A stretch of 64,000 nt of DNA. Origin: an uncultured cyanobacterium. GTDB taxonomy: Bacteria > Cyanobacteriota > Cyanobacteriia > Cyanobacteriales > CAWCAG01. A program made the translations under genes and the position numbers. The stretch lies in contig CAWDOD010000011.1 in the NCBI GenBank assembly GCA_963803805.1, forward strand, positions 32,001 to 96,000. The letters run 5' to 3'. Position 1 is the stretch's first letter. Each line of letters opens with the position of its first letter. Under the pieces are notes generated by a model. That model was not told where the DNA came from and searched no databases. It saw only the letters and a list, made by a program, of their open reading frames with translations. Positions 1 to 64,000 of this stretch are shown here, in pieces.

Positions 1-396
1 TTTGAGACGCGAGGAAGGACGGCGTTTCGCTTTGGGGCGTTTAAAAGTCTTCCAAGCCGCTTTTACCCCAACAACGAAACTTTTCGTACCGATTTGAATA
101 TTCTTAGTCTGTTTTTGGACATTGCTAATACTGCGATCCACTTGCTTAACTACATCGGAAGCGCTTTTAACTCCTTCGTTCATTTCATCGGTTAATTCGC
201 TAATTTCTAACCCCGTCAAACGAATGGCTTCTAGGGTGGGGGGAAATTCTCTGTTTAGGGTATCAAATAACTTCTCTGCACTACGGGCAGCGCGAGATAA
301 TTGTTGGAGGGCAGGTAAAGCTGTAATCAACACAGCCGTTAAGCTGACAGCAACCAGCAGAATTGACAAGCCGAGCCAAAAAAGGGGATCGATCAC
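1..396 (-). CDS. DUF948-like membrane-anchored coiled-coil protein (partial, runs off the window start)
   Basis: Hand translation from GTG at 396: MIDPLFWLGLSILLVAVSLTAVLITALPALQQLSRAARSAEKLFDTL...; N-terminal TM then coiled coil; usual neighbour of YtxH. Absent from the ORF track because it is truncated. Confidence 0.75.
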   Translation of the reverse strand, partial: MIDPLFWLGLSILLVAVSLTAVLITALPALQQLSRAARSAEKLFDTLNREFPPTLEAIRLTGLEISELTDEMNEGVKSASDVVKQVDRSISNVQKQTKNIQIGTKSFVVGVKAAWKTFKRPKAKRRPSSRLK

Positions 397-408
397 GCTT
401 TAGTTCCC

Positions 409-759
409 TTACAAATGTTGTTCTGAGGTGGAGGAAGTTGGCTCAGAAATATTACTAGGGGGAGTTTTTAGCTCTTCAGCTTGTAGCTGAGTAGCTTCTA
501 CTCCTGCTGAAACAGCTTCTTTGAGTCGTTCTAAAGTTCCTTCCCAATTGCGCATTGCTGATGTAGAAAAACGATCTGCTTGTAGTTGAACTGTGGTTGA
601 TAAGTCTTCGGCTAAGTCTGGTAAAGCATCAGCAGATTTTTTAATTAGCTGCCGCGTTTCTCGACCAGGACGAGGAGCAATCAGCAATCCCACAATTGTA
701 CCAACAGCACTGCCAAATAGCATTCCTCCAATAAAAGCTCCAGTCTTTTCTTTTGACAT
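409..759 (-). CDS. YtxH domain-containing protein
   Basis: FIGGMLFGSAVGTIVGLLIAPRPGRETR is the YtxH signature. Confidence 0.85.
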   Translation of the reverse strand: MSKEKTGAFIGGMLFGSAVGTIVGLLIAPRPGRETRQLIKKSADALPDLAEDLSTTVQLQADRFSTSAMRNWEGTLERLKEAVSAGVEATQLQAEELKTPPSNISEPTSSTSEQHL

Positions 760-878
760 ATTTTAGTTTATGGGCGTGAATAACCATTATTTTAATTGCC
801 ACTGGCGCGATTCTCCTAGGGAGGCGCTTCGTGATCACAACTTTAGTTTGGTTGCAGTTTGGAGCAGTAACTTTCTAG

Positions 879-1196
879 CTATTGCTTAATTTTGGAGAAA
901 TTAGGCTTTGACCAACGCCAAAGGTTAGTTACCAGGCTAAGTAAAGTGATAATTTTTTGCAACTGTTGTATTTGTGCTTCTAATTGAGTATAGCTTTGCT
1001 TAAGATTGTGAGTGCCTTGCTGAAGACCTAAAATTGGTGGAGGAGCGCCGTGAAGTACGCTATAGGTTATTCTTTCTACGTTTTTTAGAGTTTCTGTTAC
1101 TTTGACCAAAAATAAACTAAGCTTCCAAATTCGCCAAGCAATATATAAATTTACAGTTACAAGTAAGAGGTTGAAACTAATGACAACATTGATCAT
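879..1196 (-). CDS. hypothetical membrane protein
   Basis: 105-aa ORF with N-terminal hydrophobic helix and coiled coil, co-oriented with neighbours. Confidence 0.6.
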   Translation of the reverse strand: MINVVISFNLLLVTVNLYIAWRIWKLSLFLVKVTETLKNVERITYSVLHGAPPPILGLQQGTHNLKQSYTQLEAQIQQLQKIITLLSLVTNLWRWSKPNFSKIKQ

Positions 1197-1256
1197 TGAT
1201 CATTATGTTTGTGAAAATTAGCAATTAGCAACTAGCAACTAACCATTAGTCACTAG

Positions 1257-1964
1257 TCAGTCCTTCCATAAAGCAATGCCACCTAACAAACCTGTAATGT
1301 TGGGAACAATTTTGACGTTGGGCGGTAGGTAAAAGTTGATTTTCTTTGCTTCTCCGCCGCCTATATAAAGGAAGTCGTAGTTGAAAGTTCGTCCTAAAGT
1401 TGCGATCGCCTTTTCTAAGCGATTATTCCACTTTTTCTTACCTGCTTTTTCCAAAGCTGCCCTGCCTAACTGTTCTTCGTAGGTTTCCCCTTTACGGAAA
1501 GGATGGTGGGCAATTTCTAGGTTGGGTACTAATTTACCCTCGATAAATAAAGCAGAACCAAATCCTGTACCCAAGGTGATGACTAATTCTACTCCTTTAC
1601 TAGCGATCGCACCTAATCCTTGTACATCAGCGTCATTGGCAACCCGTACAGGCTGCCCCAAAAGATCCGACAGGGCCGTAGCGAGATCAAAACCAATCCA
1701 GTCAGGATCGAGGTTAACGGCTGTATCTATGATCCCTTTGCGTACTACTCCAGGAAAGCCTACGGAGACGCGCTGAAATTCTCCTTGTTCTTTGGCTAAT
1801 TTAACAATAACTTCCGTTATGGCTTCAGGTTTAGGAGGTTGAGGGGTTGGTACACGATTGCGATCGCTTACGGCATTACCTTCGGCATCTAATTTTATAG
1901 TTTTAACTCCGCTACCCCCAATATCAATTGCGAGGGTAATCATATTTGCATTTTCTTCATTCAT
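1257..1964 (-). CDS. ppgK: ROK family polyphosphate glucokinase
   Basis: IDIGGSGVK, VANDAD, TLGTGFGSALF, PNLEIAH motifs. Confidence 0.8.
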   Translation of the reverse strand: MNEENANMITLAIDIGGSGVKTIKLDAEGNAVSDRNRVPTPQPPKPEAITEVIVKLAKEQGEFQRVSVGFPGVVRKGIIDTAVNLDPDWIGFDLATALSDLLGQPVRVANDADVQGLGAIASKGVELVITLGTGFGSALFIEGKLVPNLEIAHHPFRKGETYEEQLGRAALEKAGKKKWNNRLEKAIATLGRTFNYDFLYIGGGEAKKINFYLPPNVKIVPNITGLLGGIALWKD

Positions 1965-2054
1965 ATTACGAATTGCTAGTTGCTATTTGCTAATGGCTAG
2001 TTGCTAGTTGCTAATTGCTAACAGAGAATAAGCAACAGTAAATTCTTAAACTTA

Positions 2055-2954
2055 TTACTTATTTTTCTCTTCCTCCAACTTCTCCGCCCTTTCTTCCGCC
2101 GTTGCCATCACCTCACTCATGTTTTCTAATATTTCTCCAGGGTGATTTTCGAGAACTTTTGTTGATAGAGAAATTCTTTTTTTCCATTCGTCAATATCTT
2201 TAATCATAACCTTGACTTTTTGCCCTACTTGCAATAAAGCCGGGAGAGATTCAATGGAATTATGACTGATTTCCTTAACGTGGAGTAAGCCAGTTACGCC
2301 CCCTAAATCAATAAATGCGCCGTAGGGTTTGAGGTTAACTACCGTACCTTCCATTAAACGCCCCGGTACTAATTTGCTGACGACTTGGGAACGGGCGGCT
2401 TCTCGTTGGGAGAGAACAAGTTTGTTGGTATCTGGGTTAAGTTCTAGGAAAGTTGCGGTAAGGTTTTGACCGATTAATGACTCTAAATCTTGCTTTTCTA
2501 TGAGGTGGGATCGTGGGATAAAACCCTTTAAGCCATTAACATATCCCGTTACACCTCCTTTATTTGTCCCCATTACCTTCATAGAAACTGATTGACCTTT
2601 TTCTTGAAGTTCAGCTAATTCTTCCCAAATCACCTTCATTTCTAGTTGACGGCGAGAAAGTAAAATTTGGCCTTCCCCGTCCTGTTCACGAATAATCAAA
2701 AATTCTAGTTCTTCTTGGGGCAGAATTTCTTCTAGTTTCTCGAAGGAGGATAAGGAAGCTTCTTGGGAAGGAACAAAGCCAGGAGATTTACCTCCTATAT
2801 CTACGTAGGCTCCTTCACTACCATATTCAAAGGGTTTACCCTTAATTACCTGACCTTTTTTAAACTCGTAGTCGTGTTCTTCTAAGGCTTTGGCGAAATC
2901 ATCCATAGAAAAGGATGCAGGAGATTCTGGGGAAGGGGTGGATTCTGAGTTCAT
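2055..2954 (-). CDS. rps1b: S1 RNA-binding domain protein (ribosomal protein S1 paralog B)
   Basis: three S1 domains (GAYVDIGGK, GFIPRSH, YGAFIDLGGVTGLLHVKEIS). Confidence 0.8.
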   Translation of the reverse strand: MNSESTPSPESPASFSMDDFAKALEEHDYEFKKGQVIKGKPFEYGSEGAYVDIGGKSPGFVPSQEASLSSFEKLEEILPQEELEFLIIREQDGEGQILLSRRQLEMKVIWEELAELQEKGQSVSMKVMGTNKGGVTGYVNGLKGFIPRSHLIEKQDLESLIGQNLTATFLELNPDTNKLVLSQREAARSQVVSKLVPGRLMEGTVVNLKPYGAFIDLGGVTGLLHVKEISHNSIESLPALLQVGQKVKVMIKDIDEWKKRISLSTKVLENHPGEILENMSEVMATAEERAEKLEEEKNK

Positions 2955-3023
2955 GTAAAGGTTAAAGGGTAAAGGGGTAAAAGGGGATTTTATGTTTGAT
3001 TTAGATCCAGCAGTGGTGTTTTT

Positions 3024-3758
3024 TTATAGTTTTTTACTAAATAAATCTAATACTTGCTGCCAAGCATCTTTAGCTGCTGCTTGATTGTAGCTTGCCCTTT
3101 GGTCACAGAAGAAGCCGTGATCTGCATTACTGTAGCGGAAAACTTGGTGAGAGATCTGGTATTTTTTCAGGGAAGTTTCAATTTCGTCTACTTGTTCTGG
3201 GGGAATACTAGCATCTGTGTTGCCAAAGAAGGTGTAGATTGTACCTTTTATCTCTGGAGTTCGCGTTAAAGTGGGTTCTCCTCCCCCTGGAGTCATGGTA
3301 GTGATTCCTGCACCATAAAAGGATGCTGTGGCAGCAATTTCTGGTTTGGTGGCTGCTAGATAAGCGACATGACCACCGAAACAAAAACCGATACAACCGA
3401 AATTCTCTCCTTTAATTTGGGGTAAATTTTGTAAATAATTTATGGCACTTTGAATATCTTGTAATAACTCTGAGGCTTGGGTTTGATTTTTATACTTCCT
3501 ACCAACGGTGATAGCTTCTGGGGTATAGCCAGTTTCAAATCCTGGGGCTTGACGCTGATAAATAGCTGGGGCGATCGCTATATATCCTTCTTTAGCAAAG
3601 CGTTGAGTTATATCGCGGATATGGGCATTAACTCCAAAAATTTCTTGAATGACTATTATCCCCGGAAATGTCCCTTTTCCTTGAGGGGTAGCCAAATAAG
3701 CATCAATTTCGATATCGCCGCTTGGGAGTTTAAGCCAATTAGTCTGAACTTCTAACAC
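3024..3758 (-). CDS. dienelactone hydrolase family protein
   Basis: QEIFGVN, GFCFGG nucleophile motif, HGFFCD. Confidence 0.9.
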   Translation of the reverse strand: MLEVQTNWLKLPSGDIEIDAYLATPQGKGTFPGIIVIQEIFGVNAHIRDITQRFAKEGYIAIAPAIYQRQAPGFETGYTPEAITVGRKYKNQTQASELLQDIQSAINYLQNLPQIKGENFGCIGFCFGGHVAYLAATKPEIAATASFYGAGITTMTPGGGEPTLTRTPEIKGTIYTFFGNTDASIPPEQVDEIETSLKKYQISHQVFRYSNADHGFFCDQRASYNQAAAKDAWQQVLDLFSKKL

Positions 3759-3832
3759 TTTCTTGTCTGGATTATTGCAACGGTTGTTCCCGTAATTTTA
3801 AGTCAATTGTGTCGAAGACAAACTTTTTTCCC

Positions 3833-4429
3833 TCAATCTAATTCTCTTCTTCCTTCTAATGCCCTTGCTAAGGTGACTTCATCGGCATATTCTAAATCTC
3901 CTCCCATGGGTAAACCAAAAGCAATACGAGTAACTTTGGTAAAAGGTTTTAATAATTGACCAATATAAAGGGTAGTAGTTTCTCCTTCTACACTGGGACC
4001 AATAGCCATAATTACTTCTTGAATGTGGGGTTGGCTAGCCCTTTGTACTAAAGGTTGTATATTTAATTGTTCTGGTCCAACGCCATCCATAGGAGAGATA
4101 ACCCCCCCTAAAACATGGTATTTACCACTGTATTCTCGTGTTTTTTCTAAGGCAATAACATCACGGGAATCTGTGACAACACAGATGATTTTATCATCTC
4201 GATTTTGGTTAGCACAAATGTTACAAACGGGTTCGGCGGAGAGATGGAAACAGACTCGACAAAAACCGACTTGCTTTTTTGCTTCTACTAAAGCTTGGGC
4301 AAGGGCATGGACATCTTGTTCCGGGCGTTTGAGGATATGAAGGGCTAATCTTTGGGCAGTTTTCGGCCCTACTCCAGGTAATTTCTGTAGTTGTTCGATT
4401 AATCTTGCTAAGGGAGGGGTGTAAACCAT
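3833..4429 (-). CDS. recR: recombination mediator RecR
   Basis: [13 protein letters not shown]hH, C4 zinc finger, Toprim domain, LEYADEVTL. Confidence 0.97.
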
Positions 4430-4459
4430 TTTTTAGTTATTATAAGGAAGCTATTAATT

Positions 4460-5425
4460 TGGTGCGATCGCTCCTTATATAAGTTAATAATACCAAGATC
4501 GTAGGGTGTGTTAGGCGGACCTGAAAAATGAGGTTAAATCCCAAAGCCTCCATCCGCCGTAACGCACCAATTCCCACCCCGTGGATTGTAGTTGTGGTGC
4601 GATCGCTCCTTATATAAGTTAATAATACCAAGATAGTAGGGTGTGTTAGGCGGGCCTGAAAAATGAGGTTAAATCCCAAAGCCTCCATCCGCCGTAACGC
4701 ACCAATTCCCACCCCGTGGATTGTAGTTGTGGTGCGATCGCTCCTTATATAAGTTAATAATACCAAGATAGTAGGGTGTGTTAGGCGGGCCTGAAAAATG
4801 AGGTTAAATCCAAAGCCTCCATCCGCCGTAACGCACCAATTCTCACCCCGTGGATTGTAGTTGTGGTGCGATCGCTCCTTATATAAGTTAATAATACCGA
4901 GATCGTAGGGTGTGTTAGGCAGACCTGAAAAATGAGGTGAAATCCCAAAGCCCCCATCCGCCGTAACGCACCAATTCTCACCCCGTGGATTGTAGTTGTG
5001 GTGCGATCGCTCCTTATAGGTAAGTTAATAATACCAAGATCGTAGGGTGTGTTAGGCGGACTTGAAAAATGAGGTGAAATCCCAAAGCCTCCATCCGCCG
5101 TAACGCACCAATTCCCACCCCGTGGATTGTAGTTGTGGTGCGATCGCTCCTTATAGGTAAGTTAATAATACCAAGATCGTAGGGTGTGTTAGGCGGACCT
5201 GAAAAATGAGGTGAAATCCAAAGCCTCCATCCGCCGTAACGCACCAATTCTTACCCTGGATTGTGGTTGTGGTGCGATCGCTTCTTATAGGTAAGTTAAT
5301 AATACCAAGATCGTAGGGTGTGTTAGGCGGACCTAAAAAATGAGGTTGAATCCAAAGCCTCCATCCGCCGTAACGCACCAATTCCCACCCCGTGGATTGT
5401 AGTTGTGGTGCGATCGCTCCTTATA
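4460..5425. repeat. tandem array of seven 134-137-bp units plus a partial eighth, each with HIP1 and a GTAG-led imperfect palindrome
   Basis: GGTGCGATCGCT(C/T)CTTATA recurs at 4461, 4596, 4731, 4865, 5000, 5137, 5271 and 5407; the intervening sequence is near-identical between units. Confidence 0.97.
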
Positions 5426-5870
5426 CTTTAAAAGCACACTACAAGTTTTGAGAACTAATCTTGTATATGAACAAAAAAATGTGGAAGCCACCAGCAAAAG
5501 CGCTTCCACAAAAAGTACCAAAACCTGAAGAGGTTGTTATGCATACCTTGTATCATGAGGCATTTGGGCTTTTTGGTCAGTGAGATAGGTACGTTAAAGA
5601 GGTGAGTTTTAGAAGCTAATTTGGTGAATTTTATCGGTATAAAGTATGACTGATTTAGGGGTTTTTTGTAATCTGAGTCACAAATTGGTGATTTTGCTAA
5701 TTGCTAGTGGCTAGGTGCTGACATTACAATTATCAAATTAGGAAACTATTACCTCAAATCTTCTCTCCATTTCCCCATCTCAATCTCAACATCTTTAGGG
5801 GGTGATAGCTTAAAGTAGTATTAGGGTTGACATCAAGCGAAAAGACGTTGTAATAAATATCCTTTGGTAG

Positions 5871-6239
5871 ATGCTAAATAAATTTTGGCAGTGGCTAAAA
5901 AATTTTTTCCGGCGTTGGTTTCCTCAACAAGTTGCGACACCAGTAGAGGAAAAACCGACTCCCCAGTTTAGTGATGCGGATTACGAACAGTTCTTTTTTG
6001 CCCTCCTGGATGGGGTGGTTGATGAAGGTTGGAGTCAGGGTAGTGTGAAGGGTTTTTTCTTGGCTAAAAAGCTTACGGTTGCAGAATTGGCGGTGTGGTT
6101 GCGGCGGTTTGGTGAGAGGTTGCAGGAGGCTGAGGTTGAACAAGAAGAGTTGAGGAAGCGATTGCTTAGGTTTGGGGAAAAGGGGGAGGAAGATTGTTTT
6201 TTTGCGGGAGTTGGTGGAGGTTGTGGGGGGGATTGGTAG
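5871..6239 (+). CDS. N-terminal segment of the TPR-CHAT protein, out of frame with the main ORF
   Basis: MLNKFWQWLKNFFRRWF amphipathic start resembles cyanobacterial TPR-CHAT N-termini; overlaps the next ORF, which is in the +1 frame. Confidence 0.6.
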   Translation: MLNKFWQWLKNFFRRWFPQQVATPVEEKPTPQFSDADYEQFFFALLDGVVDEGWSQGSVKGFFLAKKLTVAELAVWLRRFGERLQEAEVEQEELRKRLLRFGEKGEEDCFFAGVGGGCGGDW

Positions 6240-8874
6240 AGAAACTTCGCAGTCTTCTTCACAAGTCGAAGTAAGTTTGCCAGAGGGAGAAGATTGGGAT
6301 AATCAGGAGACTGATGATTTTTTGTCGAGAGGAGTTGCTGCATACCAGCAAGGAGACTATGAGACAGCAGCTAATTTGCTGCAACAAGCTACGGAGTTAA
6401 ATTCCCAGAGTTTTCAAGCTTGGGAAAAGTATGGCGTAGTTTTGCAGCAGTTAGGAAGATATACAGAGGCTATTGAAGCGAATAATCAGGCGTTGCAAAT
6501 TTCTGGGAAAACTCAAAACATAGAAGAAGTCATTAATACTAATCTTTCAAATACTGTCAATACTTTTAATCTTAGCCAGTCTAGTGTTCTTTTTCGCCCC
6601 CCGATAATTCAGACTAGCATGAGTTCAGAAGCAGAGTATGATTCTCAGGCAGTAGAGTTATTCAATCAAGGGTTGAATAAAGCCCAAGCAGGAGATTTTT
6701 TAGCAGCAATTCAGCTTTACACTAAAGTAATAGAAATTAATCCTGATTTATACCTAGCCTACGATAATCGGGGCCTTGCTCTGAGAGATTTAGGCAAGTA
6801 CGAAGAGGCCATTACCGATTTCACTAAAGCAATTGACATTCAACCTGATGACTACCAAGCCTACAATGGTCGCGGCGCTACCCTGAGTGATTTAGGCAGA
6901 TACGAAGAAGCGATCGCAGATTTCACTCAAGCTATCCAAATTAAACCTGACTTCTATCAAGCCTACGATAATCGCGGCGCTGTACTTTGTGATCACTTAG
7001 GAAAGTACAAAGAAGCGATAGCAGATTTTGAACGGGTTTTGGAAATTCAGCCTGAAAAATTTAGTGCTTGGAGAAATCGAGGTGTAGCTCTTGAGAACAG
7101 TGGAAACTATAAAACAGCGATCGCTAACTGGGACGAAGGATTAACCAAACTCAACCCAAAAGACAAAGAATATCAACTTGGTTGCGGCACATTGCATTGG
7201 ATGAAAGGTAATGCCCACTATAGACAAGCTACCAACCATTACCAATATCCCCTTTACCAAGAAGCCCTTGAAAGTTATCATCAAGCCCTAGACTTCCTCA
7301 AGGATAATCCCCGCAACCGAGAAACCTATCTAGAAGTATTAAAAGGATTAATCAAAACTTATCGCGCTACTCGTGATGAAGAAGAAGCTAAGACTTACGA
7401 AAACATAGCAGTCAATCTTTTAGAAAAACTCTTAAACGAAACTTCTCCTGGCTACAAGATAGTCTTGCTACGAAAATTCAGTGGCTTCTTTCAACTCAGG
7501 GTAGATCGTTTAGCCCGTTCCCAAGACATAGCTAAACAAAAAGAAGCCTTAGAACTAGCAGAAGCAAGAAAAAATATCTCCCTTGCTTGGTTGCAAGGGA
7601 AATCGAACAATAAACTACCGATTATTTGGCTACTAATTCGAGAAATCGATATAATAGCTGGCATTTTATTTCTGCACCAGATTCCTTCCCCCAACTATGA
7701 GGAAATGCAACAAATCTGGCCACAACTGCTACCCCAAACCGCCATCATCTACTGGCATCTCAGCCCCGTCTCCTTAACCACCTTCCTCCTCCTAGAAAAC
7801 CACTTCCAAACCTTCACCACCGACTTATCCCCCATCCTTTCGGAAGTTGAATTGAGGAAAGTAGACAGCAAAGATAACTTAGAAAACTGGTTAACCAACT
7901 GGAAGCAAACCTACAGCAACTACAGCAAAGCAGAAAACAGCAACGCTTGGCGAGAAACCTTACCCCAACAACTAGAAAAACTCGCCCACTTCCTCTCTAT
8001 TCCTACCCTGCAAGAAACACTGCAAACCCTGCAAGTTAAAAACCTAATCCTCATTCCCCACCGCGATTTACATTTGCTACCTCTCCACGCTTTGTTCCCG
8101 ACAAGTTATACTTTTTCTTATTTGCCTAGTATTAAGCAAGGGATAGGCACAAGTTCGGAGAAAGAAACAAGGGAAAAAGAATTAACCAACTTATTAAGTG
8201 TAGAATCTCCCGAAGGTAAGACCTCTTCTCTCTGGTTTACACCTGTAGAAGCGAAAGTGATTGCTAGCTTTTACCACAATTCAGAGAGTTTGCAGAAAAA
8301 GGAAGATGTCACAACAGCCTTAATCAACAACCCCGGAGACTTCCTGTTTACAGGGCATGGTTATCACAACTTCACCCAACCAGAAAAGTCTGCCCTCTTC
8401 TTAGTTGACGGGGAGTTGACTGTAGAGGAGATTTTTAAGTTAGAATTTCCTCCCCGCCATTTAGTAACCCTCTCTGCTTGCGAGACAGGCTTGACGGGAG
8501 ATAAGGAATTAATTGATGAATTTGTCAGTTTAGGTAGTGCTTTTCTGGCTAAGGGGGCGAGTTATATCATCACCAGTTTATGGCGAGTAGATGAACGGGC
8601 AACGGCTATTTTGCTGATGCGTTTTCACCAGTTGCTTCGGGACAGGGGGACGGTGGTAGCTTTTAATGAGGCGGTAAACTGGTTGAGAGATTTAGATCAG
8701 GGTAGCTTGGCTAATTGGTATCGCCAGTTAGCACAGGAGTTAGAGAGAAGAGGAAAAATCGAGTATGCTGACTTTGTTGAAGGTTTAGTAGAAACTATCG
8801 AAGATGAGGGGAATTTAACTTGTCCCTATCGCCATCCTTACTATTGGGCTGGTTTTACTATTACTGGAATTTAA
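6172..8874 (+). CDS. TPR-repeat + CHAT (caspase-like) protease
   Basis: multiple TPRs, LILIPHRDLHLLPLHAL, catalytic FTGHG and LSACETG, C-terminal HPYYWAGF. Confidence 0.9.
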   Translation: MGKRGRKIVFLRELVEVVGGIGRETSQSSSQVEVSLPEGEDWDNQETDDFLSRGVAAYQQGDYETAANLLQQATELNSQSFQAWEKYGVVLQQLGRYTEAIEANNQALQISGKTQNIEEVINTNLSNTVNTFNLSQSSVLFRPPIIQTSMSSEAEYDSQAVELFNQGLNKAQAGDFLAAIQLYTKVIEINPDLYLAYDNRGLALRDLGKYEEAITDFTKAIDIQPDDYQAYNGRGATLSDLGRYEEAIADFTQAIQIKPDFYQAYDNRGAVLCDHLGKYKEAIADFERVLEIQPEKFSAWRNRGVALENSGNYKTAIANWDEGLTKLNPKDKEYQLGCGTLHWMKGNAHYRQATNHYQYPLYQEALESYHQALDFLKDNPRNRETYLEVLKGLIKTYRATRDEEEAKTYENIAVNLLEKLLNETSPGYKIVLLRKFSGFFQLRVDRLARSQDIAKQKEALELAEARKNISLAWLQGKSNNKLPIIWLLIREIDIIAGILFLHQIPSPNYEEMQQIWPQLLPQTAIIYWHLSPVSLTTFLLLENHFQTFTTDLSPILSEVELRKVDSKDNLENWLTNWKQTYSNYSKAENSNAWRETLPQQLEKLAHFLSIPTLQETLQTLQVKNLILIPHRDLHLLPLHALFPTSYTFSYLPSIKQGIGTSSEKETREKELTNLLSVESPEGKTSSLWFTPVEAKVIASFYHNSESLQKKEDVTTALINNPGDFLFTGHGYHNFTQPEKSALFLVDGELTVEEIFKLEFPPRHLVTLSACETGLTGDKELIDEFVSLGSAFLAKGASYIITSLWRVDERATAILLMRFHQLLRDRGTVVAFNEAVNWLRDLDQGSLANWYRQLAQELERRGKIEYADFVEGLVETIEDEGNLTCPYRHPYYWAGFTITGI

Positions 8875-8885
8875 ATAATAAAATT

Positions 8886-9293
8886 ATGCAAGAATTAAAC
8901 TTAGACTCTGTACAAAAACTTACTTTAGTTAACTTTGTTGATGCTTTGGCTAATCTGGAAACCTCTATTCCTCCAGAAATGAAAACAGAGATTAATCACC
9001 TTGGTGTAGCTTTGCAAAAAGGAGATACAACAGCCGTAGGGAAATTAGTAAACGTTGCTAAACAGTTTGAACCGTTGCATAAGTTATATAAGGAGATTCG
9101 TTCTGAAAGACTAAAGGAGTATCAAAGCCAAGAATTAAATAAGGGCGACGCTGAGCGTCCACGGAAAAAGCTTATTTATATTGAAGAATCACATATACTC
9201 GATAATTATATTATATCTAGCCTAACTGCTTCAGAGCCAGCCAAAAAAGCCAAAGAAAAGCAAGAAGAAAGAAACAGTAAGAATATGGAATAA
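8886..9293 (+). CDS. small helical protein associated with the CHAT protease
   Basis: ATG at 8886, just after the CHAT stop (ORF track extends it to 8820); helical, charged C-terminus. Confidence 0.7.
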   Translation: MQELNLDSVQKLTLVNFVDALANLETSIPPEMKTEINHLGVALQKGDTTAVGKLVNVAKQFEPLHKLYKEIRSERLKEYQSQELNKGDAERPRKKLIYIEESHILDNYIISSLTASEPAKKAKEKQEERNSKNME

Positions 9294-9353
9294 TTCCTAT
9301 CATTCTATAATTAACTTCAGATTTTTCTGGTATTACAAAAGGGCAAACACTTT

Positions 9354-10712
9354 ATGAACGAAATTATCTATCCCTCTATTGATTTATTTCTCTACCAAAT
9401 TAGTTCAGGTTTAGGGGATAGCAAAGAAAAAATTAGCCAGAATCGCCAACAATTTCTCACTATTCTACCAGACAAATCAAAGGAACAATTATTAGAGATT
9501 TATTCAACAGAAGAAATTTCTGCTGAGAACAAATATCAAGAATTACTCAAAGATGAGATTTTTCCATTTAGAACAGAAATAAACAACTATCAACTAGAAG
9601 GTTATTACTATCCTGTACTTTTAAAAGATACTTATGGGTTGTTGTACAATTGTTCTGTTGATGAAAAAGACCAACCCCAAAAACTAAGCTGTCTACGTTA
9701 CCTTAAAGAAAAAGCCCCAGTCAATCAAAATCATGTAGGACAAACTTGGTTTGTTTCTGGTATGATTACACCTGACTTTTCAGGTAAAACAGAAGAATTA
9801 GCTAAGGAAATATATATCAACTTTTGGCAAGGAGAAGAAGAAGAAAAATTAACCAGGGAATGGTTTAGACACAAACGCTTAAAATTTTCTGATGCAGAAG
9901 TTTTTGAAGTTTGGCAACCACCGCAAAAGTGGGATGACATTAATCAAAATCGCCATATTCTCATTTTTTTATACCGCGATCGCAGCTTTTTGAAAAAAGT
10001 CCCTTATTTTCAACAAAACTGGTTAGAATTATGGTGCTATCGCAATAAAACCATCTTTACCTATCAACAAAGCCAGTTAACCAAGAAAGAACTCGAAAAA
10101 GGTTTTAAAACCATTCAAGATACTATTCCCATAGTTCAGCAAAAAACGGATTTGAATAGTCTACAAAAAGTTTTAAAAAATAATTTAGAAACCTTCTCCA
10201 AATACACTATTAATCTCAACTTTTTAGAAATACGAAGGCAAACTATTAACACGAACCTCCTTAACTACCAAGAGTATTGCAAGTACTTAAGTAAAGCTGC
10301 CCAACAAATGGGAGACACCCACCACGATTTACAAGCTTTAAACGATTTCGCAATCACAGTTAAAGAGAAATACCAAAAACAAGTAAACAAAGACTACGAA
10401 AGCCTCAAACCAGGCTTAGAAATCCTCTCTCACCTCACAGAAACTATCCGTGCCATCGTCGAAACAGAACAAGCCCAAGGAGAAAAGCGCTTAGAACATT
10501 TAGTCGCTTCTGTAGGTATCGGTTTAGGCACAGCAGCAATTGTTTCAGCAGCAGTACAAAACCCAGTAGAAGAAATAGTCAAATACCCAGAAAATCCTTT
10601 AACAGAAGCAGGTTGGCAGATACTTTTTATTATTATTGTTAGCGCTGTTTTTGGTTGTTTATTTAGTTGGTTAACCTGGCTTTTTAGAGCTAACTTCTTC
10701 AAAAAGCCTTAA
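9354..10712 (+). CDS. 452-aa protein: globular N-terminus, long coiled coil, two C-terminal TM helices
   Basis: IYPSIDLFLY start; heptad-rich middle; TM segments LVASVGIGLGTAAIVSAAV and ILFIIIVSAVFGCLFSWLTWLF. Confidence 0.75.
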   Translation: MNEIIYPSIDLFLYQISSGLGDSKEKISQNRQQFLTILPDKSKEQLLEIYSTEEISAENKYQELLKDEIFPFRTEINNYQLEGYYYPVLLKDTYGLLYNCSVDEKDQPQKLSCLRYLKEKAPVNQNHVGQTWFVSGMITPDFSGKTEELAKEIYINFWQGEEEEKLTREWFRHKRLKFSDAEVFEVWQPPQKWDDINQNRHILIFLYRDRSFLKKVPYFQQNWLELWCYRNKTIFTYQQSQLTKKELEKGFKTIQDTIPIVQQKTDLNSLQKVLKNNLETFSKYTINLNFLEIRRQTINTNLLNYQEYCKYLSKAAQQMGDTHHDLQALNDFAITVKEKYQKQVNKDYESLKPGLEILSHLTETIRAIVETEQAQGEKRLEHLVASVGIGLGTAAIVSAAVQNPVEEIVKYPENPLTEAGWQILFIIIVSAVFGCLFSWLTWLFRANFFKKP

Positions 10713-11240
10713 TACTTATCATACTAAATCTGCTTCATAAAGTGCCTCTATAAAACAACGGCAAAAAATGTCTCAAACCTTACTCCCTACTCCCAAAAGC
10801 AACATCTGCAACCAAACCGAATCGATATCAATTGAATAAAGCTATTTGCTCTTAGCTATTAACAAGCAACCTTTCCCACAACGAGCCTAAGTCCAAATGC
10901 GCCCTACCACCAACTCTAATTCCGACGATAGACCAACCCCAAATTAGCCAGCCAAACACAACTAACGAAGAGCGAAGCGGTTAGGAAGGGTTGTAGGGAA
11001 ACACTTGTTTCCCTGCTGGGGGGTCTGGGGGGCTAGTCCCCCAGTAAAGACTATAACGACCTACAGACCAACTAAAACAAGGAGCAACAAAAAAAGCAAT
11101 ACAAAAATGATTTATTTGTCGCATTATTTTTGCTATTTCATATAACTCTCTCTACAACACCAAACTTAATAAAAAAACTGTAGAGACATCAATTTATCAA
11201 CATCCCTACAGCTTTTAATATCAATTAGCTATTAGCTAAA

Positions 11241-12824
11241 CTAATTAATTTCCGGTGCTTGCAAAGAAATCATTTCTTGACTCTGTACCTCAACCGCAAT
11301 CGTTTCTACCAAAGAAGGAACTGAACTCCTTGCCCTAGCAGTTAACTGAGTCGTTGTCGCATCATAAATTTGGGTAACTAGCTTAGGATAAAAACCAATA
11401 CCAATAATGGGAACCAACAAAGAAGCAATAATAAATACTTCCCTGGGTTCGGCATCAATTAAAGCTTCATGGGATACCAACTCTTTGTTTTCTGGGCCAT
11501 AAAGTAATTCCCGTAACATAGAGAGGAGGTATATAGGAGTTAAAATCACTCCAACGGCGGCTAGAAAGACCACCAACACCTTGAAAGTGGGGTTATAGGC
11601 ATCGCTAGTGGCAAAGCCGACAAACACCATTAATTCCGCTACAAAACCACTCATTCCTGGCAAAGCTAAAGAGGCAAAGGAACAAGTCGTCCACATAGCA
11701 AAAACTTTCTTCATCCTTTGTCCTACTCCCCCCATTTCATCCAACATCAGGGTATGGGTACGGTCATAGGTGCAACCTACCATGAAAAATAAGCTTGCCC
11801 CAATTAATCCGTGGGAAATCATTTGTAACATCGCCCCACTGGTTCCTAATTCTGTAAAGGAACCCAAACCAATTAAAACAAAGCCCATGTGGGAAATGGA
11901 AGAGTAAGCGATTTTGCGCTTCAAATTACGTTGGGCAAAGGAGGTTAATGCCGCATAAACAATATTAACTACCCCCAGAATTACCAAAACCGGAGCAAAG
12001 ACAGCATGGGCATCGGGCAACATCCCCATATTCATCCGAAATAGGGCATAGCCTCCCATTTTTAACAAAATACCTGCCAGGAGCATATGGGCGGGGGCTG
12101 TGGCTTCACCGTGGGCATCTGGCAACCAGGTATGTAAAGGGAAGATGGGCAGTTTTACACCGTAGGCAATTAAGAATCCTCCATAAAGCAGTAATTGCAA
12201 ATTAAGAGGAATATCTTTAGCAGCGATCGCCTGCATATCAAAAGTTACGGTATCACCGTAAAACGCCATAGTTAAAGCGCCGACTAAAATAAACAGCGAT
12301 CCACCGGCGGTATAAAGAATAAACTTTGTGGCGGCATAAAGGCGTTTTTTCCCTCCCCAAATGGAGAGTATTAAGTAAACAGGAACTAATTCTAGTTCCC
12401 ATACTAAGAAAAACAGCAACATATCTTGAACAGCAAAGACAGCGATTTGACCGCCGTACATCGCCAACATCAAGAAGTAGAATAATCTCGGCTTGAAAGT
12501 AACAGGCCAAGCTGCCATTACCGCCAGGGTAGTGATAAAGCCCGTTAGGATAATCAGTGGCATGGCTAAACCATCAGCCCCCACTGACCACTTCAAATCA
12601 AGGGCAGGAACCCAGGAATAGCTTTCTACTAATTGCAATTCAGGATTAGCTAAGTCGTAACCATTGTAAAAAGCATAAACAATGACAATAAAGTCAATTA
12701 ATCCCACAATTAAGGCATACCACTTTACGGTTTTCCCGTCTCCTTTGTCAGGAACAAACGGAATCAGTAAAGCTGCTGCAATGGGAAAGAGAATAATCGT
12801 TGTTAGCCAAGGAAATTCTGTCAT
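11241..12824 (-). CDS. ndhD1: NAD(P)H-quinone oxidoreductase subunit 4 (NdhD1)
   Basis: [30 protein letters not shown]; downstream of ndhF1. Confidence 0.93.
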
Positions 12825-12855
12825 AAGTTCTCAATTCAGCAAGTGATTATGATGG

Positions 12856-12896
12856 CGGGGAGATGGGGAGATGGGGAGACGGGGAGACGGGGAGAC
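12856..12896. repeat. short tandem repeat (GGGGAGAY) x5
   Basis: ggggagatggggagatggggagacggggagacggggagac in the ndhF-ndhD spacer. Confidence 0.85.
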
Positions 12897-12989
12897 ACTT
12901 AAATTTAAAACATTGGGAAAGTTTTTAAAAACTCTTCTCTAGTTTTAGAATCTATACTATTTCCCCAACTCCAGACTTCCCTAATTCCC

Positions 12990-15062
12990 TTAGGTTACGC
13001 TTGAAACAACCACGAAGCCTAGTACCGCAGCAAAGATAATTAAAGCGTAAAATTGGGCGCGACCATTTTCTAGGTATTTCAAACCTTCACCACTAACAAT
13101 GGCAGCTAAACCCGTTAAATTAACCGCACCATCTACTACCCGGTAATCCACTTCCATAATTTGCCTTGCTAAGCGACGCAAACCTTTAACAAAGGCAACT
13201 TCGTAGATGTCGTTGAGATACCACTTATTAAGGGAGAAGTTGTAGAGAGGTTTGATTTTAGAGGCGATCGCCCCAGGATTAATAACTTTGCGGGAATACA
13301 TCAGTGAAGCCAGAGTGATACCAATTAAGGCAATACCCACAGAATTCCCTGCCATAATCAAAAACTCTGACCACTCAAAATGCGCTGCTTCTGCGACTGC
13401 TTCTGCGGCTGTTTCCGTGGGAGGATAGATAAATTCCTCAAAAGAGTTAGCCCAAGGGCGACCCAGCCAACCAATGAAAATTGAAGGGACAGCAAGAATG
13501 AGTAGAGGTAGAGTCATGGTTAAAGGAGACTCGTGGGGTTCGCTGCTATGGTGTTCACCATGGGTATCGTGGGCTTCTTCTGATTCTAGTTCCTTAACAT
13601 TCATTGCCCCAGGGCCAAAAGCAGGTTGAGGTGCAACTCCAGCTTCTGCTTTTAAAGAAGCACGAATGGCCATATCATTACCACGAAACTCGCCGCCAAA
13701 GGTGAGGAAATACATCCGGAACATATAAAAGGCAGTGATTCCGGCGGTTAACCAACCGATGAACCAAAGGGCTGGGTTAGCAAAGAAAGCACTACCGAGA
13801 ATTTCATCTTTTGACCAAAAACCAGCAAAGGGAGGAATGCCACAAATTGCTAAAGTCCCAACCAAGAAGGTTAGGTGAGTCATAGGCATATATTTACGCA
13901 AGTTACCCATTAACCGCATATCCTGGGCCAAAACTGGGTCATGACCAACAACGGCTTCCATGCCGTGAATTACTGACCCAGAACAAAGGAAAAGCATTGC
14001 TTTGAAGAAAGCATGGGTCATGAGGTGGAAAAGTCCTGCTGAGTAGGCTCCAATACCCATAGCCATAACCATATAACCTAACTGGGAAATGGTGGAGTAG
14101 GCTAAACCTTTTTTAATATCATTTTGGGTAATAGCGATGCTAGCCCCCAAAAAGGCTGTAAATGCTCCTGTCCAAGCAATGGTGTTCATGGCCACAGGAA
14201 TATCGGCAAATACAGGATACATCCTCGCTACCAGAAAAACTCCTGCTGCCACCATCGTGGCGGCGTGAATCAAAGCAGAAATTGGCGTAGGGCCTTCCAT
14301 GGCATCGGGAAGCCAAACATGGAGGGGAAATTGGGCTGACTTAGCTACCGGGCCTAGGAATACTAATACAGCGAATAGAGCAGCTAAACCGGCGGATAAA
14401 GCACCAGAAGTTACTAATTCTTGTAGGCGATCGCCCATAACTTCAAATTCAAAGCTGCCTGTAGCCCAATATAAACCGAGCATTCCTAGTAATAAGCCAA
14501 AGTCCCCTACCCTATTGGTCACAAATGCTTTTTGACAAGCATCAGCCGCCGCTTTGCGGTCGAACCAAAAACCAATTAGTAGATAGGAACACATTCCTAC
14601 CAATTCCCAGAAAATATAAATCTGGACGAGGTTTGGGCTAATAACCAAGCCCAACATTGAAGAACTAAATAAACTTAAATAGGCATAGAAACGTACATAA
14701 CCTGGGTCATGGGCCATATAACCATCGGTGTAGATCATCACCAAAAAGGCTACGGTGGTCACAACAACTAACATCAAGGCGGTGAGATGATCTATGGTAT
14801 AGCCCATGGCCAGATGAAAGCTTCCTGCTGCTGCCCATTCAAAAGTACGGGTAAAGGTTTCGTGACCGTGAATTTGACTCCACAGCAAAGCAAATGACAA
14901 AACCATTGCCGCTCCCAAGAGGGAGATAATAAATACAGCATTTATTTGCCGTAGACGATTAGTCGCATTACTGAAGGAGATTAAGCCTAGGCCAACCAAC
15001 ATTGCTCCGGCTAGGGGCAAAAGTGGAATCAACCAAGCGTACTGATAAAGCGGTTCCATCAC
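12990..15062 (-). CDS. ndhF1: NAD(P)H-quinone oxidoreductase subunit 5 (NdhF1)
   Basis: KSAQFPLHVWLPDAMEGPTPISALIHAATMV, THAFFKAMLF. Confidence 0.95.
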   Translation of the reverse strand: MMEPLYQYAWLIPLLPLAGAMLVGLGLISFSNATNRLRQINAVFIISLLGAAMVLSFALLWSQIHGHETFTRTFEWAAAGSFHLAMGYTIDHLTALMLVVVTTVAFLVMIYTDGYMAHDPGYVRFYAYLSLFSSSMLGLVISPNLVQIYIFWELVGMCSYLLIGFWFDRKAAADACQKAFVTNRVGDFGLLLGMLGLYWATGSFEFEVMGDRLQELVTSGALSAGLAALFAVLVFLGPVAKSAQFPLHVWLPDAMEGPTPISALIHAATMVAAGVFLVARMYPVFADIPVAMNTIAWTGAFTAFLGASIAITQNDIKKGLAYSTISQLGYMVMAMGIGAYSAGLFHLMTHAFFKAMLFLCSGSVIHGMEAVVGHDPVLAQDMRLMGNLRKYMPMTHLTFLVGTLAICGIPPFAGFWSKDEILGSAFFANPALWFIGWLTAGITAFYMFRMYFLTFGGEFRGNDMAIRASLKAEAGVAPQPAFGPGAMNVKELESEEAHDTHGEHHSSEPHESPLTMTLPLLILAVPSIFIGWLGRPWANSFEEFIYPPTETAAEAVAEAAHFEWSEFLIMAGNSVGIALIGITLASLMYSRKVINPGAIASKIKPLYNFSLNKWYLNDIYEVAFVKGLRRLARQIMEVDYRVVDGAVNLTGLAAIVSGEGLKYLENGRAQFYALIIFAAVLGFVVVSSVT

Positions 15063-15183
15063 TTGTCTTACTTTATATTTCTTTACTTTTTAGAAGTACT
15101 CCTGACATTGTGACATAGACAGACCTCTAAGCAAGTCTCCATAATTAACACTTTAAGTAAAGAAAATGTTTTTCCCACCAAAC

Positions 15184-15218
15184 AAACCCGCAGACTTGCT
15201 ATAACAAGGGCGGGTTTT
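15184..15218 (-). terminator. probable intrinsic terminator downstream of the thioredoxin gene
   Basis: aaacccgc...gcgggttt inverted repeat. Confidence 0.4.
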
Positions 15219-15442
15219 CTCACTAATTATGGGGTAAGGCAGATAGAAGGGTTTTTAGGGAAATATACTCTTTGGTTTGATTGTTAGTCCCCTATCATTA
15301 CTTGTTGGTAAGGAAATATCAAAAAAAGCATCAGAGAAATTACAGAGGTCAGAAAACGCTAAAATAATTAACATTTTATTCAGTTCTTGACCCTTTTTAA
15401 CTCCTTTTCTCTCAGGAAAGTTTACGCTTCTATATTCAAGTG

Positions 15443-15784
15443 CTACACAGTGTTGATACTCAATGTTCCTAAATGAGCTTTGAGGCTGGATTGTAAATCT
15501 TCTCTCCCCTGAAAAGTTTCTACACGATGCACTACTGTTCCCTTTTCTAGTAGAAGAACAGTTGGTAAGTTACTAAGGCGGTAGCTATTAGCCAACTTGA
15601 GATTTTTATCAGCATTAACTCTTGCTATCTTAACTTCGCAGTCTAATTCAGACTGTAAATTCCGTAGAATTGGTGAAACTAGACGGCATAAACCGCACCA
15701 GGGGGCCCAGAATTCTACAATAACGGGTAAAGGAGATTGCAAAACTTCTTGGTCAAAATTATTTTCACTGACAGAGATGATCAT
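15443..15784 (-). CDS. trxC: thioredoxin, cyanobacterial C-type
   Basis: FWAPWCGLC atypical active site. Confidence 0.8.
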   Translation of the reverse strand: MIISVSENNFDQEVLQSPLPVIVEFWAPWCGLCRLVSPILRNLQSELDCEVKIARVNADKNLKLANSYRLSNLPTVLLLEKGTVVHRVETFQGREDLQSSLKAHLGTLSINTV

Positions 15785-15910
15785 GATCCCGAAAGTTATC
15801 TATAGATTTGTTATTAATAATGATTTGAAAATTATGCTAACCCCAATGGGGATCAGCTAGTACAGGCGATTTTAGCAAAAATTTGTCTTAAAGTGATCAA
15901 ATTGTTAATG

Positions 15911-15955
15911 GCTAGTTGCTAGTTGCTAGTTGCTAGTTGCTAGTTGCTAGTTGCT
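15911..15955. repeat. heptamer tandem repeat (GCTAGTT) x6
   Basis: direct reading; related tracts near 1219, 1975, 21263 and 32811. Confidence 0.9.
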
Positions 15956-15963
15956 CCATCTCA

Positions 15964-16752
15964 TTACAAACCTGCCCTGGCTGTTACTACCATCAACCAA
16001 GGATGTCCCCACCACAGTAATAGAGTAAAAGTAATAACTCCTACGTAAGCAGGACGGAGAAATTCTTGCCATTTCAGGGTTTGGCGATCGCTTAAAATAG
16101 CGGCGAAGGGAACAACAGAAGTCCTCGCTTTAGCAGCAAGAAAGGCTTCGCCGTAGCGCTTTTCTAAACGTTTGTCTCCGTGCCAAACGGCGAAGAGATG
16201 ATGGGCAATTAAACCTAATGAAGTGAGAAGGGTAAAAGTTGTACCAATCCAAAGGGTATGGGCAATACACCAAATAATTTGTCCTACCATTTGAGGATGG
16301 CGAGTAATGCGAATAATTCCTGTTTCAAAAAGATGAACTTGAGGTTTTTGGATCGCAGCGATTTCCAGGAGGTTAAAAGTGGCTGGGTAAAGGAACAGAA
16401 AGGAAATAGCTGAAAGCATCCAGACTAAAGTTTTGATTCCCGGAATGCCTTGTACCTGCCAGAGAAATAAGCCGTCGTAATGATGGTTAAAAAAGTAAGT
16501 GATGAGGATGACGGCAAAAGGAATACTAATTAGGGCAAATATAATTCTATAAAGTCGGGGACTAATTTTAGCTTCTGCCCAAGGGCGCAGGGCTGCTAAG
16601 CCACTGTGGGTAAGGGCAAAGCCTAAAAGCATCAAGAGCATAATTCCATGACTCAACGTTAGCCAGTTTTCTGCTTGCATATGAATATTAGTTAATTCGT
16701 TAAAACGTAATTGTGAAAGTATTTTTGATGGCCATCTAGTTTGGATAGGCAA
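15964..16752 (-). CDS. NnrU family membrane protein (Z-ISO-like); probable start at 16680
   Basis: FALTHSGLAALR, GIIRITRHPQMVG, HHLFAVWHGD. Confidence 0.85.
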   Translation of the reverse strand: MPIQTRWPSKILSQLRFNELTNIHMQAENWLTLSHGIMLLMLLGFALTHSGLAALRPWAEAKISPRLYRIIFALISIPFAVILITYFFNHHYDGLFLWQVQGIPGIKTLVWMLSAISFLFLYPATFNLLEIAAIQKPQVHLFETGIIRITRHPQMVGQIIWCIAHTLWIGTTFTLLTSLGLIAHHLFAVWHGDKRLEKRYGEAFLAAKARTSVVPFAAILSDRQTLKWQEFLRPAYVGVITFTLLLWWGHPWLMVVTARAGL

Positions 16753-17099
16753 ACTTACACCTATCTAAATGCAGAAAAATCTTTTTTCTGTTACAGAAGA
16801 AATAACGGATAAAACCCTTGATATTGAAGGGTTATTTTCTTTATATTGTACCTTCAGTTAGCTCTTTAACTAGTTTGAAATAAAAGATTTTCAATATTTA
16901 GCTGATCACAAAAAGGTTGTCAAGGAGATAATTCTCAAGATTACTTGATCCCCTTGGTGTGTTACTGTCAAATTCAGCAAGGTTATAGGCAACATTCACA
17001 ATTCACAGCGCCCAAGAATTTATCGATCCCGATTGAGCGGCGGTGACTATTGGTTGCTTCTGTGCAAATTGGAATTTGGCGTAAAAAAACAAGGTATTT

Positions 17100-18161
17100 T
17101 TGCCTAATTTTTATTCTAGACAAAATCCCCTTGGAATCTCTGTTTCCTCATTTTTGATGTTAAGTCCTATGTCTGACATACCTTTTACTTTAGATCAACT
17201 CCGCATCCTCAAAGCGATCGCAGCAGAAGGGAGTTTTAAGCGGGCTGCGGATAGTTTATATGTTTCTCAACCAGCCGTAAGTCTTCAGGTACAAAACTTA
17301 GAAAGACAATTAAATGTACCATTATTCGATCGAGGAGGAAGACGAGCGCAATTAACAGAAGCGGGACACTTACTTTTAGAATACGGAGAAAAAGTTCTCT
17401 CTCTGTGCCAAGAAACTTGTCGGGCAATTGAAGATTTACAAAATCTTCAAGGGGGTACTCTGATTGTGGGTGCTTCTCAAACCACCGGAACCTACCTTCT
17501 TCCCCGCATGATTGGCAGGTTCAGACAGCAATATCCTGATGTGTCTGTGCAATTACAGGTTCACTCTACTAGGCGAACTTCCTGGAGTGTAGCTAATGGT
17601 CAAGTAGACTTAGCTATTATCGGTGGAGAAGTTCCTTCTGAATTGCAAGACACTTTAGAAATAACTCCCTACGCTGAAGATGAGTTAGCTTTGATTTTAC
17701 CCCCTTTACATAGCTTAGCCAAAAGCGAATCTATACAAAAAGAAGACCTTTACAAAATACAATTTATTGCCTTAGACTCCCAATCAACTATTCGTAAAGT
17801 CATTGACCAAGTATTAACTCGTAGTGGTATCAACACAAAAAGGCTCAAAGTTGAAATGGAGTTAAACTCTATTGAAGCTATTAAGAATGCTGTTCAATCT
17901 GGCTTAGGAGCAGCTTTTGTCTCTGTTTCTGCCATCGAAAAAGAACTACAGATGGGCATTCTACACCGCGCTCAAATTCAAGATTTTGTCATTAAACGGA
18001 CTCTTGCAGTAATTGTGAATCCAAACCGCTATCGTTCTAAAGCCGCAGAAGCCTTTAGTAAAGAAATTCTGCCCCTGTTTTCTAGCCAAGGAAGGAAATT
18101 CGGACTTAACCAGCATACAGAGTTAAAAAACTCTACTCAATCTCATATTGTCGCTCCTTAA
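17100..18161 (+). CDS. rbcR: LysR family regulator, RbcR/Ycf30 type; probable start at 17169
   Basis: [10 protein letters not shown]...[20 protein letters not shown]; position beside nnrU/trxC/ndhF1. Confidence 0.85.
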
Positions 18162-18265
18162 TAGGGAGTAGGGGGCAGGTAGTGGGGAATAGAAAATTTA
18201 CAATTCATTGGCAAACACTATAAGATGAGCCTAATCGTAGTAGTTAAAATCGGGTTATTTAGTCA

Positions 18266-19699
18266 ATGAAAATTCACTGCACCCGTCCTGGTTGTCCCCG
18301 ACCAGAAAACTTTTTTGCTGATCTTGATGACGAAAATACCCTGATTACCACCCAGCAGAAGTATTGTACTTCTTGTGGAATGCCTTTGATCTTAGCCGGG
18401 CGCTATATTCCCTCCAAACTGCTTGGCAAAGGGGGCTTTGGTGCAGCATTTTTGGCGACAGATCGCTATACTCCCACCAAACGCCAGTGCGTAGCTAAAC
18501 AGTTTCAACCTCCTGCTAATCTTAATCCTCAGCAATTACAAATTGCGAAAACTCTTTTTGAGAGAGAAGCTGAAGTTTTGGAACAGTTAGGTAATGAACA
18601 TCCCCAAATTCCTAACTTGTATGCCTTTTTTCCCCTCATCATTCCAAGTATCAATTCTAGTGGGGAAGACCAGTTCTTTTATTTGGTGCAGAAGTTTATT
18701 GATGGCGAAGATTTAGAACACGAATTAGCTCGCAAGGGTAAGTTAACAGAAGAAGAAATTAGAGAAATTCTTACAGAAGTTCTTAAGGTTCTTAGTTTCG
18801 TTCACAGCAACGGTTCTATTCACCGCGACATTAAACCATCCAATATTATGCGAGAAAAGGGAGGGCGTTTATATTTATTGGATTTTGGTGCAGTTAAGCA
18901 AGTAACCAATGCTCCTGGGGCAGCAGGAGGTAGATCCACAGGCATTTATTCCATGGGATTTGCCCCTCCAGAACAAATGGCAGGTTCTCAAGTTTACCCT
19001 TCTACAGATTTGTATGCCTTAGCTGCTACTTGTATTAATTTACTAACTGGTAAGGATACAGAAGAACTTTATGACTCCTACAACAATACTTGGGACTGGC
19101 AGCCCCAAGCACCAGGAGTAAGCACTCAATTAGCTGAAGTTCTTAATAGAATGTTGCGGCGAACTCCTAGTGAACGCTTTCAAACTGCCCAAGAGGTTTT
19201 AGATGCTCTCAAGCCTCCTAAGAAATATAGTCCTCCCCCTCCACCTCCAACTCCAACCCCTTCTACTCCCGCCACTACCCCTACTCCAAGGGCTACCCCT
19301 CCAACACTCCCACCAACTCAGCCTCCAGTAAAAGTCAAGCAAGGTACGAAGTTTTCTTTAATAGAGACTTTAAGCGCGGCTGCTTTTACGGGTTTTGAGG
19401 GAGGGCTACTGTTTGTCGCTTTTGATAGCTTATTCGACTCTCCAGGGTTGAGTATGGGAATTTTTGGTATGGTGCTGGCAGGACTTATGTTTGCTGAATA
19501 TCGTCGCTTCATTGAAAAGTGGGATTTTGCCATTATTGGCACAATTACTCTGCTATTAGTAATGTTCGTTCCTTTGCTTAATGATGCTGTAGGTGATCAA
19601 GCAATTGTTTTCGGTATAGCTATTTTTGCGGCGGCGGCAGCAGTTGCAATTACAGCTCTTTTCCGTTTAATTTATTTATTATTATCTAAGTTTCTTTAA
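18266..19699 (+). CDS. Ser/Thr protein kinase with 4-Cys N-terminal domain, Pro/Thr linker and C-terminal TM segments
   Basis: CTRPGC..CTSC, GKGGFG, HRDIKPSN, DFG, APPE. Confidence 0.93.
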   Translation: MKIHCTRPGCPRPENFFADLDDENTLITTQQKYCTSCGMPLILAGRYIPSKLLGKGGFGAAFLATDRYTPTKRQCVAKQFQPPANLNPQQLQIAKTLFEREAEVLEQLGNEHPQIPNLYAFFPLIIPSINSSGEDQFFYLVQKFIDGEDLEHELARKGKLTEEEIREILTEVLKVLSFVHSNGSIHRDIKPSNIMREKGGRLYLLDFGAVKQVTNAPGAAGGRSTGIYSMGFAPPEQMAGSQVYPSTDLYALAATCINLLTGKDTEELYDSYNNTWDWQPQAPGVSTQLAEVLNRMLRRTPSERFQTAQEVLDALKPPKKYSPPPPPPTPTPSTPATTPTPRATPPTLPPTQPPVKVKQGTKFSLIETLSAAAFTGFEGGLLFVAFDSLFDSPGLSMGIFGMVLAGLMFAEYRRFIEKWDFAIIGTITLLLVMFVPLLNDAVGDQAIVFGIAIFAAAAAVAITALFRLIYLLLSKFL

Positions 19700-20135
19700 C
19701 TATCGGCTAGACCCCAGATATACCCATTCAATCTTTTATTGTTTAATAATCAGTGCTATTGTTTGCTTAGCTAAATTCACTATCTTCAAAAATATTTTAG
19801 CTTGCCTGCCATATTGGGTAGTATGGGTAGCACCATTAAGCCATTTAGTCATGGATTTATTAGTTGGTGTACATCCCATGCCTTTATTTTGGCCTTTAAA
19901 TTCAAATTTAATTGTTCTTCCCTTCGGAGTATTACCAAGTGCGGGAAAACTCAATATTTTCAATCACTATTTTTGGCGAAATCTAGTTATAGAATCAGGT
20001 GTCTTACTACCAATCATAACGTTCTTTGTCCCGGCTTTAAACCAGCGTATAATTAAAGATAATTCTTTAACAAAGTTCTTGTTATTGCTACTATTTTGTA
20101 CTTGCGGATTCATTAGCATAAATCTTAGTAGATAA
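19700..20135 (+). pseudogene. 5'-truncated YdjM-like metal-dependent membrane hydrolase
   Basis: frame of ORF 19851-20135 extends upstream as RYTHSIFYC...SHLVMDLLVGVHPMPLFWP with no start codon; N-terminal part missing. Confidence 0.6.
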
Positions 20136-20144
20136 TATTTTTAC

Positions 20145-20307
20145 GGTTCTACCGAACCTAGAATGCACAAAAGCGCTGAAAAACGCACCAAGTCTAATAA
20201 ATTCGTTTGTTTATAAGAAATCAAACTATTAAAAGCCGAAGTGCTTATACAACAAGGCTTGTGCTAGTTATTTTTTAATGGTTTGACATTGCAAGTTTGG
20301 TAGAGCC
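20145..20307. mobile_element. MITE with imperfect 21-bp terminal inverted repeats
   Basis: GGTTCTACCGAACCTAGAATG versus reverse complement of right end GGCTCTACCAAACTTGCAATG. Confidence 0.55.
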
Positions 20308-20333
20308 ATTTTTGACCAAGTTAAAGAGAAGTC

Positions 20334-21218
20334 TTACTTATCACTTTGTTCTTCACTAGAAGGCTGATAAGTTTCTCCATCAGGCATTCTTGCACCAGTT
20401 AAATCCGCACCTTCAAAGTTAGCTCCGTAGATATTAGCATCGATTAAATTAGCCCTCTTCAGATTTGCTCCTTTAAAATTGCCTTTAATCAGGTTAGCGT
20501 GGGAAAGAATCGCCCTCTCTAAATTAGCTCCTTCTAAATTTGTTCCTTGCAAATTAGCATGGCTAAGATCAGCCATTTTCAAATTAGCTCTAGCTAGGTT
20601 TAACTGAGATAAATTAACCCCATGAAGATCAGCTAGCTGGAGGTTGATTTTCTCTAGATGTACTTGTTCAAAAGTGGCATTCTGTAAATATGTTTGGCTG
20701 AGATTAGCATCGACTAAGTGAGTTTGAGAGAATGTGGCTTTTCTCAAGTCAGACTGTGTTAAATTTGCTTCAGCTAAGTAGGCTTGAGTCAAGTTGGCAC
20801 TACCGAGCTTGGCTCTACTCAAGTCTGCATTAGCTAGAGAAGCTCTGGTTAAATTAGCGCTACTTAAGGAAGCATAAATTAAATAACTATCGTCTAAGTT
20901 GGCAAAAGTTAACGTGCAACTGCTTAAATTAGCATCCTTGAGATTAGCTCGGCTTAAGTCTGTGTAACTTAGATTGCTTGAATTCAAGTCAGCTTTCTCA
21001 AAAGAAGTGCAAGTTAAAGAAGTATTGGTTAAATTAGCATAACGTATGTCGGCTTGAGCTAAATTAGCCTTGCTCAAGTCAGCACCAGTTAAATTAGCTT
21101 CGTGCAAAATGATTTCCTGTAAATCTGCTCCTTGAAGAGATATTCCTCTTAAATCTGCTTCTCTAAATTCCCTTTTACCTTCAGCATATTGTTGAAGCAA
21201 TTCTTCAGCTTTCATCAT
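20334..21218 (-). CDS. pentapeptide repeat protein
   Basis: continuous A(N/D)Lxx repeats, C-terminal GARMPDG. Confidence 0.92.
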   Translation of the reverse strand: MMKAEELLQQYAEGKREFREADLRGISLQGADLQEIILHEANLTGADLSKANLAQADIRYANLTNTSLTCTSFEKADLNSSNLSYTDLSRANLKDANLSSCTLTFANLDDSYLIYASLSSANLTRASLANADLSRAKLGSANLTQAYLAEANLTQSDLRKATFSQTHLVDANLSQTYLQNATFEQVHLEKINLQLADLHGVNLSQLNLARANLKMADLSHANLQGTNLEGANLERAILSHANLIKGNFKGANLKRANLIDANIYGANFEGADLTGARMPDGETYQPSSEEQSDK

Positions 21219-21283
21219 AAATTCAATGCTTATTAAGTTGTCATAGTTTTACATATAAACCGCTAGCCACTAGCAACTAGCAA

Positions 21284-22837
21284 CTAGCTTTTTAACTGTT
21301 CAATCGTCGGCATTTTTGTAACCCGCATCAACTCAGTTATCGTAGCTATTTCTTGGTCGCGATTGCAGCCTGCTACTGCTAACACTTGCTTATCTTTGAC
21401 GTAGTAAGCAATAAATTCTTGCTCCTCAACGTTACCATCAATAATAACTTCATCCCAACTTGTTGCATGACCAGCGTAGCGAAGTTTTAAATCATATTGT
21501 CCTGTCCAAAAGAAAGGGATTCCTTTAAACTTAACTTCTTTTCCTGCCATATTATAGGCGGCGATGCGACCATGTTGAGCTGCTAAACGCCAATGTTCAA
21601 TGCGAGTGGGTTCTTCTGTTTGCCAGTAGGGAAAGCGAGCAATATCTCCGGCTGCATATAAACTTTCTTTTACCTGGAGGTATTCGTTGGTAGGAACACT
21701 GTGATCTTTTTCATTAATTTCTACTCCTTTTAAGTAATCGGTGGCAGGCTCTACTCCTACCCCAACTACTACTAAATCCGCAGTTAAGGAAGTGCCGTTT
21801 TTGAGAATTACCTCCTCAACTTTACCGTTTCCGACAAACTTAGTTGCTTTGGTTTCACTATGGAAAACCACACCATTTTTTTCATGTAATTGACGGAACA
21901 TCTGCCCAATTTCTTCCCCAAGAATAGAGGCAAAGGGGACTGCATCGGGAGATACTACCGTGACAGCAATGTCTTGTTTCCTTAGACTTGCGGCAACCTC
22001 CATCCCAATAAAACTAGAGCCAATTACTACCGCTTGAGATGCTTCTTGAGCCGCAGCGACAATTTGTTGGGCATCTTCATGATTGCGTAGGGTGAAGATG
22101 TTTTTTAGCTCAAACCCAGGGACATCAAGTTTTCTCGCTTTGCAGCCTGTGGCTAGGAGCAAGGCATCGTAATTCATGGTTGAATCATCGGCAAAGGTAA
22201 TTTGTTTTTGGGTGGCATCAACTTCCTTAACGCGATGATTGGTAAGCACTTCAATATTGTGTTGTTGATAAAATTGTTGCGATCGCAAGGGTAAGGAATT
22301 ATCGCCGCTTTTTCCTTGTAAGTATTTCTTACTCAACATAGTGCGGTCATAGGGCAGCTCATCGGCGGCGGTGAGCATCACCACTCTGCCTTGAAACCCA
22401 GCTTGACGCAAAGTCTCAGCCCCATTAATTCCTGCTACTCCTGCCCCTAAAATCACAAACACTCTGCTATCAGCATCCGGATTATAGCTGGCCATGTTAG
22501 GAACACACTGCTGAGGTGCATTTTCAGGAACTGTGACTACAATATCATTTCCTTTAACTTCTACTTCATAAGCCGGTAAATCATCTAAAGCCGGGGGTTC
22601 AAGCATTTCGCCGTTTTTAGCCTGAAAACAAGCATTATGCCAAGGACAAACCAGGCGATCGCCTTTGAGAACTCCATTGATTAATTTAGCCCCATAATGA
22701 GTACAATTGGCCCCAGTAGCAAAGAATTTCCCTTCTACTTTAGTCAGCAAAACCTTAGTTTTTGCTACGGAAACTTCTTTCATTTCCCCATCTTGCAAAT
22801 CACTAACCTGGGCAACAACAGTGCTAATGCTACTCAT
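21284..22837 (-). CDS. Rieske [2Fe-2S] + FAD-dependent oxidoreductase (AIFM3-like)
   Basis: CTHYG and CPWH Rieske motifs; GAGVAG, LLLATG, GSSFIGME, AAGD, EHW. Confidence 0.9.
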   Translation of the reverse strand: MSSISTVVAQVSDLQDGEMKEVSVAKTKVLLTKVEGKFFATGANCTHYGAKLINGVLKGDRLVCPWHNACFQAKNGEMLEPPALDDLPAYEVEVKGNDIVVTVPENAPQQCVPNMASYNPDADSRVFVILGAGVAGINGAETLRQAGFQGRVVMLTAADELPYDRTMLSKKYLQGKSGDNSLPLRSQQFYQQHNIEVLTNHRVKEVDATQKQITFADDSTMNYDALLLATGCKARKLDVPGFELKNIFTLRNHEDAQQIVAAAQEASQAVVIGSSFIGMEVAASLRKQDIAVTVVSPDAVPFASILGEEIGQMFRQLHEKNGVVFHSETKATKFVGNGKVEEVILKNGTSLTADLVVVGVGVEPATDYLKGVEINEKDHSVPTNEYLQVKESLYAAGDIARFPYWQTEEPTRIEHWRLAAQHGRIAAYNMAGKEVKFKGIPFFWTGQYDLKLRYAGHATSWDEVIIDGNVEEQEFIAYYVKDKQVLAVAGCNRDQEIATITELMRVTKMPTIEQLKS

Positions 22838-23069
22838 TTATCCTTCCTTGATACCTATATTTTCTACCTTCTCAAAAGCAGTCAAGACAACCATCTGGCG
22901 AAAGTGATAACAACCACAGCTTAGTAATTGACCCTAAGATAGATAGATATAGCACTTTGTGGGTAGTTGACCTTAATTAAGGTAGATAAAAGTCAATCTC
23001 CAGGTAATTGGCTAATTAAGGGGGTAGAGATATCATCTCCTTAGATAAGAGGCGAATTTACCATTAACT

Positions 23070-23483
23070 ATGTATGTAATCGTTGTAGGTGGAGGGTTAG
23101 TTGCCCGTTCCTTAATATCTCAAGCAATTGAAGATGGCCATGCCGTAGCAGTTATAGAAGAAGATGAAGAACGGGCTAGAGTAATGTTGAAACAACATGA
23201 TCAGGTACAAGTCTTTCAAGCAAGTATTGCTCAAGGTGGGATTCTAGAGGAAGCTGGAGGCAAAAAAGCAGATGTGTTATTTGCCACCACCGAAGACGAT
23301 TCAGCTAACTTAATGGCTATGGTTTTAGGAAAAGAATATGGCATTAAGCATCTTGTGACTATGCTTAGCGATCGCAAACATAAAGATATGTTTGAAAAAC
23401 TGGGTTTTCAAGTATTAGTAGATCCAGAAAAACTTATCGCCCAGCGATTATTCAGTTTTGTGGACAAGTCTGAGAAAGAGTAA
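23070..23483 (+). CDS. trkA: TrkA family RCK-N potassium uptake protein
   Basis: VIVVGGGLVA Rossmann start, ATTEDDSANL; stop overlaps trkH start. Confidence 0.8.
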   Translation: MYVIVVGGGLVARSLISQAIEDGHAVAVIEEDEERARVMLKQHDQVQVFQASIAQGGILEEAGGKKADVLFATTEDDSANLMAMVLGKEYGIKHLVTMLSDRKHKDMFEKLGFQVLVDPEKLIAQRLFSFVDKSEKE

Positions 23484-25003
23484 TGAATCCTTACCTCAAG
23501 ACGATTTGCCGCGATCTTGGTTTACTACTGCATATTCCCGGAGCTATGGCTCTAATATCGGTGTTAGTATCCTTAGCCTGGGGAGAAGTATATGCAGTGC
23601 GCCCTTTTATTGTTACGGCTATAGTTACTTTTGTGACTGGTCAAGTATTTTATCAGCAATGCAAACAGCCTAAATCATTAAAGATGCGTCATGCGATGGC
23701 GATCGCTGCCCTTGGTTGGCTGATTTTACCTTTGTTTGCAGCGATTCCCTTTTTAATGATTGCTACTAAACTAGCTGCTTATACGGATACTGGAGCAACA
23801 GTTTTGTACTTTCAAAAACCTTGGAATGCTGTATTTGAAGCTTTTTCTGGGTTCAGCAGTGCTGGTTTAACCATGGCTATTCGGGCGAGTGAATTACCCC
23901 ATTGTTTACAATGGTGGCGCTCTTTGATGCAATGGGTAGGAGGGGTTGGGGTTATTGTTTTAGTTCTCTCTGTCCTCGAACCTAGTACTGATCCCTATCA
24001 ACTTTACAGTGCCGAAGGACGTTCTAAAACCATTGGCTTGACAGTAAGGGCAACGGTACGCAAGATTTGGTGGATTTATATTCTCTATACCATCGCTAGC
24101 ATCATGCTTTTACGGGTGGCAGGAATGGGTTGGTGGGATGCCCTTAATCATGGTATGGCTGGTATCTCTACCGGAGGTTTTAGTACTCAAGATGATAATC
24201 TTGGTTCTTTTGCTCCTAGTGTCCAAATTGCCGCTATTCCCATTATGATTTTGGGGGCAGTAAGCTTTGCAATGCACTATCAAGTCTTACGCTACGGCAA
24301 TATAGGAGTTTTGTGGAAAAATACCCAACATCGAGCTTTGGTTATTTTACTATTGTTGGGTACTCTGTTACTTTTGCTGGCTAACTATTCTTTAGATAAT
24401 ACCTGGCTGTGGCGAGATACTATTTTTCAATGGGCTTCCGCTTTAGGAACCTGCGGATTTGGTAGTACGGATCTTAAAGGGTGGAGTGATAGTGCTAAGT
24501 TGTTGTTAACTATGGCTATGTTCATTGGCGGCACTGCTGGTTCAACGGTAGGGGGCATAAAATTAGAACGGGCGGTGGTTCTTTATAAAGCAATATTGTG
24601 GCGCTTCCAACGCTTGAAAATGAAGCCCCACCAAATGATGCGTTTCAAGTTAAACGGGGAAGTTTTAACTGAAGCTGAAGCAAGTCATAGGGTGGAAGGA
24701 GCCGCCGTTTTGGCCCTATTGTGGTTAGGAATGGTGATTGTCGGTATCTTTGTGTTGTTGCAGCTAGCCTTGCCAGCCCACACCTTAATTGATGTTATTT
24801 TTGAAGTCACCTCAGCCCTTGGTAGTGTTGGTTTATCTACTGGTATTACTAGCCCTTCTTTGCAATGGCCTGGTAAATTGGCCCTGATTATGTTTATGTG
24901 GATGGGAAGATTAGAAATTATTCCCGTTTTAGTATTAATTTCTGCTTGCCTCAAACCTTTTGCTATTCATCGTCCGGCTTCTAGGAGATTGAGGAATAAG
25001 TAA
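23483..25003 (+). CDS. trkH: TrkH family potassium uptake protein
   Basis: FEAFSGFS, STGGFS, GGTAGSTVGGIK, MWMGRLEI. Confidence 0.9.
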   Translation: MNPYLKTICRDLGLLLHIPGAMALISVLVSLAWGEVYAVRPFIVTAIVTFVTGQVFYQQCKQPKSLKMRHAMAIAALGWLILPLFAAIPFLMIATKLAAYTDTGATVLYFQKPWNAVFEAFSGFSSAGLTMAIRASELPHCLQWWRSLMQWVGGVGVIVLVLSVLEPSTDPYQLYSAEGRSKTIGLTVRATVRKIWWIYILYTIASIMLLRVAGMGWWDALNHGMAGISTGGFSTQDDNLGSFAPSVQIAAIPIMILGAVSFAMHYQVLRYGNIGVLWKNTQHRALVILLLLGTLLLLLANYSLDNTWLWRDTIFQWASALGTCGFGSTDLKGWSDSAKLLLTMAMFIGGTAGSTVGGIKLERAVVLYKAILWRFQRLKMKPHQMMRFKLNGEVLTEAEASHRVEGAAVLALLWLGMVIVGIFVLLQLALPAHTLIDVIFEVTSALGSVGLSTGITSPSLQWPGKLALIMFMWMGRLEIIPVLVLISACLKPFAIHRPASRRLRNK

Positions 25004-25042
25004 TTAAGGCTCAGGGGTAAAATGTTTAATGACAAATGATCA

Positions 25043-26224
25043 ATGACAAATAAGATGGCTAATTGGCAACAAGCGATCGCACATATTGCTCATGATGCGG
25101 AACAGCATTTTGATAAGTTGAGTTTTCGTTTGAAAAAGCGTTTAGGAATTAATGATCCTCTGCAAGTTCTTCCTTATTTAGGTTATGGGACAAAAAACTT
25201 GCTTCGGTTTAGGGGTCGAGTTTTAGAAGATGAAGGTATCACTAAAGCCAGCGATCGCGATACAGTTTGGCACAATTTGCTTAATATGTATAAACGCTTG
25301 GAAAGTGATGAAGTACCTGGGGCTAAGGTAGAAGTTATTTTCAATGAGCAAGAAATTGAGTTTGTGGCTGATGAAGAAGGTTTTTTCTTGGTAGAACTTT
25401 CTCTCGACAAAGCTTTAGAAAAAGATGCTTATTGGCAAGAAGTTAACTTAGAATTAATTGAGCCAAAAAGCAAGAAGCAATCCGGTGTAAGTGCGGTGGC
25501 TAGGGTGATGATTCCCCCTGAGAAAGCTGAATTTGGTGTTATCAGCGACATTGACGATACAATCTTGCAAACCCATGCTTTTGATTGGTTACAAATGGCT
25601 CGTTTAGTGTTTCTTAATAATGCCCATACTCGCTTACCTTTTTTGGGAGTTGCTAGTTTTTATCAAGCTTTACAAAGAGGGATTAAGGGTGATAATTACA
25701 ACCCGATTTTCTATGTTTCTAGTAGTCCTTGGAACTTTTTTGATTTGTTGTGGGAGTTTATCGAGTTAAACGAAATTCCGGTTGGTCCTTTACTTTTACG
25801 AGATTACGGACTTTCTCAAGAAGATCCCTTTTCTGATGGTCATGAAAACCATAAACTCAGCAAAATTAAGCCTATTCTAGAATTATATACTGATTTATCT
25901 TTTATTTTAATTGGGGATAGTGGTCAAAAAGATCCAGAGATTTATACTCAAGTAGTACGGGATTATCCTGGACGCATTTTAGCTATTTATATTCGTGATG
26001 TAACTACTTCCCCTAGTCGCCAAGAAACGATTAATATTTTAGCAAAAGAAGTTAGTTCTTTAGGTAGTCAGTTAATTTTAGTTCCCGATACAGTTTCTGC
26101 GGCTAAACACGCTATTGAAAAAGGGTGGATACCGGCTACAAGTTTGCCAGTTATTAAGACTCAGAAAGAGGAAGATGCGAAGGAACCAGGGGAGTTAGAA
26201 CAGTTGTTGCAAACGGCGAAGTAA
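25043..26224 (+). CDS. App1/DUF2183 family phosphatase
   Basis: GVISDIDDT, FYVSSSPWN, LIGDSGQKDPEIY, AIYIR. Confidence 0.85.
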   Translation: MTNKMANWQQAIAHIAHDAEQHFDKLSFRLKKRLGINDPLQVLPYLGYGTKNLLRFRGRVLEDEGITKASDRDTVWHNLLNMYKRLESDEVPGAKVEVIFNEQEIEFVADEEGFFLVELSLDKALEKDAYWQEVNLELIEPKSKKQSGVSAVARVMIPPEKAEFGVISDIDDTILQTHAFDWLQMARLVFLNNAHTRLPFLGVASFYQALQRGIKGDNYNPIFYVSSSPWNFFDLLWEFIELNEIPVGPLLLRDYGLSQEDPFSDGHENHKLSKIKPILELYTDLSFILIGDSGQKDPEIYTQVVRDYPGRILAIYIRDVTTSPSRQETINILAKEVSSLGSQLILVPDTVSAAKHAIEKGWIPATSLPVIKTQKEEDAKEPGELEQLLQTAK

Positions 26225-26253
26225 TAGCAAATCCTATTTTAACCCAATTTGCT

Positions 26254-26415
26254 ATGAGAGCATCTCAAATTGGTAAATACAGGCTTTAGCCGTCAACTTG
26301 ATATTAGCTTCACTGAAGCAGCAAGAAATGTATTCTTAAAGCTAACAGCTAACAGCTAACAGCTAATAGCTAACTTCACAGACAAACTATTTCTGCAAAA
26401 CTGAGATGCTCCCAT
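26254..26415. mobile_element. MITE with internal (GCTAACA)n tract
   Basis: ATGAGAGCATCTCA ... TGAGATGCTCCCAT terminal inverted repeats. Confidence 0.65.
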
Positions 26416-26422
26416 TTGGTAT

Positions 26423-26549
26423 TAAGCTGATGTGCATTTAAACTGTGTATTACTCAACTAAGAAATAAGCCCTAAAAACCTCCCCCCATCTCCCTATCTC
26501 CCCATCTCCCCATCAAACCTAATAAGTAAATTAAATGCCTGACAGCTTA
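26423..26549. mobile_element. MITE, left copy of the pair flanking the defence island
   Basis: ends TAAGCTGATGTGCATTTAA / TTAAATGCCTGACAGCTTA; inverted near-copy at 38951-39047. Confidence 0.8.
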
Positions 26550-26550
26550 C

Positions 26551-29500
26551 TCAATTACTTCCCCATCTATCTTGGCAGTAATTACGAATTTCGCTAGGTT
26601 TGTCTAATTTTCTGGTGGAGTTGTTGACACGGATAAATAAGCTTTCTTCTTGTTCACCATTTTTGTTTTTAGTCTGAATATAAATAGGGCGAGGGGAAGG
26701 TTGTACAGTTATTTTACAAACGTCTTTTTGTTCTACTTTAGAGAAGGTTATACAAACATAAGGGGCGGAGTCTTTGCCTATTTCTCTTTGTAAGAGTAAG
26801 TCCGTTAAAAATAGTTCATAGGCATCTTGTTTGTTACCTTTTTTCAGAGTTTGATAATCTGCCTCTAAGCCAATTACGTTACCGTTATCTTCAACGCCAA
26901 TTAATAATGTTCCCCCGCGACTATTTAGGAAGGCGGTGACGGTTTTGACGATGATTTGTTCCATAACTTTACTCTTTTTGTTCTCCCGCAAGTCCCAACG
27001 GGCAGTAGATTTAAACTCTAAGGTGGCGCTTTCTCCTTGGGTGATTAAGTTGACTATTTCTGGATCGCCAGATAGGGGAGTAAAGTTATGATATTCTGTG
27101 AGGGCTGCTTGTTTTGTTTCTTCAGAAATGAGGGGGAAGGTGTTAAGAATGTGTTTGAATTCTTGTTCTGTTAAGCCGTAAATATGGGCGATGATGCCAT
27201 CAAGTTCGGCGCGAAGTTTTGCTCTTTGGGTTTCGTCCGTTACGCCGTTTTTATGGGATTCTAAGCCAATTTCTTGGGCAAGTTGGTCAAATTCTGGAGT
27301 TGTGCAAATGAGTTTTGCGGCACGTTCTACTATTTGTTGGAAGTGTTTATCTTTTTCGGTTAGGCGGGGGATGGGGAGTTGATAAACGTAGAACATATTA
27401 CAATGAGCAGTGACTTTTTGGCGAATAACCCAGTCACAACAAAAACTATTTAGTATGGAAACTACTAATAATGATTCTTGAATATTCTCTAAAGGATTAG
27501 CAATTACTAAAGTATTTCCAGTAAAAATGTTTTCAGAAATAATTGTGGCAATCATTGTTCTTTTATCTGTATTCCTAGCAATATCTCTAAATCCCAAACG
27601 ATAACATTGATAATCTAAGGTTTGACCTTTATCTTCTTGACCTCTTTTTAATACAGCTTCTCTTCCCTCTTCTTCATCAATCCAATATCTCGGTTCAGCC
27701 CATTGATGAGTAAACTGATGAATCATTTTCCCTTCATACAAGGGGAGTCTTCCTTTTGCTGGTTCAGTTTTGAACAAATACGCATCATCAGTCATATTCA
27801 ACTCACGATGTAATTCTAAATTCCATTTACCAGGTATTTCTTCCCCCAATAAAGGAAATTTCGCCATTTTTTCAGCGATAGTAACATCTAAATTACTTTT
27901 AAACTCCATCACTGAGATAGAATCCGGTGATAACTTTTTAATCAATTCAATTGAAATATTTAAGGTTTCTTCATCAGGAAAATGCTGTAATTCTTGCACA
28001 TCGTGACGCATAAACTTAGCCGGAAATTGTTTTGTTTGACTATTCTTTTCAAAAGTTAAAACCACAAACTTAAAACTTCTGTGAACTCCTTCAAAAATAG
28101 TCTTGCGATTTTCAAAACAGAATAATCCTGTTACTTTCGTTTCAGTAAACAACATTTCCCGGAGTTGCTTACTACCTAAATCTGTATAAATCCCACTAGG
28201 TATTACCAAACCACATTCACCATGAGAACTTAAAAGATTATGACATTGTTCAACAAACAATTTATACAAATTTATATCTTTGCCATGTCTCCTACCATTA
28301 ATAATAGGAACTTGATTCTCATATTGAGGTGCAATTCTAAAGTATTCTCTTGTATGCTTGAAATTACTTTGGTATTTTAACCAGTGTTTCTGTATAGTTT
28401 TATTAGCAAGTAAACGTTTTTGTTCAGCTTTAAATGCTTTTAAAGACATTTTCTTTTTAGAAACGTCCTCACTATACTGACTAAAAAATTCTTTGGCATC
28501 ATGCTGAAATATCTCCCAAGGTGGATTAGTAATAATCGCATCAAACCCGCCTTTATCCGCAATCACCTCGTTAAAATGATAGCCCCAATGAAAGGGCTTC
28601 AATCTAGCAATATCCTCTATTTTCAATAACCGCTTCTTTGCCTTCCCTTTCAATTGTGCTTCTTCGTACTTAATCCCTAACTTGCTACTAAACTCATCTA
28701 ACAATAACTGATTCAACTTTTGGGTTGATTCTCTATTAACTAACTGAATATGATCACGTAAACTTTGTAAGCGAGAATCTTGATCTGTCCCTTCCACATC
28801 CCCAGACTTAAAAGCGTGTTCCTTGTACATAGCCACACTTTTATTCTTCTCTACCAGAATTTTTTGATACTCTGAAGCTGCTAACTGAGGTAAAAAATTT
28901 CCTTGCACTGCTACGGGTTCAAAAATAGCTTTTTGAGTGGGTTCAACTCCATACTTTTGCTGCCCCTCCAAACTAGAAAAAGCATCTCCATCCACTTGTA
29001 TTAAACCAATCAAAGAATTACCCACCATAATATTAAAATCAATATTAGGTAAAGGTTCCAACTCTTCCTTTGTTTGTGCGGAAGAAACCAAAGCTAAAAA
29101 CAACCGCAACTTAGCAATTTCTGTAGCTTCCTCCATGATATCCACACCATAGAGATTGTCGGTAATAATGCGCTTTTTAACAAAATAAGCTAAAGAAGGA
29201 TGGGAATTATGAATCTCTTTTAGCCATTTTTTTAACTTCCGACTTCCCTTTAACTCAATCGTACCAATTACTGCTGTGTAAACAGAAATTAGCGTCTTCA
29301 TTCCTGCTACTAAAAATGCCCCCGAACCACAAGCAGGATCAAGTATAGTTAAATTAGGTAAAATATCTGCAACTAAAAGACTACAAAGATTACTATCTAA
29401 CTTCAACAACAACTCATTAACACTCTTGAAATCCGTCTTCCCCTGATTATTAACCCGATCTACAATCAACTTATTAATAGTGCGATCGCATAAATATTCT

Positions 29501-30549
29501 GTAATCTCCGGACGAGTATAATAAGCCCCGTACTCTTTTTGGTTAATATATTTTTCAAAAATATAACCCAACACATCGGGATTCATCTCATCATCTTTTC
29601 CCCCCGGAGTATCATCAAGATTCCAAGAATAACGAGAAAATAAATCTAAAACCTCCTCAAAAGCCGCATCAGCAATAAAAATTTCAGTGTATTTCTGTTC
29701 AATAGGATGTTGCAGAAATAGCCCCCCGTTGAGATATTTAACCTCACCAATCAACTCAACAACAGCATCATCTCGTTCACTTTCTCCCTTACCAAAGCCA
29801 TCAAAAAATAGCGCTTGTAAAAACTCCCGATAATATCGATCTTCTCCCCTCGCCTTACTTGCAACTAACTTATTTTGTAAATAATCAACATCAGTATCAA
29901 TAAACCCCTTGCGTTGCAAAAAATAGACAAACATCAAACGATTCAACAACACAGAAGTATACCAACGACGGTCACTTTCAGTATCAATTCCTTTCACAAA
30001 ATCAAGAAAATGTAAATGCTGTTCTTGAAACTCTTGATAAAACTTCTTAGTAACTCGTTCAATATCAAAAGCACTTTCAAGTTTTTTAGCAACTTCAACA
30101 ACAGAAAGCCCTTCATACTCTTCTAATTTAGTAATATCAAGAATCAAAGAACTTAACTTACTTAAAAATGAATCCCCCGGTTGCCCCTTCACATAAAGAT
30201 GATCACGAATATAACGCTTTGTCCCCTCTCGCTTCACCCAATACCATAAACTGCGTGTCCTCTCCTCATCCACAAAAATTAACAGGTTTTCCGCCACCCG
30301 TTGTTCAATTTCTTTATGTATCGCTGTGCGAATCTTCCCATCAGGAATCTCTCCTTCTGCCCCAGTTACCTCAAAAATAGCCACCTTCGCTGCTTCGGCT
30401 ATCCTATAGTAATTATAAGTTTTTTCCTCAATTTCCAAGGACTCCAACTTCTTGCTAGATGGTTGATTCCACCCTAATTCCTCAATAAATGCGTCCTGAA
30501 AGCGAAACTCGTCTACAAAATCACGGATACGTTCAAAATTGAGTGCCAT
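26551..30549 (-). CDS. type IIG/Eco57I-like N6-adenine DNA methyltransferase with C-terminal AlbA_2 (Schlafen-like) domain
   Basis: GAYYT, LDPACGSGAF (motif I), NPPW (motif IV), TRD region; tail GESATLEFKS...AFLNSRGGTLLIGVEDNG...FIRVNNST. Confidence 0.88.
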   Translation of the reverse strand: MALNFERIRDFVDEFRFQDAFIEELGWNQPSSKKLESLEIEEKTYNYYRIAEAAKVAIFEVTGAEGEIPDGKIRTAIHKEIEQRVAENLLIFVDEERTRSLWYWVKREGTKRYIRDHLYVKGQPGDSFLSKLSSLILDITKLEEYEGLSVVEVAKKLESAFDIERVTKKFYQEFQEQHLHFLDFVKGIDTESDRRWYTSVLLNRLMFVYFLQRKGFIDTDVDYLQNKLVASKARGEDRYYREFLQALFFDGFGKGESERDDAVVELIGEVKYLNGGLFLQHPIEQKYTEIFIADAAFEEVLDLFSRYSWNLDDTPGGKDDEMNPDVLGYIFEKYINQKEYGAYYTRPEITEYLCDRTINKLIVDRVNNQGKTDFKSVNELLLKLDSNLCSLLVADILPNLTILDPACGSGAFLVAGMKTLISVYTAVIGTIELKGSRKLKKWLKEIHNSHPSLAYFVKKRIITDNLYGVDIMEEATEIAKLRLFLALVSSAQTKEELEPLPNIDFNIMVGNSLIGLIQVDGDAFSSLEGQQKYGVEPTQKAIFEPVAVQGNFLPQLAASEYQKILVEKNKSVAMYKEHAFKSGDVEGTDQDSRLQSLRDHIQLVNRESTQKLNQLLLDEFSSKLGIKYEEAQLKGKAKKRLLKIEDIARLKPFHWGYHFNEVIADKGGFDAIITNPPWEIFQHDAKEFFSQYSEDVSKKKMSLKAFKAEQKRLLANKTIQKHWLKYQSNFKHTREYFRIAPQYENQVPIINGRRHGKDINLYKLFVEQCHNLLSSHGECGLVIPSGIYTDLGSKQLREMLFTETKVTGLFCFENRKTIFEGVHRSFKFVVLTFEKNSQTKQFPAKFMRHDVQELQHFPDEETLNISIELIKKLSPDSISVMEFKSNLDVTIAEKMAKFPLLGEEIPGKWNLELHRELNMTDDAYLFKTEPAKGRLPLYEGKMIHQFTHQWAEPRYWIDEEEGREAVLKRGQEDKGQTLDYQCYRLGFRDIARNTDKRTMIATIISENIFTGNTLVIANPLENIQESLLVVSILNSFCCDWVIRQKVTAHCNMFYVYQLPIPRLTEKDKHFQQIVERAAKLICTTPEFDQLAQEIGLESHKNGVTDETQRAKLRAELDGIIAHIYGLTEQEFKHILNTFPLISEETKQAALTEYHNFTPLSGDPEIVNLITQGESATLEFKSTARWDLRENKKSKVMEQIIVKTVTAFLNSRGGTLLIGVEDNGNVIGLEADYQTLKKGNKQDAYELFLTDLLLQREIGKDSAPYVCITFSKVEQKDVCKITVQPSPRPIYIQTKNKNGEQEESLFIRVNNSTRKLDKPSEIRNYCQDRWGSN

Positions 30550-30603
30550 CAGTATACTTAATTTCTACCTTAATATTTTAGGCTAAATTTCCCATCTATA
30601 GCC

Positions 30604-30960
30604 TTAATCTACAGTTTCAGCCCCTGTAGCAAAACCCGTAAACTCCCGTATCTCAGGTTCATGAAACGCCAAAACTATATCCTGCTTAGGTACTCCCATC
30701 TCAACTAAGCGGTTAGCAAATCCCCCCTCTGTACCATCATGCTGAATCCAGATTTTTCCCTTCTTAATATCCATATGCACAATGCAACCAAAATCCCGCT
30801 TATTGCCGCGCCAACCCACATACAGTAATTGATAGTGATCTTGCTGGATATCAAATACAGTTTGAACTTCATACTCTGGTGCATTCCGTTGCTGTGAAGC
30901 CTGTTTAGCCCGCTCAGAAAGAAGATGTTTTATATACTGACGATATTGTTCTACAGCCAT
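30604..30960 (-). CDS. xisI: XisI family protein
   Basis: DHYQLLYVGW, HMDIKKGKIWIQHDGTE, GVPKQDIVLAFH. Confidence 0.9.
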   Translation of the reverse strand: MAVEQYRQYIKHLLSERAKQASQQRNAPEYEVQTVFDIQQDHYQLLYVGWRGNKRDFGCIVHMDIKKGKIWIQHDGTEGGFANRLVEMGVPKQDIVLAFHEPEIREFTGFATGAETVD

Positions 30961-31361
30961 TGAACAATTACCTCCTGCTTGACATCATAAATCACTAATC
31001 GTAATTGATATCTTTCAACTGCTGCGGTAATAAAGCGTCGCTGGAAAAAAGTCTCATAAATTGGCAATCGCACCGCCAAATAAAGTAAGCGATCTGGTTC
31101 AATTTTTGCTAGTGCATCTCGGTAATTGAGGAATTGACCTAACGCCGTATGAAAGTCAGAAACGTTAGATGGACTAATAAAACTTTTCACTTCCACAGCA
31201 ACTTTTTGATTTCCTCGTTCTGCTGCTAACAATTGTTCTGCGGCTAAATCAATTTCAAAGTCTACATCGTCGATACTAATTTCGTAAGGATCGGCTGTAA
31301 TCTGCCAATTGTCTTTTTCTAGAGCAGTTCTCACAACATTATGAAATCTATCTCTCGCCAT
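30951..31361 (-). CDS. xisH: XisH family protein
   Basis: MARDRFH, LEKDNWQITADP, IDLAAE, AVEVKSF, ALGQFLNY. Confidence 0.92.
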   Translation of the reverse strand: MARDRFHNVVRTALEKDNWQITADPYEISIDDVDFEIDLAAEQLLAAERGNQKVAVEVKSFISPSNVSDFHTALGQFLNYRDALAKIEPDRLLYLAVRLPIYETFFQRRFITAAVERYQLRLVIYDVKQEVIVQWL

Positions 31362-31440
31362 TTTTAATTATCTATCATACCTTTCATTTGCTCATTTCTA
31401 TCTCCATACTCGAAGACGAGAAATTAGGATAAGCAAAAAA

Positions 31441-31639
31441 GAAAAGAAATTTTCTATCTTTTGGTTGTATTACTGTTTAATGATAATATTTTATAAGGGG
31501 AAATAGATGCTTCGTTTCAGAAAATTGCGAGTATTTCCATTATCTAAAATAATTTTACACTGTCAAGGGAAAAATAAGGTAGAATTCGAGAAAAAAATGT
31601 AAATTTTTGTAAAGTTATTTTACCCATACTGCTGAATAT
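31441..31639. repeat. ~200-bp direct repeat, copy 1
   Basis: shares ttttataaggggaaatagatgcttcgtttcagaaaattgc...ttttacactgtcaagggaaaaataaggta...tttttgtaaagtt with the copy at 32568-32911. Confidence 0.9.
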
Positions 31640-31759
31640 GAGGGCTTTGCCGTTTTCCTCAAGAGCGTGTTGGAAAAGCGGAGAATTAGGTAGGATAATA
31701 TAAGCCTCTTGTAAAAATGAATGCTCTCGTTGAGTTATGCACAATGAACCCGATGAATT

Positions 31760-32110
31760 ATGAATAGCATAAGTATTAGTGAAGCGGTTAGAAAATTACC
31801 ACAACTTGTTGAAAAAAACTCTGAAGAGAATAAAGTGATTACTTTAACTGAAGACGGGCAAGCAAAAGCAGTTTTACTTAACTGGGAAATGTTTGAGTAT
31901 CTAATTGGTATTAAAAAATATTTACGAAAAGAGCTATTACCTTTAGAAAAATTAGAAAACAGCATGAGAAATTCTCTGAAAGAGGCAGGGTATAATTCCC
32001 CAAGTGAAATTATCCAGTTGGTACAAGATGTTAAGAAGGAAATGGCAAATGAAAGGGATTATTGTTCTGAGCAATTAATGGTTGAAGAGGAAATAGAAAC
32101 TAATTTATGA
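31760..32110 (+). CDS. Phd/YefM family antitoxin
   Basis: ISISEAVRKLPQLVE...ITLTEDGQAKAVLL N-terminal pattern; upstream of a PIN gene. Confidence 0.75.
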   Translation: MNSISISEAVRKLPQLVEKNSEENKVITLTEDGQAKAVLLNWEMFEYLIGIKKYLRKELLPLEKLENSMRNSLKEAGYNSPSEIIQLVQDVKKEMANERDYCSEQLMVEEEIETNL

Positions 32111-32123
32111 TGGACTTGCCCAC

Positions 32124-32564
32124 TTGCATTTTTTGGATACTAATGTTTATATTATTGGTGCAATTGAGGCAGTAAGTTATGAACGTGAAATTCTTAACTG
32201 GCTTGGTTGGGAAGGTAAAATATCAGAATCTGAATTGGTTGAGGTAGTAGTATCAGAGGAGGTGTTTGAGCAAATTTTGCGTGTAGCTAAACGTTTGCGA
32301 AACAAAGATTGGGGTGGTGATTTGTTGAGTCGTCTTTGGACAAATTTTAATCTTTGCTATGTGATACTTGATGATCATGAGTATACCCAAATATTAAACA
32401 CAGGCATAATACCACGTGAAGATATAGGAGTTTACTTAACGGCTCAAGGTGGAAATGCTCAATGTTTTGTCTCTTCTAATCATAAGTTAATTCGCGCTTT
32501 AGTAACAGAAACAGGAGAGTTTGAGTGTTTGACACCAGAAGAATTTGTTAATCAATATTTTTAG
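32124..32564 (+). CDS. PIN domain (VapC-like) toxin; natural start may be ATG 32107/32110 with a frameshift
   Basis: FLDTNVY, VVSEEVFEQ, PRED, FVSSN. Confidence 0.75.
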   Translation: MHFLDTNVYIIGAIEAVSYEREILNWLGWEGKISESELVEVVVSEEVFEQILRVAKRLRNKDWGGDLLSRLWTNFNLCYVILDDHEYTQILNTGIIPREDIGVYLTAQGGNAQCFVSSNHKLIRALVTETGEFECLTPEEFVNQYF

Positions 32565-32567
32565 ATA

Positions 32568-32911
32568 GAAAAGAGACTTTCTTTCCTTTGGTTGTATCGC
32601 CGTTTGATGGTATTATTTTATAAGGGGAAATAGATGCTTCGTTTCAGAAAATTGCAAATATTCCCATTATCTAAAATAATTTTACACTGTCAAGGGAAAA
32701 ATAAGGTAAAATTCGAGAAAAAAAACGTAAATTTTTGTAAAGTTTAGATGTGATATATAGCAATTCTATAACTTGTGAGGTGCGGCCTAGATTGTGGTTT
32801 TTTGCTAATAGCTAGTTGCTAGTTGCTAGTTGAAAATATGGAAACAGACTAAATGTACCTCATGAGTCTGAGAAACGCTATAAAGTTCTTTTGCCCATAC
32901 TGCTGGATATG
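32568..32911. repeat. direct repeat copy 2, interrupted by a MITE
   Basis: matches copy 1 up to gtaaagtt (~32743) and resumes as aaagttcttttgcccatactgctggatatg after 32882. Confidence 0.85.
32756..32882. mobile_element. MITE with TATAGC ends and internal (GCTAGTT)n
   Basis: TATAGCAATTCTATAACTTGTGAGGTGC versus reverse complement TATAGCGTTTCTCAGACTCATGAGGTAC; absent from repeat copy 1. Confidence 0.75.
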
Positions 32912-33083
32912 GTTGATTAGACTTGCTTTAAAACATTTGCCCACCATTACCAAAGGTTCCCTTTAAATCGCAATTGTTAAAGTTCGTTTCGTTTGAGTAT
33001 TTATCTCCTCGAAGCAGAGAAATCCTTCTTGAGTGCAATCATTAAAATGCGACTCAACTTCAACTATAATCTTGATTTGACTT

Positions 33084-34484
33084 ATGAAATTTCCCTACCA
33101 ACTAACTCTTCCCGGTATTCTTGTCCTTTCTTTATCTACTGGGATTTTCGTTAACCAACCTTCAGTTGCTGCTGCAAAAGTAGAAATTGCTGAAACGATG
33201 ACAGCAGAAGATTTCCTCTCCGAAGGTATAGAATTATTTGAACAGGAACGTTATGAAGAAGCGATCGCATCCTTCGCCAAAGCTGTAGAGATTAAGCCTA
33301 ATTACTATCAAGCTTGGTATCTTCACGGTGTTGTCCTAGATATGTCAGGAAAGTTCTCAGAGGCATTAGTTTCCCTCGACAAAGCGATAGAGATTAAAGC
33401 TGACTTTCATTATGCTTGGCGTAGTCGCGGTATTGTTCTAAACAAGTTAGAAAGATACGAGGAAGCATTAGCTTCATATAGCAAAGCGATAGAAATTAAA
33501 CCAGACTACTATCAAGCTTGGTACAATCGCGGCAATGCCCTATATAAGTTAAAAGATTATCAGCAAGCAGTAGCATCCTTCGACAAAGCTTTAGAAATTA
33601 AACCAGACTACTATCAAGCTTGGGACAGTCGCGGCAATGCCCTATATAAGTTAAAAGATTATCAGCAAGCAGTAGCTTCTTATGACAAAGTTTTAGAAAT
33701 TACACCTGACGATCACGTAACTTGGTACAATCGCGCCATTGCCTTAGATAATTTAGAACAATATGAAGAGGCGATCGCCTCTTATGATAGAGCTTTAGAA
33801 ATTGTACCCAACAACTTTATTGCTTGGTATCGTCGTGGCATCTCCTTAGATATGGTGGGGAACCCTTCAGAAGCATTAGTTTCCCTTGACAAAGCTGTAG
33901 AAATTAAACCCGATTATCATTATGCTTGGTATAGTCGCGGTATTGTGCTAGAAAATTTAGAACAATATGAGGAGGCATTAGCTTCGTACAACAAAGCGAT
34001 AGAAATTAAACCTGACTATCATTATGTTTGGTACAATCGCGGTTTAATTTTATCTGACTTAGAAAAGTACTCTGAAGCAGTTGCTTCTTTTGGTCAAGCT
34101 GTAGAAATTAAACCTGACTATTATCAAGCTTGGTATCGTCGTGGTGTTTCTTTAGAAGAGTTAGAACAATACGAGGAGGCATTAGTATCATACAACAAAG
34201 CTGTAGAGATTAAACCTGACTATTATCAAGCTTGGAATAATCGCGGCATTGCTCTAGGGAAGTTAGGCAAATACTCTGAAGCATTAGCATCCTTTGAGAA
34301 AACTTTGGAAATTGAACCCAATAACTATATAGTTTGGTATAATCGCGGTCTTGCCTTGGAGAATTTAGAACAATACTCCGAAGCATTAGCATCTTATGAT
34401 AAAGCTTTAGAGATTCAGCCTGGTTATCAAGCAGCAATTAATAATCGCAGAATTCTCTTGGAACAACTAGAAAGTAGAAAATAG
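33084..34484 (+). CDS. TPR repeat protein with N-terminal signal peptide
   Basis: about 12 34-aa TPRs (AWYNRG..L..L..YEEALASY.KA.EIKPD); hydrophobic leader ending AAA. Confidence 0.9.
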   Translation: MKFPYQLTLPGILVLSLSTGIFVNQPSVAAAKVEIAETMTAEDFLSEGIELFEQERYEEAIASFAKAVEIKPNYYQAWYLHGVVLDMSGKFSEALVSLDKAIEIKADFHYAWRSRGIVLNKLERYEEALASYSKAIEIKPDYYQAWYNRGNALYKLKDYQQAVASFDKALEIKPDYYQAWDSRGNALYKLKDYQQAVASYDKVLEITPDDHVTWYNRAIALDNLEQYEEAIASYDRALEIVPNNFIAWYRRGISLDMVGNPSEALVSLDKAVEIKPDYHYAWYSRGIVLENLEQYEEALASYNKAIEIKPDYHYVWYNRGLILSDLEKYSEAVASFGQAVEIKPDYYQAWYRRGVSLEELEQYEEALVSYNKAVEIKPDYYQAWNNRGIALGKLGKYSEALASFEKTLEIEPNNYIVWYNRGLALENLEQYSEALASYDKALEIQPGYQAAINNRRILLEQLESRK

Positions 34485-34878
34485 GGGGGGCGAAAAAGAA
34501 GATATTCGTTAATTTGAGTCTATCTCAAATATTTGCCCACCACTGCCTATTAATTTTGGTGGGCAGACATAGCCAAATCACGGTATTTTGTCAAATAAAC
34601 TTTTTGGGTGTGACATTAATTAATGGAGCGTAATGATATTTTTTTAGGTCTTTGCAGAAAAAATGAGTTTGATAATCACCTTAAATCAAGCTTTGAGAAG
34701 AGAAGCTTTGATCTTAGTTATAAAAACCCTAAAATAACATGAGGTAATAATAGCTCAAAAGGCGCAATTGTGTAAATAAGGGTCTTGACAAAAGCAAATT
34801 ATTTATCTTTGTAAAGTTTGTTTTTCCAATCAATACGGGCAATAAGGTACAACAAAACTAATATGAGGTGTAGGTGCG

Positions 34879-37800
34879 TTAATGTTCAAACAATCCCATC
34901 GAACAAATAATCTGAGGTTCTTGTTTTCTTCCTTCTTCATGAATAAGGCAAAGACGATCATCTAAATACAATGCAACTACCAACTCTGCTAACTGCTGAT
35001 CATCCACACCACTTTTTAAGGAACGATTCAGCCGATCAATCGCCGACTGCCTCAAAGGATATTGATAAATTTGGTTAATCGCCTTTAGCAAATCTTGAGT
35101 TGCAAACAACGTCCCCTTCACCTGGGTACTATAACGCTTCAACCTCTCGTAACTGCGGAACCTTGCCCCCGAAGGACGGCCCAATTGCCCTCCGGTACTA
35201 GCTTCTGTATCAATAATAAACTTACTCCCCTGGCTAACCAAATCATGATGTTGGGGATGATGGGGAAAAGCGGGGGTATCAGGATGACAAGCCGCTGCCC
35301 GGAGAATTGCAAACTGAGATTCGGTAACGCTTTCCCCTGCTTTGTTAATCCAAGCCAAAGCATCATTACCTTCAGCCGTTTTCATATAAAGTAAAACCCC
35401 TTCGGGGTGAGTTGGGGTAGGGTTATGGTGACGGGTAGCATAAACAACGTTGTTGAGATTTTCAATTATCTTTTTCAAAGCCGGGTTTGCATCAACGGCA
35501 TTTTTCCAAATTTGGTAAGCTTCTGAGGTTAAATCCACCTCCGTATCCTCCTCACCATCCAGAATCCCCGACTTTTCATGATAAAGATCCAACATAACTT
35601 GTTCATCTAGATCATCTTCAAAAAAAGCTTCATCAGTACCAACAACCTCAGCATTCTCCTTTAACCGTTGCCGCAAACGACTCCGCAAACGAATCACTTC
35701 TTCTACCCCTTCAGCCGGGAGGAAAGAGTAACAGAGGATTTTTGCTGCTGCTTGCCCAAAACGATCAACCCTTCCCGCCCTTTGAATTAAGCGGATTATC
35801 GCCCAAGGCAAGTCATAATTAACAACGATGGCGCAATCTTGAAGATTCAACCCCTCACTAAGGACATCTGTAGCGATTAAAATGCGTAACTGATCCTCTT
35901 CTGGTAGAGATTTACCATTACTTTGGGGACTAAACTGCCAGGCTGTCGCAGCGGGATTTGTAGAGTTTCCTGTCACCCCAGCAACCCTTTTAACACCGCG
36001 TTTTTGCATTTCCGTGGTAAGATAATTCACCGTATCAGCAAACTGACTAAAAATAAGCACTTTTTCTTGGGGATGGGTGGTGCAAAGTAAATCAATTAAA
36101 ACTTGTAGCTTCTCATCTTGATCAGCTTGCCAGTTACGGCAACTTGATAGCAACTTCAGCAAAGTCAAACAATCAGCCCGTAAATCTTTCTTTAAAGAAG
36201 CTTTGAATAACTGGGGGCGAATCCATTTAAAACGCTTCTGATAACGGGTAGCATATTCTTGATAAACCTGTGCCGCACGTTGTAAATATTCCTCTTCTGT
36301 TGCCGTTACAAAGGTTGCACTCAGATCACTAACCTCCTCATCCTCCCATTGAGAAAAGAGAGTGTCATCATCACTTTGCTGAGGATCGAGAAGACTAGCA
36401 TCTTGGGAACCGATGGGTAAAGGAAGCTGACGGGCGATTCCATACAGAAAAATATAGTTACGGAGAAGATGGCGATCAATCGACTGCAAAAAGGCAATAC
36501 CACTACTTTCTAAGCGTTTAAAAAGATTGGTACGACAAAAACCCATCAAACGTTTACCACCACGGGATAAATCTTTAATTTGCCCCAACTCTTCCCCCGT
36601 CATCCCCTTACCTTTAGCTGATTTTGGGGAAACTGCATAGTTACCTAAACCATAGCGGGGTAAATTCAACTCACCCAGGGTAGTAACCATCTCCTCAGAA
36701 TACAACCTACCATTCTTCGTTGAGTCGAAAGTCAAAGTTTGGGGTTTGCGTAAAGGAAAATAAGATTTAGAACCATCAGGATATTCTAAATACTTGCGCC
36801 CCGTAGCATCTTCTTTAGCATAGTTATTTTCAATAAAACTGCGAGTCCGTCGCACCATATAATGGCGCATTAATTCTCGCCAATCATCGGCATATTCACT
36901 CTTTTCAAAAGCAGCCAGGGAACGAACCGGGGCTTGATGTTTGCGACTAAATTCAATTTCTCCCCCCATCTCCTTCAATAATTTTTCTGGGCGAGTTCCC
37001 AAGTCTTGATCTTCACCAATAAACAGGCGTAATTGACTAGATAAATCCAAATAAGTCTTATTATAAGGAGTTGCAGTAAGTAAAATGCAACGGCTTTCAT
37101 TGAGGGCAATATATTCTGCGATCGCCCGATAACGTTTCCCCTGGCGATTCCGCAAATTATGACTCTCATCAATTAAAACAACCCGATAACGCCTTTCTTG
37201 AGGGAGTTCTGTTTGTACTCTACTCAAAGATAGTACTTTGCCACGAAGCTGATAATTATAAACATACTCTTGCCACATCGGTACTAAATTTTTTGGACAA
37301 ATAATCAGCGTCTCTAAAAAAAAGTCCTCTTCTAAAATTTTCGCCAAAGTCGCCGCAATGCGAGTCTTACCCAAACCCACCACATCCCCAACTAAAACCC
37401 CACCCCGACGATTAAGATGCCGGGCAGCAATTTTTACGGCTGCTTTTTGAAACTCAAATAACTCCCCGCTAACACTACGAGGAATACGATATTCCGCTAA
37501 ACCTGCCCTCGCTTCTGAAGATAAATGATAAGCAATCTTAAGATAAATATAATAAGGCGGAAGCAACTTTTCTCGCGCCCAACTCTCTTCTATAGCTGCA
37601 ATAATCTCCTCAGAAACATCAATACACCACCTATCCTCCCACCTCGCCTCAAACCACCTTTGTAGCTTTTGACAAGCATCATGATCAAGGATATCAACAT
37701 TCAATTCCCCCTGATTTTGCAAACCTGATAAAGTGAGATTGCTACTACCCAAAAAACCGATTGTCGGGTTATTGAGATCATCACGATGAATTAAATAAAG

Positions 37801-38223
37801 TTTGGCATGGAGAGGATAGCGGAGGAAAAACTTAACCCTAACCTTCTTTTCTTGAAGCTGCTTTTGCAGTTGCCGCAAAGCCTGTTCATCTTTATTTGTC
37901 GGTACACCCCAAGTTAACTGTTGACAAAAATCCTGGGCAATTTGTTTTTTCCACCGCAGTACCTGACGATTATCAAGCCCGCCATAATCATTCCCCAGTG
38001 CCAAACTACGATGTACCTCAGTTTCTGGTAATCTTTGCATACCAATGAGGAGGCGACAACAAGAATCTTTAGTCCCCGCAAAATGTTCAATTTTATCAGC
38101 AATTTTCTGCCAACCTCGAAGATTAAAATAACCAACGCAAAAGTCTGCCCCCTTTGATATATCAAGGGTAGGGCGTAAAATTGGGAGCAGATGTTGTTCA
38201 ATATTATCAAAAATGCGCGTCAT
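34879..38223 (-). CDS. PLD-family nuclease domain fused to SNF2-type helicase
   Basis: LHAKLYL...GSSNLT (PLD); GDVVGLGKT, DESH, TATP, SEGLNLQ, QRAGRVDR. Confidence 0.9.
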   Translation of the reverse strand: MTRIFDNIEQHLLPILRPTLDISKGADFCVGYFNLRGWQKIADKIEHFAGTKDSCCRLLIGMQRLPETEVHRSLALGNDYGGLDNRQVLRWKKQIAQDFCQQLTWGVPTNKDEQALRQLQKQLQEKKVRVKFFLRYPLHAKLYLIHRDDLNNPTIGFLGSSNLTLSGLQNQGELNVDILDHDACQKLQRWFEARWEDRWCIDVSEEIIAAIEESWAREKLLPPYYIYLKIAYHLSSEARAGLAEYRIPRSVSGELFEFQKAAVKIAARHLNRRGGVLVGDVVGLGKTRIAATLAKILEEDFFLETLIICPKNLVPMWQEYVYNYQLRGKVLSLSRVQTELPQERRYRVVLIDESHNLRNRQGKRYRAIAEYIALNESRCILLTATPYNKTYLDLSSQLRLFIGEDQDLGTRPEKLLKEMGGEIEFSRKHQAPVRSLAAFEKSEYADDWRELMRHYMVRRTRSFIENNYAKEDATGRKYLEYPDGSKSYFPLRKPQTLTFDSTKNGRLYSEEMVTTLGELNLPRYGLGNYAVSPKSAKGKGMTGEELGQIKDLSRGGKRLMGFCRTNLFKRLESSGIAFLQSIDRHLLRNYIFLYGIARQLPLPIGSQDASLLDPQQSDDDTLFSQWEDEEVSDLSATFVTATEEEYLQRAAQVYQEYATRYQKRFKWIRPQLFKASLKKDLRADCLTLLKLLSSCRNWQADQDEKLQVLIDLLCTTHPQEKVLIFSQFADTVNYLTTEMQKRGVKRVAGVTGNSTNPAATAWQFSPQSNGKSLPEEDQLRILIATDVLSEGLNLQDCAIVVNYDLPWAIIRLIQRAGRVDRFGQAAAKILCYSFLPAEGVEEVIRLRSRLRQRLKENAEVVGTDEAFFEDDLDEQVMLDLYHEKSGILDGEEDTEVDLTSEAYQIWKNAVDANPALKKIIENLNNVVYATRHHNPTPTHPEGVLLYMKTAEGNDALAWINKAGESVTESQFAILRAAACHPDTPAFPHHPQHHDLVSQGSKFIIDTEASTGGQLGRPSGARFRSYERLKRYSTQVKGTLFATQDLLKAINQIYQYPLRQSAIDRLNRSLKSGVDDQQLAELVVALYLDDRLCLIHEEGRKQEPQIICSMGLFEH

Positions 38224-38402
38224 GTTGAAAAAGAGAAAAAGTCTAAGGAGAGTCTTGAAAGATACTTCAAATTGGGGACGTGATCTTTGTTAATCGCGTC
38301 CCCAATATATAGCACTATGGAATTAAGTTAGAACTTCTCTAAATTTAAGATTATTTAACTTGCTTCTAAGTACAGACTGCGCTAGACAACTTAAACAGAT
38401 CA

Positions 38403-38684
38403 TCAAAGATATAGTTGAGCGATACCAGTGATATTGTCTGCACTGTATCCAGAGGCGATCGCATGGATAAAAGTTTGTTGAGTCGCTGCTGCTATGGGTA
38501 ACTTACCACCATTAGACATCTCCGATAATTAAAAATCAAATCAATTCTCATACCGAAATTATCAATTCTTGTTACCGTTCCCCGTTCCCTGTTCCCCGTT
38601 CCCTCTTTTCCGGAGATGTCTATTGGTTTGAGCCGTTTTCACTGCATAACTCAAATCTTTTTCTACCAATTCAATGGGAAACAT
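38403..38684 (-). pseudogene. 3' fragment of a beta-hydroxyacid (3-hydroxyisobutyrate-type) dehydrogenase, split by a MITE
   Basis: removing the MITE gives FPIELVEKDLSYAVKTAQTNNGGKLPIAAATQQTFIHAIASGYSADNITGIAQLYL*. Confidence 0.65.
38513..38622. mobile_element. MITE with perfect TIR and TA duplication
   Basis: TA-GACATCTCCG ... CGGAGATGTC-TA; internal GTTCCC repeats. Confidence 0.85.
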
Positions 38685-38950
38685 ATGTTCCCCTCAAAGT
38701 TAGATTGTTTATCGATTTTCTTAAGCAGAATTTTTTAAAATAGCGATCGCCATACTTTTTAAAACTCAAGTTAAACCGTACTGGAGGCTTATCGCTTATG
38801 AAATTAGCCCAACTCAAACAGGAAGTCTATGAATGCTGGGAAGACTTGAGTAACTTTCAAGACGCCCTCCTTCAGCCAGAAAACTTTAAGTCAGATTAGC
38901 AGCTTTTTCTTCTAGTAATTCAATAGCATCATTATCGAAAATGCGTGTCA

Positions 38951-39047
38951 TAAGCTGTCAGGCATTTAATTTACTTATTAGGTTTGATGGGGGGATAGGG
39001 CTTATTTCCTAGTTCAGTAATACACAGTTTAAATGCACATCAGCTTA
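38951..39047. mobile_element. MITE, right inverted copy of 26423-26549
   Basis: reverse complement matches the left copy except for a shorter CCCCATC tract and a few substitutions. Confidence 0.8.
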
Positions 39048-39201
39048 CTTTAAAAAGGGGAGCAGAGAGCAGCGCCAAGTAATAATTAATAAGTTTGACC
39101 TAGATACTATTTATTTATCAATTTATTTACTATTAAATTTAGGCTTAAGCTGTAGAAATAATTAGTTACTTCTTAATTTCAAATTATTCCTTTTTTCATT
39201 T

Positions 39202-39621
39202 TTAAGGCAAGGAATAACCTGTTTTTGTACTTACAAAATCAAGCAGTCTTTGATAATCATTAGGATCATTTTGCTTGCTAATAACAATAGGTGTAGCACT
39301 ATCAGGTAGCCAAAAAGTGATTTTATCTCGCTCAGAGTAACAAAAACTACTAATTTTACTCAAATCAATCACAAACTCATTGCGTTCATAAAAGAGCCTC
39401 AACCAAGCCCCACCAAAAGGAGAACCAAAAAGCTGATTTATATATTCAATTACTTGATTATAATCATCTGGGTGGGTATTTTTATTAATAATCACAGGTA
39501 TGGAACTATCAGGTAGCCAAAAAGTTATCCTGCCGTTAGGAGCGCAGACAAAAGAACTGATACGCTCTAGATCGACAACAAATTTTTTGCGCTCATAATC
39601 AACTTTGACCCAGTATGTCAT
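39202..39621 (-). CDS. hypothetical protein made of two ~70-aa repeats
   Basis: YER..FV.DL..ISSF......ITFWLPDS..P occurs twice. Confidence 0.75.
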   Translation of the reverse strand: MTYWVKVDYERKKFVVDLERISSFVCAPNGRITFWLPDSSIPVIINKNTHPDDYNQVIEYINQLFGSPFGGAWLRLFYERNEFVIDLSKISSFCYSERDKITFWLPDSATPIVISKQNDPNDYQRLLDFVSTKTGYSLP

Positions 39622-39777
39622 ACAAAATCAGTGTTTAGTTGCATAGGTTGTTGGTGAGGGCGGGGAGTAGGAAGTCAAGGTAAAAAACTTTATTTCCTAA
39701 TTTCCTACATTTATGGAGCTTTATTTACCAGATTTTGTCTCATAAGAACCCCTAGTCAAAAAGTGAGTTTTTCCTAC

Positions 39778-41526
<1,749 letters not shown>

Positions 41527-41670
41527 CTACCCAGTTAATTGTGCCATAACTGGACAAAGCTGAAAGCCAAGAAGAGCAAAGTCAAAAAGTTCCAGGATTT
41601 TCAGGGGTTTAAATTTCATGTTTGACCATTGTTATTAAAAAAGATCAAAGCTCTCTTAGTTTAGCTTTCC

Positions 41671-42126
41671 TTATGGGGAGTCGTTACCTTGAGAATTACG
41701 ATAACCATAAAAATCAATACGATATTCAGATATGCTAACTCCAGTTTGTTTCTCAATCTGCTCTAACAAATCCTGGGGCAATTCTACATAAACATCAATA
41801 ATTTGCTGGGTATCTAAGCAATTAACGTGGCTATGAGCATCGCTGACGTTGCCATAAAGCCTACCATCACAACGCTCTAAACACTCAATAATTCCTTGGC
41901 TTGATAAAGCCTCCAAATTCTGATATACAGAAGTATGACCAACGTTTTTCCCTTGTTGGTTCAAGCGATCATATATTGCCCGTGCAGAAAGATGTTCTTG
42001 TTCTTGCCAAAGTAGCTCTAAAATATAGCGACGCTGGCGACTCAGGCGCATACCGAGATCCTGACACCTCTCAAAAGCATCTTCTAGGGATTTAATTTGT
42101 TGTAGTTGTGCGCCTTCAGCATTCAT
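41671..42126 (-). CDS. furC: Fur family regulator, FurC/PerR type
   Basis: GMRLSRQRRYILELLW, EHLSA, GHTSVYQNL, HSHVNCLDT. Confidence 0.85.
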   Translation of the reverse strand: MNAEGAQLQQIKSLEDAFERCQDLGMRLSRQRRYILELLWQEQEHLSARAIYDRLNQQGKNVGHTSVYQNLEALSSQGIIECLERCDGRLYGNVSDAHSHVNCLDTQQIIDVYVELPQDLLEQIEKQTGVSISEYRIDFYGYRNSQGNDSP

Positions 42127-42290
42127 TGGCCAGGCTCCCGCCTCGATTTTTTATGTTTACAGATGTAGTTGTAGACAAGTATTCTAAACACCTTGACATT
42201 TTCTATTTTAGCCTGAATACTCAAAACTCGCCTTTCCCAAGGTTGAGGCAATTCTATTTGTCTAAATTTTGGCTTTGGCTTTAATTTATG

Positions 42291-42926
42291 TTAAATGATA
42301 ACTGATGTTCCTAACAAACAAGCACGCTCAAAATTAGCTCCCCCTAATATTGCTCCTTCTAGTTCAGCGCAAAGTAAGTTAGCTCCAGCTAGGTTTGCTC
42401 CAGCTAGGTTTGCCCCACGCAAGTCGGCTTCTTCTAAGTTTGCTTCACTCAAACTAGCACCCTGTAAGTCAGCTTGGTTGAGATTTACCCCTTTCAGGTT
42501 CGCGTTGCTGAGGTTGACTCCCCTTAAGTCGGCTCCTCGCAAATCTACCCCTTGCAGGTTAGCTCTGGTTAAGTTCGCTCCACTTAAAAATGCTCCGGCT
42601 AAAGAAGCATTGACTAACTTTGCCCCCATTAAGTTAGCCCCTCGCAAATTACCACCCCGCAAATCAGCACGACTCAAATCTGCTTGCATTAAATTAGAAC
42701 CTAACAAATTGCCTCGCAAGTCAGTCCCTATTAATCTAGCCCCAAGTAAATTAGCCCCATCAAAACGAGCGCCTTTGAGGTTAGAGTAAGAAAAATCTGT
42801 ACCGACTAAATTAGCTCCAGATAAGTTAACCTTTTCTAACTGATGTTCGCAAAGCTCCTCATCTTCTAAATCTATGCCCGGAAATTGTTTTTCTTGGCCA
42901 GCTTTAATTGTTTCTAGATTGGTCAT
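42291..42926 (-). CDS. pentapeptide repeat protein
   Basis: ANLxG/ADLxG repeats. Confidence 0.9.
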   Translation of the reverse strand: MTNLETIKAGQEKQFPGIDLEDEELCEHQLEKVNLSGANLVGTDFSYSNLKGARFDGANLLGARLIGTDLRGNLLGSNLMQADLSRADLRGGNLRGANLMGAKLVNASLAGAFLSGANLTRANLQGVDLRGADLRGVNLSNANLKGVNLNQADLQGASLSEANLEEADLRGANLAGANLAGANLLCAELEGAILGGANFERACLLGTSVII

Positions 42927-42934
42927 TGATAGTA

Positions 42935-43684
42935 TTAAAGTGCATATTGAATTTTTTCTTCGGCCTCAGTATCTAGTAACCACATCCCCGCAGCTATTTT
43001 AGGCTGGTTAGCTTGAATGCCCATCCCCTGCTGCATTCCCATCACTAGCAAAGATAGTGCCTCAACTAGTTTAGGGTCGAAAACTTCTCCGGCTTTGTTT
43101 TGACAATCGGCTAAAGCTTGAGATAAGGCTTCTTTTTCGCTGAGGTTAAGGTGATCCTCGTGTTGAGAGAATTGAGTAATTTGCTCACGAAACTCCCTAA
43201 CTAAAGCCAAAATTCTTGATTCTAAGGGGATATTATCATAGGCCAGACCCGCAGGAGCGCCATTGCCATCCCAACGTTCGTATTGATGGGTGATAATTTG
43301 GGCTACGGCTTGGAGTTGGGGCATGATTCTTAAAGCCTCTACTTCTGGCACTAGAGGACAACTAGGAGCCTCATCTTTTGAGGGGACTTGGGTCATCAAA
43401 GCCGGTACAATGCCATAGAGTAAACCAGCTAAGCGCAAACGTTTGATTTGCCAAGCAGGTAAGTCTAACATTTGACCCATATTTTCTGCCAAAGCTGATA
43501 CTTCTGCTGCTGCTATGGGGTGATTTGAGGGATTGATTAATTGCGCCATACGCAAGAAGGCTTGCATTTCGTTGGAGAGGAGGTTATCATCCAATTCGGC
43601 AGAAAAAGCTTGTGCTAGGGGTTCTTCGAGCTTTTCCTGGCTAGTTTGGAGATAGGTTACTACACGAGAAACCACCTTTCCCAA
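42935..43684 (-). CDS. HD-GYP-like domain; C-terminal half of a frameshifted DICT-HD protein
   Basis: HQYERWDGNG, IPLESRILA, FDPKLVEA. Confidence 0.75.
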   Translation of the reverse strand: MGKVVSRVVTYLQTSQEKLEEPLAQAFSAELDDNLLSNEMQAFLRMAQLINPSNHPIAAAEVSALAENMGQMLDLPAWQIKRLRLAGLLYGIVPALMTQVPSKDEAPSCPLVPEVEALRIMPQLQAVAQIITHQYERWDGNGAPAGLAYDNIPLESRILALVREFREQITQFSQHEDHLNLSEKEALSQALADCQNKAGEVFDPKLVEALSLLVMGMQQGMGIQANQPKIAAGMWLLDTEAEEKIQYAL

Positions 43685-43700
43685 ATCATTACGTGGCTGT

Positions 43701-44291
43701 TTACCAAATTCTGCGGCGATCGCTTCTTACTTTAGCACTTAATTGACTAGCTAATTTTTGATTATATTTGTCAAGATGAGCGATCGTAATCTCTATGGTT
43801 TCCTTAACTAATTCTGGCTCAAAAGTCCAAAGACCGTAAAATTTACGCTCTAAATCTTCCTGGGGTTGCCCAGAAACACCATAGTCTTCCTCCGATAGTT
43901 CTTGACACAAAACCATTGCGGTATACTGAGCTGACATAATCATCAAATGCCATTCCTGGGCTACCGGATCATCGGTTTCCAAACTGACTAAACTAACATT
44001 ATCTTTCTGACTAGTAGGATGTTCAGCAAAACCGGCATTGGGTGCAGCCATAATCACAACTTGAGAAGACTTATCCGCCAGCCCCCCGTAACGTTCTGCT
44101 TCTTGAAGATACCATTTACCCTGCTGGAAAGCAGTAATCATAATTGGAGAACTATCAGATTCTAAAATAAAGTCCTCTAAAGCATGGCAGAGGGCGACTA
44201 AAGTATTTTTGTAATAAACTCCAAAATTGCGAGGTTCTCCGCTTTTTTGATGGGCAGTTTTTAATTTTTCTAATATTGAGCCTTGCAGCAT
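43701..44291 (-). CDS. DICT sensory domain; N-terminal half of a frameshifted DICT-HD protein
   Basis: LVALCHALED, TAFQQ, EWHL, GLWTFEP. Confidence 0.8.
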   Translation of the reverse strand: MLQGSILEKLKTAHQKSGEPRNFGVYYKNTLVALCHALEDFILESDSSPIMITAFQQGKWYLQEAERYGGLADKSSQVVIMAAPNAGFAEHPTSQKDNVSLVSLETDDPVAQEWHLMIMSAQYTAMVLCQELSEEDYGVSGQPQEDLERKFYGLWTFEPELVKETIEITIAHLDKYNQKLASQLSAKVRSDRRRIW

Positions 44292-44432
44292 ATCGGTTGA
44301 TGGTTGTTAGTTGATTTAGAGTTCCTCTGTGAAGTCAGGGGAAAGGGTAAGAGTGAAAGGGGGGTTAGATTTGACTCCTTAGTATCTTTATAAGTAAATT
44401 GCTTTTTGATGGATTCAAGAAGTCTAGTGTTT

Positions 44433-46040
44433 CTATGAAACTTTGGCTAGTTGTTTTTCTGGCTTTACAGGGGCGCTCAAAGCTGTTTCCAGCTCCGTTT
44501 TACCTAAGTTCTCTTCGAGAATCTGCATCACCTCGCGACCAAAATCATTGGGGTTTTGTTGCCAAGCTTGGAGGCATACTTCTCCAAAAAAGGAACCTAA
44601 AGGTTCAGGGTTCCAAAGCAGTTTTTTAGCAGTCCAAGGCATTAAGCTCATAGGATTATAGCCAGGTTTGATGATGTCATTTTTGAAGGCATATTCTTCT
44701 AAGTGAGTATGGGGTTGTAACCCAATAAAGAAGATGGCAGGTTCAACTTTGTCTACCCCAAAGATATTTTCTAATTCTCGGTGATAGGCGATGGTTTGGC
44801 TAATGGTTTCAGGACGTTCGTCAATGACGTTGAAAGAGTAGTTGACAGAAACTATGTCATTGAAACCTGCTGCTTTCAAGTCCCGACAATTTTCTAGTAC
44901 AGTACGTAGGTTATAACCCATACGCATCTTTCTTACCAACTCCTGGGAACCGCTAGTGATGCCAATTTCAAAATAATTCATCCCTGTTTGTACCATCAAC
45001 TTGCACAACTCAGGGGTAAGATTATCAGCGCGAATATAAGCTGCCCAATGAATATCTTTCATCCCAGAAGCAAGAATTTTTTCTAACAATTCAATGGCAT
45101 CAGGAATAAACTTGCGGGCAGGAATAAATTGTGCGTCAGTGAACCAGAAATTACGAATGCCTAGCTCATAAAGTTGACGCATTTCTTTGACTACTTCATC
45201 AGCAGGGTTGATGCGTACCTGTTTACCTTCTACTACGGTATAAATACAATAGCAACAGTTATGGGGACAGCCACGCTTGGTTTGTACACCAATATAAAAG
45301 TCATTTTCCTGGAGATAGTAACTAAACTCCGGCCAAATCTTAGCTATATAATCGTAGTCACAAGCAGATTTTTCAATGGGTTCGGGCCATTCATGAATCA
45401 GGCGATCGCGGGGTTGCGTTTCCCCCACAACGTAGCACCTTTCCCCCTGGATATCTTGCCCTTTGAGCAGTTTTTCTAATAAAGTTTCCCCTTCTCCTAC
45501 AGAAACAATGGTTCCTTTTGGCAGTTGAGTTTTCATTTGTTCATAGAAAACACTAACCGCACCACCTCCAACTACAGCTTGGGCTTCAGGATGGTGCTTT
45601 CTTGCTCTTTTTAAACCCCGTTTAATTAGACCCTCGTTACGCCACAATTCACCGTAATAGGCACTAGCAACCTTTAACCCTCCTAAAGCTCCACGCAGCT
45701 TGATGAAGGGATTTTTAGCATAGTAAAGCTCGAAAGCATTTTGTAAAGGATTTCCCCCTCTACCCCCTACAGGAGCATAAATTTGGATATCGCGCCAAGA
45801 AAAAACCAATAGGGTAGGTTGAAACTCATCTATATAGTTATCTAAGGATGTTGCAAAATCTAGAGGCGGCACTGTACCCATATCGAAAATACGTTGCTCT
45901 ACCTCTGAGAATAGTTTGTGGATGTGGTCAGCTAAGTAAACTACGCCAATGGGGAAAATTGGGTTACAAGGTAAGCGAACATATAAAATCTTTTTTTCAT
46001 TTTTCATTATTTTTAAAAGTGTTTTGTTAGTTAGAATCAA
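44433..46040 (-). CDS. radical SAM protein, PSII high-light acclimation (Slr0320-like) family; probable start ~46007
   Basis: TKRGCPHNCCYC motif; RLPCNPIFPIG start. Confidence 0.85.
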   Translation of the reverse strand: MILTNKTLLKIMKNEKKILYVRLPCNPIFPIGVVYLADHIHKLFSEVEQRIFDMGTVPPLDFATSLDNYIDEFQPTLLVFSWRDIQIYAPVGGRGGNPLQNAFELYYAKNPFIKLRGALGGLKVASAYYGELWRNEGLIKRGLKRARKHHPEAQAVVGGGAVSVFYEQMKTQLPKGTIVSVGEGETLLEKLLKGQDIQGERCYVVGETQPRDRLIHEWPEPIEKSACDYDYIAKIWPEFSYYLQENDFYIGVQTKRGCPHNCCYCIYTVVEGKQVRINPADEVVKEMRQLYELGIRNFWFTDAQFIPARKFIPDAIELLEKILASGMKDIHWAAYIRADNLTPELCKLMVQTGMNYFEIGITSGSQELVRKMRMGYNLRTVLENCRDLKAAGFNDIVSVNYSFNVIDERPETISQTIAYHRELENIFGVDKVEPAIFFIGLQPHTHLEEYAFKNDIIKPGYNPMSLMPWTAKKLLWNPEPLGSFFGEVCLQAWQQNPNDFGREVMQILEENLGKTELETALSAPVKPEKQLAKVS

Positions 46041-46508
46041 GAAATTTTAAGATCATTTAAGACAATATCCTTCTTAAGGATGATATAGTTTAATCTTGAT
46101 TGCCATAGGGAGTGTTATTCAGCATCAATAGCAACTGATATTTAGAAATTCACCTGAGAAAAAGGCAAGAATTATGAGAGTCTTTTTCATATAACTTAAC
46201 TTTAGCGTCATCAACCCTCGCTATCAACTAATTGGTTTTTTTTAGTGAAATAAAAATTATTTTTCTTAGCTCAAGCAAGCTCCATTAGGGACTCACTAAG
46301 CTGAGTTATAGCAAGCTTATGAATGTAGGAAGCCTATTTCCCTAAGAATTTCTTCAAAAGAGTCAAAAACAAATCATATTACCATATAAACCTATTTTTT
46401 TTGTAATAGGTAAATTCTGATTGGTATTAGGATTTACAGCCAGTCGGGATCAGTGAGTGTTAGCTTAGGAAGCGTAGTCTTTATAAAAAACAAAATTTAT
46501 CAGTTGCT

Positions 46509-46892
46509 ATGGCTCAGATTCTTGATCCTCTCCCCCAAAATGAGACAGACAGTGTACTTTGCTGCTATGTCAATGCTACTAGCCAAATTCAAATAGCCAG
46601 AATTACTAATATTGCTAATTGGTATTTTGAACGAGTAGTTTTTCCTGGACAACGCTTAGTATTTGAAGCCTTGCCACAAGCTTTATTAGAAATTCATTCC
46701 GGAGCAATGGCCAGCGCCATTCTTTCTGATACTATTCCCTGTGAGCGTTTGTGTGTAGATGAAGGTGACTTTGCTAGTCAAGAAAATTCTTCTCTATCAA
46801 ACCAGGAAAAAAGCGATAATAAAGCTCCTGTAGCCCCTAACCTTACTCAACAAAACCAATTCACAGAAGCTTTGGTTACAGCTAACGCTTGA
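46509..46892 (+). CDS. DUF1830 domain-containing protein
   Basis: CCYVNATSQIQIARI...WYFERVVFPGQRLVFEA. Confidence 0.85.
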   Translation: MAQILDPLPQNETDSVLCCYVNATSQIQIARITNIANWYFERVVFPGQRLVFEALPQALLEIHSGAMASAILSDTIPCERLCVDEGDFASQENSSLSNQEKSDNKAPVAPNLTQQNQFTEALVTANA

Positions 46893-46934
46893 TATTTTAG
46901 ATAACCAAATAAATAACAAAAATAGTTAATATTA

Positions 46935-46964
46935 AAGGGTTGTCTTTGAGGGCAACCCTTTTTA
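46935..46964 (+). terminator. intrinsic terminator
   Basis: aagggttgtc-tttga-gggcaaccc followed by a T tract. Confidence 0.65.
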
Positions 46965-47025
46965 ATAGCAAGCAAAGATAATAAACTAGGTAAAAATGAA
47001 GTCTCAGGATCGTTGAGGACGCAAA

Positions 47026-47460
47026 TTGAATTTACCTTCTTTTCTCTGGCTTTGGAAAATTGCAGCTTGGTCAATGGGTTTATCAAGCTTAGCCTATTTA
47101 ATACTAAGCATAAGCGGTTTTTGGCTATTTAACAGCAGAACAACTAAACGCCCCCGCCCTTCTTGGTTGCGCCCTTTCCACTACATCATCGGCACTATCC
47201 TGGTATCCTTAGTACTACTGCTACTAGCCATCGGTTTAGTGGGAACAGTAGGTCACTATGGAAATTTAGGACATTCTTGGCATTTAGCAGCAGGACTGAT
47301 AGTAGTTGCTTTGGTTTTGCTTTCAGCAGGAAGCGCAACTCAAATCAACCGCAAATCTTGGGCGAGAGCGCTCCATATAGGTACTAACCTTACTCTCTTC
47401 TGGGCTTTTTTATGGGTAAGTTTAACAGGATGGAGCGTAGTCCAGAAATATTTGCCTTAA
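47026..47460 (+). CDS. DUF4079 family membrane protein
   Basis: LPSFLWLWKIAAWSMG start; His-containing TM helices. Confidence 0.75.
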   Translation: MNLPSFLWLWKIAAWSMGLSSLAYLILSISGFWLFNSRTTKRPRPSWLRPFHYIIGTILVSLVLLLLAIGLVGTVGHYGNLGHSWHLAAGLIVVALVLLSAGSATQINRKSWARALHIGTNLTLFWAFLWVSLTGWSVVQKYLP

Positions 47461-47596
47461 AGTCACTTGATAATAGAGAACGGGGAAAAATCAGTCCTTT
47501 GTGAGCTTAGTCAGCTATTTCATTATTAATCTATATGTAAGGAAAAGGGAGTTATTGTTAAAATAAGAAATTAAAGAGGGATAGAGGAAACAACTA

Positions 47597-47965
47597 GTGA
47601 ACAAAACAGTAATTGGAGCTATCTTAATTGCGTCAGCCCTAGCTATAGTTATAGGCTCAGCTTTAGGATTTTTGCGCCCTAACAATCGCTTTAGTAGAAG
47701 TTCTAATCAAATTGCTCCTGATGAAAATGTTGAATCTACAGAGCAAGCACCACAGTCTCCTGAAGCGACAGAGCAACAACCAACTACGACAGAAGATCCA
47801 GCAGCAGTTGCTCAACAACCCAACGCCACAGATCCAGCAGTTAACCCCGAACCTGTAATTAATCCTGAACCAACGGTTGCTCCTGCCCCTGTAGTAACTC
47901 CTTCCCCTGTCGTTGCCCCTCCACCAGTGGTAGAGGAGCAACAACCAGTAAGAGCATTGTGGTAA
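47597..47965 (+). CDS. hypothetical membrane-anchored Pro-rich protein
   Basis: GTG start after GAGG; TM helix, low-complexity linker, C-terminal PVRALW. Confidence 0.65.
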   Translation: MNKTVIGAILIASALAIVIGSALGFLRPNNRFSRSSNQIAPDENVESTEQAPQSPEATEQQPTTTEDPAAVAQQPNATDPAVNPEPVINPEPTVAPAPVVTPSPVVAPPPVVEEQQPVRALW

Positions 47966-48142
47966 CTTTATATATATATTTCCGTAAGAGAAAGAAAGTA
48001 TGAATTGAGCATCTTGAATTGGCTCCAAATTCATGCTTTCTGCTTTTTATCAAACCTAATTTATCAAAAACTGATACCACTCTAAGTAGCTAGATATTTT
48101 TCCTCTACTAGCAACTGAGCAATTAGCAACTACTTTTAAATT

Positions 48143-48973
48143 ATGCCTTCCCTGACCATTCCTTCCGCCGCAACTTTACGCCAAGATGACCGACTAACTA
48201 TCGCTGGACGTAGCTTTTCCTCCCGTTTAATGACAGGTACGGGTAAGTATACTAGTATAGAACAGATGCAAGCAAGCGTTATTGCTAGTAAGTGTGAAAT
48301 AATTACCGTTGCGGTGCGACGAGTGCAAACCAAAGCGCCGGGACATGAAGGGTTGGCAGAGGCATTAGATTGGCAGAAAGTGTGGATGTTGCCTAATACC
48401 GCTGGTTGTAAAACTGCTGAAGAAGCAGTTAGGGTAGCCCGTTTAGGGCGAGAAATGGCAAAATTGTTAGGTCAAGAAGATAATAATTTTGTCAAATTAG
48501 AGGTAATTCCTGATCCTAAATACTTACTTCCTGATCCTATTGGTACTTTAGAAGCAGCAGAACAGTTAATCAAAGAAGACTTTGCTGTGTTACCTTACAT
48601 CAATGCAGATCCTGTTTTAGCTAAGCGTTTAGAGGAAGCCGGTTGTGTGACAGTGATGCCTTTAGGTTCTCCCATTGGTTCAGGACAGGGCATTAAAAAT
48701 GCTGCTAATATTAAAATCATTATTGAAGAAGCGAAAATTCCAGTGGTAGTAGATGCAGGCATTGGTAGCCCTAGCGAAGCTGCTTATGGGATGGAGTTAG
48801 GGGCAGATGCTTTATTGATTAATAGTGCGATCGCCTTAGCAAAAAATCCTGTAGCTATGGCTAAAGCGATGGGTTTAGCAACAGAAGCAGGAAGGTTAGC
48901 ATATTTATCAGGACGCATCCCCATTAAGGCCTATGCTACCGCTAGTTCTCCTCTAACAGGAACAGTAGTTTGA
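48143..48973 (+). CDS. thiG: thiazole synthase
   Basis: [37 protein letters not shown]. Confidence 0.96.
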
Positions 48974-48977
48974 TAGT

Positions 48978-49220
48978 TAGTCGTCCCTGAATAACTAATT
49001 AAATCCTGCGATCGCAAGAGTTTGAACCTCGAAAAGTAGCTCAGAAATTGCAAGCAAATGCTCAACCCCTTACAAAATCTGGAGAAAGTTCTCTGCTTAG
49101 GAGGTGTTCAAATGGAAATTTTCCAATTGGAGTTAACCTGCAATGCCTCGCAGAGCCTCTATGACATGCTAATTGGTGATCAAGCACCTCAAAATACAGG
49201 GGGTTTTTCAGGGACGACTA
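48978..49220. mobile_element. MITE with perfect TIR and TA flanks
   Basis: TAGTCGTCCCTGAA ... TTCAGGGACGACTA. Confidence 0.85.
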
Positions 49221-49232
49221 GTTACCGTTACG

Positions 49233-49415
49233 TTAACCCACGGCAAAATTAGAATATTCTCTAATTTTAGGGGAAAGAAATCGTTTTAGGATTTCTTTCT
49301 CACTAATCCCCTCGGCTAATAAGTCTAGAGCAATTCCATCCTCAGAACTATCTCGTTGAATCCATAGTTTTCGGTCAATAATGTCAATATGGATAATACA
49401 ACCATGAATCCTCAT
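49233..49415 (-). pseudogene. xisI: C-terminal half of an XisI family gene
   Basis: RIHGCIIHIDIIDRKLWIQRD..EDGIA..L...G...IREYSNFAVG aligns with the second half of XisI at 30604-30960. Confidence 0.75.
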
Positions 49416-49416
49416 A

Positions 49417-50094
49417 TTATCTTCTCCGTCTTGAGGAATAAGAATAGTTATAATCTTCCTTCAATTGACTGCTAACTTGGGCGAAAACGTTTCTTTGTAG
49501 ATAAGGATAGGCTCCCACCCAGAGGTTGAGATTAGGGAGATAAACATCTGTTACCGCCGCTATACGGCTTAAATCTGGCTGTTTAGACAAGACAACTAAT
49601 TCTGCTACCTGTCCTGGTTTTATGCCCTTATGCAAGCGTTTGAGAGGGGCTTGGATAAGTTCTTGAAAACCGCTTTCATCTGCCACCTCTATATTAATTC
49701 GGCGTTCTCTATTTTCGACAATTACCAATTCTCCACGATTATTAACCGTTTCTTCTTCACCAATTAATTCGTCGGTAACAAAAACATCGGTAACACGACC
49801 ACGCCAAAAGCCACTATAAGGGAATTTACGATAAGCAGCGTTGCGTCTGCTAGCCCAATAAACAGGCGACCATAGCCAATATAAACCAACAATGGGACCA
49901 AGAATTATCTTTAAGCCTCCAACATTGTCTCCTAAAAAAGTACTCAATAACCAAACTACTAGAACCCCAATTACAGAAATTAGGACTCTCCTTAAAATGT
50001 CTCGCGCCTTACCCAAAACATTGGCATATTGGCTGCCAGTAGCAATGAGAGGAATAATTTGCTCAAATTTCTCCCGTGTCAAGGGAACCAGCAT
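49417..50094 (-). CDS. conserved cyanobacterial membrane protein
   Basis: MLVPLTREKFEQIIP start, two TM helices, GELVIVENRERR. Confidence 0.75.
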   Translation of the reverse strand: MLVPLTREKFEQIIPLIATGSQYANVLGKARDILRRVLISVIGVLVVWLLSTFLGDNVGGLKIILGPIVGLYWLWSPVYWASRRNAAYRKFPYSGFWRGRVTDVFVTDELIGEEETVNNRGELVIVENRERRINIEVADESGFQELIQAPLKRLHKGIKPGQVAELVVLSKQPDLSRIAAVTDVYLPNLNLWVGAYPYLQRNVFAQVSSQLKEDYNYSYSSRRRR

Positions 50095-50216
50095 AAGATT
50101 TTGTCCTTACTTAGGAAAAACACTATAAACTCAGAAATCCTTAGTTTATCCTAATCTAAACTTTTACTTTACTATCTATGAGAAGGGCCTAGGCAAATGA
50201 ACGAGTTGCTTGTCGT

Positions 50217-51989
50217 TCACTTCCAACCTAACTGACGCAAAATTGGTACTAACAAATAGTGACTTACTCCTAGAGATAAACATAAACTGATGATTAACAA
50301 AATAAACAAAATTATACTTTGAATAAAATCTAACCACAAAGGGCCAGCGAATGAAAGAATATCTTGCAGTACATCCACAGGCAAAAAGCCTAGTTTGACG
50401 CAACTTGCTAGCATTGTCCAACTTCCTAAGCCCCCTACAAAAATATGGGCCAGGCGATGGCTAGATAAACCTAAACCAAGGGTAAGGGAAACTGCTGTTG
50501 CAGAAACTAATACCAGAAAGCGTTCTCCCATAGTTAAGGGAGTTGCTTGCCACAACAGCCAGCCCATACCGTAACCCATCATAGCTAATAAGCCAGATAA
50601 TAAGAAACGGCGACGCTGGCCGAATCCACCGGGTAAAGTCAAGCCCCAAGCTGCCCCTAACCCTGCCATAGCAAAGATAATTGCCTCTGCACCTTCGTTG
50701 ATTACTCCTCCGGGAAAAAGAGTGCTAGCTAGCAAATCCACCCTGCTACCTAAAACTGTAGCGTAGGTCAATACAAAGCCAATGGTAGCGCCAATGCTGG
50801 TTCCTAAGATGCCAAAAATAATTTCTCCAATGGTATCAATTAAACCAACAGTAGTTCCCCAAGCTAAGTCCCAAGTTAAGCGTAATAATTTTTTGATTGC
50901 TTTACCTATCCCAGCAACAAGATTTCCAGATTGCTGAGTAATTTGTTGCCCAACTTGTTGAGTAAACTGAGTTAAGGCTGGTGGGGCAACTATTAAGGTA
51001 GGGGCAGGGGAGTGGTTGGGTACTGGTTTGGGTAGCCTATTTAGACGTTGGCTAATTTCTTCTGTACTGGGTCTTTGGCGGCCATCTACACGAACTATAT
51101 CATCAAGAAGATTAGCTAGTTCATCTCCAACTTGTGCTTCTTGTCGCCACTGCAATTCCCCGCTCATGATATCTTCTAATTCCAGGGGATGTTTCCCTGT
51201 GAGTAAATGAATGGCAGTACGTCCTAAAGCATAAAAATCTGTTGCTGGTGCGACTCGATGCCCGGCAATTTGTTCCGGAGGACTATAACCAGAGGAAAAT
51301 AAACGGGTGGAAGTGTTGTTTATTTCTCCTTGTACCAAACCTGTATGTTTCGCACCACCAAAATCGATTAATACTAATTGCGCCATAGCAATGGCAGTAG
51401 AAGAGAGAGGAGGAATGGTTTGATTAGGGAGGTGTTGCCTTGGGGGTGAAGGGGTACGCAACATTAAGTTAGACGGCTTGATATCGCGATGAATGATTTG
51501 GCGTTGATGTAGTTCCTGTAAAATCTCGATTCCCTGGCATAACCAGTTATAAACTAATGCTTCTGGGCAGCCTTGGGGATACCTATCTAAAATATCTTCT
51601 AAGGTTTGACCATTAATTTTTTCCATTACTAAGCAAGGTAGTTGAGAGGTGCGATTGCCACCTTGTTGAATATAAAAATAGCCTTCTCTTTCTACTTTAG
51701 GAATACCGGGATGATTTAAACTAGCCATAACTTCTGCTTCTTGCTCAAATAATTGCCTAGCTTTAGGAGAAGTTACCGTAAGCACTTTGAGAACTTTTTC
51801 CTGTTGAGTCTGAAGATCCCATACTGCATAAATTGACGCAAATCCTCCTGCCCCCAATCTTTTGAGAGGGAGATAGCGATTATGCAAACACAAAGATGTA
51901 CCGCAAGTGGTACAAAAGCGATTGTTTCCCGCTTGCTCGCGCCTATGACAATCAGGATTAATACAGTAGAGGGCATTAGTAACAGACAT
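50217..51989 (-). CDS. Ser/Thr protein kinase with 4-Cys N-terminal domain and multi-TM C-terminus
   Basis: CINPDC..CTTC, GAGGFA, HRDIKPSN, DFG, SPPE. Confidence 0.92.
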   Translation of the reverse strand: MSVTNALYCINPDCHRREQAGNNRFCTTCGTSLCLHNRYLPLKRLGAGGFASIYAVWDLQTQQEKVLKVLTVTSPKARQLFEQEAEVMASLNHPGIPKVEREGYFYIQQGGNRTSQLPCLVMEKINGQTLEDILDRYPQGCPEALVYNWLCQGIEILQELHQRQIIHRDIKPSNLMLRTPSPPRQHLPNQTIPPLSSTAIAMAQLVLIDFGGAKHTGLVQGEINNTSTRLFSSGYSPPEQIAGHRVAPATDFYALGRTAIHLLTGKHPLELEDIMSGELQWRQEAQVGDELANLLDDIVRVDGRQRPSTEEISQRLNRLPKPVPNHSPAPTLIVAPPALTQFTQQVGQQITQQSGNLVAGIGKAIKKLLRLTWDLAWGTTVGLIDTIGEIIFGILGTSIGATIGFVLTYATVLGSRVDLLASTLFPGGVINEGAEAIIFAMAGLGAAWGLTLPGGFGQRRRFLLSGLLAMMGYGMGWLLWQATPLTMGERFLVLVSATAVSLTLGLGLSSHRLAHIFVGGLGSWTMLASCVKLGFLPVDVLQDILSFAGPLWLDFIQSIILFILLIISLCLSLGVSHYLLVPILRQLGWK

Positions 51990-52222
51990 ACAAAGGGAAG
52001 AGGAAAGTTACAGGTTAAGAAGTTGCAGTTACATACTTCCTAACTACTATCCTAGAAGACAAGTTACTAAAGTTGATTTTACTTGACTAGTGGTCTGTCG
52101 ATTTTCAATTGACGGGTCAAGGATAAACTTTAATCGTAAAAATTATCCTCCATCTTCAAACCATTCTAATTTTTTAGTAAATCTTGATTATATTTCAAAT
52201 TCTCGCAAATAAGTACAGGTCT

Positions 52223-52561
52223 TTATTCTGCTAAATCACTTCTTTGTTGTAAAGTTTGCTCTAAATATTTTATTCTCTTTTCCTGCTCAGAAAGCCTTTC
52301 TTGTTTAGAGTTTAGTTCGTCTTCTAATTCATTAATTCTTTTATTTTTACTTAGGCTTTTGAGCTTTCTTTTTACCACTTGCGGTAGAGAAAACAAAAAA
52401 CCAACTAAAATACCTGCTCCTAAAGTTAAAAGTAGGAATAGCGCCAAAGGACCTTGAAACTGCCAAATAATAAAATTAATAGTAACACCTACAGGATTTT
52501 GTAGAGCGAAAAATACCGAGATTATGGCAATAATCACAGCTAAGACAAGTAAACTTTGCAT
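52223..52561 (-). CDS. LapA (DUF1049) family protein
   Basis: FFALQN..V.INF..W, second TM, C-terminal coiled coil. Confidence 0.8.
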   Translation of the reverse strand: MQSLLVLAVIIAIISVFFALQNPVGVTINFIIWQFQGPLALFLLLTLGAGILVGFLFSLPQVVKRKLKSLSKNKRINELEDELNSKQERLSEQEKRIKYLEQTLQQRSDLAE

Positions 52562-52582
52562 TCAATTATTCCTTTTTAATCT

Positions 52583-53311
52583 TTAAATTTGAATATCACT
52601 ATCCTCGATTTTATCATCATCTTTATTTGGTTCTACTGGTGCTTTAAACCTATCTTGTACTTTGTCTGTAGCTGATTCTGCTGCATCTTGTAATTGCTCT
52701 ACTACTCTTCTTGGTAAGCCAATAACAGTTTGTAAATCTTTTTTTGTTTTAGCAAAATCTTCTTGGAGATAATCCTTAAAGTCCTCAATTTTGTGGTTTA
52801 CTCCTTCTTGGTATAAGTGGGGATTTTCTAAGGCAGTTTCTAAAACAATAACTCTTTTCTCTCCCACACTAGAAATTGCTACAGGAGTAAGTACATATAA
52901 GCCTTCAGCAACTCCGCGCCAACCGCTAGAAGCAAACAGATAGCCAATAATTTCTCCAGTTTCTCGAACAAATAAATAATCTACTAAGTTACCGACCTTA
53001 CTTCCTCCATCTGTCCAAATTTCATGACCGATTAATATCTCATTTTTTTCTGGTTTCTGATTAGTTTTTTCTTCTGTTGGCAAATTAACGATAATGCCAT
53101 CTTCACCAATTTTTTCTACTTGCTGCCAAGGAACTAAGTCTTTATGAATACCAAGCAAACCAGATTTGCAAATTAAACCAAGTACACGATGGGCTTGAGG
53201 ATCTAGCCAGATTTTTTCTACGTTACCAATTTTATCTGTGGTGCGGCGGTTTAAGACTAAGCGATTGAGTAATTCGCTATGTTTAGTGACTTCAGGTTGC
53301 TTGTTCATCAT
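52583..53311 (-). CDS. PRC-barrel domain protein
   Basis: two PRC-barrel-like units (IGNVEKIWLDP; KVGNLVDYLF). Confidence 0.8.
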   Translation of the reverse strand: MMNKQPEVTKHSELLNRLVLNRRTTDKIGNVEKIWLDPQAHRVLGLICKSGLLGIHKDLVPWQQVEKIGEDGIIVNLPTEEKTNQKPEKNEILIGHEIWTDGGSKVGNLVDYLFVRETGEIIGYLFASSGWRGVAEGLYVLTPVAISSVGEKRVIVLETALENPHLYQEGVNHKIEDFKDYLQEDFAKTKKDLQTVIGLPRRVVEQLQDAAESATDKVQDRFKAPVEPNKDDDKIEDSDIQI

Positions 53312-53505
53312 AAATATTTTGTGTTGGGAAGAATAAATTGTCGTTTCAGGAGGTTAAAAGTTAATCAATTTACTTCATTTGTTCTTGATAATTAAATAAT
53401 ACCAATTCCTGAAAATCAAGGTTTCCAAAGCTATCTGCAAAGTCTCTTCTTGTAATAAAGACCAAAGGTGGTTTCTGTTGTCTTATTGCAAAACCCCAAG
53501 AATAA

Positions 53506-55320
53506 TTAAGCCGGGATAGTAATTTTCTTTTCCCCAGCTAAAGCAAAAGCCCCATGAACCGCTTTTAAAGCAATGGCTCCCTGTTCTTCGTCTACCACAC
53601 AGCTAATTTTAATTTCTGAGGTAGTAATCATTTGAATATTGATTTTCTCTTTAGCTAAAGCGGCAAACATCTTTGCTGCTACCCCCGGTTGCCCTACCAT
53701 ACCAGAACCAACAATGCTGACTTTAGCGATTTTAGTATCTACCGAAATTTCCCCACACTGAAGTTCTTTTGCTACAGCTTGTAAGGTTTTTTGAGCAGCT
53801 TGGGCATCTGGTTGGGCTACGGTACAAGCAATGTCACGACAAGGAACTCCATTTATAATCCGGCAGCGTTGGGATTGAATAATCATATCCACGCTAATAT
53901 TTTCCTTCGCTAGCAAACTAAACACCTTTGCTGCCATGCCAGGTTGATCTGGGATGTGGCGAACAGCAAGACGGGCTTGGTTGAGATCAAGAGCAACTCC
54001 CCTCACTGGGACTAGTTGTCCTTTTTCCTGGGTAGGTTGAGTTTGCCGAATTGCAGAACTATTAATTTCAAAAGCACAACACAGAGCAGTAGCCGCGCGA
54101 TCGCTATCTTCTTGGTTAATAATACAGCTAACTTTCACTTCTGAAGTGGAGATCATTTCGATGTTAACTCCAGCTTCTGCCAGTGCGGTAAACATCTTAG
54201 CAGCAATACCCGGACGACCAATCATTCCTGCCCCAGAAATGGTAATTTTGGCAATACCTCGCTCTACCATTACCTCCGCTTCATTGTTGCTAGTACTTAT
54301 TTGAGAACGTAAAGCTGGGGCAATTGCTTCAGAAACAGCCTCTGCTTTGTTGAGAACTGCTTTAACCACAGTGAAGGCAATATCATTACTATTCCCTTCA
54401 TGAATAGATTGAATAATTAAATCTACATCAACATTTTGCTCAGAAATTTCCCCAAATAATTGAGCGGCGATACCTGGGCGATCTGGAACTCGCAAAAGAG
54501 CAACTTTAGCTTGATCTGTATCCAATTCCACCCCATCCACCGCTTTGGTAATTTCCAAACCTACTAAAGAACGAGGCTTAGGGGTGGGGGAAACCACTTT
54601 GGTTCCTGGTTCATCACTCCAACTTGAAAGTACTAACAGAGGAACACCATAATTACGGGCAATTTCTACCGCACGAGGATGCAAAACCTTGGCTCCTAAA
54701 CTGGCTAACTCTAACATCTCATCACAGGTAATTTGTTCTAACAACCTTGCTGACGGTACAATTCGTGGATCAGTGGTAAGAATACCAGGGACATCGGTAT
54801 AAATTTGGCAACAATCAGCTTTTAAGGAGGCTGCTAAAGCAACAGCAGTGGTATCAGAACCTCCTCTTCCCAGGGTGGTAATCTCTAATTCTTCTTTACT
54901 GGTTATACCCTGAAAACCAGCCACCACCAAGACTTTCCCCTCTCCTAAATGGCGCTGCATTCTTTGGGTATTAATTTCTAAAATTCGAGCGCGACTATGG
55001 GCTGCCTCTGTCACTATACCAACTTGAGCGCCAGTGAGGGAGATAGCAGGCTGTCCCAATTCTTGCAAAGCCATACTTAGTAAGGCAATAGAAACCTGTT
55101 CCCCCGTGGACAGAAGCATATCCATTTCCCGGCGATTGGGATGACTAGCAATTTGTTGGGCTAAACTAACTAAGGTATTAGTGGTTTTTCCCATGGCAGA
55201 AACCACTACTACCACTGAGTTGCCACCTTGAACTGTTTTGCAGATCCGTTGAGCAACTGCTTGAATCCTTTCTACCGAACCAACGGAAGTACCACCGTAT
55301 TTTTGGACGATTAGAGCCAT
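53506..55320 (-). CDS. lysC: aspartate kinase with four ACT domains
   Basis: QKYGGTSV, VVSAMG, TTLGRGGSDTTA, repeated ACT units ending TSE(V/I)K(V/I)SC. Confidence 0.96.
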   Translation of the reverse strand: MALIVQKYGGTSVGSVERIQAVAQRICKTVQGGNSVVVVVSAMGKTTNTLVSLAQQIASHPNRREMDMLLSTGEQVSIALLSMALQELGQPAISLTGAQVGIVTEAAHSRARILEINTQRMQRHLGEGKVLVVAGFQGITSKEELEITTLGRGGSDTTAVALAASLKADCCQIYTDVPGILTTDPRIVPSARLLEQITCDEMLELASLGAKVLHPRAVEIARNYGVPLLVLSSWSDEPGTKVVSPTPKPRSLVGLEITKAVDGVELDTDQAKVALLRVPDRPGIAAQLFGEISEQNVDVDLIIQSIHEGNSNDIAFTVVKAVLNKAEAVSEAIAPALRSQISTSNNEAEVMVERGIAKITISGAGMIGRPGIAAKMFTALAEAGVNIEMISTSEVKVSCIINQEDSDRAATALCCAFEINSSAIRQTQPTQEKGQLVPVRGVALDLNQARLAVRHIPDQPGMAAKVFSLLAKENISVDMIIQSQRCRIINGVPCRDIACTVAQPDAQAAQKTLQAVAKELQCGEISVDTKIAKVSIVGSGMVGQPGVAAKMFAALAKEKINIQMITTSEIKISCVVDEEQGAIALKAVHGAFALAGEKKITIPA

Positions 55321-55332
55321 GATCTAGGAATA

Positions 55333-55482
55333 ACGAGATGTGCAACTTAAAATGGAGCAGAAAAATCTTACTGATGTATAGTGGGAAATGATTAACTTGT
55401 ACCCTTAATCAGTGAGACTATGTTTGATATAGAAGAGTTTATCATAGCTGTCTATGTTGAGATTAACGGGGTGACGGGGTGA
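55333..55482 (+). mobile_element. IS982-family left-end remnant with the first ~15 transposase codons
   Basis: ACGAGATGTGCAACT end sequence; ORF 55420-55482 starts MFDIEEFIIAVYVEI. Confidence 0.55.
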
Positions 55483-55850
55483 AAACTATTATTCTATTGA
55501 TGCGATGTGCAACTCTTTTGAAACCCTTGTGGTGATAGGTTTCCAGGAAAGATGATTTTCTCGAAACCGACGGCGATACGATGCTATCGTTTAAAGTTGT
55601 GCAAGACGTACTTAGATTTTAATATTAGTGTACTTGCCAAATTTTTATAGTCATGTCCGAACTACAGCTTACAAGGATTGGTTTATAGAGCGATTAGTAG
55701 ATTGGAAGTTATTCAATTTCCCTAATCTTCAAAACTACGATGCTTTTTCATGTCTCATTTGAAAACGCTATATTACCTGTTGTGACGAGGAAGTAGGGAG
55801 TAATCTTAAAGATGTAACAATGCCTTTTCACCCCCTACTTCACTGTATAA

Positions 55851-56963
55851 TTAAGCAATTGTCACCTCATTAGATAAATAAACATTTTGAATCGCGTGAA
55901 ACAACTTAACTCCTTCTACCAAGGGGCGTTGAAAGGTTTTTCTACCAGAAATTAAACCACAACCACCAGCACGTTTATTAATTACCGCAGTACGTACAGC
56001 GTTAGCAAAATCGTTATCCCCAGAGGAACCACCAGAATTAATTAAACCACTACGCCCTGCGTAGCAATTGAGTACTTGGTAGCGAGTTAAATCAATAGGA
56101 TGCTCACTTGTGAGGCTATTGTAAACTCTCTCATCTGTTCTACCATATTTTTCTCCTGTCGCTTTAGCCACTGCACCGTAACCGCCATTGCATTCAGGTA
56201 GTTTCTGCTTGATAATATCAGCTTCAATGGTTACTCCCAAATGGTTGGCTTGTCCAGTTAAATCCGCCGCTAAATGGTAGTCTAGATCTTGTTTAAAGAC
56301 ATTGTTGCGTAGGTAACACCAAAGAATTGTCGCCATCCCTAATTCATGTGCCTGGGCAAAAGCTTGACTAACTTCTTGGATTTGACGGGATGATTCTGGT
56401 GAACCAAAATAAATAGTTGCCCCAACTGCTACAGCCCCCAAATTCCAGGCTTGTTTGACAGAGGCGAACATAATTTGATCTGAGGGATTAGGATAAGTTA
56501 GTAACTCGTTATGATTTAGTTTGACGATAAAGGGGAGACGATGGGCATATTGGCGAGATACCATTCCCAACACTCCTAAAGTAGTGGCAACAGCATTACA
56601 ACCTCCCTCTAAAGCTAATTTGATTATGTTTTCAGGGTCAAAATAAATTGGGTTGGGGGCAAAAGAAGCGGCGGCTGAATGTTCTATGCCCTGATCTACA
56701 GGCAAAATGGAGAGATAACCTGTGTTTGCAAGTCTCCCTGTAGAATAGAGTTGCTGTAAACTACGAAGTACTTGCGGATTGCGATCGCTGCGAACAAAAA
56801 CCCGTTCGATAAAGTCTTTTCCTGGTAAGTTTAGGGATTCTTGAGGAACTTTAGCTTCATAAGTCAACAAATCTTCAGCTTCATCACCTAAATATGAGGC
56901 AACGGAACGAGAATCTAATTGAGTAGCAACCATAATCTTGAATTGATAATTGATAATTAACAA
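55851..56963 (-). CDS. fbaB: class I fructose-bisphosphate aldolase (DhnA type); probable start at 56933
   Basis: [37 protein letters not shown]. Confidence 0.93.
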
Positions 56964-57043
56964 TTTATTCTAGCTAGTTTAATGATATGTTGTTTTAATT
57001 CGTAACAGCTTATAATTTTTTTATCATTTCATAGCTAATAAAA

Positions 57044-57499
57044 ATGCGATCAGGGCTAACTTTAGTTAAAGGTATAGTGAAACAAGGTCATCAAGTAGCA
57101 TCAGGAATAGCTGAAGATAGTCCTTATAATCAAGGTACTATTAAAATGCAATTACCGTTTTTCCAAGAATTAGGACTTGATCTGAGCGGTTATTATTTAG
57201 GTACATTGAATATTTCCATCGCACCCCACAGTTTTGAAATAAAGCAACCGAAATATACCTTCAAAAACGTTAAATGGCATCCTGATTATCCCGCAGAAGA
57301 TTTTTCTTTTTCTCCTTCTCAAGTGATTGTTGAAAATATTAATTATTCAGGGTTTATATATTATCCCCATCCCGAAACTAAAATTGGTCATTTCCAAGAT
57401 GACTCTATTTTAGAAGCGATCACTTTACCAATACCGAATCTCAATTATGGTGATTCCCTACAGTTAGCAATTGAGCAAAGAGAGATTTTCATCCACTGA
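57044..57499 (+). CDS. conserved hypothetical protein, possibly riboflavin-kinase-like fold
   Basis: GIVKQGHQVASG, GTLNISI, YYPHPETK; fold guess rests on the GTLN motif only. Confidence 0.6.
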   Translation: MRSGLTLVKGIVKQGHQVASGIAEDSPYNQGTIKMQLPFFQELGLDLSGYYLGTLNISIAPHSFEIKQPKYTFKNVKWHPDYPAEDFSFSPSQVIVENINYSGFIYYPHPETKIGHFQDDSILEAITLPIPNLNYGDSLQLAIEQREIFIH

Positions 57500-57609
57500 T
57501 ATTAATATAAGCCGTTACACATTTCCAAAACATATGGTTAAACTAGCTAAAATAAACTGTAGTTCTTTCCTCTTAACCATTACCTTAGCGATCCCCTACA
57601 AAAATTCAG

Positions 57610-58665
57610 TTAATCAGCTAATTGTGAATAGCGATGGTTATCAACCTTATCAAAAGTCCCATTGTAAACAAAGTTTCTTACCATATCGGCTTTAAAGAAA
57701 TCGTGGGGGAAACCGAGTTCAATTTTGCTTACTTCATCTAGTTGTTTTAGCTGTTCTGCTGACAATTTAACATCAACACATTTAAGATTGTCTTCTACGT
57801 GGGCTACTTTTCTCGCCCCAACAATAGGAATTACTCCTTTACTCAACAACCAACTGAGGGCAACTTGTGAGGAACTTTTCCCTGTTTTTTCGGCAACTTC
57901 ATCCACTTCTTTGGCAATATTCAGGTTGCGATCACTTTTATCAACAAACCCCTCCATCATTTCACTATCTAAACGTCTTTCTTCGCCAGATTGATTACCT
58001 TTACTGTACTTTCCTGTTAACCAACCACTAGCTAAAGGCGACCAGGCAGTAACACCAATATCAAGAGTGTGAGCCATTGGTAATAATTCTCGTTCGGGCG
58101 CTCTTTGTATTAAGCTATATTCAATTTGTAGACCAATAAATTGTGTCCATCCTCGTAATTCAGCCAAGGTATTACATTGAGAAACAACCCAAGCAGGAGC
58201 ATCAGAAATACCAATATATAATATTTTTCCTGCTCGAATTAAATCATCAAAAGCTCGCATAACTTCTTCTGGTGGGGTCATAAAGTCCCAAGTATGCAAC
58301 CATAAAATATCAATATAATCAGTATTCAAACGCTTAAGACTGCCTTCAACTGATTGCACCATACTTTTACGTTGATTACCACTACCATTAGGATTGCCAT
58401 CCCCTAAACCATTGGTATATTTGGTTGCTAGTACAACAGCATCTCGTTGAGAAGCAATAAATTCACCAAGAAACTTCTCACTTGTACCATTGGTGTAGAT
58501 ATTAGCAGTATCAATAAAATTACCACCAGCTTCTAGGAAAGCATGGTAAATCTTTTTACTTTCTTCTTTTGATGAACCCCAGCCCCAATCTTCACCAAAA
58601 GTCATTGTCCCAAGACAGAGTTCAGATACTCTTAGTCCACTTTTTCCAAGCAATTTATAACGCAT
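57610..58665 (-). CDS. aldo/keto reductase
   Basis: GLRVSELCLGTMTFG, DTANIY, SLKRLNTDYID, WSPLASG. Confidence 0.95.
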   Translation of the reverse strand: MRYKLLGKSGLRVSELCLGTMTFGEDWGWGSSKEESKKIYHAFLEAGGNFIDTANIYTNGTSEKFLGEFIASQRDAVVLATKYTNGLGDGNPNGSGNQRKSMVQSVEGSLKRLNTDYIDILWLHTWDFMTPPEEVMRAFDDLIRAGKILYIGISDAPAWVVSQCNTLAELRGWTQFIGLQIEYSLIQRAPERELLPMAHTLDIGVTAWSPLASGWLTGKYSKGNQSGEERRLDSEMMEGFVDKSDRNLNIAKEVDEVAEKTGKSSSQVALSWLLSKGVIPIVGARKVAHVEDNLKCVDVKLSAEQLKQLDEVSKIELGFPHDFFKADMVRNFVYNGTFDKVDNHRYSQLAD

Positions 58666-58937
58666 TATTTTTCTCCTTTATAGCTAAGCTGTCAGTAAAG
58701 CGGAGGCGGCCCCGCGTTGGCGTAAGAAGCAAAGGAACTCGCACCAAGCAAATTAACTGGCAAAACTAGTTATATCGAGTGGTTTAACAACACCTTGAGA
58801 CAGGACGTTGGGCCCTTAGTGCGTAAGACTCTATCATTTTCCAAAAAGCTCAGTAATCATATCGCTGCTATCTGGTATTTCGGGCATCACTATAATACTT
58901 CTCTGTGTTCTTGACCGTTACTATTCAGGACTACCCA

Positions 58938-59264
58938 TTAAGCTTCTTCGTCTGTTTCAATTTTTTTCCCAGGAGAAGCATTATAGATGGCATCTAATTG
59001 TTCTCTAGCATCATCAACATTAACAGAACGCATTACTAAAAGTGGCTCGTTTATTGGCTGACCTCTTTCATCCAATAATTCTGGGTGAGGTACAGTTTTA
59101 GCCATTCTATTTCCAGATGGACCATTATTGCTGTTATTAGAGTTGGGCTTATAAGTATAGCGTCGGTTTGATTCAGCCGTTAAGTTAATTAAGTTACTAA
59201 TTAGGTTGCTAATGGCGAAAAAAGCAATAACTGTAAAGGCAAGAATGTAAAGTATATGTAACAT
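58938..59264 (-). CDS. DUF2973 domain-containing protein
   Basis: N-terminal TM; HPELLDE.G....EPLLV. Confidence 0.8.
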   Translation of the reverse strand: MLHILYILAFTVIAFFAISNLISNLINLTAESNRRYTYKPNSNNSNNGPSGNRMAKTVPHPELLDERGQPINEPLLVMRSVNVDDAREQLDAIYNASPGKKIETDEEA

Positions 59265-59360
59265 TATTGTGATCCTCTCAGTGGAGTAGTTTTATTGACG
59301 AAAGTTTATTAAAAAGAGCCAGCAAAAAAGTTAGAGATTACTTTGGTATTGGCAAGTAGT

Positions 59361-59687
59361 TTAATCATAGGCTTGTTCTTGGTGAGAGCGCCATCTTTGT
59401 GATATTTGCCAGCATTCAGCTACTAATTGATGCCAAGGTACAAGGGTGGCTGTTTCAATGCCAGCTTGGCCGTCAGTTGCCTGTAATAACATCTGAGCAA
59501 CACTAACTTCTTGTTGAGCGCGAGAGAGTCGTGCTAGCAAATTAGTTCGCTCTTCATTGCTAAGAAAAGAAATTTCTTTTGCTTCTAATAAAGATTGCGA
59601 ACGAGAAAACCAATACTGAAAATCTTCGAGTAGAGGTCTAAGGACTGTTTTGAGCAGTTCGTTTTCAGGAAAATGAGAAGGCGACAT
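59361..59687 (-). CDS. DUF2605 domain-containing protein
   Basis: LLEDFQYWFSRS, PWHQLVAECW. Confidence 0.8.
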   Translation of the reverse strand: MSPSHFPENELLKTVLRPLLEDFQYWFSRSQSLLEAKEISFLSNEERTNLLARLSRAQQEVSVAQMLLQATDGQAGIETATLVPWHQLVAECWQISQRWRSHQEQAYD

Positions 59688-59787
59688 TTATATAAAGCAG
59701 CTTACTATCTAAGTCTACATATTAGCGTTATTTACAATCTTTAATATTTATTACTTGGATTTTTGAGGGCAATATGCTAAAAAGCCT

Positions 59788-59827
59788 CTAAATGTAGGGC
59801 AAGCTTAAAACTTGCCTCACATTTAGA
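59788..59827 (-). terminator. hairpin downstream of the small basic ORF
   Basis: ctaaatgtagggcaag...cttgcctcacatttag inverted repeat. Confidence 0.55.
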
Positions 59828-59845
59828 GGCCTTTTGTGCAACAAT

Positions 59846-60043
59846 TTAATTATTATTATTGTTGCCGTTGTTATCATTGTTATCATCACCGGCGGCATTA
59901 CCTGTACCAGTTTTTCTTCCTCCACCGTTACCGTAACGCTTACCTCCTCGGGTAAAACGTTTGTTGCGATTTTTCCTAAATTTGCGAGCATAGGCTTTAT
60001 TGCGCTCAGCTTTTTCTTTTTTTAGGTTTCTACGTTTTGACAT
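59846..60043 (-). CDS. small basic protein
   Basis: MSKRRNLKKEKAERNKAYARKFRK; GAGG upstream of the ATG and a hairpin downstream. Confidence 0.65.
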   Translation of the reverse strand: MSKRRNLKKEKAERNKAYARKFRKNRNKRFTRGGKRYGNGGGRKTGTGNAAGDDNNDNNGNNNNN

Positions 60044-60199
60044 TATGACCTCATTGACACGACAAAGCGCCTTCAGCTTTGGCTCGTTAGATTAACTCCC
60101 AAGCGTTTCTGAGGCGCTTATTGAATTTAGACTTTATTACTATTAAATTGCTGTTGTGGTCTAAAAACTCTGGGGTATTTCTAAATAAATCTTCAACTC

Positions 60200-60510
60200 G
60201 CGACATACTCCTACACTAGCTTTTTAAGTATAGTGTAGGCTTCTTACCAACTCCACCCAGCAGTATTTCATGATTGAGATACTCCACGAACGGATGCTCG
60301 ATAAGCTTTATTAACGACACGTAATGCCCTACCGCACCGGATTTAAAATCAAAGGCTTATTGGCTTATGGGCGTTAGTGAACTCAAACCCGTTTCTCTAT
60401 TCTACGGTATGTTTGATGTACTTTGAGGGTTTTTTATAAGATATCTACGCCCAACTAGCCTATCCACCCCGACACCAATATCAAAAGATTACGATGCGGG
60501 GCTTCCGGCG
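60200..60510 (-). mobile_element. non-autonomous IS200/IS605-family derivative
   Basis: two subterminal hairpins, each preceded on the minus strand by GAAGCC; no transposase ORF. Confidence 0.65.
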
Positions 60511-60515
60511 TTAAG

Positions 60516-60794
60516 CTAAAACCTATTGTTTTTTCTGCGGTTGTCTCTATCTTCCCTCGGTCTGGCTTTGTTGACACGTAACTGTCTATTCATCCATTCT
60601 GCCCCATCAAGTTCGGCTATGGCTTTGTCTTCTTGGCTTTCTTCTTCCATTTCCACAAAAGCAAAACCACGAACTCGGCCTGTTTCCCTATCTTTTGGTA
60701 TGACAACGCTCTTAACAGAACCGTATTCTGCAAAAACTTCGGACAGGTCTTCTTCTTTGACCTGGTAAGATAGGTTGCCTATGTAAATTGTCAC
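60516..60794 (-). CDS. rbp: RRM RNA-binding protein (Rbp family)
   Basis: RNP2 IYIGNL, RNP1 RGFAFVEM. Confidence 0.93.
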   Translation of the reverse strand: MTIYIGNLSYQVKEEDLSEVFAEYGSVKSVVIPKDRETGRVRGFAFVEMEEESQEDKAIAELDGAEWMNRQLRVNKARPREDRDNRRKNNRF

Positions 60795-61027
60795 TAATGC
60801 TTCTCCGTCTGAAATACTGGCTTAGATAAAGGTCGGCTGGAGATAATTTAGAAACTCTAATTAGGCTAGCCCGTTATAATTTCTAGAAAAGTCTCTTGGC
60901 TATATAGGGTTTCCCAACCGCTAGCTAGTCCGAACTAAAATCTATTTTCGTACTAACTATAGCATATTTAGGCTAGTGTAAAACTGAGTTGAAAATCGGT
61001 TCGAGAATAGAGTTTCTAAGGAAATTT

Positions 61028-61378
61028 TCATCCCCCGCTAATCTTTGCTTTATAGCCTAATTTTTGCAAAAACTGGCAAATTTTTTCTTTATGGTCGCCT
61101 TGAATTTCTAAAGTATTATCCTTGAAGGTTCCACCGCTACCACAATGACTTTTTAATTGCTTGAGTAAAGTAGTTAGGGTTTCTGATGTACTTTGGAATC
61201 CCTCAATAATAGTGACTGTTTTACCTTTACGCCCTTTGCGAGTAGATTGTACCCGCAAGTTCTGTTGATTAGGAGGTAAATCTGGTTTACCCCGTTCTAA
61301 GGCTGCTGGCTGGCTAGCTTCACCAAATTCTTGGTAAGCAATTCGTTGGTTAGAAGAAGATTTACGCTTTTTGCTCAT
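61028..61378 (-). CDS. yciH: SUI1/YciH translation initiation factor homolog
   Basis: RKGRKGKTVTII, LKSHCGSGG, IQGDH. Confidence 0.9.
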   Translation of the reverse strand: MSKKRKSSSNQRIAYQEFGEASQPAALERGKPDLPPNQQNLRVQSTRKGRKGKTVTIIEGFQSTSETLTTLLKQLKSHCGSGGTFKDNTLEIQGDHKEKICQFLQKLGYKAKISGG

Positions 61379-61455
61379 ATAAGGTTGGTTGGTTATTCCC
61401 GCTTCGCCAATAGATTTATAATTAAACCTGTCGTAATAGTATTTTGCCTTAAATT

Positions 61456-62697
61456 GTGAGCGCCACTACCAACACTGCGGTTTATACCGATTCCCAACAA
61501 CCCGATGCTTTAGGAAGATTTGGTCGTTTTGGAGGTAAGTATGTACCGGAAACCTTAATGCCGGCTTTAAGCGAGTTAGAATCTGCTTATAGTCAATATC
61601 GCCAAGATCCTGACTTTATGAAGGAATTACAGGGGCTACTGCGAGATTATGTCGGTAGACCTAGCCCTTTATATTTTGCCCAACGCTTGAGCGATCGCTA
61701 CGCTAAATCTGATGCTACAGGGCCGCAAATTTATCTTAAAAGAGAAGATTTAAACCATACCGGGGCCCATAAAATTAATAATGCTTTAGCTCAAGTTTTG
61801 TTAGCTAAGCGTATGGGTAAGCAGCGTATTATAGCTGAAACTGGTGCAGGGCAGCATGGCGTGGCTACAGCAACAGTCTGCGCCCGCTTTGGCTTGGAAT
61901 GTATTATTTATATGGGGGAACAGGATATGGAACGCCAAGCCCTCAATGTTTTTCGGATGCGACTGCTAGATGCGAAGGTGCAACCTGTAACCGCAGGTAC
62001 TGGTACTCTCAAAGATGCTACTTCTGAAGCGATTCGGGATTGGGTAACCAATGTGGAGAATACCCATTATATTCTCGGCTCTGTGGCTGGACCTCATCCT
62101 TATCCGAGAATGGTTAGGGATTTTCATGCTGTTATTGGTCAAGAGACTCGCCAGCAATGTCAGGAAAAGTGGGGGGGGCTACCTGATATTCTCATGGCTT
62201 GTGTGGGCGGAGGTTCTAATGCCATGGGCTTATTTGCTGAGTTTGTTAAAGATACCTCTGTGAGGATGATCGGTGTCGAAGCAGCAGGAGAAGGTACGGA
62301 AACAGAGAAACACGCTGCTACTCTCACCAAAGGTCGTCCAGGGGTGTTACACGGAGCCATGAGCTATTTATTACAGGATACTGAAGGTCAAGTCATTGAA
62401 GCTCATTCTATTAGTGCCGGATTGGATTACCCTGGAGTGGGACCAGAACATAGTTATCTCAAGGATACCCAACGGGCAGAATACTATAGCGTTACTGATG
62501 CTGAAGCAGTGGATGCTTTTGTGCGAGTATCAAAGTTGGAAGGAATTATCCCTGCTTTAGAAACTGCCCATGCTTTTGCTTATTTAGAAGCTCTTTGCCC
62601 CCAATTACCAGGCAGTCCTAAAATCGTTATTAATTGTTCGGGGCGAGGTGATAAGGATGTGAGGACGGTGGCGAAGTATTTAGGAAAGGAATGGTAA
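61456..62697 (+). CDS. trpB: tryptophan synthase beta subunit
   Basis: [32 protein letters not shown]. Confidence 0.97.
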
Positions 62698-62737
62698 TTT
62701 AGAACAGGGAGGGGGGAGCAGGATTAAAACAATCTTT

Positions 62738-63397
62738 TTGTATAGCTATTTAGTTATTCTGTGCATGAAATTAGAAAATTTTCAGGTCTGTGATCGTGAT
62801 CTTGATGAACCTACTTTAGAAAAGTATTTGGACTCTCAAGAAATTGCTGTAGATACAGAGACGATGGGGTTAGTTCCTCAGCGTGATCGCCTTTGTTTGG
62901 TACAATTGTGTGGGCCTCAAGGTTATGTCACAGCTATTCGTATTGAGCAGGGACAGAAGGAAGCACCTCATTTAAAACAGTTAATGGAAGCTGTGGGGGT
63001 AACTAAAATCTTTCATTTTGCTCGCTTCGATATTGCTCAATTACAATCTAGCTTGGGCATCTCAACTCATCCTCTTTTTTGTACCAAAATAGCTAGTAAG
63101 CTAGCTCGTACCTATACTTCTAGCCACGGACTAAAGAGCTTAGTTCAGGATTTAGAGCAAGTTGAGTTGGATAAAAGCGCTCAAAGTTCTGATTGGGGAA
63201 ATGCAGCTAACCTTTCTGATGAACAACTCAATTATGCGGCCAATGATGTCCGTTATTTGATTAGTTTACAGCAGAAATTAATTAGTATGCTACAAAGAGA
63301 AAAACGTTGGGAATTAGCTAAACAATGCTTTGCTTGCGTGCCAGTATTTGCTTCTTTAGATTTACTTCATTACCAAGGTATTTTTGACCATAGATAG
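62738..63397 (+). CDS. RNase D-like 3'-5' exonuclease; probable start at 62765
   Basis: AVDTET, FHFARFD, SDW, YAANDV (DEDDy motifs). Confidence 0.9.
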   Translation: MYSYLVILCMKLENFQVCDRDLDEPTLEKYLDSQEIAVDTETMGLVPQRDRLCLVQLCGPQGYVTAIRIEQGQKEAPHLKQLMEAVGVTKIFHFARFDIAQLQSSLGISTHPLFCTKIASKLARTYTSSHGLKSLVQDLEQVELDKSAQSSDWGNAANLSDEQLNYAANDVRYLISLQQKLISMLQREKRWELAKQCFACVPVFASLDLLHYQGIFDHR

Positions 63398-63486
63398 GTA
63401 GCTAAAATTATCAATAAATAGGCAACAAAAATATTAGCCTCCTAACTACGCTTAAAATAATCTAGCTTCACAGGAGAAGTTGAGGG

Positions 63487-64000
63487 ATGAAGCTTAGCTT
63501 AAAGTTGACCCGTACTTTTATTATTATTTGTATTGCTATTATCTTTGTTGCCTTGGGGAGTTCGATTTTATTCACTACCTTCACCCAAGATAGGCAAGAG
63601 AATAAGTTAAATCCTCCCCCAGTCGAACTTACTCAAAAATGGCAGTATCGACTAGGAGATTCTCCTGTGAATGAGGATGAAATTCCCATTTGGACTTTGG
63701 AAAAGGACTCTATTTCCCTCTGGCAAGCCTTTGAGGTTCCTGGCAAGTTGAAGATTAATCCAGGAGAAAAATTTGTTTGGTTACGAACTACCTTGCCAGA
63801 GCAAACCTGGCCTTATCCTGGTCTTTATATTCGCGGTATTCCTAACTTATTGCAGACTTATATTGAGGAGAGGTTGAGCTATATTTATTATGAATTAAAT
63901 CAAGATAGCAATTTACAGCTTAAGGAAGAAAAATGGCCTGTTGTTCCTGTTGGAGATGATTTTCAAAATAAGTCTCTCTTTTTTAAGGTTTATGTCGGCA
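63487..64000 (+). CDS. membrane-anchored sensor-type protein (partial, runs off the window end)
   Basis: hand translation MKLSLKLTRTFIIICIAIIFVALG...KWQYRLGDSP...WLRTTLP, open to the end; resembles extracellular beta-sandwich sensor domains. Confidence 0.6.
   Translation, partial: MKLSLKLTRTFIIICIAIIFVALGSSILFTTFTQDRQENKLNPPPVELTQKWQYRLGDSPVNEDEIPIWTLEKDSISLWQAFEVPGKLKINPGEKFVWLRTTLPEQTWPYPGLYIRGIPNLLQTYIEERLSYIYYELNQDSNLQLKEEKWPVVPVGDDFQNKSLFFKVYVG

Follow-up and report, generated by a model that had tools for sequence, protein, structure and literature searches.

A TPR-CHAT protease, a small helical protein and a CorA-shaped membrane protein: a candidate protease-gated conflict system in cyanobacteria

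A trio of genes on a contig of an uncultured cyanobacterium—encoding a TPR-CHAT protease, a small helical protein (gene 2) and a CorA-shaped membrane protein (gene 3)—probably acts as a switch for cell suicide or phage defence that the protease triggers. The reading that we lean towards, on the grounds of sequence comparison and structure models, is that of a protease-gated membrane-effector conflict system, acting in programmed cell death or abortive infection and bearing a new effector pair. Across cyanobacterial genomes compared by sequence, the arrangement is widely conserved, and it seems to be undescribed.

The three open reading frames (ORFs) follow each other in the same orientation within the window—the whole stretch of 64,000 nucleotides that was analyzed—and are separated by gaps of 11 bp (8875-8885) and 60 bp (9294-9353; Table 1). 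This agrees with the tight, co-oriented trio described in an earlier note on this DNA, which had also placed it between recR and ndhD1 with repeats on both sides. Indeed, RecR lies at 3833-4429(-) (TIGR00615 at 273.8 bits, cut-off 162.55), NdhD (NAD(P)H-quinone oxidoreductase subunit 4) at 11241-12824(-) and NdhF at 12990-15062(-), while the repeats are a tandem array at 4460-5425 (a 135-bp unit, 7.1 copies) and a dispersed element of ~270 bp at roughly 10880-11150, with more copies on 5 other contigs of the same genome. The neighbors of the trio are RecR, a hydrolase, NdhD/NdhF, thioredoxin, LysR and TrkA/H, and no CRISPR-associated family appears in the Pfam matches of ORFs of at least 110 aa in positions 1-26000 of the window. 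The locus is outside any defence island, which counts against a conflict system.

Table 1. Features of the trio, in positions of the window
Feature	Position	Strand	Basis or remark
N-terminal-domain ORF, 122 aa	5871..6239	+	different frame from remaining TPR-CHAT gene as assembled
TPR-CHAT protease ORF, 900 aa as listed, TTG start	6172..8874	+	Pfam CHAT, TPR
Frameshift site, G5 homopolymer splitting the TPR-CHAT gene	6182..6186	+	frame comparison
Catalytic His codon, residue 729 of the 900-aa ORF, FTGHG	8356..8358	+	homologue alignment
Catalytic Cys codon, residue 770 of the 900-aa ORF, LSACETG	8479..8481	+	homologue alignment
Small helical protein, 135 aa (gene 2)	8886..9293	+	AlphaFold2 model, family alignment
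K86-G87 codons, conserved basic-Gly motif, candidate cleavage site	9141..9146	+	family conservation, model loop
CorA-shaped protein, 452 aa, putative membrane effector (gene 3)	9354..10712	+	AlphaFold2, Foldseek, VIA
First hydrophobic segment, ~residues 383-401, Gly/Ala-rich (VGIGLGTAA)	10500..10556	+	hydropathy
Second hydrophobic segment, ~residues 419-446	10608..10691	+	hydropathy; model helix 418-449

The 900-aa ORF bears TPR repeats at ~residues 40-360 (several TPR families, TPR_1 at E 1.4e-45) and a CHAT domain at residues 601-899 (Pfam, E 3.9e-35). Its His729 and Cys770 are invariant in all seven CHAT homologues aligned, so that the retention of both catalytic residues, as read earlier from their motifs, is confirmed. 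The earlier start of gene 1 at 5871 had to be given up: this position opens the separate 122-aa ORF in another frame, and the TPR-CHAT ORF begins at 6172. The 122-aa ORF has no match in Pfam, NCBIfam or PADLOC and one paralogue in its own genome (C2:326706-327377). Removing one G from the G5 run yields a single ORF of 105+895 = 1000 aa. This one-frame architecture of N-domain and TPR-CHAT is real, because a remnant in a sister species—89% identical in DNA to the 122-aa ORF—runs in frame into TPR repeats and because N-domain and TPR-CHAT are fused in another locus (L077).

As assembled, the +1 frameshift counts against a working system, which might for this reason be switched off, lack its N-terminal part or differ from cell to cell. 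The in-frame G4 form, however, coexists in a public metagenome run (X1), where one contig lacks one base at 6182 at a depth of 6.56 of 12.2, and this shorter variant is linked to 6144 G>A. Hence, the shift could stem from an error in the assembly, from a difference between strains or from reversible slippage. The frameshift also speaks for the locus being a decaying, non-functional relic in this strain, as do the sister species—which retains only a decayed remnant, about 1 kb of fused fragments—and the stop-bearing fragments common in other genomes. Nevertheless, we regard such a relic as unlikely, as the 900-aa ORF is open and retains every TPR along with a complete CHAT domain, genes 2 and 3 are likewise open, and the in-frame form is present in X1.

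The three genes are tied together by their linkage among relatives. In the best 80 of 269 loci found to encode gene-3 relatives, 64 combine a gene for a caspase-superfamily protease with a gene-2 relative that immediately precedes the gene-3 relative in the same orientation; where the upstream sequence extends for 1500 bp or more (70 loci), 60 have both. The protease is a divergently oriented caspase in 56 of the 64 loci and a co-oriented TPR-CHAT protein in 8 (9 if locus L005 is included). All 12 tested N-termini of the large divergent genes match Peptidase_C14, the His and Cys are invariant in 12/12 caspase sequences, and a domain scan of 20 neighbors returned 13 proteins with nSTAND1 and WD40, one caspase with NB-ARC and TPR, and two TPR-CHAT proteins. 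In the 5.3 Mb of the own genome, CHAT-type ORFs number 26 and caspase-type ones 7—few enough that the observed adjacency rate is far above chance. Mapped on the gene-3 tree, protease type switches four times, as compared with a mean of 17.1 after shuffling (0 of 200 shuffles as low), which indicates that protease type is co-inherited with gene 3. Judged by these comparisons, the small gene and the two-TM gene are the constant module and the sensor-protease is its variable part, the usual partner being a divergent caspase (Peptidase_C14)-nSTAND1-WD40 protein and not CHAT. The earlier idea of a functional unit of protease, small protein and membrane protein, for which neighborhood conservation across cyanobacteria had been proposed as a check, is hereby upheld as to the tie itself and the link to caspase-superfamily proteases; it did not hold for CHAT as the usual partner, nor for its assignment to CATRA systems (see below).

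Seven gene-3 relatives from a Floridaenema/Phormidium clade bear neither the small gene nor a protease, so the gene-3 protein can persist alone, a point against the proposed system. These orphans follow ndhD3-chpY-like genes, in 6 loci directly after Proton_antipo_M (NdhD-like) and ChpXY genes. Overall, the gene-3 family is found in 22 of 40 relatives, with up to 8 matches per genome, and in 47 of 301 genomes of the phylum, where many fragments carry stops; one locus (L033) bears a transposase insertion. Such a patchy, multi-copy and decay-prone occurrence would fit the behavior of a conflict system.

Gene 2 was earlier described as a 135-aa helical protein with a charged tail, and the AlphaFold2 model (mean pLDDT 81.6, pTM 0.78) is in line with this: in it, residues 8-84 form a four-helix N-domain, 85-100 a disordered linker and 101-133 two C-terminal helices. 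The final 49 residues include 10 K+R and 10 D+E. Neither Pfam (E<=0.1), NCBIfam nor PADLOC gives a match, its 48 relatives (family alignment A2) likewise lack any Pfam family at E<=0.1, and the fold searches were matchless (best Foldseek E 3.3, best VIA Z 4.8). In 74 of 78 family members, the residue before a conserved G/A column is lysine or arginine—62 read [KR]-G—and this motif lies where the low-confidence, predicted disordered loop 85-100 begins. The conserved motif in a disordered loop lends support to cleavage of gene 2, and, on conservation and model, the K/R-G motif is likely the cleavage site. Two of the four non-basic exceptions read F-G and belong to loci L037 and L054; no other caspase-linked row falls on the CHAT side of the gene-3 tree. 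By domain scan, the L037 protease is a caspase-NB-ARC-TPR protein. Orthocaspases cleave after basic residues (PMC6426788), whereas a basic P1 is not established for CHAT.

Gene 3 had been claimed to comprise a soluble domain, a stalk and two TM helices, a CorA-like layout without GMN. Its AlphaFold2 model (mean pLDDT 87.2, pTM 0.82) reproduces this order with an alpha/beta N-domain (1-215), long stalk helices (216-375) and a pair of TM helices at the C-terminus. Within the family alignments, G388 and G390 hardly vary. Of the fold comparisons proposed for genes 2 and 3, only that of gene 3 gave matches: CorA proteins make up all of its top Foldseek matches (best E 2.5e-3, prob 0.98, TM 0.23-0.28), and CorA, ZntB and Mrs2 lead in VIA with Z 8-10.2 over residues 235-375. 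The CorA likeness stands at moderate strength; it rests mostly on the helical stalk of the model, and Z 8-10 is also reached by generic helical bundles. GMN occurs in the final 120 residues of none of 62 family members, neither gene 3 nor these relatives match Pfam at E<=0.1—CorA included—and gene 3 has no match in PADLOC or NCBIfam and no sequence match to the CorA chains in the PDB. The family counts 992 representatives at E<=0.001, and the architecture is constant in the best 150 of these.

In the conflict system that we propose, the repeat domain—TPR here—would detect a trigger and turn on the His/Cys protease, whose dyad is intact. The protease would then cleave the small protein at K86|G87 within the exposed linker, and the cut might release or alter the hold of the small protein on the CorA-like protein. 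The latter may open as a pore that passes ions, or disrupt the membrane, and the cell would stop. In most relatives, the sensor-protease is instead a caspase-nSTAND1-WD40 ("Apaf-1-like") or caspase-NB-ARC-TPR protein.

The same processing step might instead serve physiology or development, with the cut small protein tuning a CorA-like ion channel in divalent-cation homeostasis, CO2/NDH-linked homeostasis or cell differentiation. HetF is a CHAT protease with a role in cell differentiation; the housekeeping neighbors, the want of a PADLOC match, the resemblance of gene 3 to a Mg/Zn channel family and the six orphan loci behind NdhD-like and ChpXY genes point in the same direction. We nonetheless deem such a regulator improbable, given the patchy multi-copy family, the frequent pseudogenized copies with only a remnant left in the sister species, the missing CorA selectivity motif, and a usual partner that is a STAND-WD40 sensor, a kind classed as defence-associated (PMC13581612).

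About equally improbable is that the protease acts on another substrate, be it the CorA-like protein, with a gasdermin-like release of its TM part, or many cell proteins, the small protein then being an adaptor, inhibitor or chaperone. Gene 2 always adjoins gene 3 and their stop-to-stop frames abut or overlap in many loci, which fits a stable complex; gene 3 offers low-confidence model loops at 376-416, and broad-specificity prokaryotic caspases have a precedent in PCaspase (10.1101/2025.11.14.688446). On the other hand, the only family-wide basic-Gly motif in a disordered loop is that of the small protein, and by-eye inspection of the gene-3 alignments found no comparably conserved exposed basic site.

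Burroughs and Aravind reportedly introduced CATRA in 2020 as Caspase and TPR repeat-associated ternary systems, to which the trio had been likened. CATRA is a caspase-dependent ternary conflict system (PMC8195603) of restricted phyletic range (PMC8195603, PMC12657218) that shares the gross layout of a caspase-superfamily protease with TPRs, a small protein—CATASP, a protease-associated one (10.1101/2025.11.14.688446)—and a third protein. It is very improbable that genes 2 and 3 are distant members of CATASP and of CATRA-N/CATRA-C, respectively, and we do not assign the trio to CATRA: the Pfam models CATRA-N (PF20269), CATRA-C (PF20270) and CATASP (PF20271) match neither gene 2 nor gene 3 at E<=0.1, are absent from the families listed for the 48 gene-2 and 62 gene-3 relatives, and have no hit in a six-frame search of the own genome, nor CATASP in 301 cyanobacterial genomes (47 of them with gene-3 relatives)—in both searches no positive control rang—while gene 3 keeps its one architecture and most trio relatives use caspase-STAND-WD40 and not caspase-TPR proteins.

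A parallel to the proposed conflict system is found in the EACC1 and Pepco modules, for which it was shown that a sensor-fused protease cuts a small neighbor and releases a pore (Evans et al. 2025 preprint, 10.1101/2025.11.14.688446). There, as here, a small non-enzymatic protein stands beside a caspase-like or other protease and the module is constant while sensors (STAND/Avs, repeats) are swapped. In those modules, single-site cleavage frees a membrane-active form, as it would in the trio. The trio differs by a module of two proteins—135-aa helical and 452-aa CorA-shaped with two TM helices—and by the status of its cleavage and toxicity, which are proposals from sequence and models; the ten module families listed in the available portion of that preprint do not include the pair. 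Type III CRISPR defence employs a CorA-family protein as a membrane effector (PMC10600005, PMC12255297), whereas gene 3 would be activated via proteolysis of its partner and not by a nucleotide signal. Cyanobacterial caspase-STAND-WD40 proteins were called the "closest Apaf-1 homologues" (PMC13581612), a source whose available part names no substrate or downstream effector for them. The usual gene-2/gene-3 partner has exactly that architecture, whereas the protease in the window is TPR-CHAT. In type III-E Craspase, the TPR-CHAT protease Csx29 cuts Csx30, and the response starts, as proposed for the trio, with the cut of a neighboring protein. The substrates are unrelated, however, and the NCBIfam Csx29 model matches the TPR-CHAT ORF in part (E 1.5e-24), at 86.9 bits far below its cut-off of 300.

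The locus holds three co-oriented genes, encoding a TPR-CHAT protease (gene 1), a small helical protein (gene 2) and a CorA-shaped protein with two transmembrane (TM) helices (gene 3). An earlier note had reported them with gaps of 11 and 60 bp, RecR/NdhD flanks and repeats on both sides. All of this is confirmed, and the locus is real, while a frameshift in the protease gene had been overlooked. The note's description of the proteins also stands: the CHAT His and Cys are intact and invariant, the AlphaFold2 model of gene 2 is helical, and model, hydropathy and motif counts agree on a gene 3 with soluble domain, stalk and two terminal TM helices, lacking GMN.

Coordinates of the trio and of the adjoining repeats in the window
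Feature	Position	Strand	Remarks
Tandem array	4460-5425		135-bp unit x 7.1, 95% matches; contains GCGATCGC palindrome
Trio	5871-10712	+	three co-oriented genes (ORF call)
N-terminal protease ORF, 122 aa	5871-6239	+	frame differs from TPR-CHAT ORF
TPR-CHAT ORF, 900 aa	6172-8874	+	TPR repeats and CHAT at residues 601-899 (Pfam)
Gene 2, 135 aa	8886-9293	+	starts 11 bp after protease ORF
Gene 3, 452 aa	9354-10712	+	60 bp after gene 2
Dispersed repeat, about 270 bp	about 10880-11150		between gene 3 and ndhD

By gathering score and His-Cys dyad, gene 1 is a CHAT/clan CD cysteine protease. The 900-aa ORF matches the Pfam CHAT model with an E-value of 3.9e-35 (122.1 bits against a cut-off of 24) as well as TPR families, and His729 (FTGHG) and Cys770 (LSACETG) are kept in 7/7 aligned CHAT homologues. 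In the assembly, the gene is split into two ORFs whose overlap contains five consecutive G (6182-6186); with four G instead, 105 codons from 5871 and 895 codons ending at 8871 compute to one protein of 1000 aa. We take this one-frame form as the real architecture because of three observations: a remnant ORF in the same-genus genome G001, in which the homologous N-domain reads in frame into '...FGEAGRRIAFLRELVEVVGEI...' and TPRs; locus L077, whose N-domain is fused to its own TPR-CHAT; and one contig of the public metagenome run X1—possibly the assembly's source sample—that is minus one base at 6182 (depth 6.56 of 12.2, linked to 6144 G>A), the four-G and five-G forms each resting on single contigs. 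The frameshift itself may be an assembly error, a mark of two strains or slippage. Bin 7922-8115 has zero cover in X1. The N-terminal domain of gene 1 is without a Pfam match. It has a paralogue in the window's own genome, a stand-alone ORF on the minus strand of contig C2 (326706-327377; phmmer E 7.4e-14) of 224 aa from stop to stop, or about 205 aa from the first Met, and might be a recurrent cyanobacterial adaptor module.

The AlphaFold2 model of gene 2 (pLDDT 81.6) comprises a four-helix N-domain (residues 8-84), a low-confidence loop (85-100) and two further helices (101-133). In the family alignment, a near-invariant Gly opens this loop, and K or R precedes the conserved Gly column in 74 of the 78 family members, as [KR]-G in 62/78 and as R-A in 6/78; the window's version reads ELNK86-G87. 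Most CHAT-linked copies carry an acidic residue three positions before the K, and this E/D-x-x-K may resemble the separase consensus. Two of the four exceptions to K/R are the Microcoleus loci L037 and L054, which have F-G at the conserved site and cluster with each other on the CHAT side of the tree built from gene 3. The protease of L037—the one of the pair scanned with Pfam—is a caspase-NB-ARC-TPR protein instead of nSTAND1-WD40, and the F-G might mean that protease and cut site changed together. Orthocaspases cleave after basic residues, according to the available text of PMC6426788. Hence, this preference together with the conserved K/R-G at the loop start leads us to propose K86|G87 as a candidate cleavage site.

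Gene 2 matches 0 families in Pfam, NCBIfam and PADLOC, and fold searches found nothing (best Foldseek E 3.3, best VIA Z 4.8). The rows for bacterial CARD, FADD and NOD1 death-fold chains (E 6.7, Z 3.3-3.7) score too weakly to be used. The profile of the gene-2 family returned noise only from PDB sequences, and the Atlas search gave unnamed clusters only, at 0.90 or less. A complex prediction of gene 3 with gene 2, using both family alignments, scored 0.00 against a mark of 0.32 in a run without controls, a value that counts neither for nor against such a complex. The window's own genome also holds an orphan gene-2 paralogue of 130 aa (contig C8, 60757-61149, minus strand; E 1.5e-9 to the family HMM) without an adjoining gene-3 relative.

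For gene 3, the AlphaFold2 model (pLDDT 87.2, pTM 0.82) shows an alpha/beta domain rich in beta strands (1-215), then four long helices (216-375) and, at the C-terminus, two helices that coincide with the sole hydrophobic segments of the hydropathy profile. As modelled, this is the layout of CorA/MIT proteins, i.e., a cytosolic alpha/beta domain, stalk helices and two C-terminal TM helices. CorA takes all the top PDB rows of a Foldseek search (best E 2.5e-3, prob 0.98, TM 0.23-0.28, rmsd about 25), which correspond to similar pieces in a different overall pose. With VIA, Campylobacter jejuni CorA lies at or near the top (Z 10.0-10.2; best alignment 118 residues, rmsd 2.7), together with Escherichia coli CorA (9.9), ZntB (9.9) and Mrs2 (9.3); these alignments cover mainly residues 235-375 and are tied with spectrin, SNARE and designed bundles. 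GMN at the end of TM1 is absent from the window's gene 3, and 0/62 relatives have it in the last 120 residues. No CorA match is among the Pfam families listed for gene 3 and these 62 relatives, and the profile of the gene-3 family gave coiled-coil noise only from PDB sequences (E at least 0.41), CorA not appearing. Gene 3 is thus CorA-shaped, and at most a possible member of that superfamily. Sub-threshold noise was all that Pfam, NCBIfam and PADLOC returned for it, and the Atlas search gave unnamed cyanobacterial clusters and one archaeal MJ1566_N cluster at 0.92. One X1 contig (depth 3.5) carries an AGG insert after 9829 within gene 3, an in-frame codon difference of a related strain.

A word-indexed search found 15 gene-3 relatives and understated the family relative to pattern and HMM searches. 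Scanning GTDB species genomes by pattern yielded 269 relatives, nearly all cyanobacterial, the best 80 of which were kept as loci; the gene-3 profile matched 992 of 1.84 billion representatives at E<=0.001, 828 at E<=1e-10 and 561 at E<=1e-30. The best 150 of the 992 matches are mostly about 410-550 aa long and align end-to-end, about 10 of them being shorter (320-399 aa) with partial profile cover, and fused extra domains were found in none of these 150. Of the 301 cyanobacterial genomes sampled, 47 carry gene-3 relatives; the family is patchy and multi-copy (22/40 relatives, up to 8 matches in one genome) and often decayed. Locus L032, whose contig is filed under an uncultured Acetobacteraceae MAG, is a full caspase/small-gene/gene-3 locus with a gene 3 that nests among Nostoc sequences on the tree; this contig is probably mis-binned cyanobacterial DNA.

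In the 80 loci, ORFs were called and neighbours were classified with HMMs built from both family alignments, 12 caspase N-termini and 7 CHAT domains. Relatives of genes 2 and 3 are linked to proteases, both partners being present in 64/80 loci: 56 have a gene-2 relative immediately upstream in the same orientation and a divergent caspase-type gene, and 8 have a gene-2 relative and a co-oriented TPR-CHAT gene. One further locus (L005) has CHAT with the small gene 986 bp off, four have the small gene only (three of these with less than 1500 bp of upstream contig, the fourth being L033) and 11 have neither small gene nor protease (three with less than 1500 bp upstream). Where at least 1500 bp lie upstream, both genes are found in 60 of 70 loci. 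In L033, from Crocosphaera watsonii WH 8501, a DDE transposase (6047-7531; DDE_Tnp_1_4, E 3.6e-153) sits between the small-gene/gene-3 pair and a caspase gene that lies in pieces 2.6-2.8 kb away. Clear departures from the pairing are seen in six Floridaenema/Phormidium loci, in L072 and in L075, the last with small gene and caspase 5.7-6.2 kb away. Gene 3 stands without small gene or protease in L006, L008, L009, L010, L012 and L016 (gene 3 at about 7971-9350), and also in L014; the Floridaenema/Phormidium orphans directly follow co-oriented NdhD-like (Proton_antipo_M) and ChpXY CO2-hydration genes.

Chance does not account for the linkage to proteases, because the 5.3 Mb of the window's own genome hold just 26 ORFs of CHAT type and 7 of caspase type. 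A tblastn search with the window's CHAT domain had given about 11 protease neighbours and missed caspase-type partners that Pfam later showed: a partner scan of 20 neighbours found nSTAND1 plus WD40 in 13, Peptidase_C14 plus NB-ARC plus TPR in one (L037) and TPR-CHAT in two. Peptidase_C14 was matched by 12/12 N-termini tested, with the caspase His and Cys invariant in 12/12. A gene-3 tree of the window and 75 loci—the other five were excluded for split or short gene-3 ORFs—divides into a caspase-STAND side of 55 rows and a second side of 21 rows, which holds all CHAT-linked copies, the Microcoleus pair and the orphan clade nested in the CHAT-linked side. Partner labels change 4 times on this tree against a shuffled mean of 17.1; as kin share labels, this demonstrates clustering and is no proof of co-evolution.

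The trio is best read as a protease-effector system whose two-protein effector module is apparently undescribed. The interpretation in the earlier note holds for the kind of system but not for the family: it had likened the layout to that of CATRA, and the CATRA-N (PF20269), CATRA-C (PF20270) and CATASP (PF20271) models of Pfam match none of the trio. In the available portions of the sources, CATRA stands for 'Caspase and TPR repeat-associated' (PMC12657218, 10.64898/2026.08.12.744502) and is termed a caspase-dependent ternary conflict system (PMC8195603), and CATASP, the 'CATRA-associated small protein', is listed among protease-associated modules as uncharacterised (10.1101/2025.11.14.688446); PMC7159879 does not use the word 'CATRA' in its main text. 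Gene 1 shares the protease feature of these systems, a caspase-superfamily domain plus TPR (CHAT E 3.9e-35). Against gene 3, neither CATRA-N nor CATRA-C gave a match at E<=0.1, and neither is among the families listed for 62 relatives, with remote homology to CATRA-N being possible; likewise, CATASP did not match gene 2 at E<=0.1 and is listed for 0/48 of its relatives. CATRA-N (searched in six frames), CATRA-C and CATASP were also without a match in the own genome, and CATASP was found in 0/301 cyanobacterial genomes, 47 of them with gene-3 relatives; these genome scans are weak because no positive control gave a signal, and the direct hmmscan is the test. Judged by these profile comparisons, the trio is not filed as CATRA. 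Gene 1 also differs from type III-E Csx29, the Craspase protease, scoring far below the cut-off of its NCBIfam model NF041237 (86.9 bits against 300, residues 568-811 only). Pfam presumably holds models for the EACC1, Pepco/Trypco and gasdermin families, and neither gene 2 nor gene 3 matches the profile of any of these described families. No description of the module was found in the literature searched, and a prior mention is possible in the papers defining CATRA and CATASP or their supplements.

We lean slightly toward a mechanism in which the sensor-protease would cut the gene-2 protein, and this cut would gate the CorA-shaped gene-3 membrane protein, so that ions leak and the cell stops growing or dies. 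The proposal draws on the gene linkage, the intact dyads, a conserved basic-Gly motif within a loop modelled as disordered, the CorA-like 2-TM layout and a distribution that is patchy, multi-copy and often decayed; the trigger, the cleavage, the binding of gene 2 to gene 3 and the membrane action are what we infer. The same protease-effector logic has been shown experimentally for EACC1 and Pepco modules, as the accessible text of 10.1101/2025.11.14.688446 describes, and CorA-family effectors are known from type III CRISPR defence (PMC10600005, PMC12255297, available parts).

A 2026 Nature paper presents cyanobacterial caspase-STAND-WD40 proteins as the closest Apaf-1 homologues, and its available text names no substrate for them (PMC13581612). 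This architecture is the most frequent protease partner of the gene 2/gene 3 pair, and the pair is a candidate for its substrate and effector. Clearly more tentative is the broader reading that genes 2 and 3 might be a conserved downstream death effector of both the 'apoptosome-like' caspase-STAND-WD40 proteins and a TPR-CHAT clade, in which a CorA-superfamily channel would be gated by caspase-type cleavage of the small protein behind a basic residue. If true, this would be the first proteolytically gated channel of that superfamily and a bacterial sensor-caspase-membrane executioner pathway with parts unrelated to gasdermin, and the CorA fold would then serve as a defence effector outside the CRISPR SAM-AMP case as well. 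Activation of effectors by proteases is increasingly seen as a main principle of bacterial immunity, and few effector families have been worked out. To these, the trio adds a sizeable module—992 gene-3 representative clusters and two proteins without family assignment—and the predicted substrate, the mapped candidate cut site and the candidate membrane executioner make it a testable question what an Apaf-1-like caspase targets and how the cell dies.

The locus is not a defence island, and its neighbours are housekeeping genes. The flanking RecR and NdhD/NdhF all exceed NCBIfam cut-offs, and the other genes within 26 kb encode YtxH, ROK, S1, thioredoxin, NnrU, LysR, a kinase, a pentapeptide protein and TrkA/TrkH. 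Arrays related to the upstream tandem array, with a period of about 131 bp, occur on contigs C10, C8, C5 and C7 of the genome, and the long minus-strand ORFs across the array are probably repeat artefacts. The downstream dispersed repeat looks MITE-like: it has 16 blastn hits including the query, on six own-genome contigs at 78-91% identity, and a summed contig depth in X1 of 175 against about 4-9 in its flanks. Between 4000 and 11600, Rfam gave no match at E<=0.01, and neither a promoter scan (11 against a shuffled mean of 11.5) nor a terminator scan (3 against 5.3) beats shuffles. In the same-genus genome G001, locus L093 (contig C9) bears a decayed relic of the trio of about 1 kb (8853-9851), in which the N-domain, some of the TPRs, part of CHAT and roughly the final 100 residues of gene 3 survive. 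Its ORFs are one of 244 aa with N-domain and TPR in frame and one of 107 aa in which a piece of CHAT is joined to both TM helices of gene 3. The relic is flanked by an RNase J-like gene and a release-factor-2-like gene (both identified by eye from the translations), a genomic place different from that of the window.
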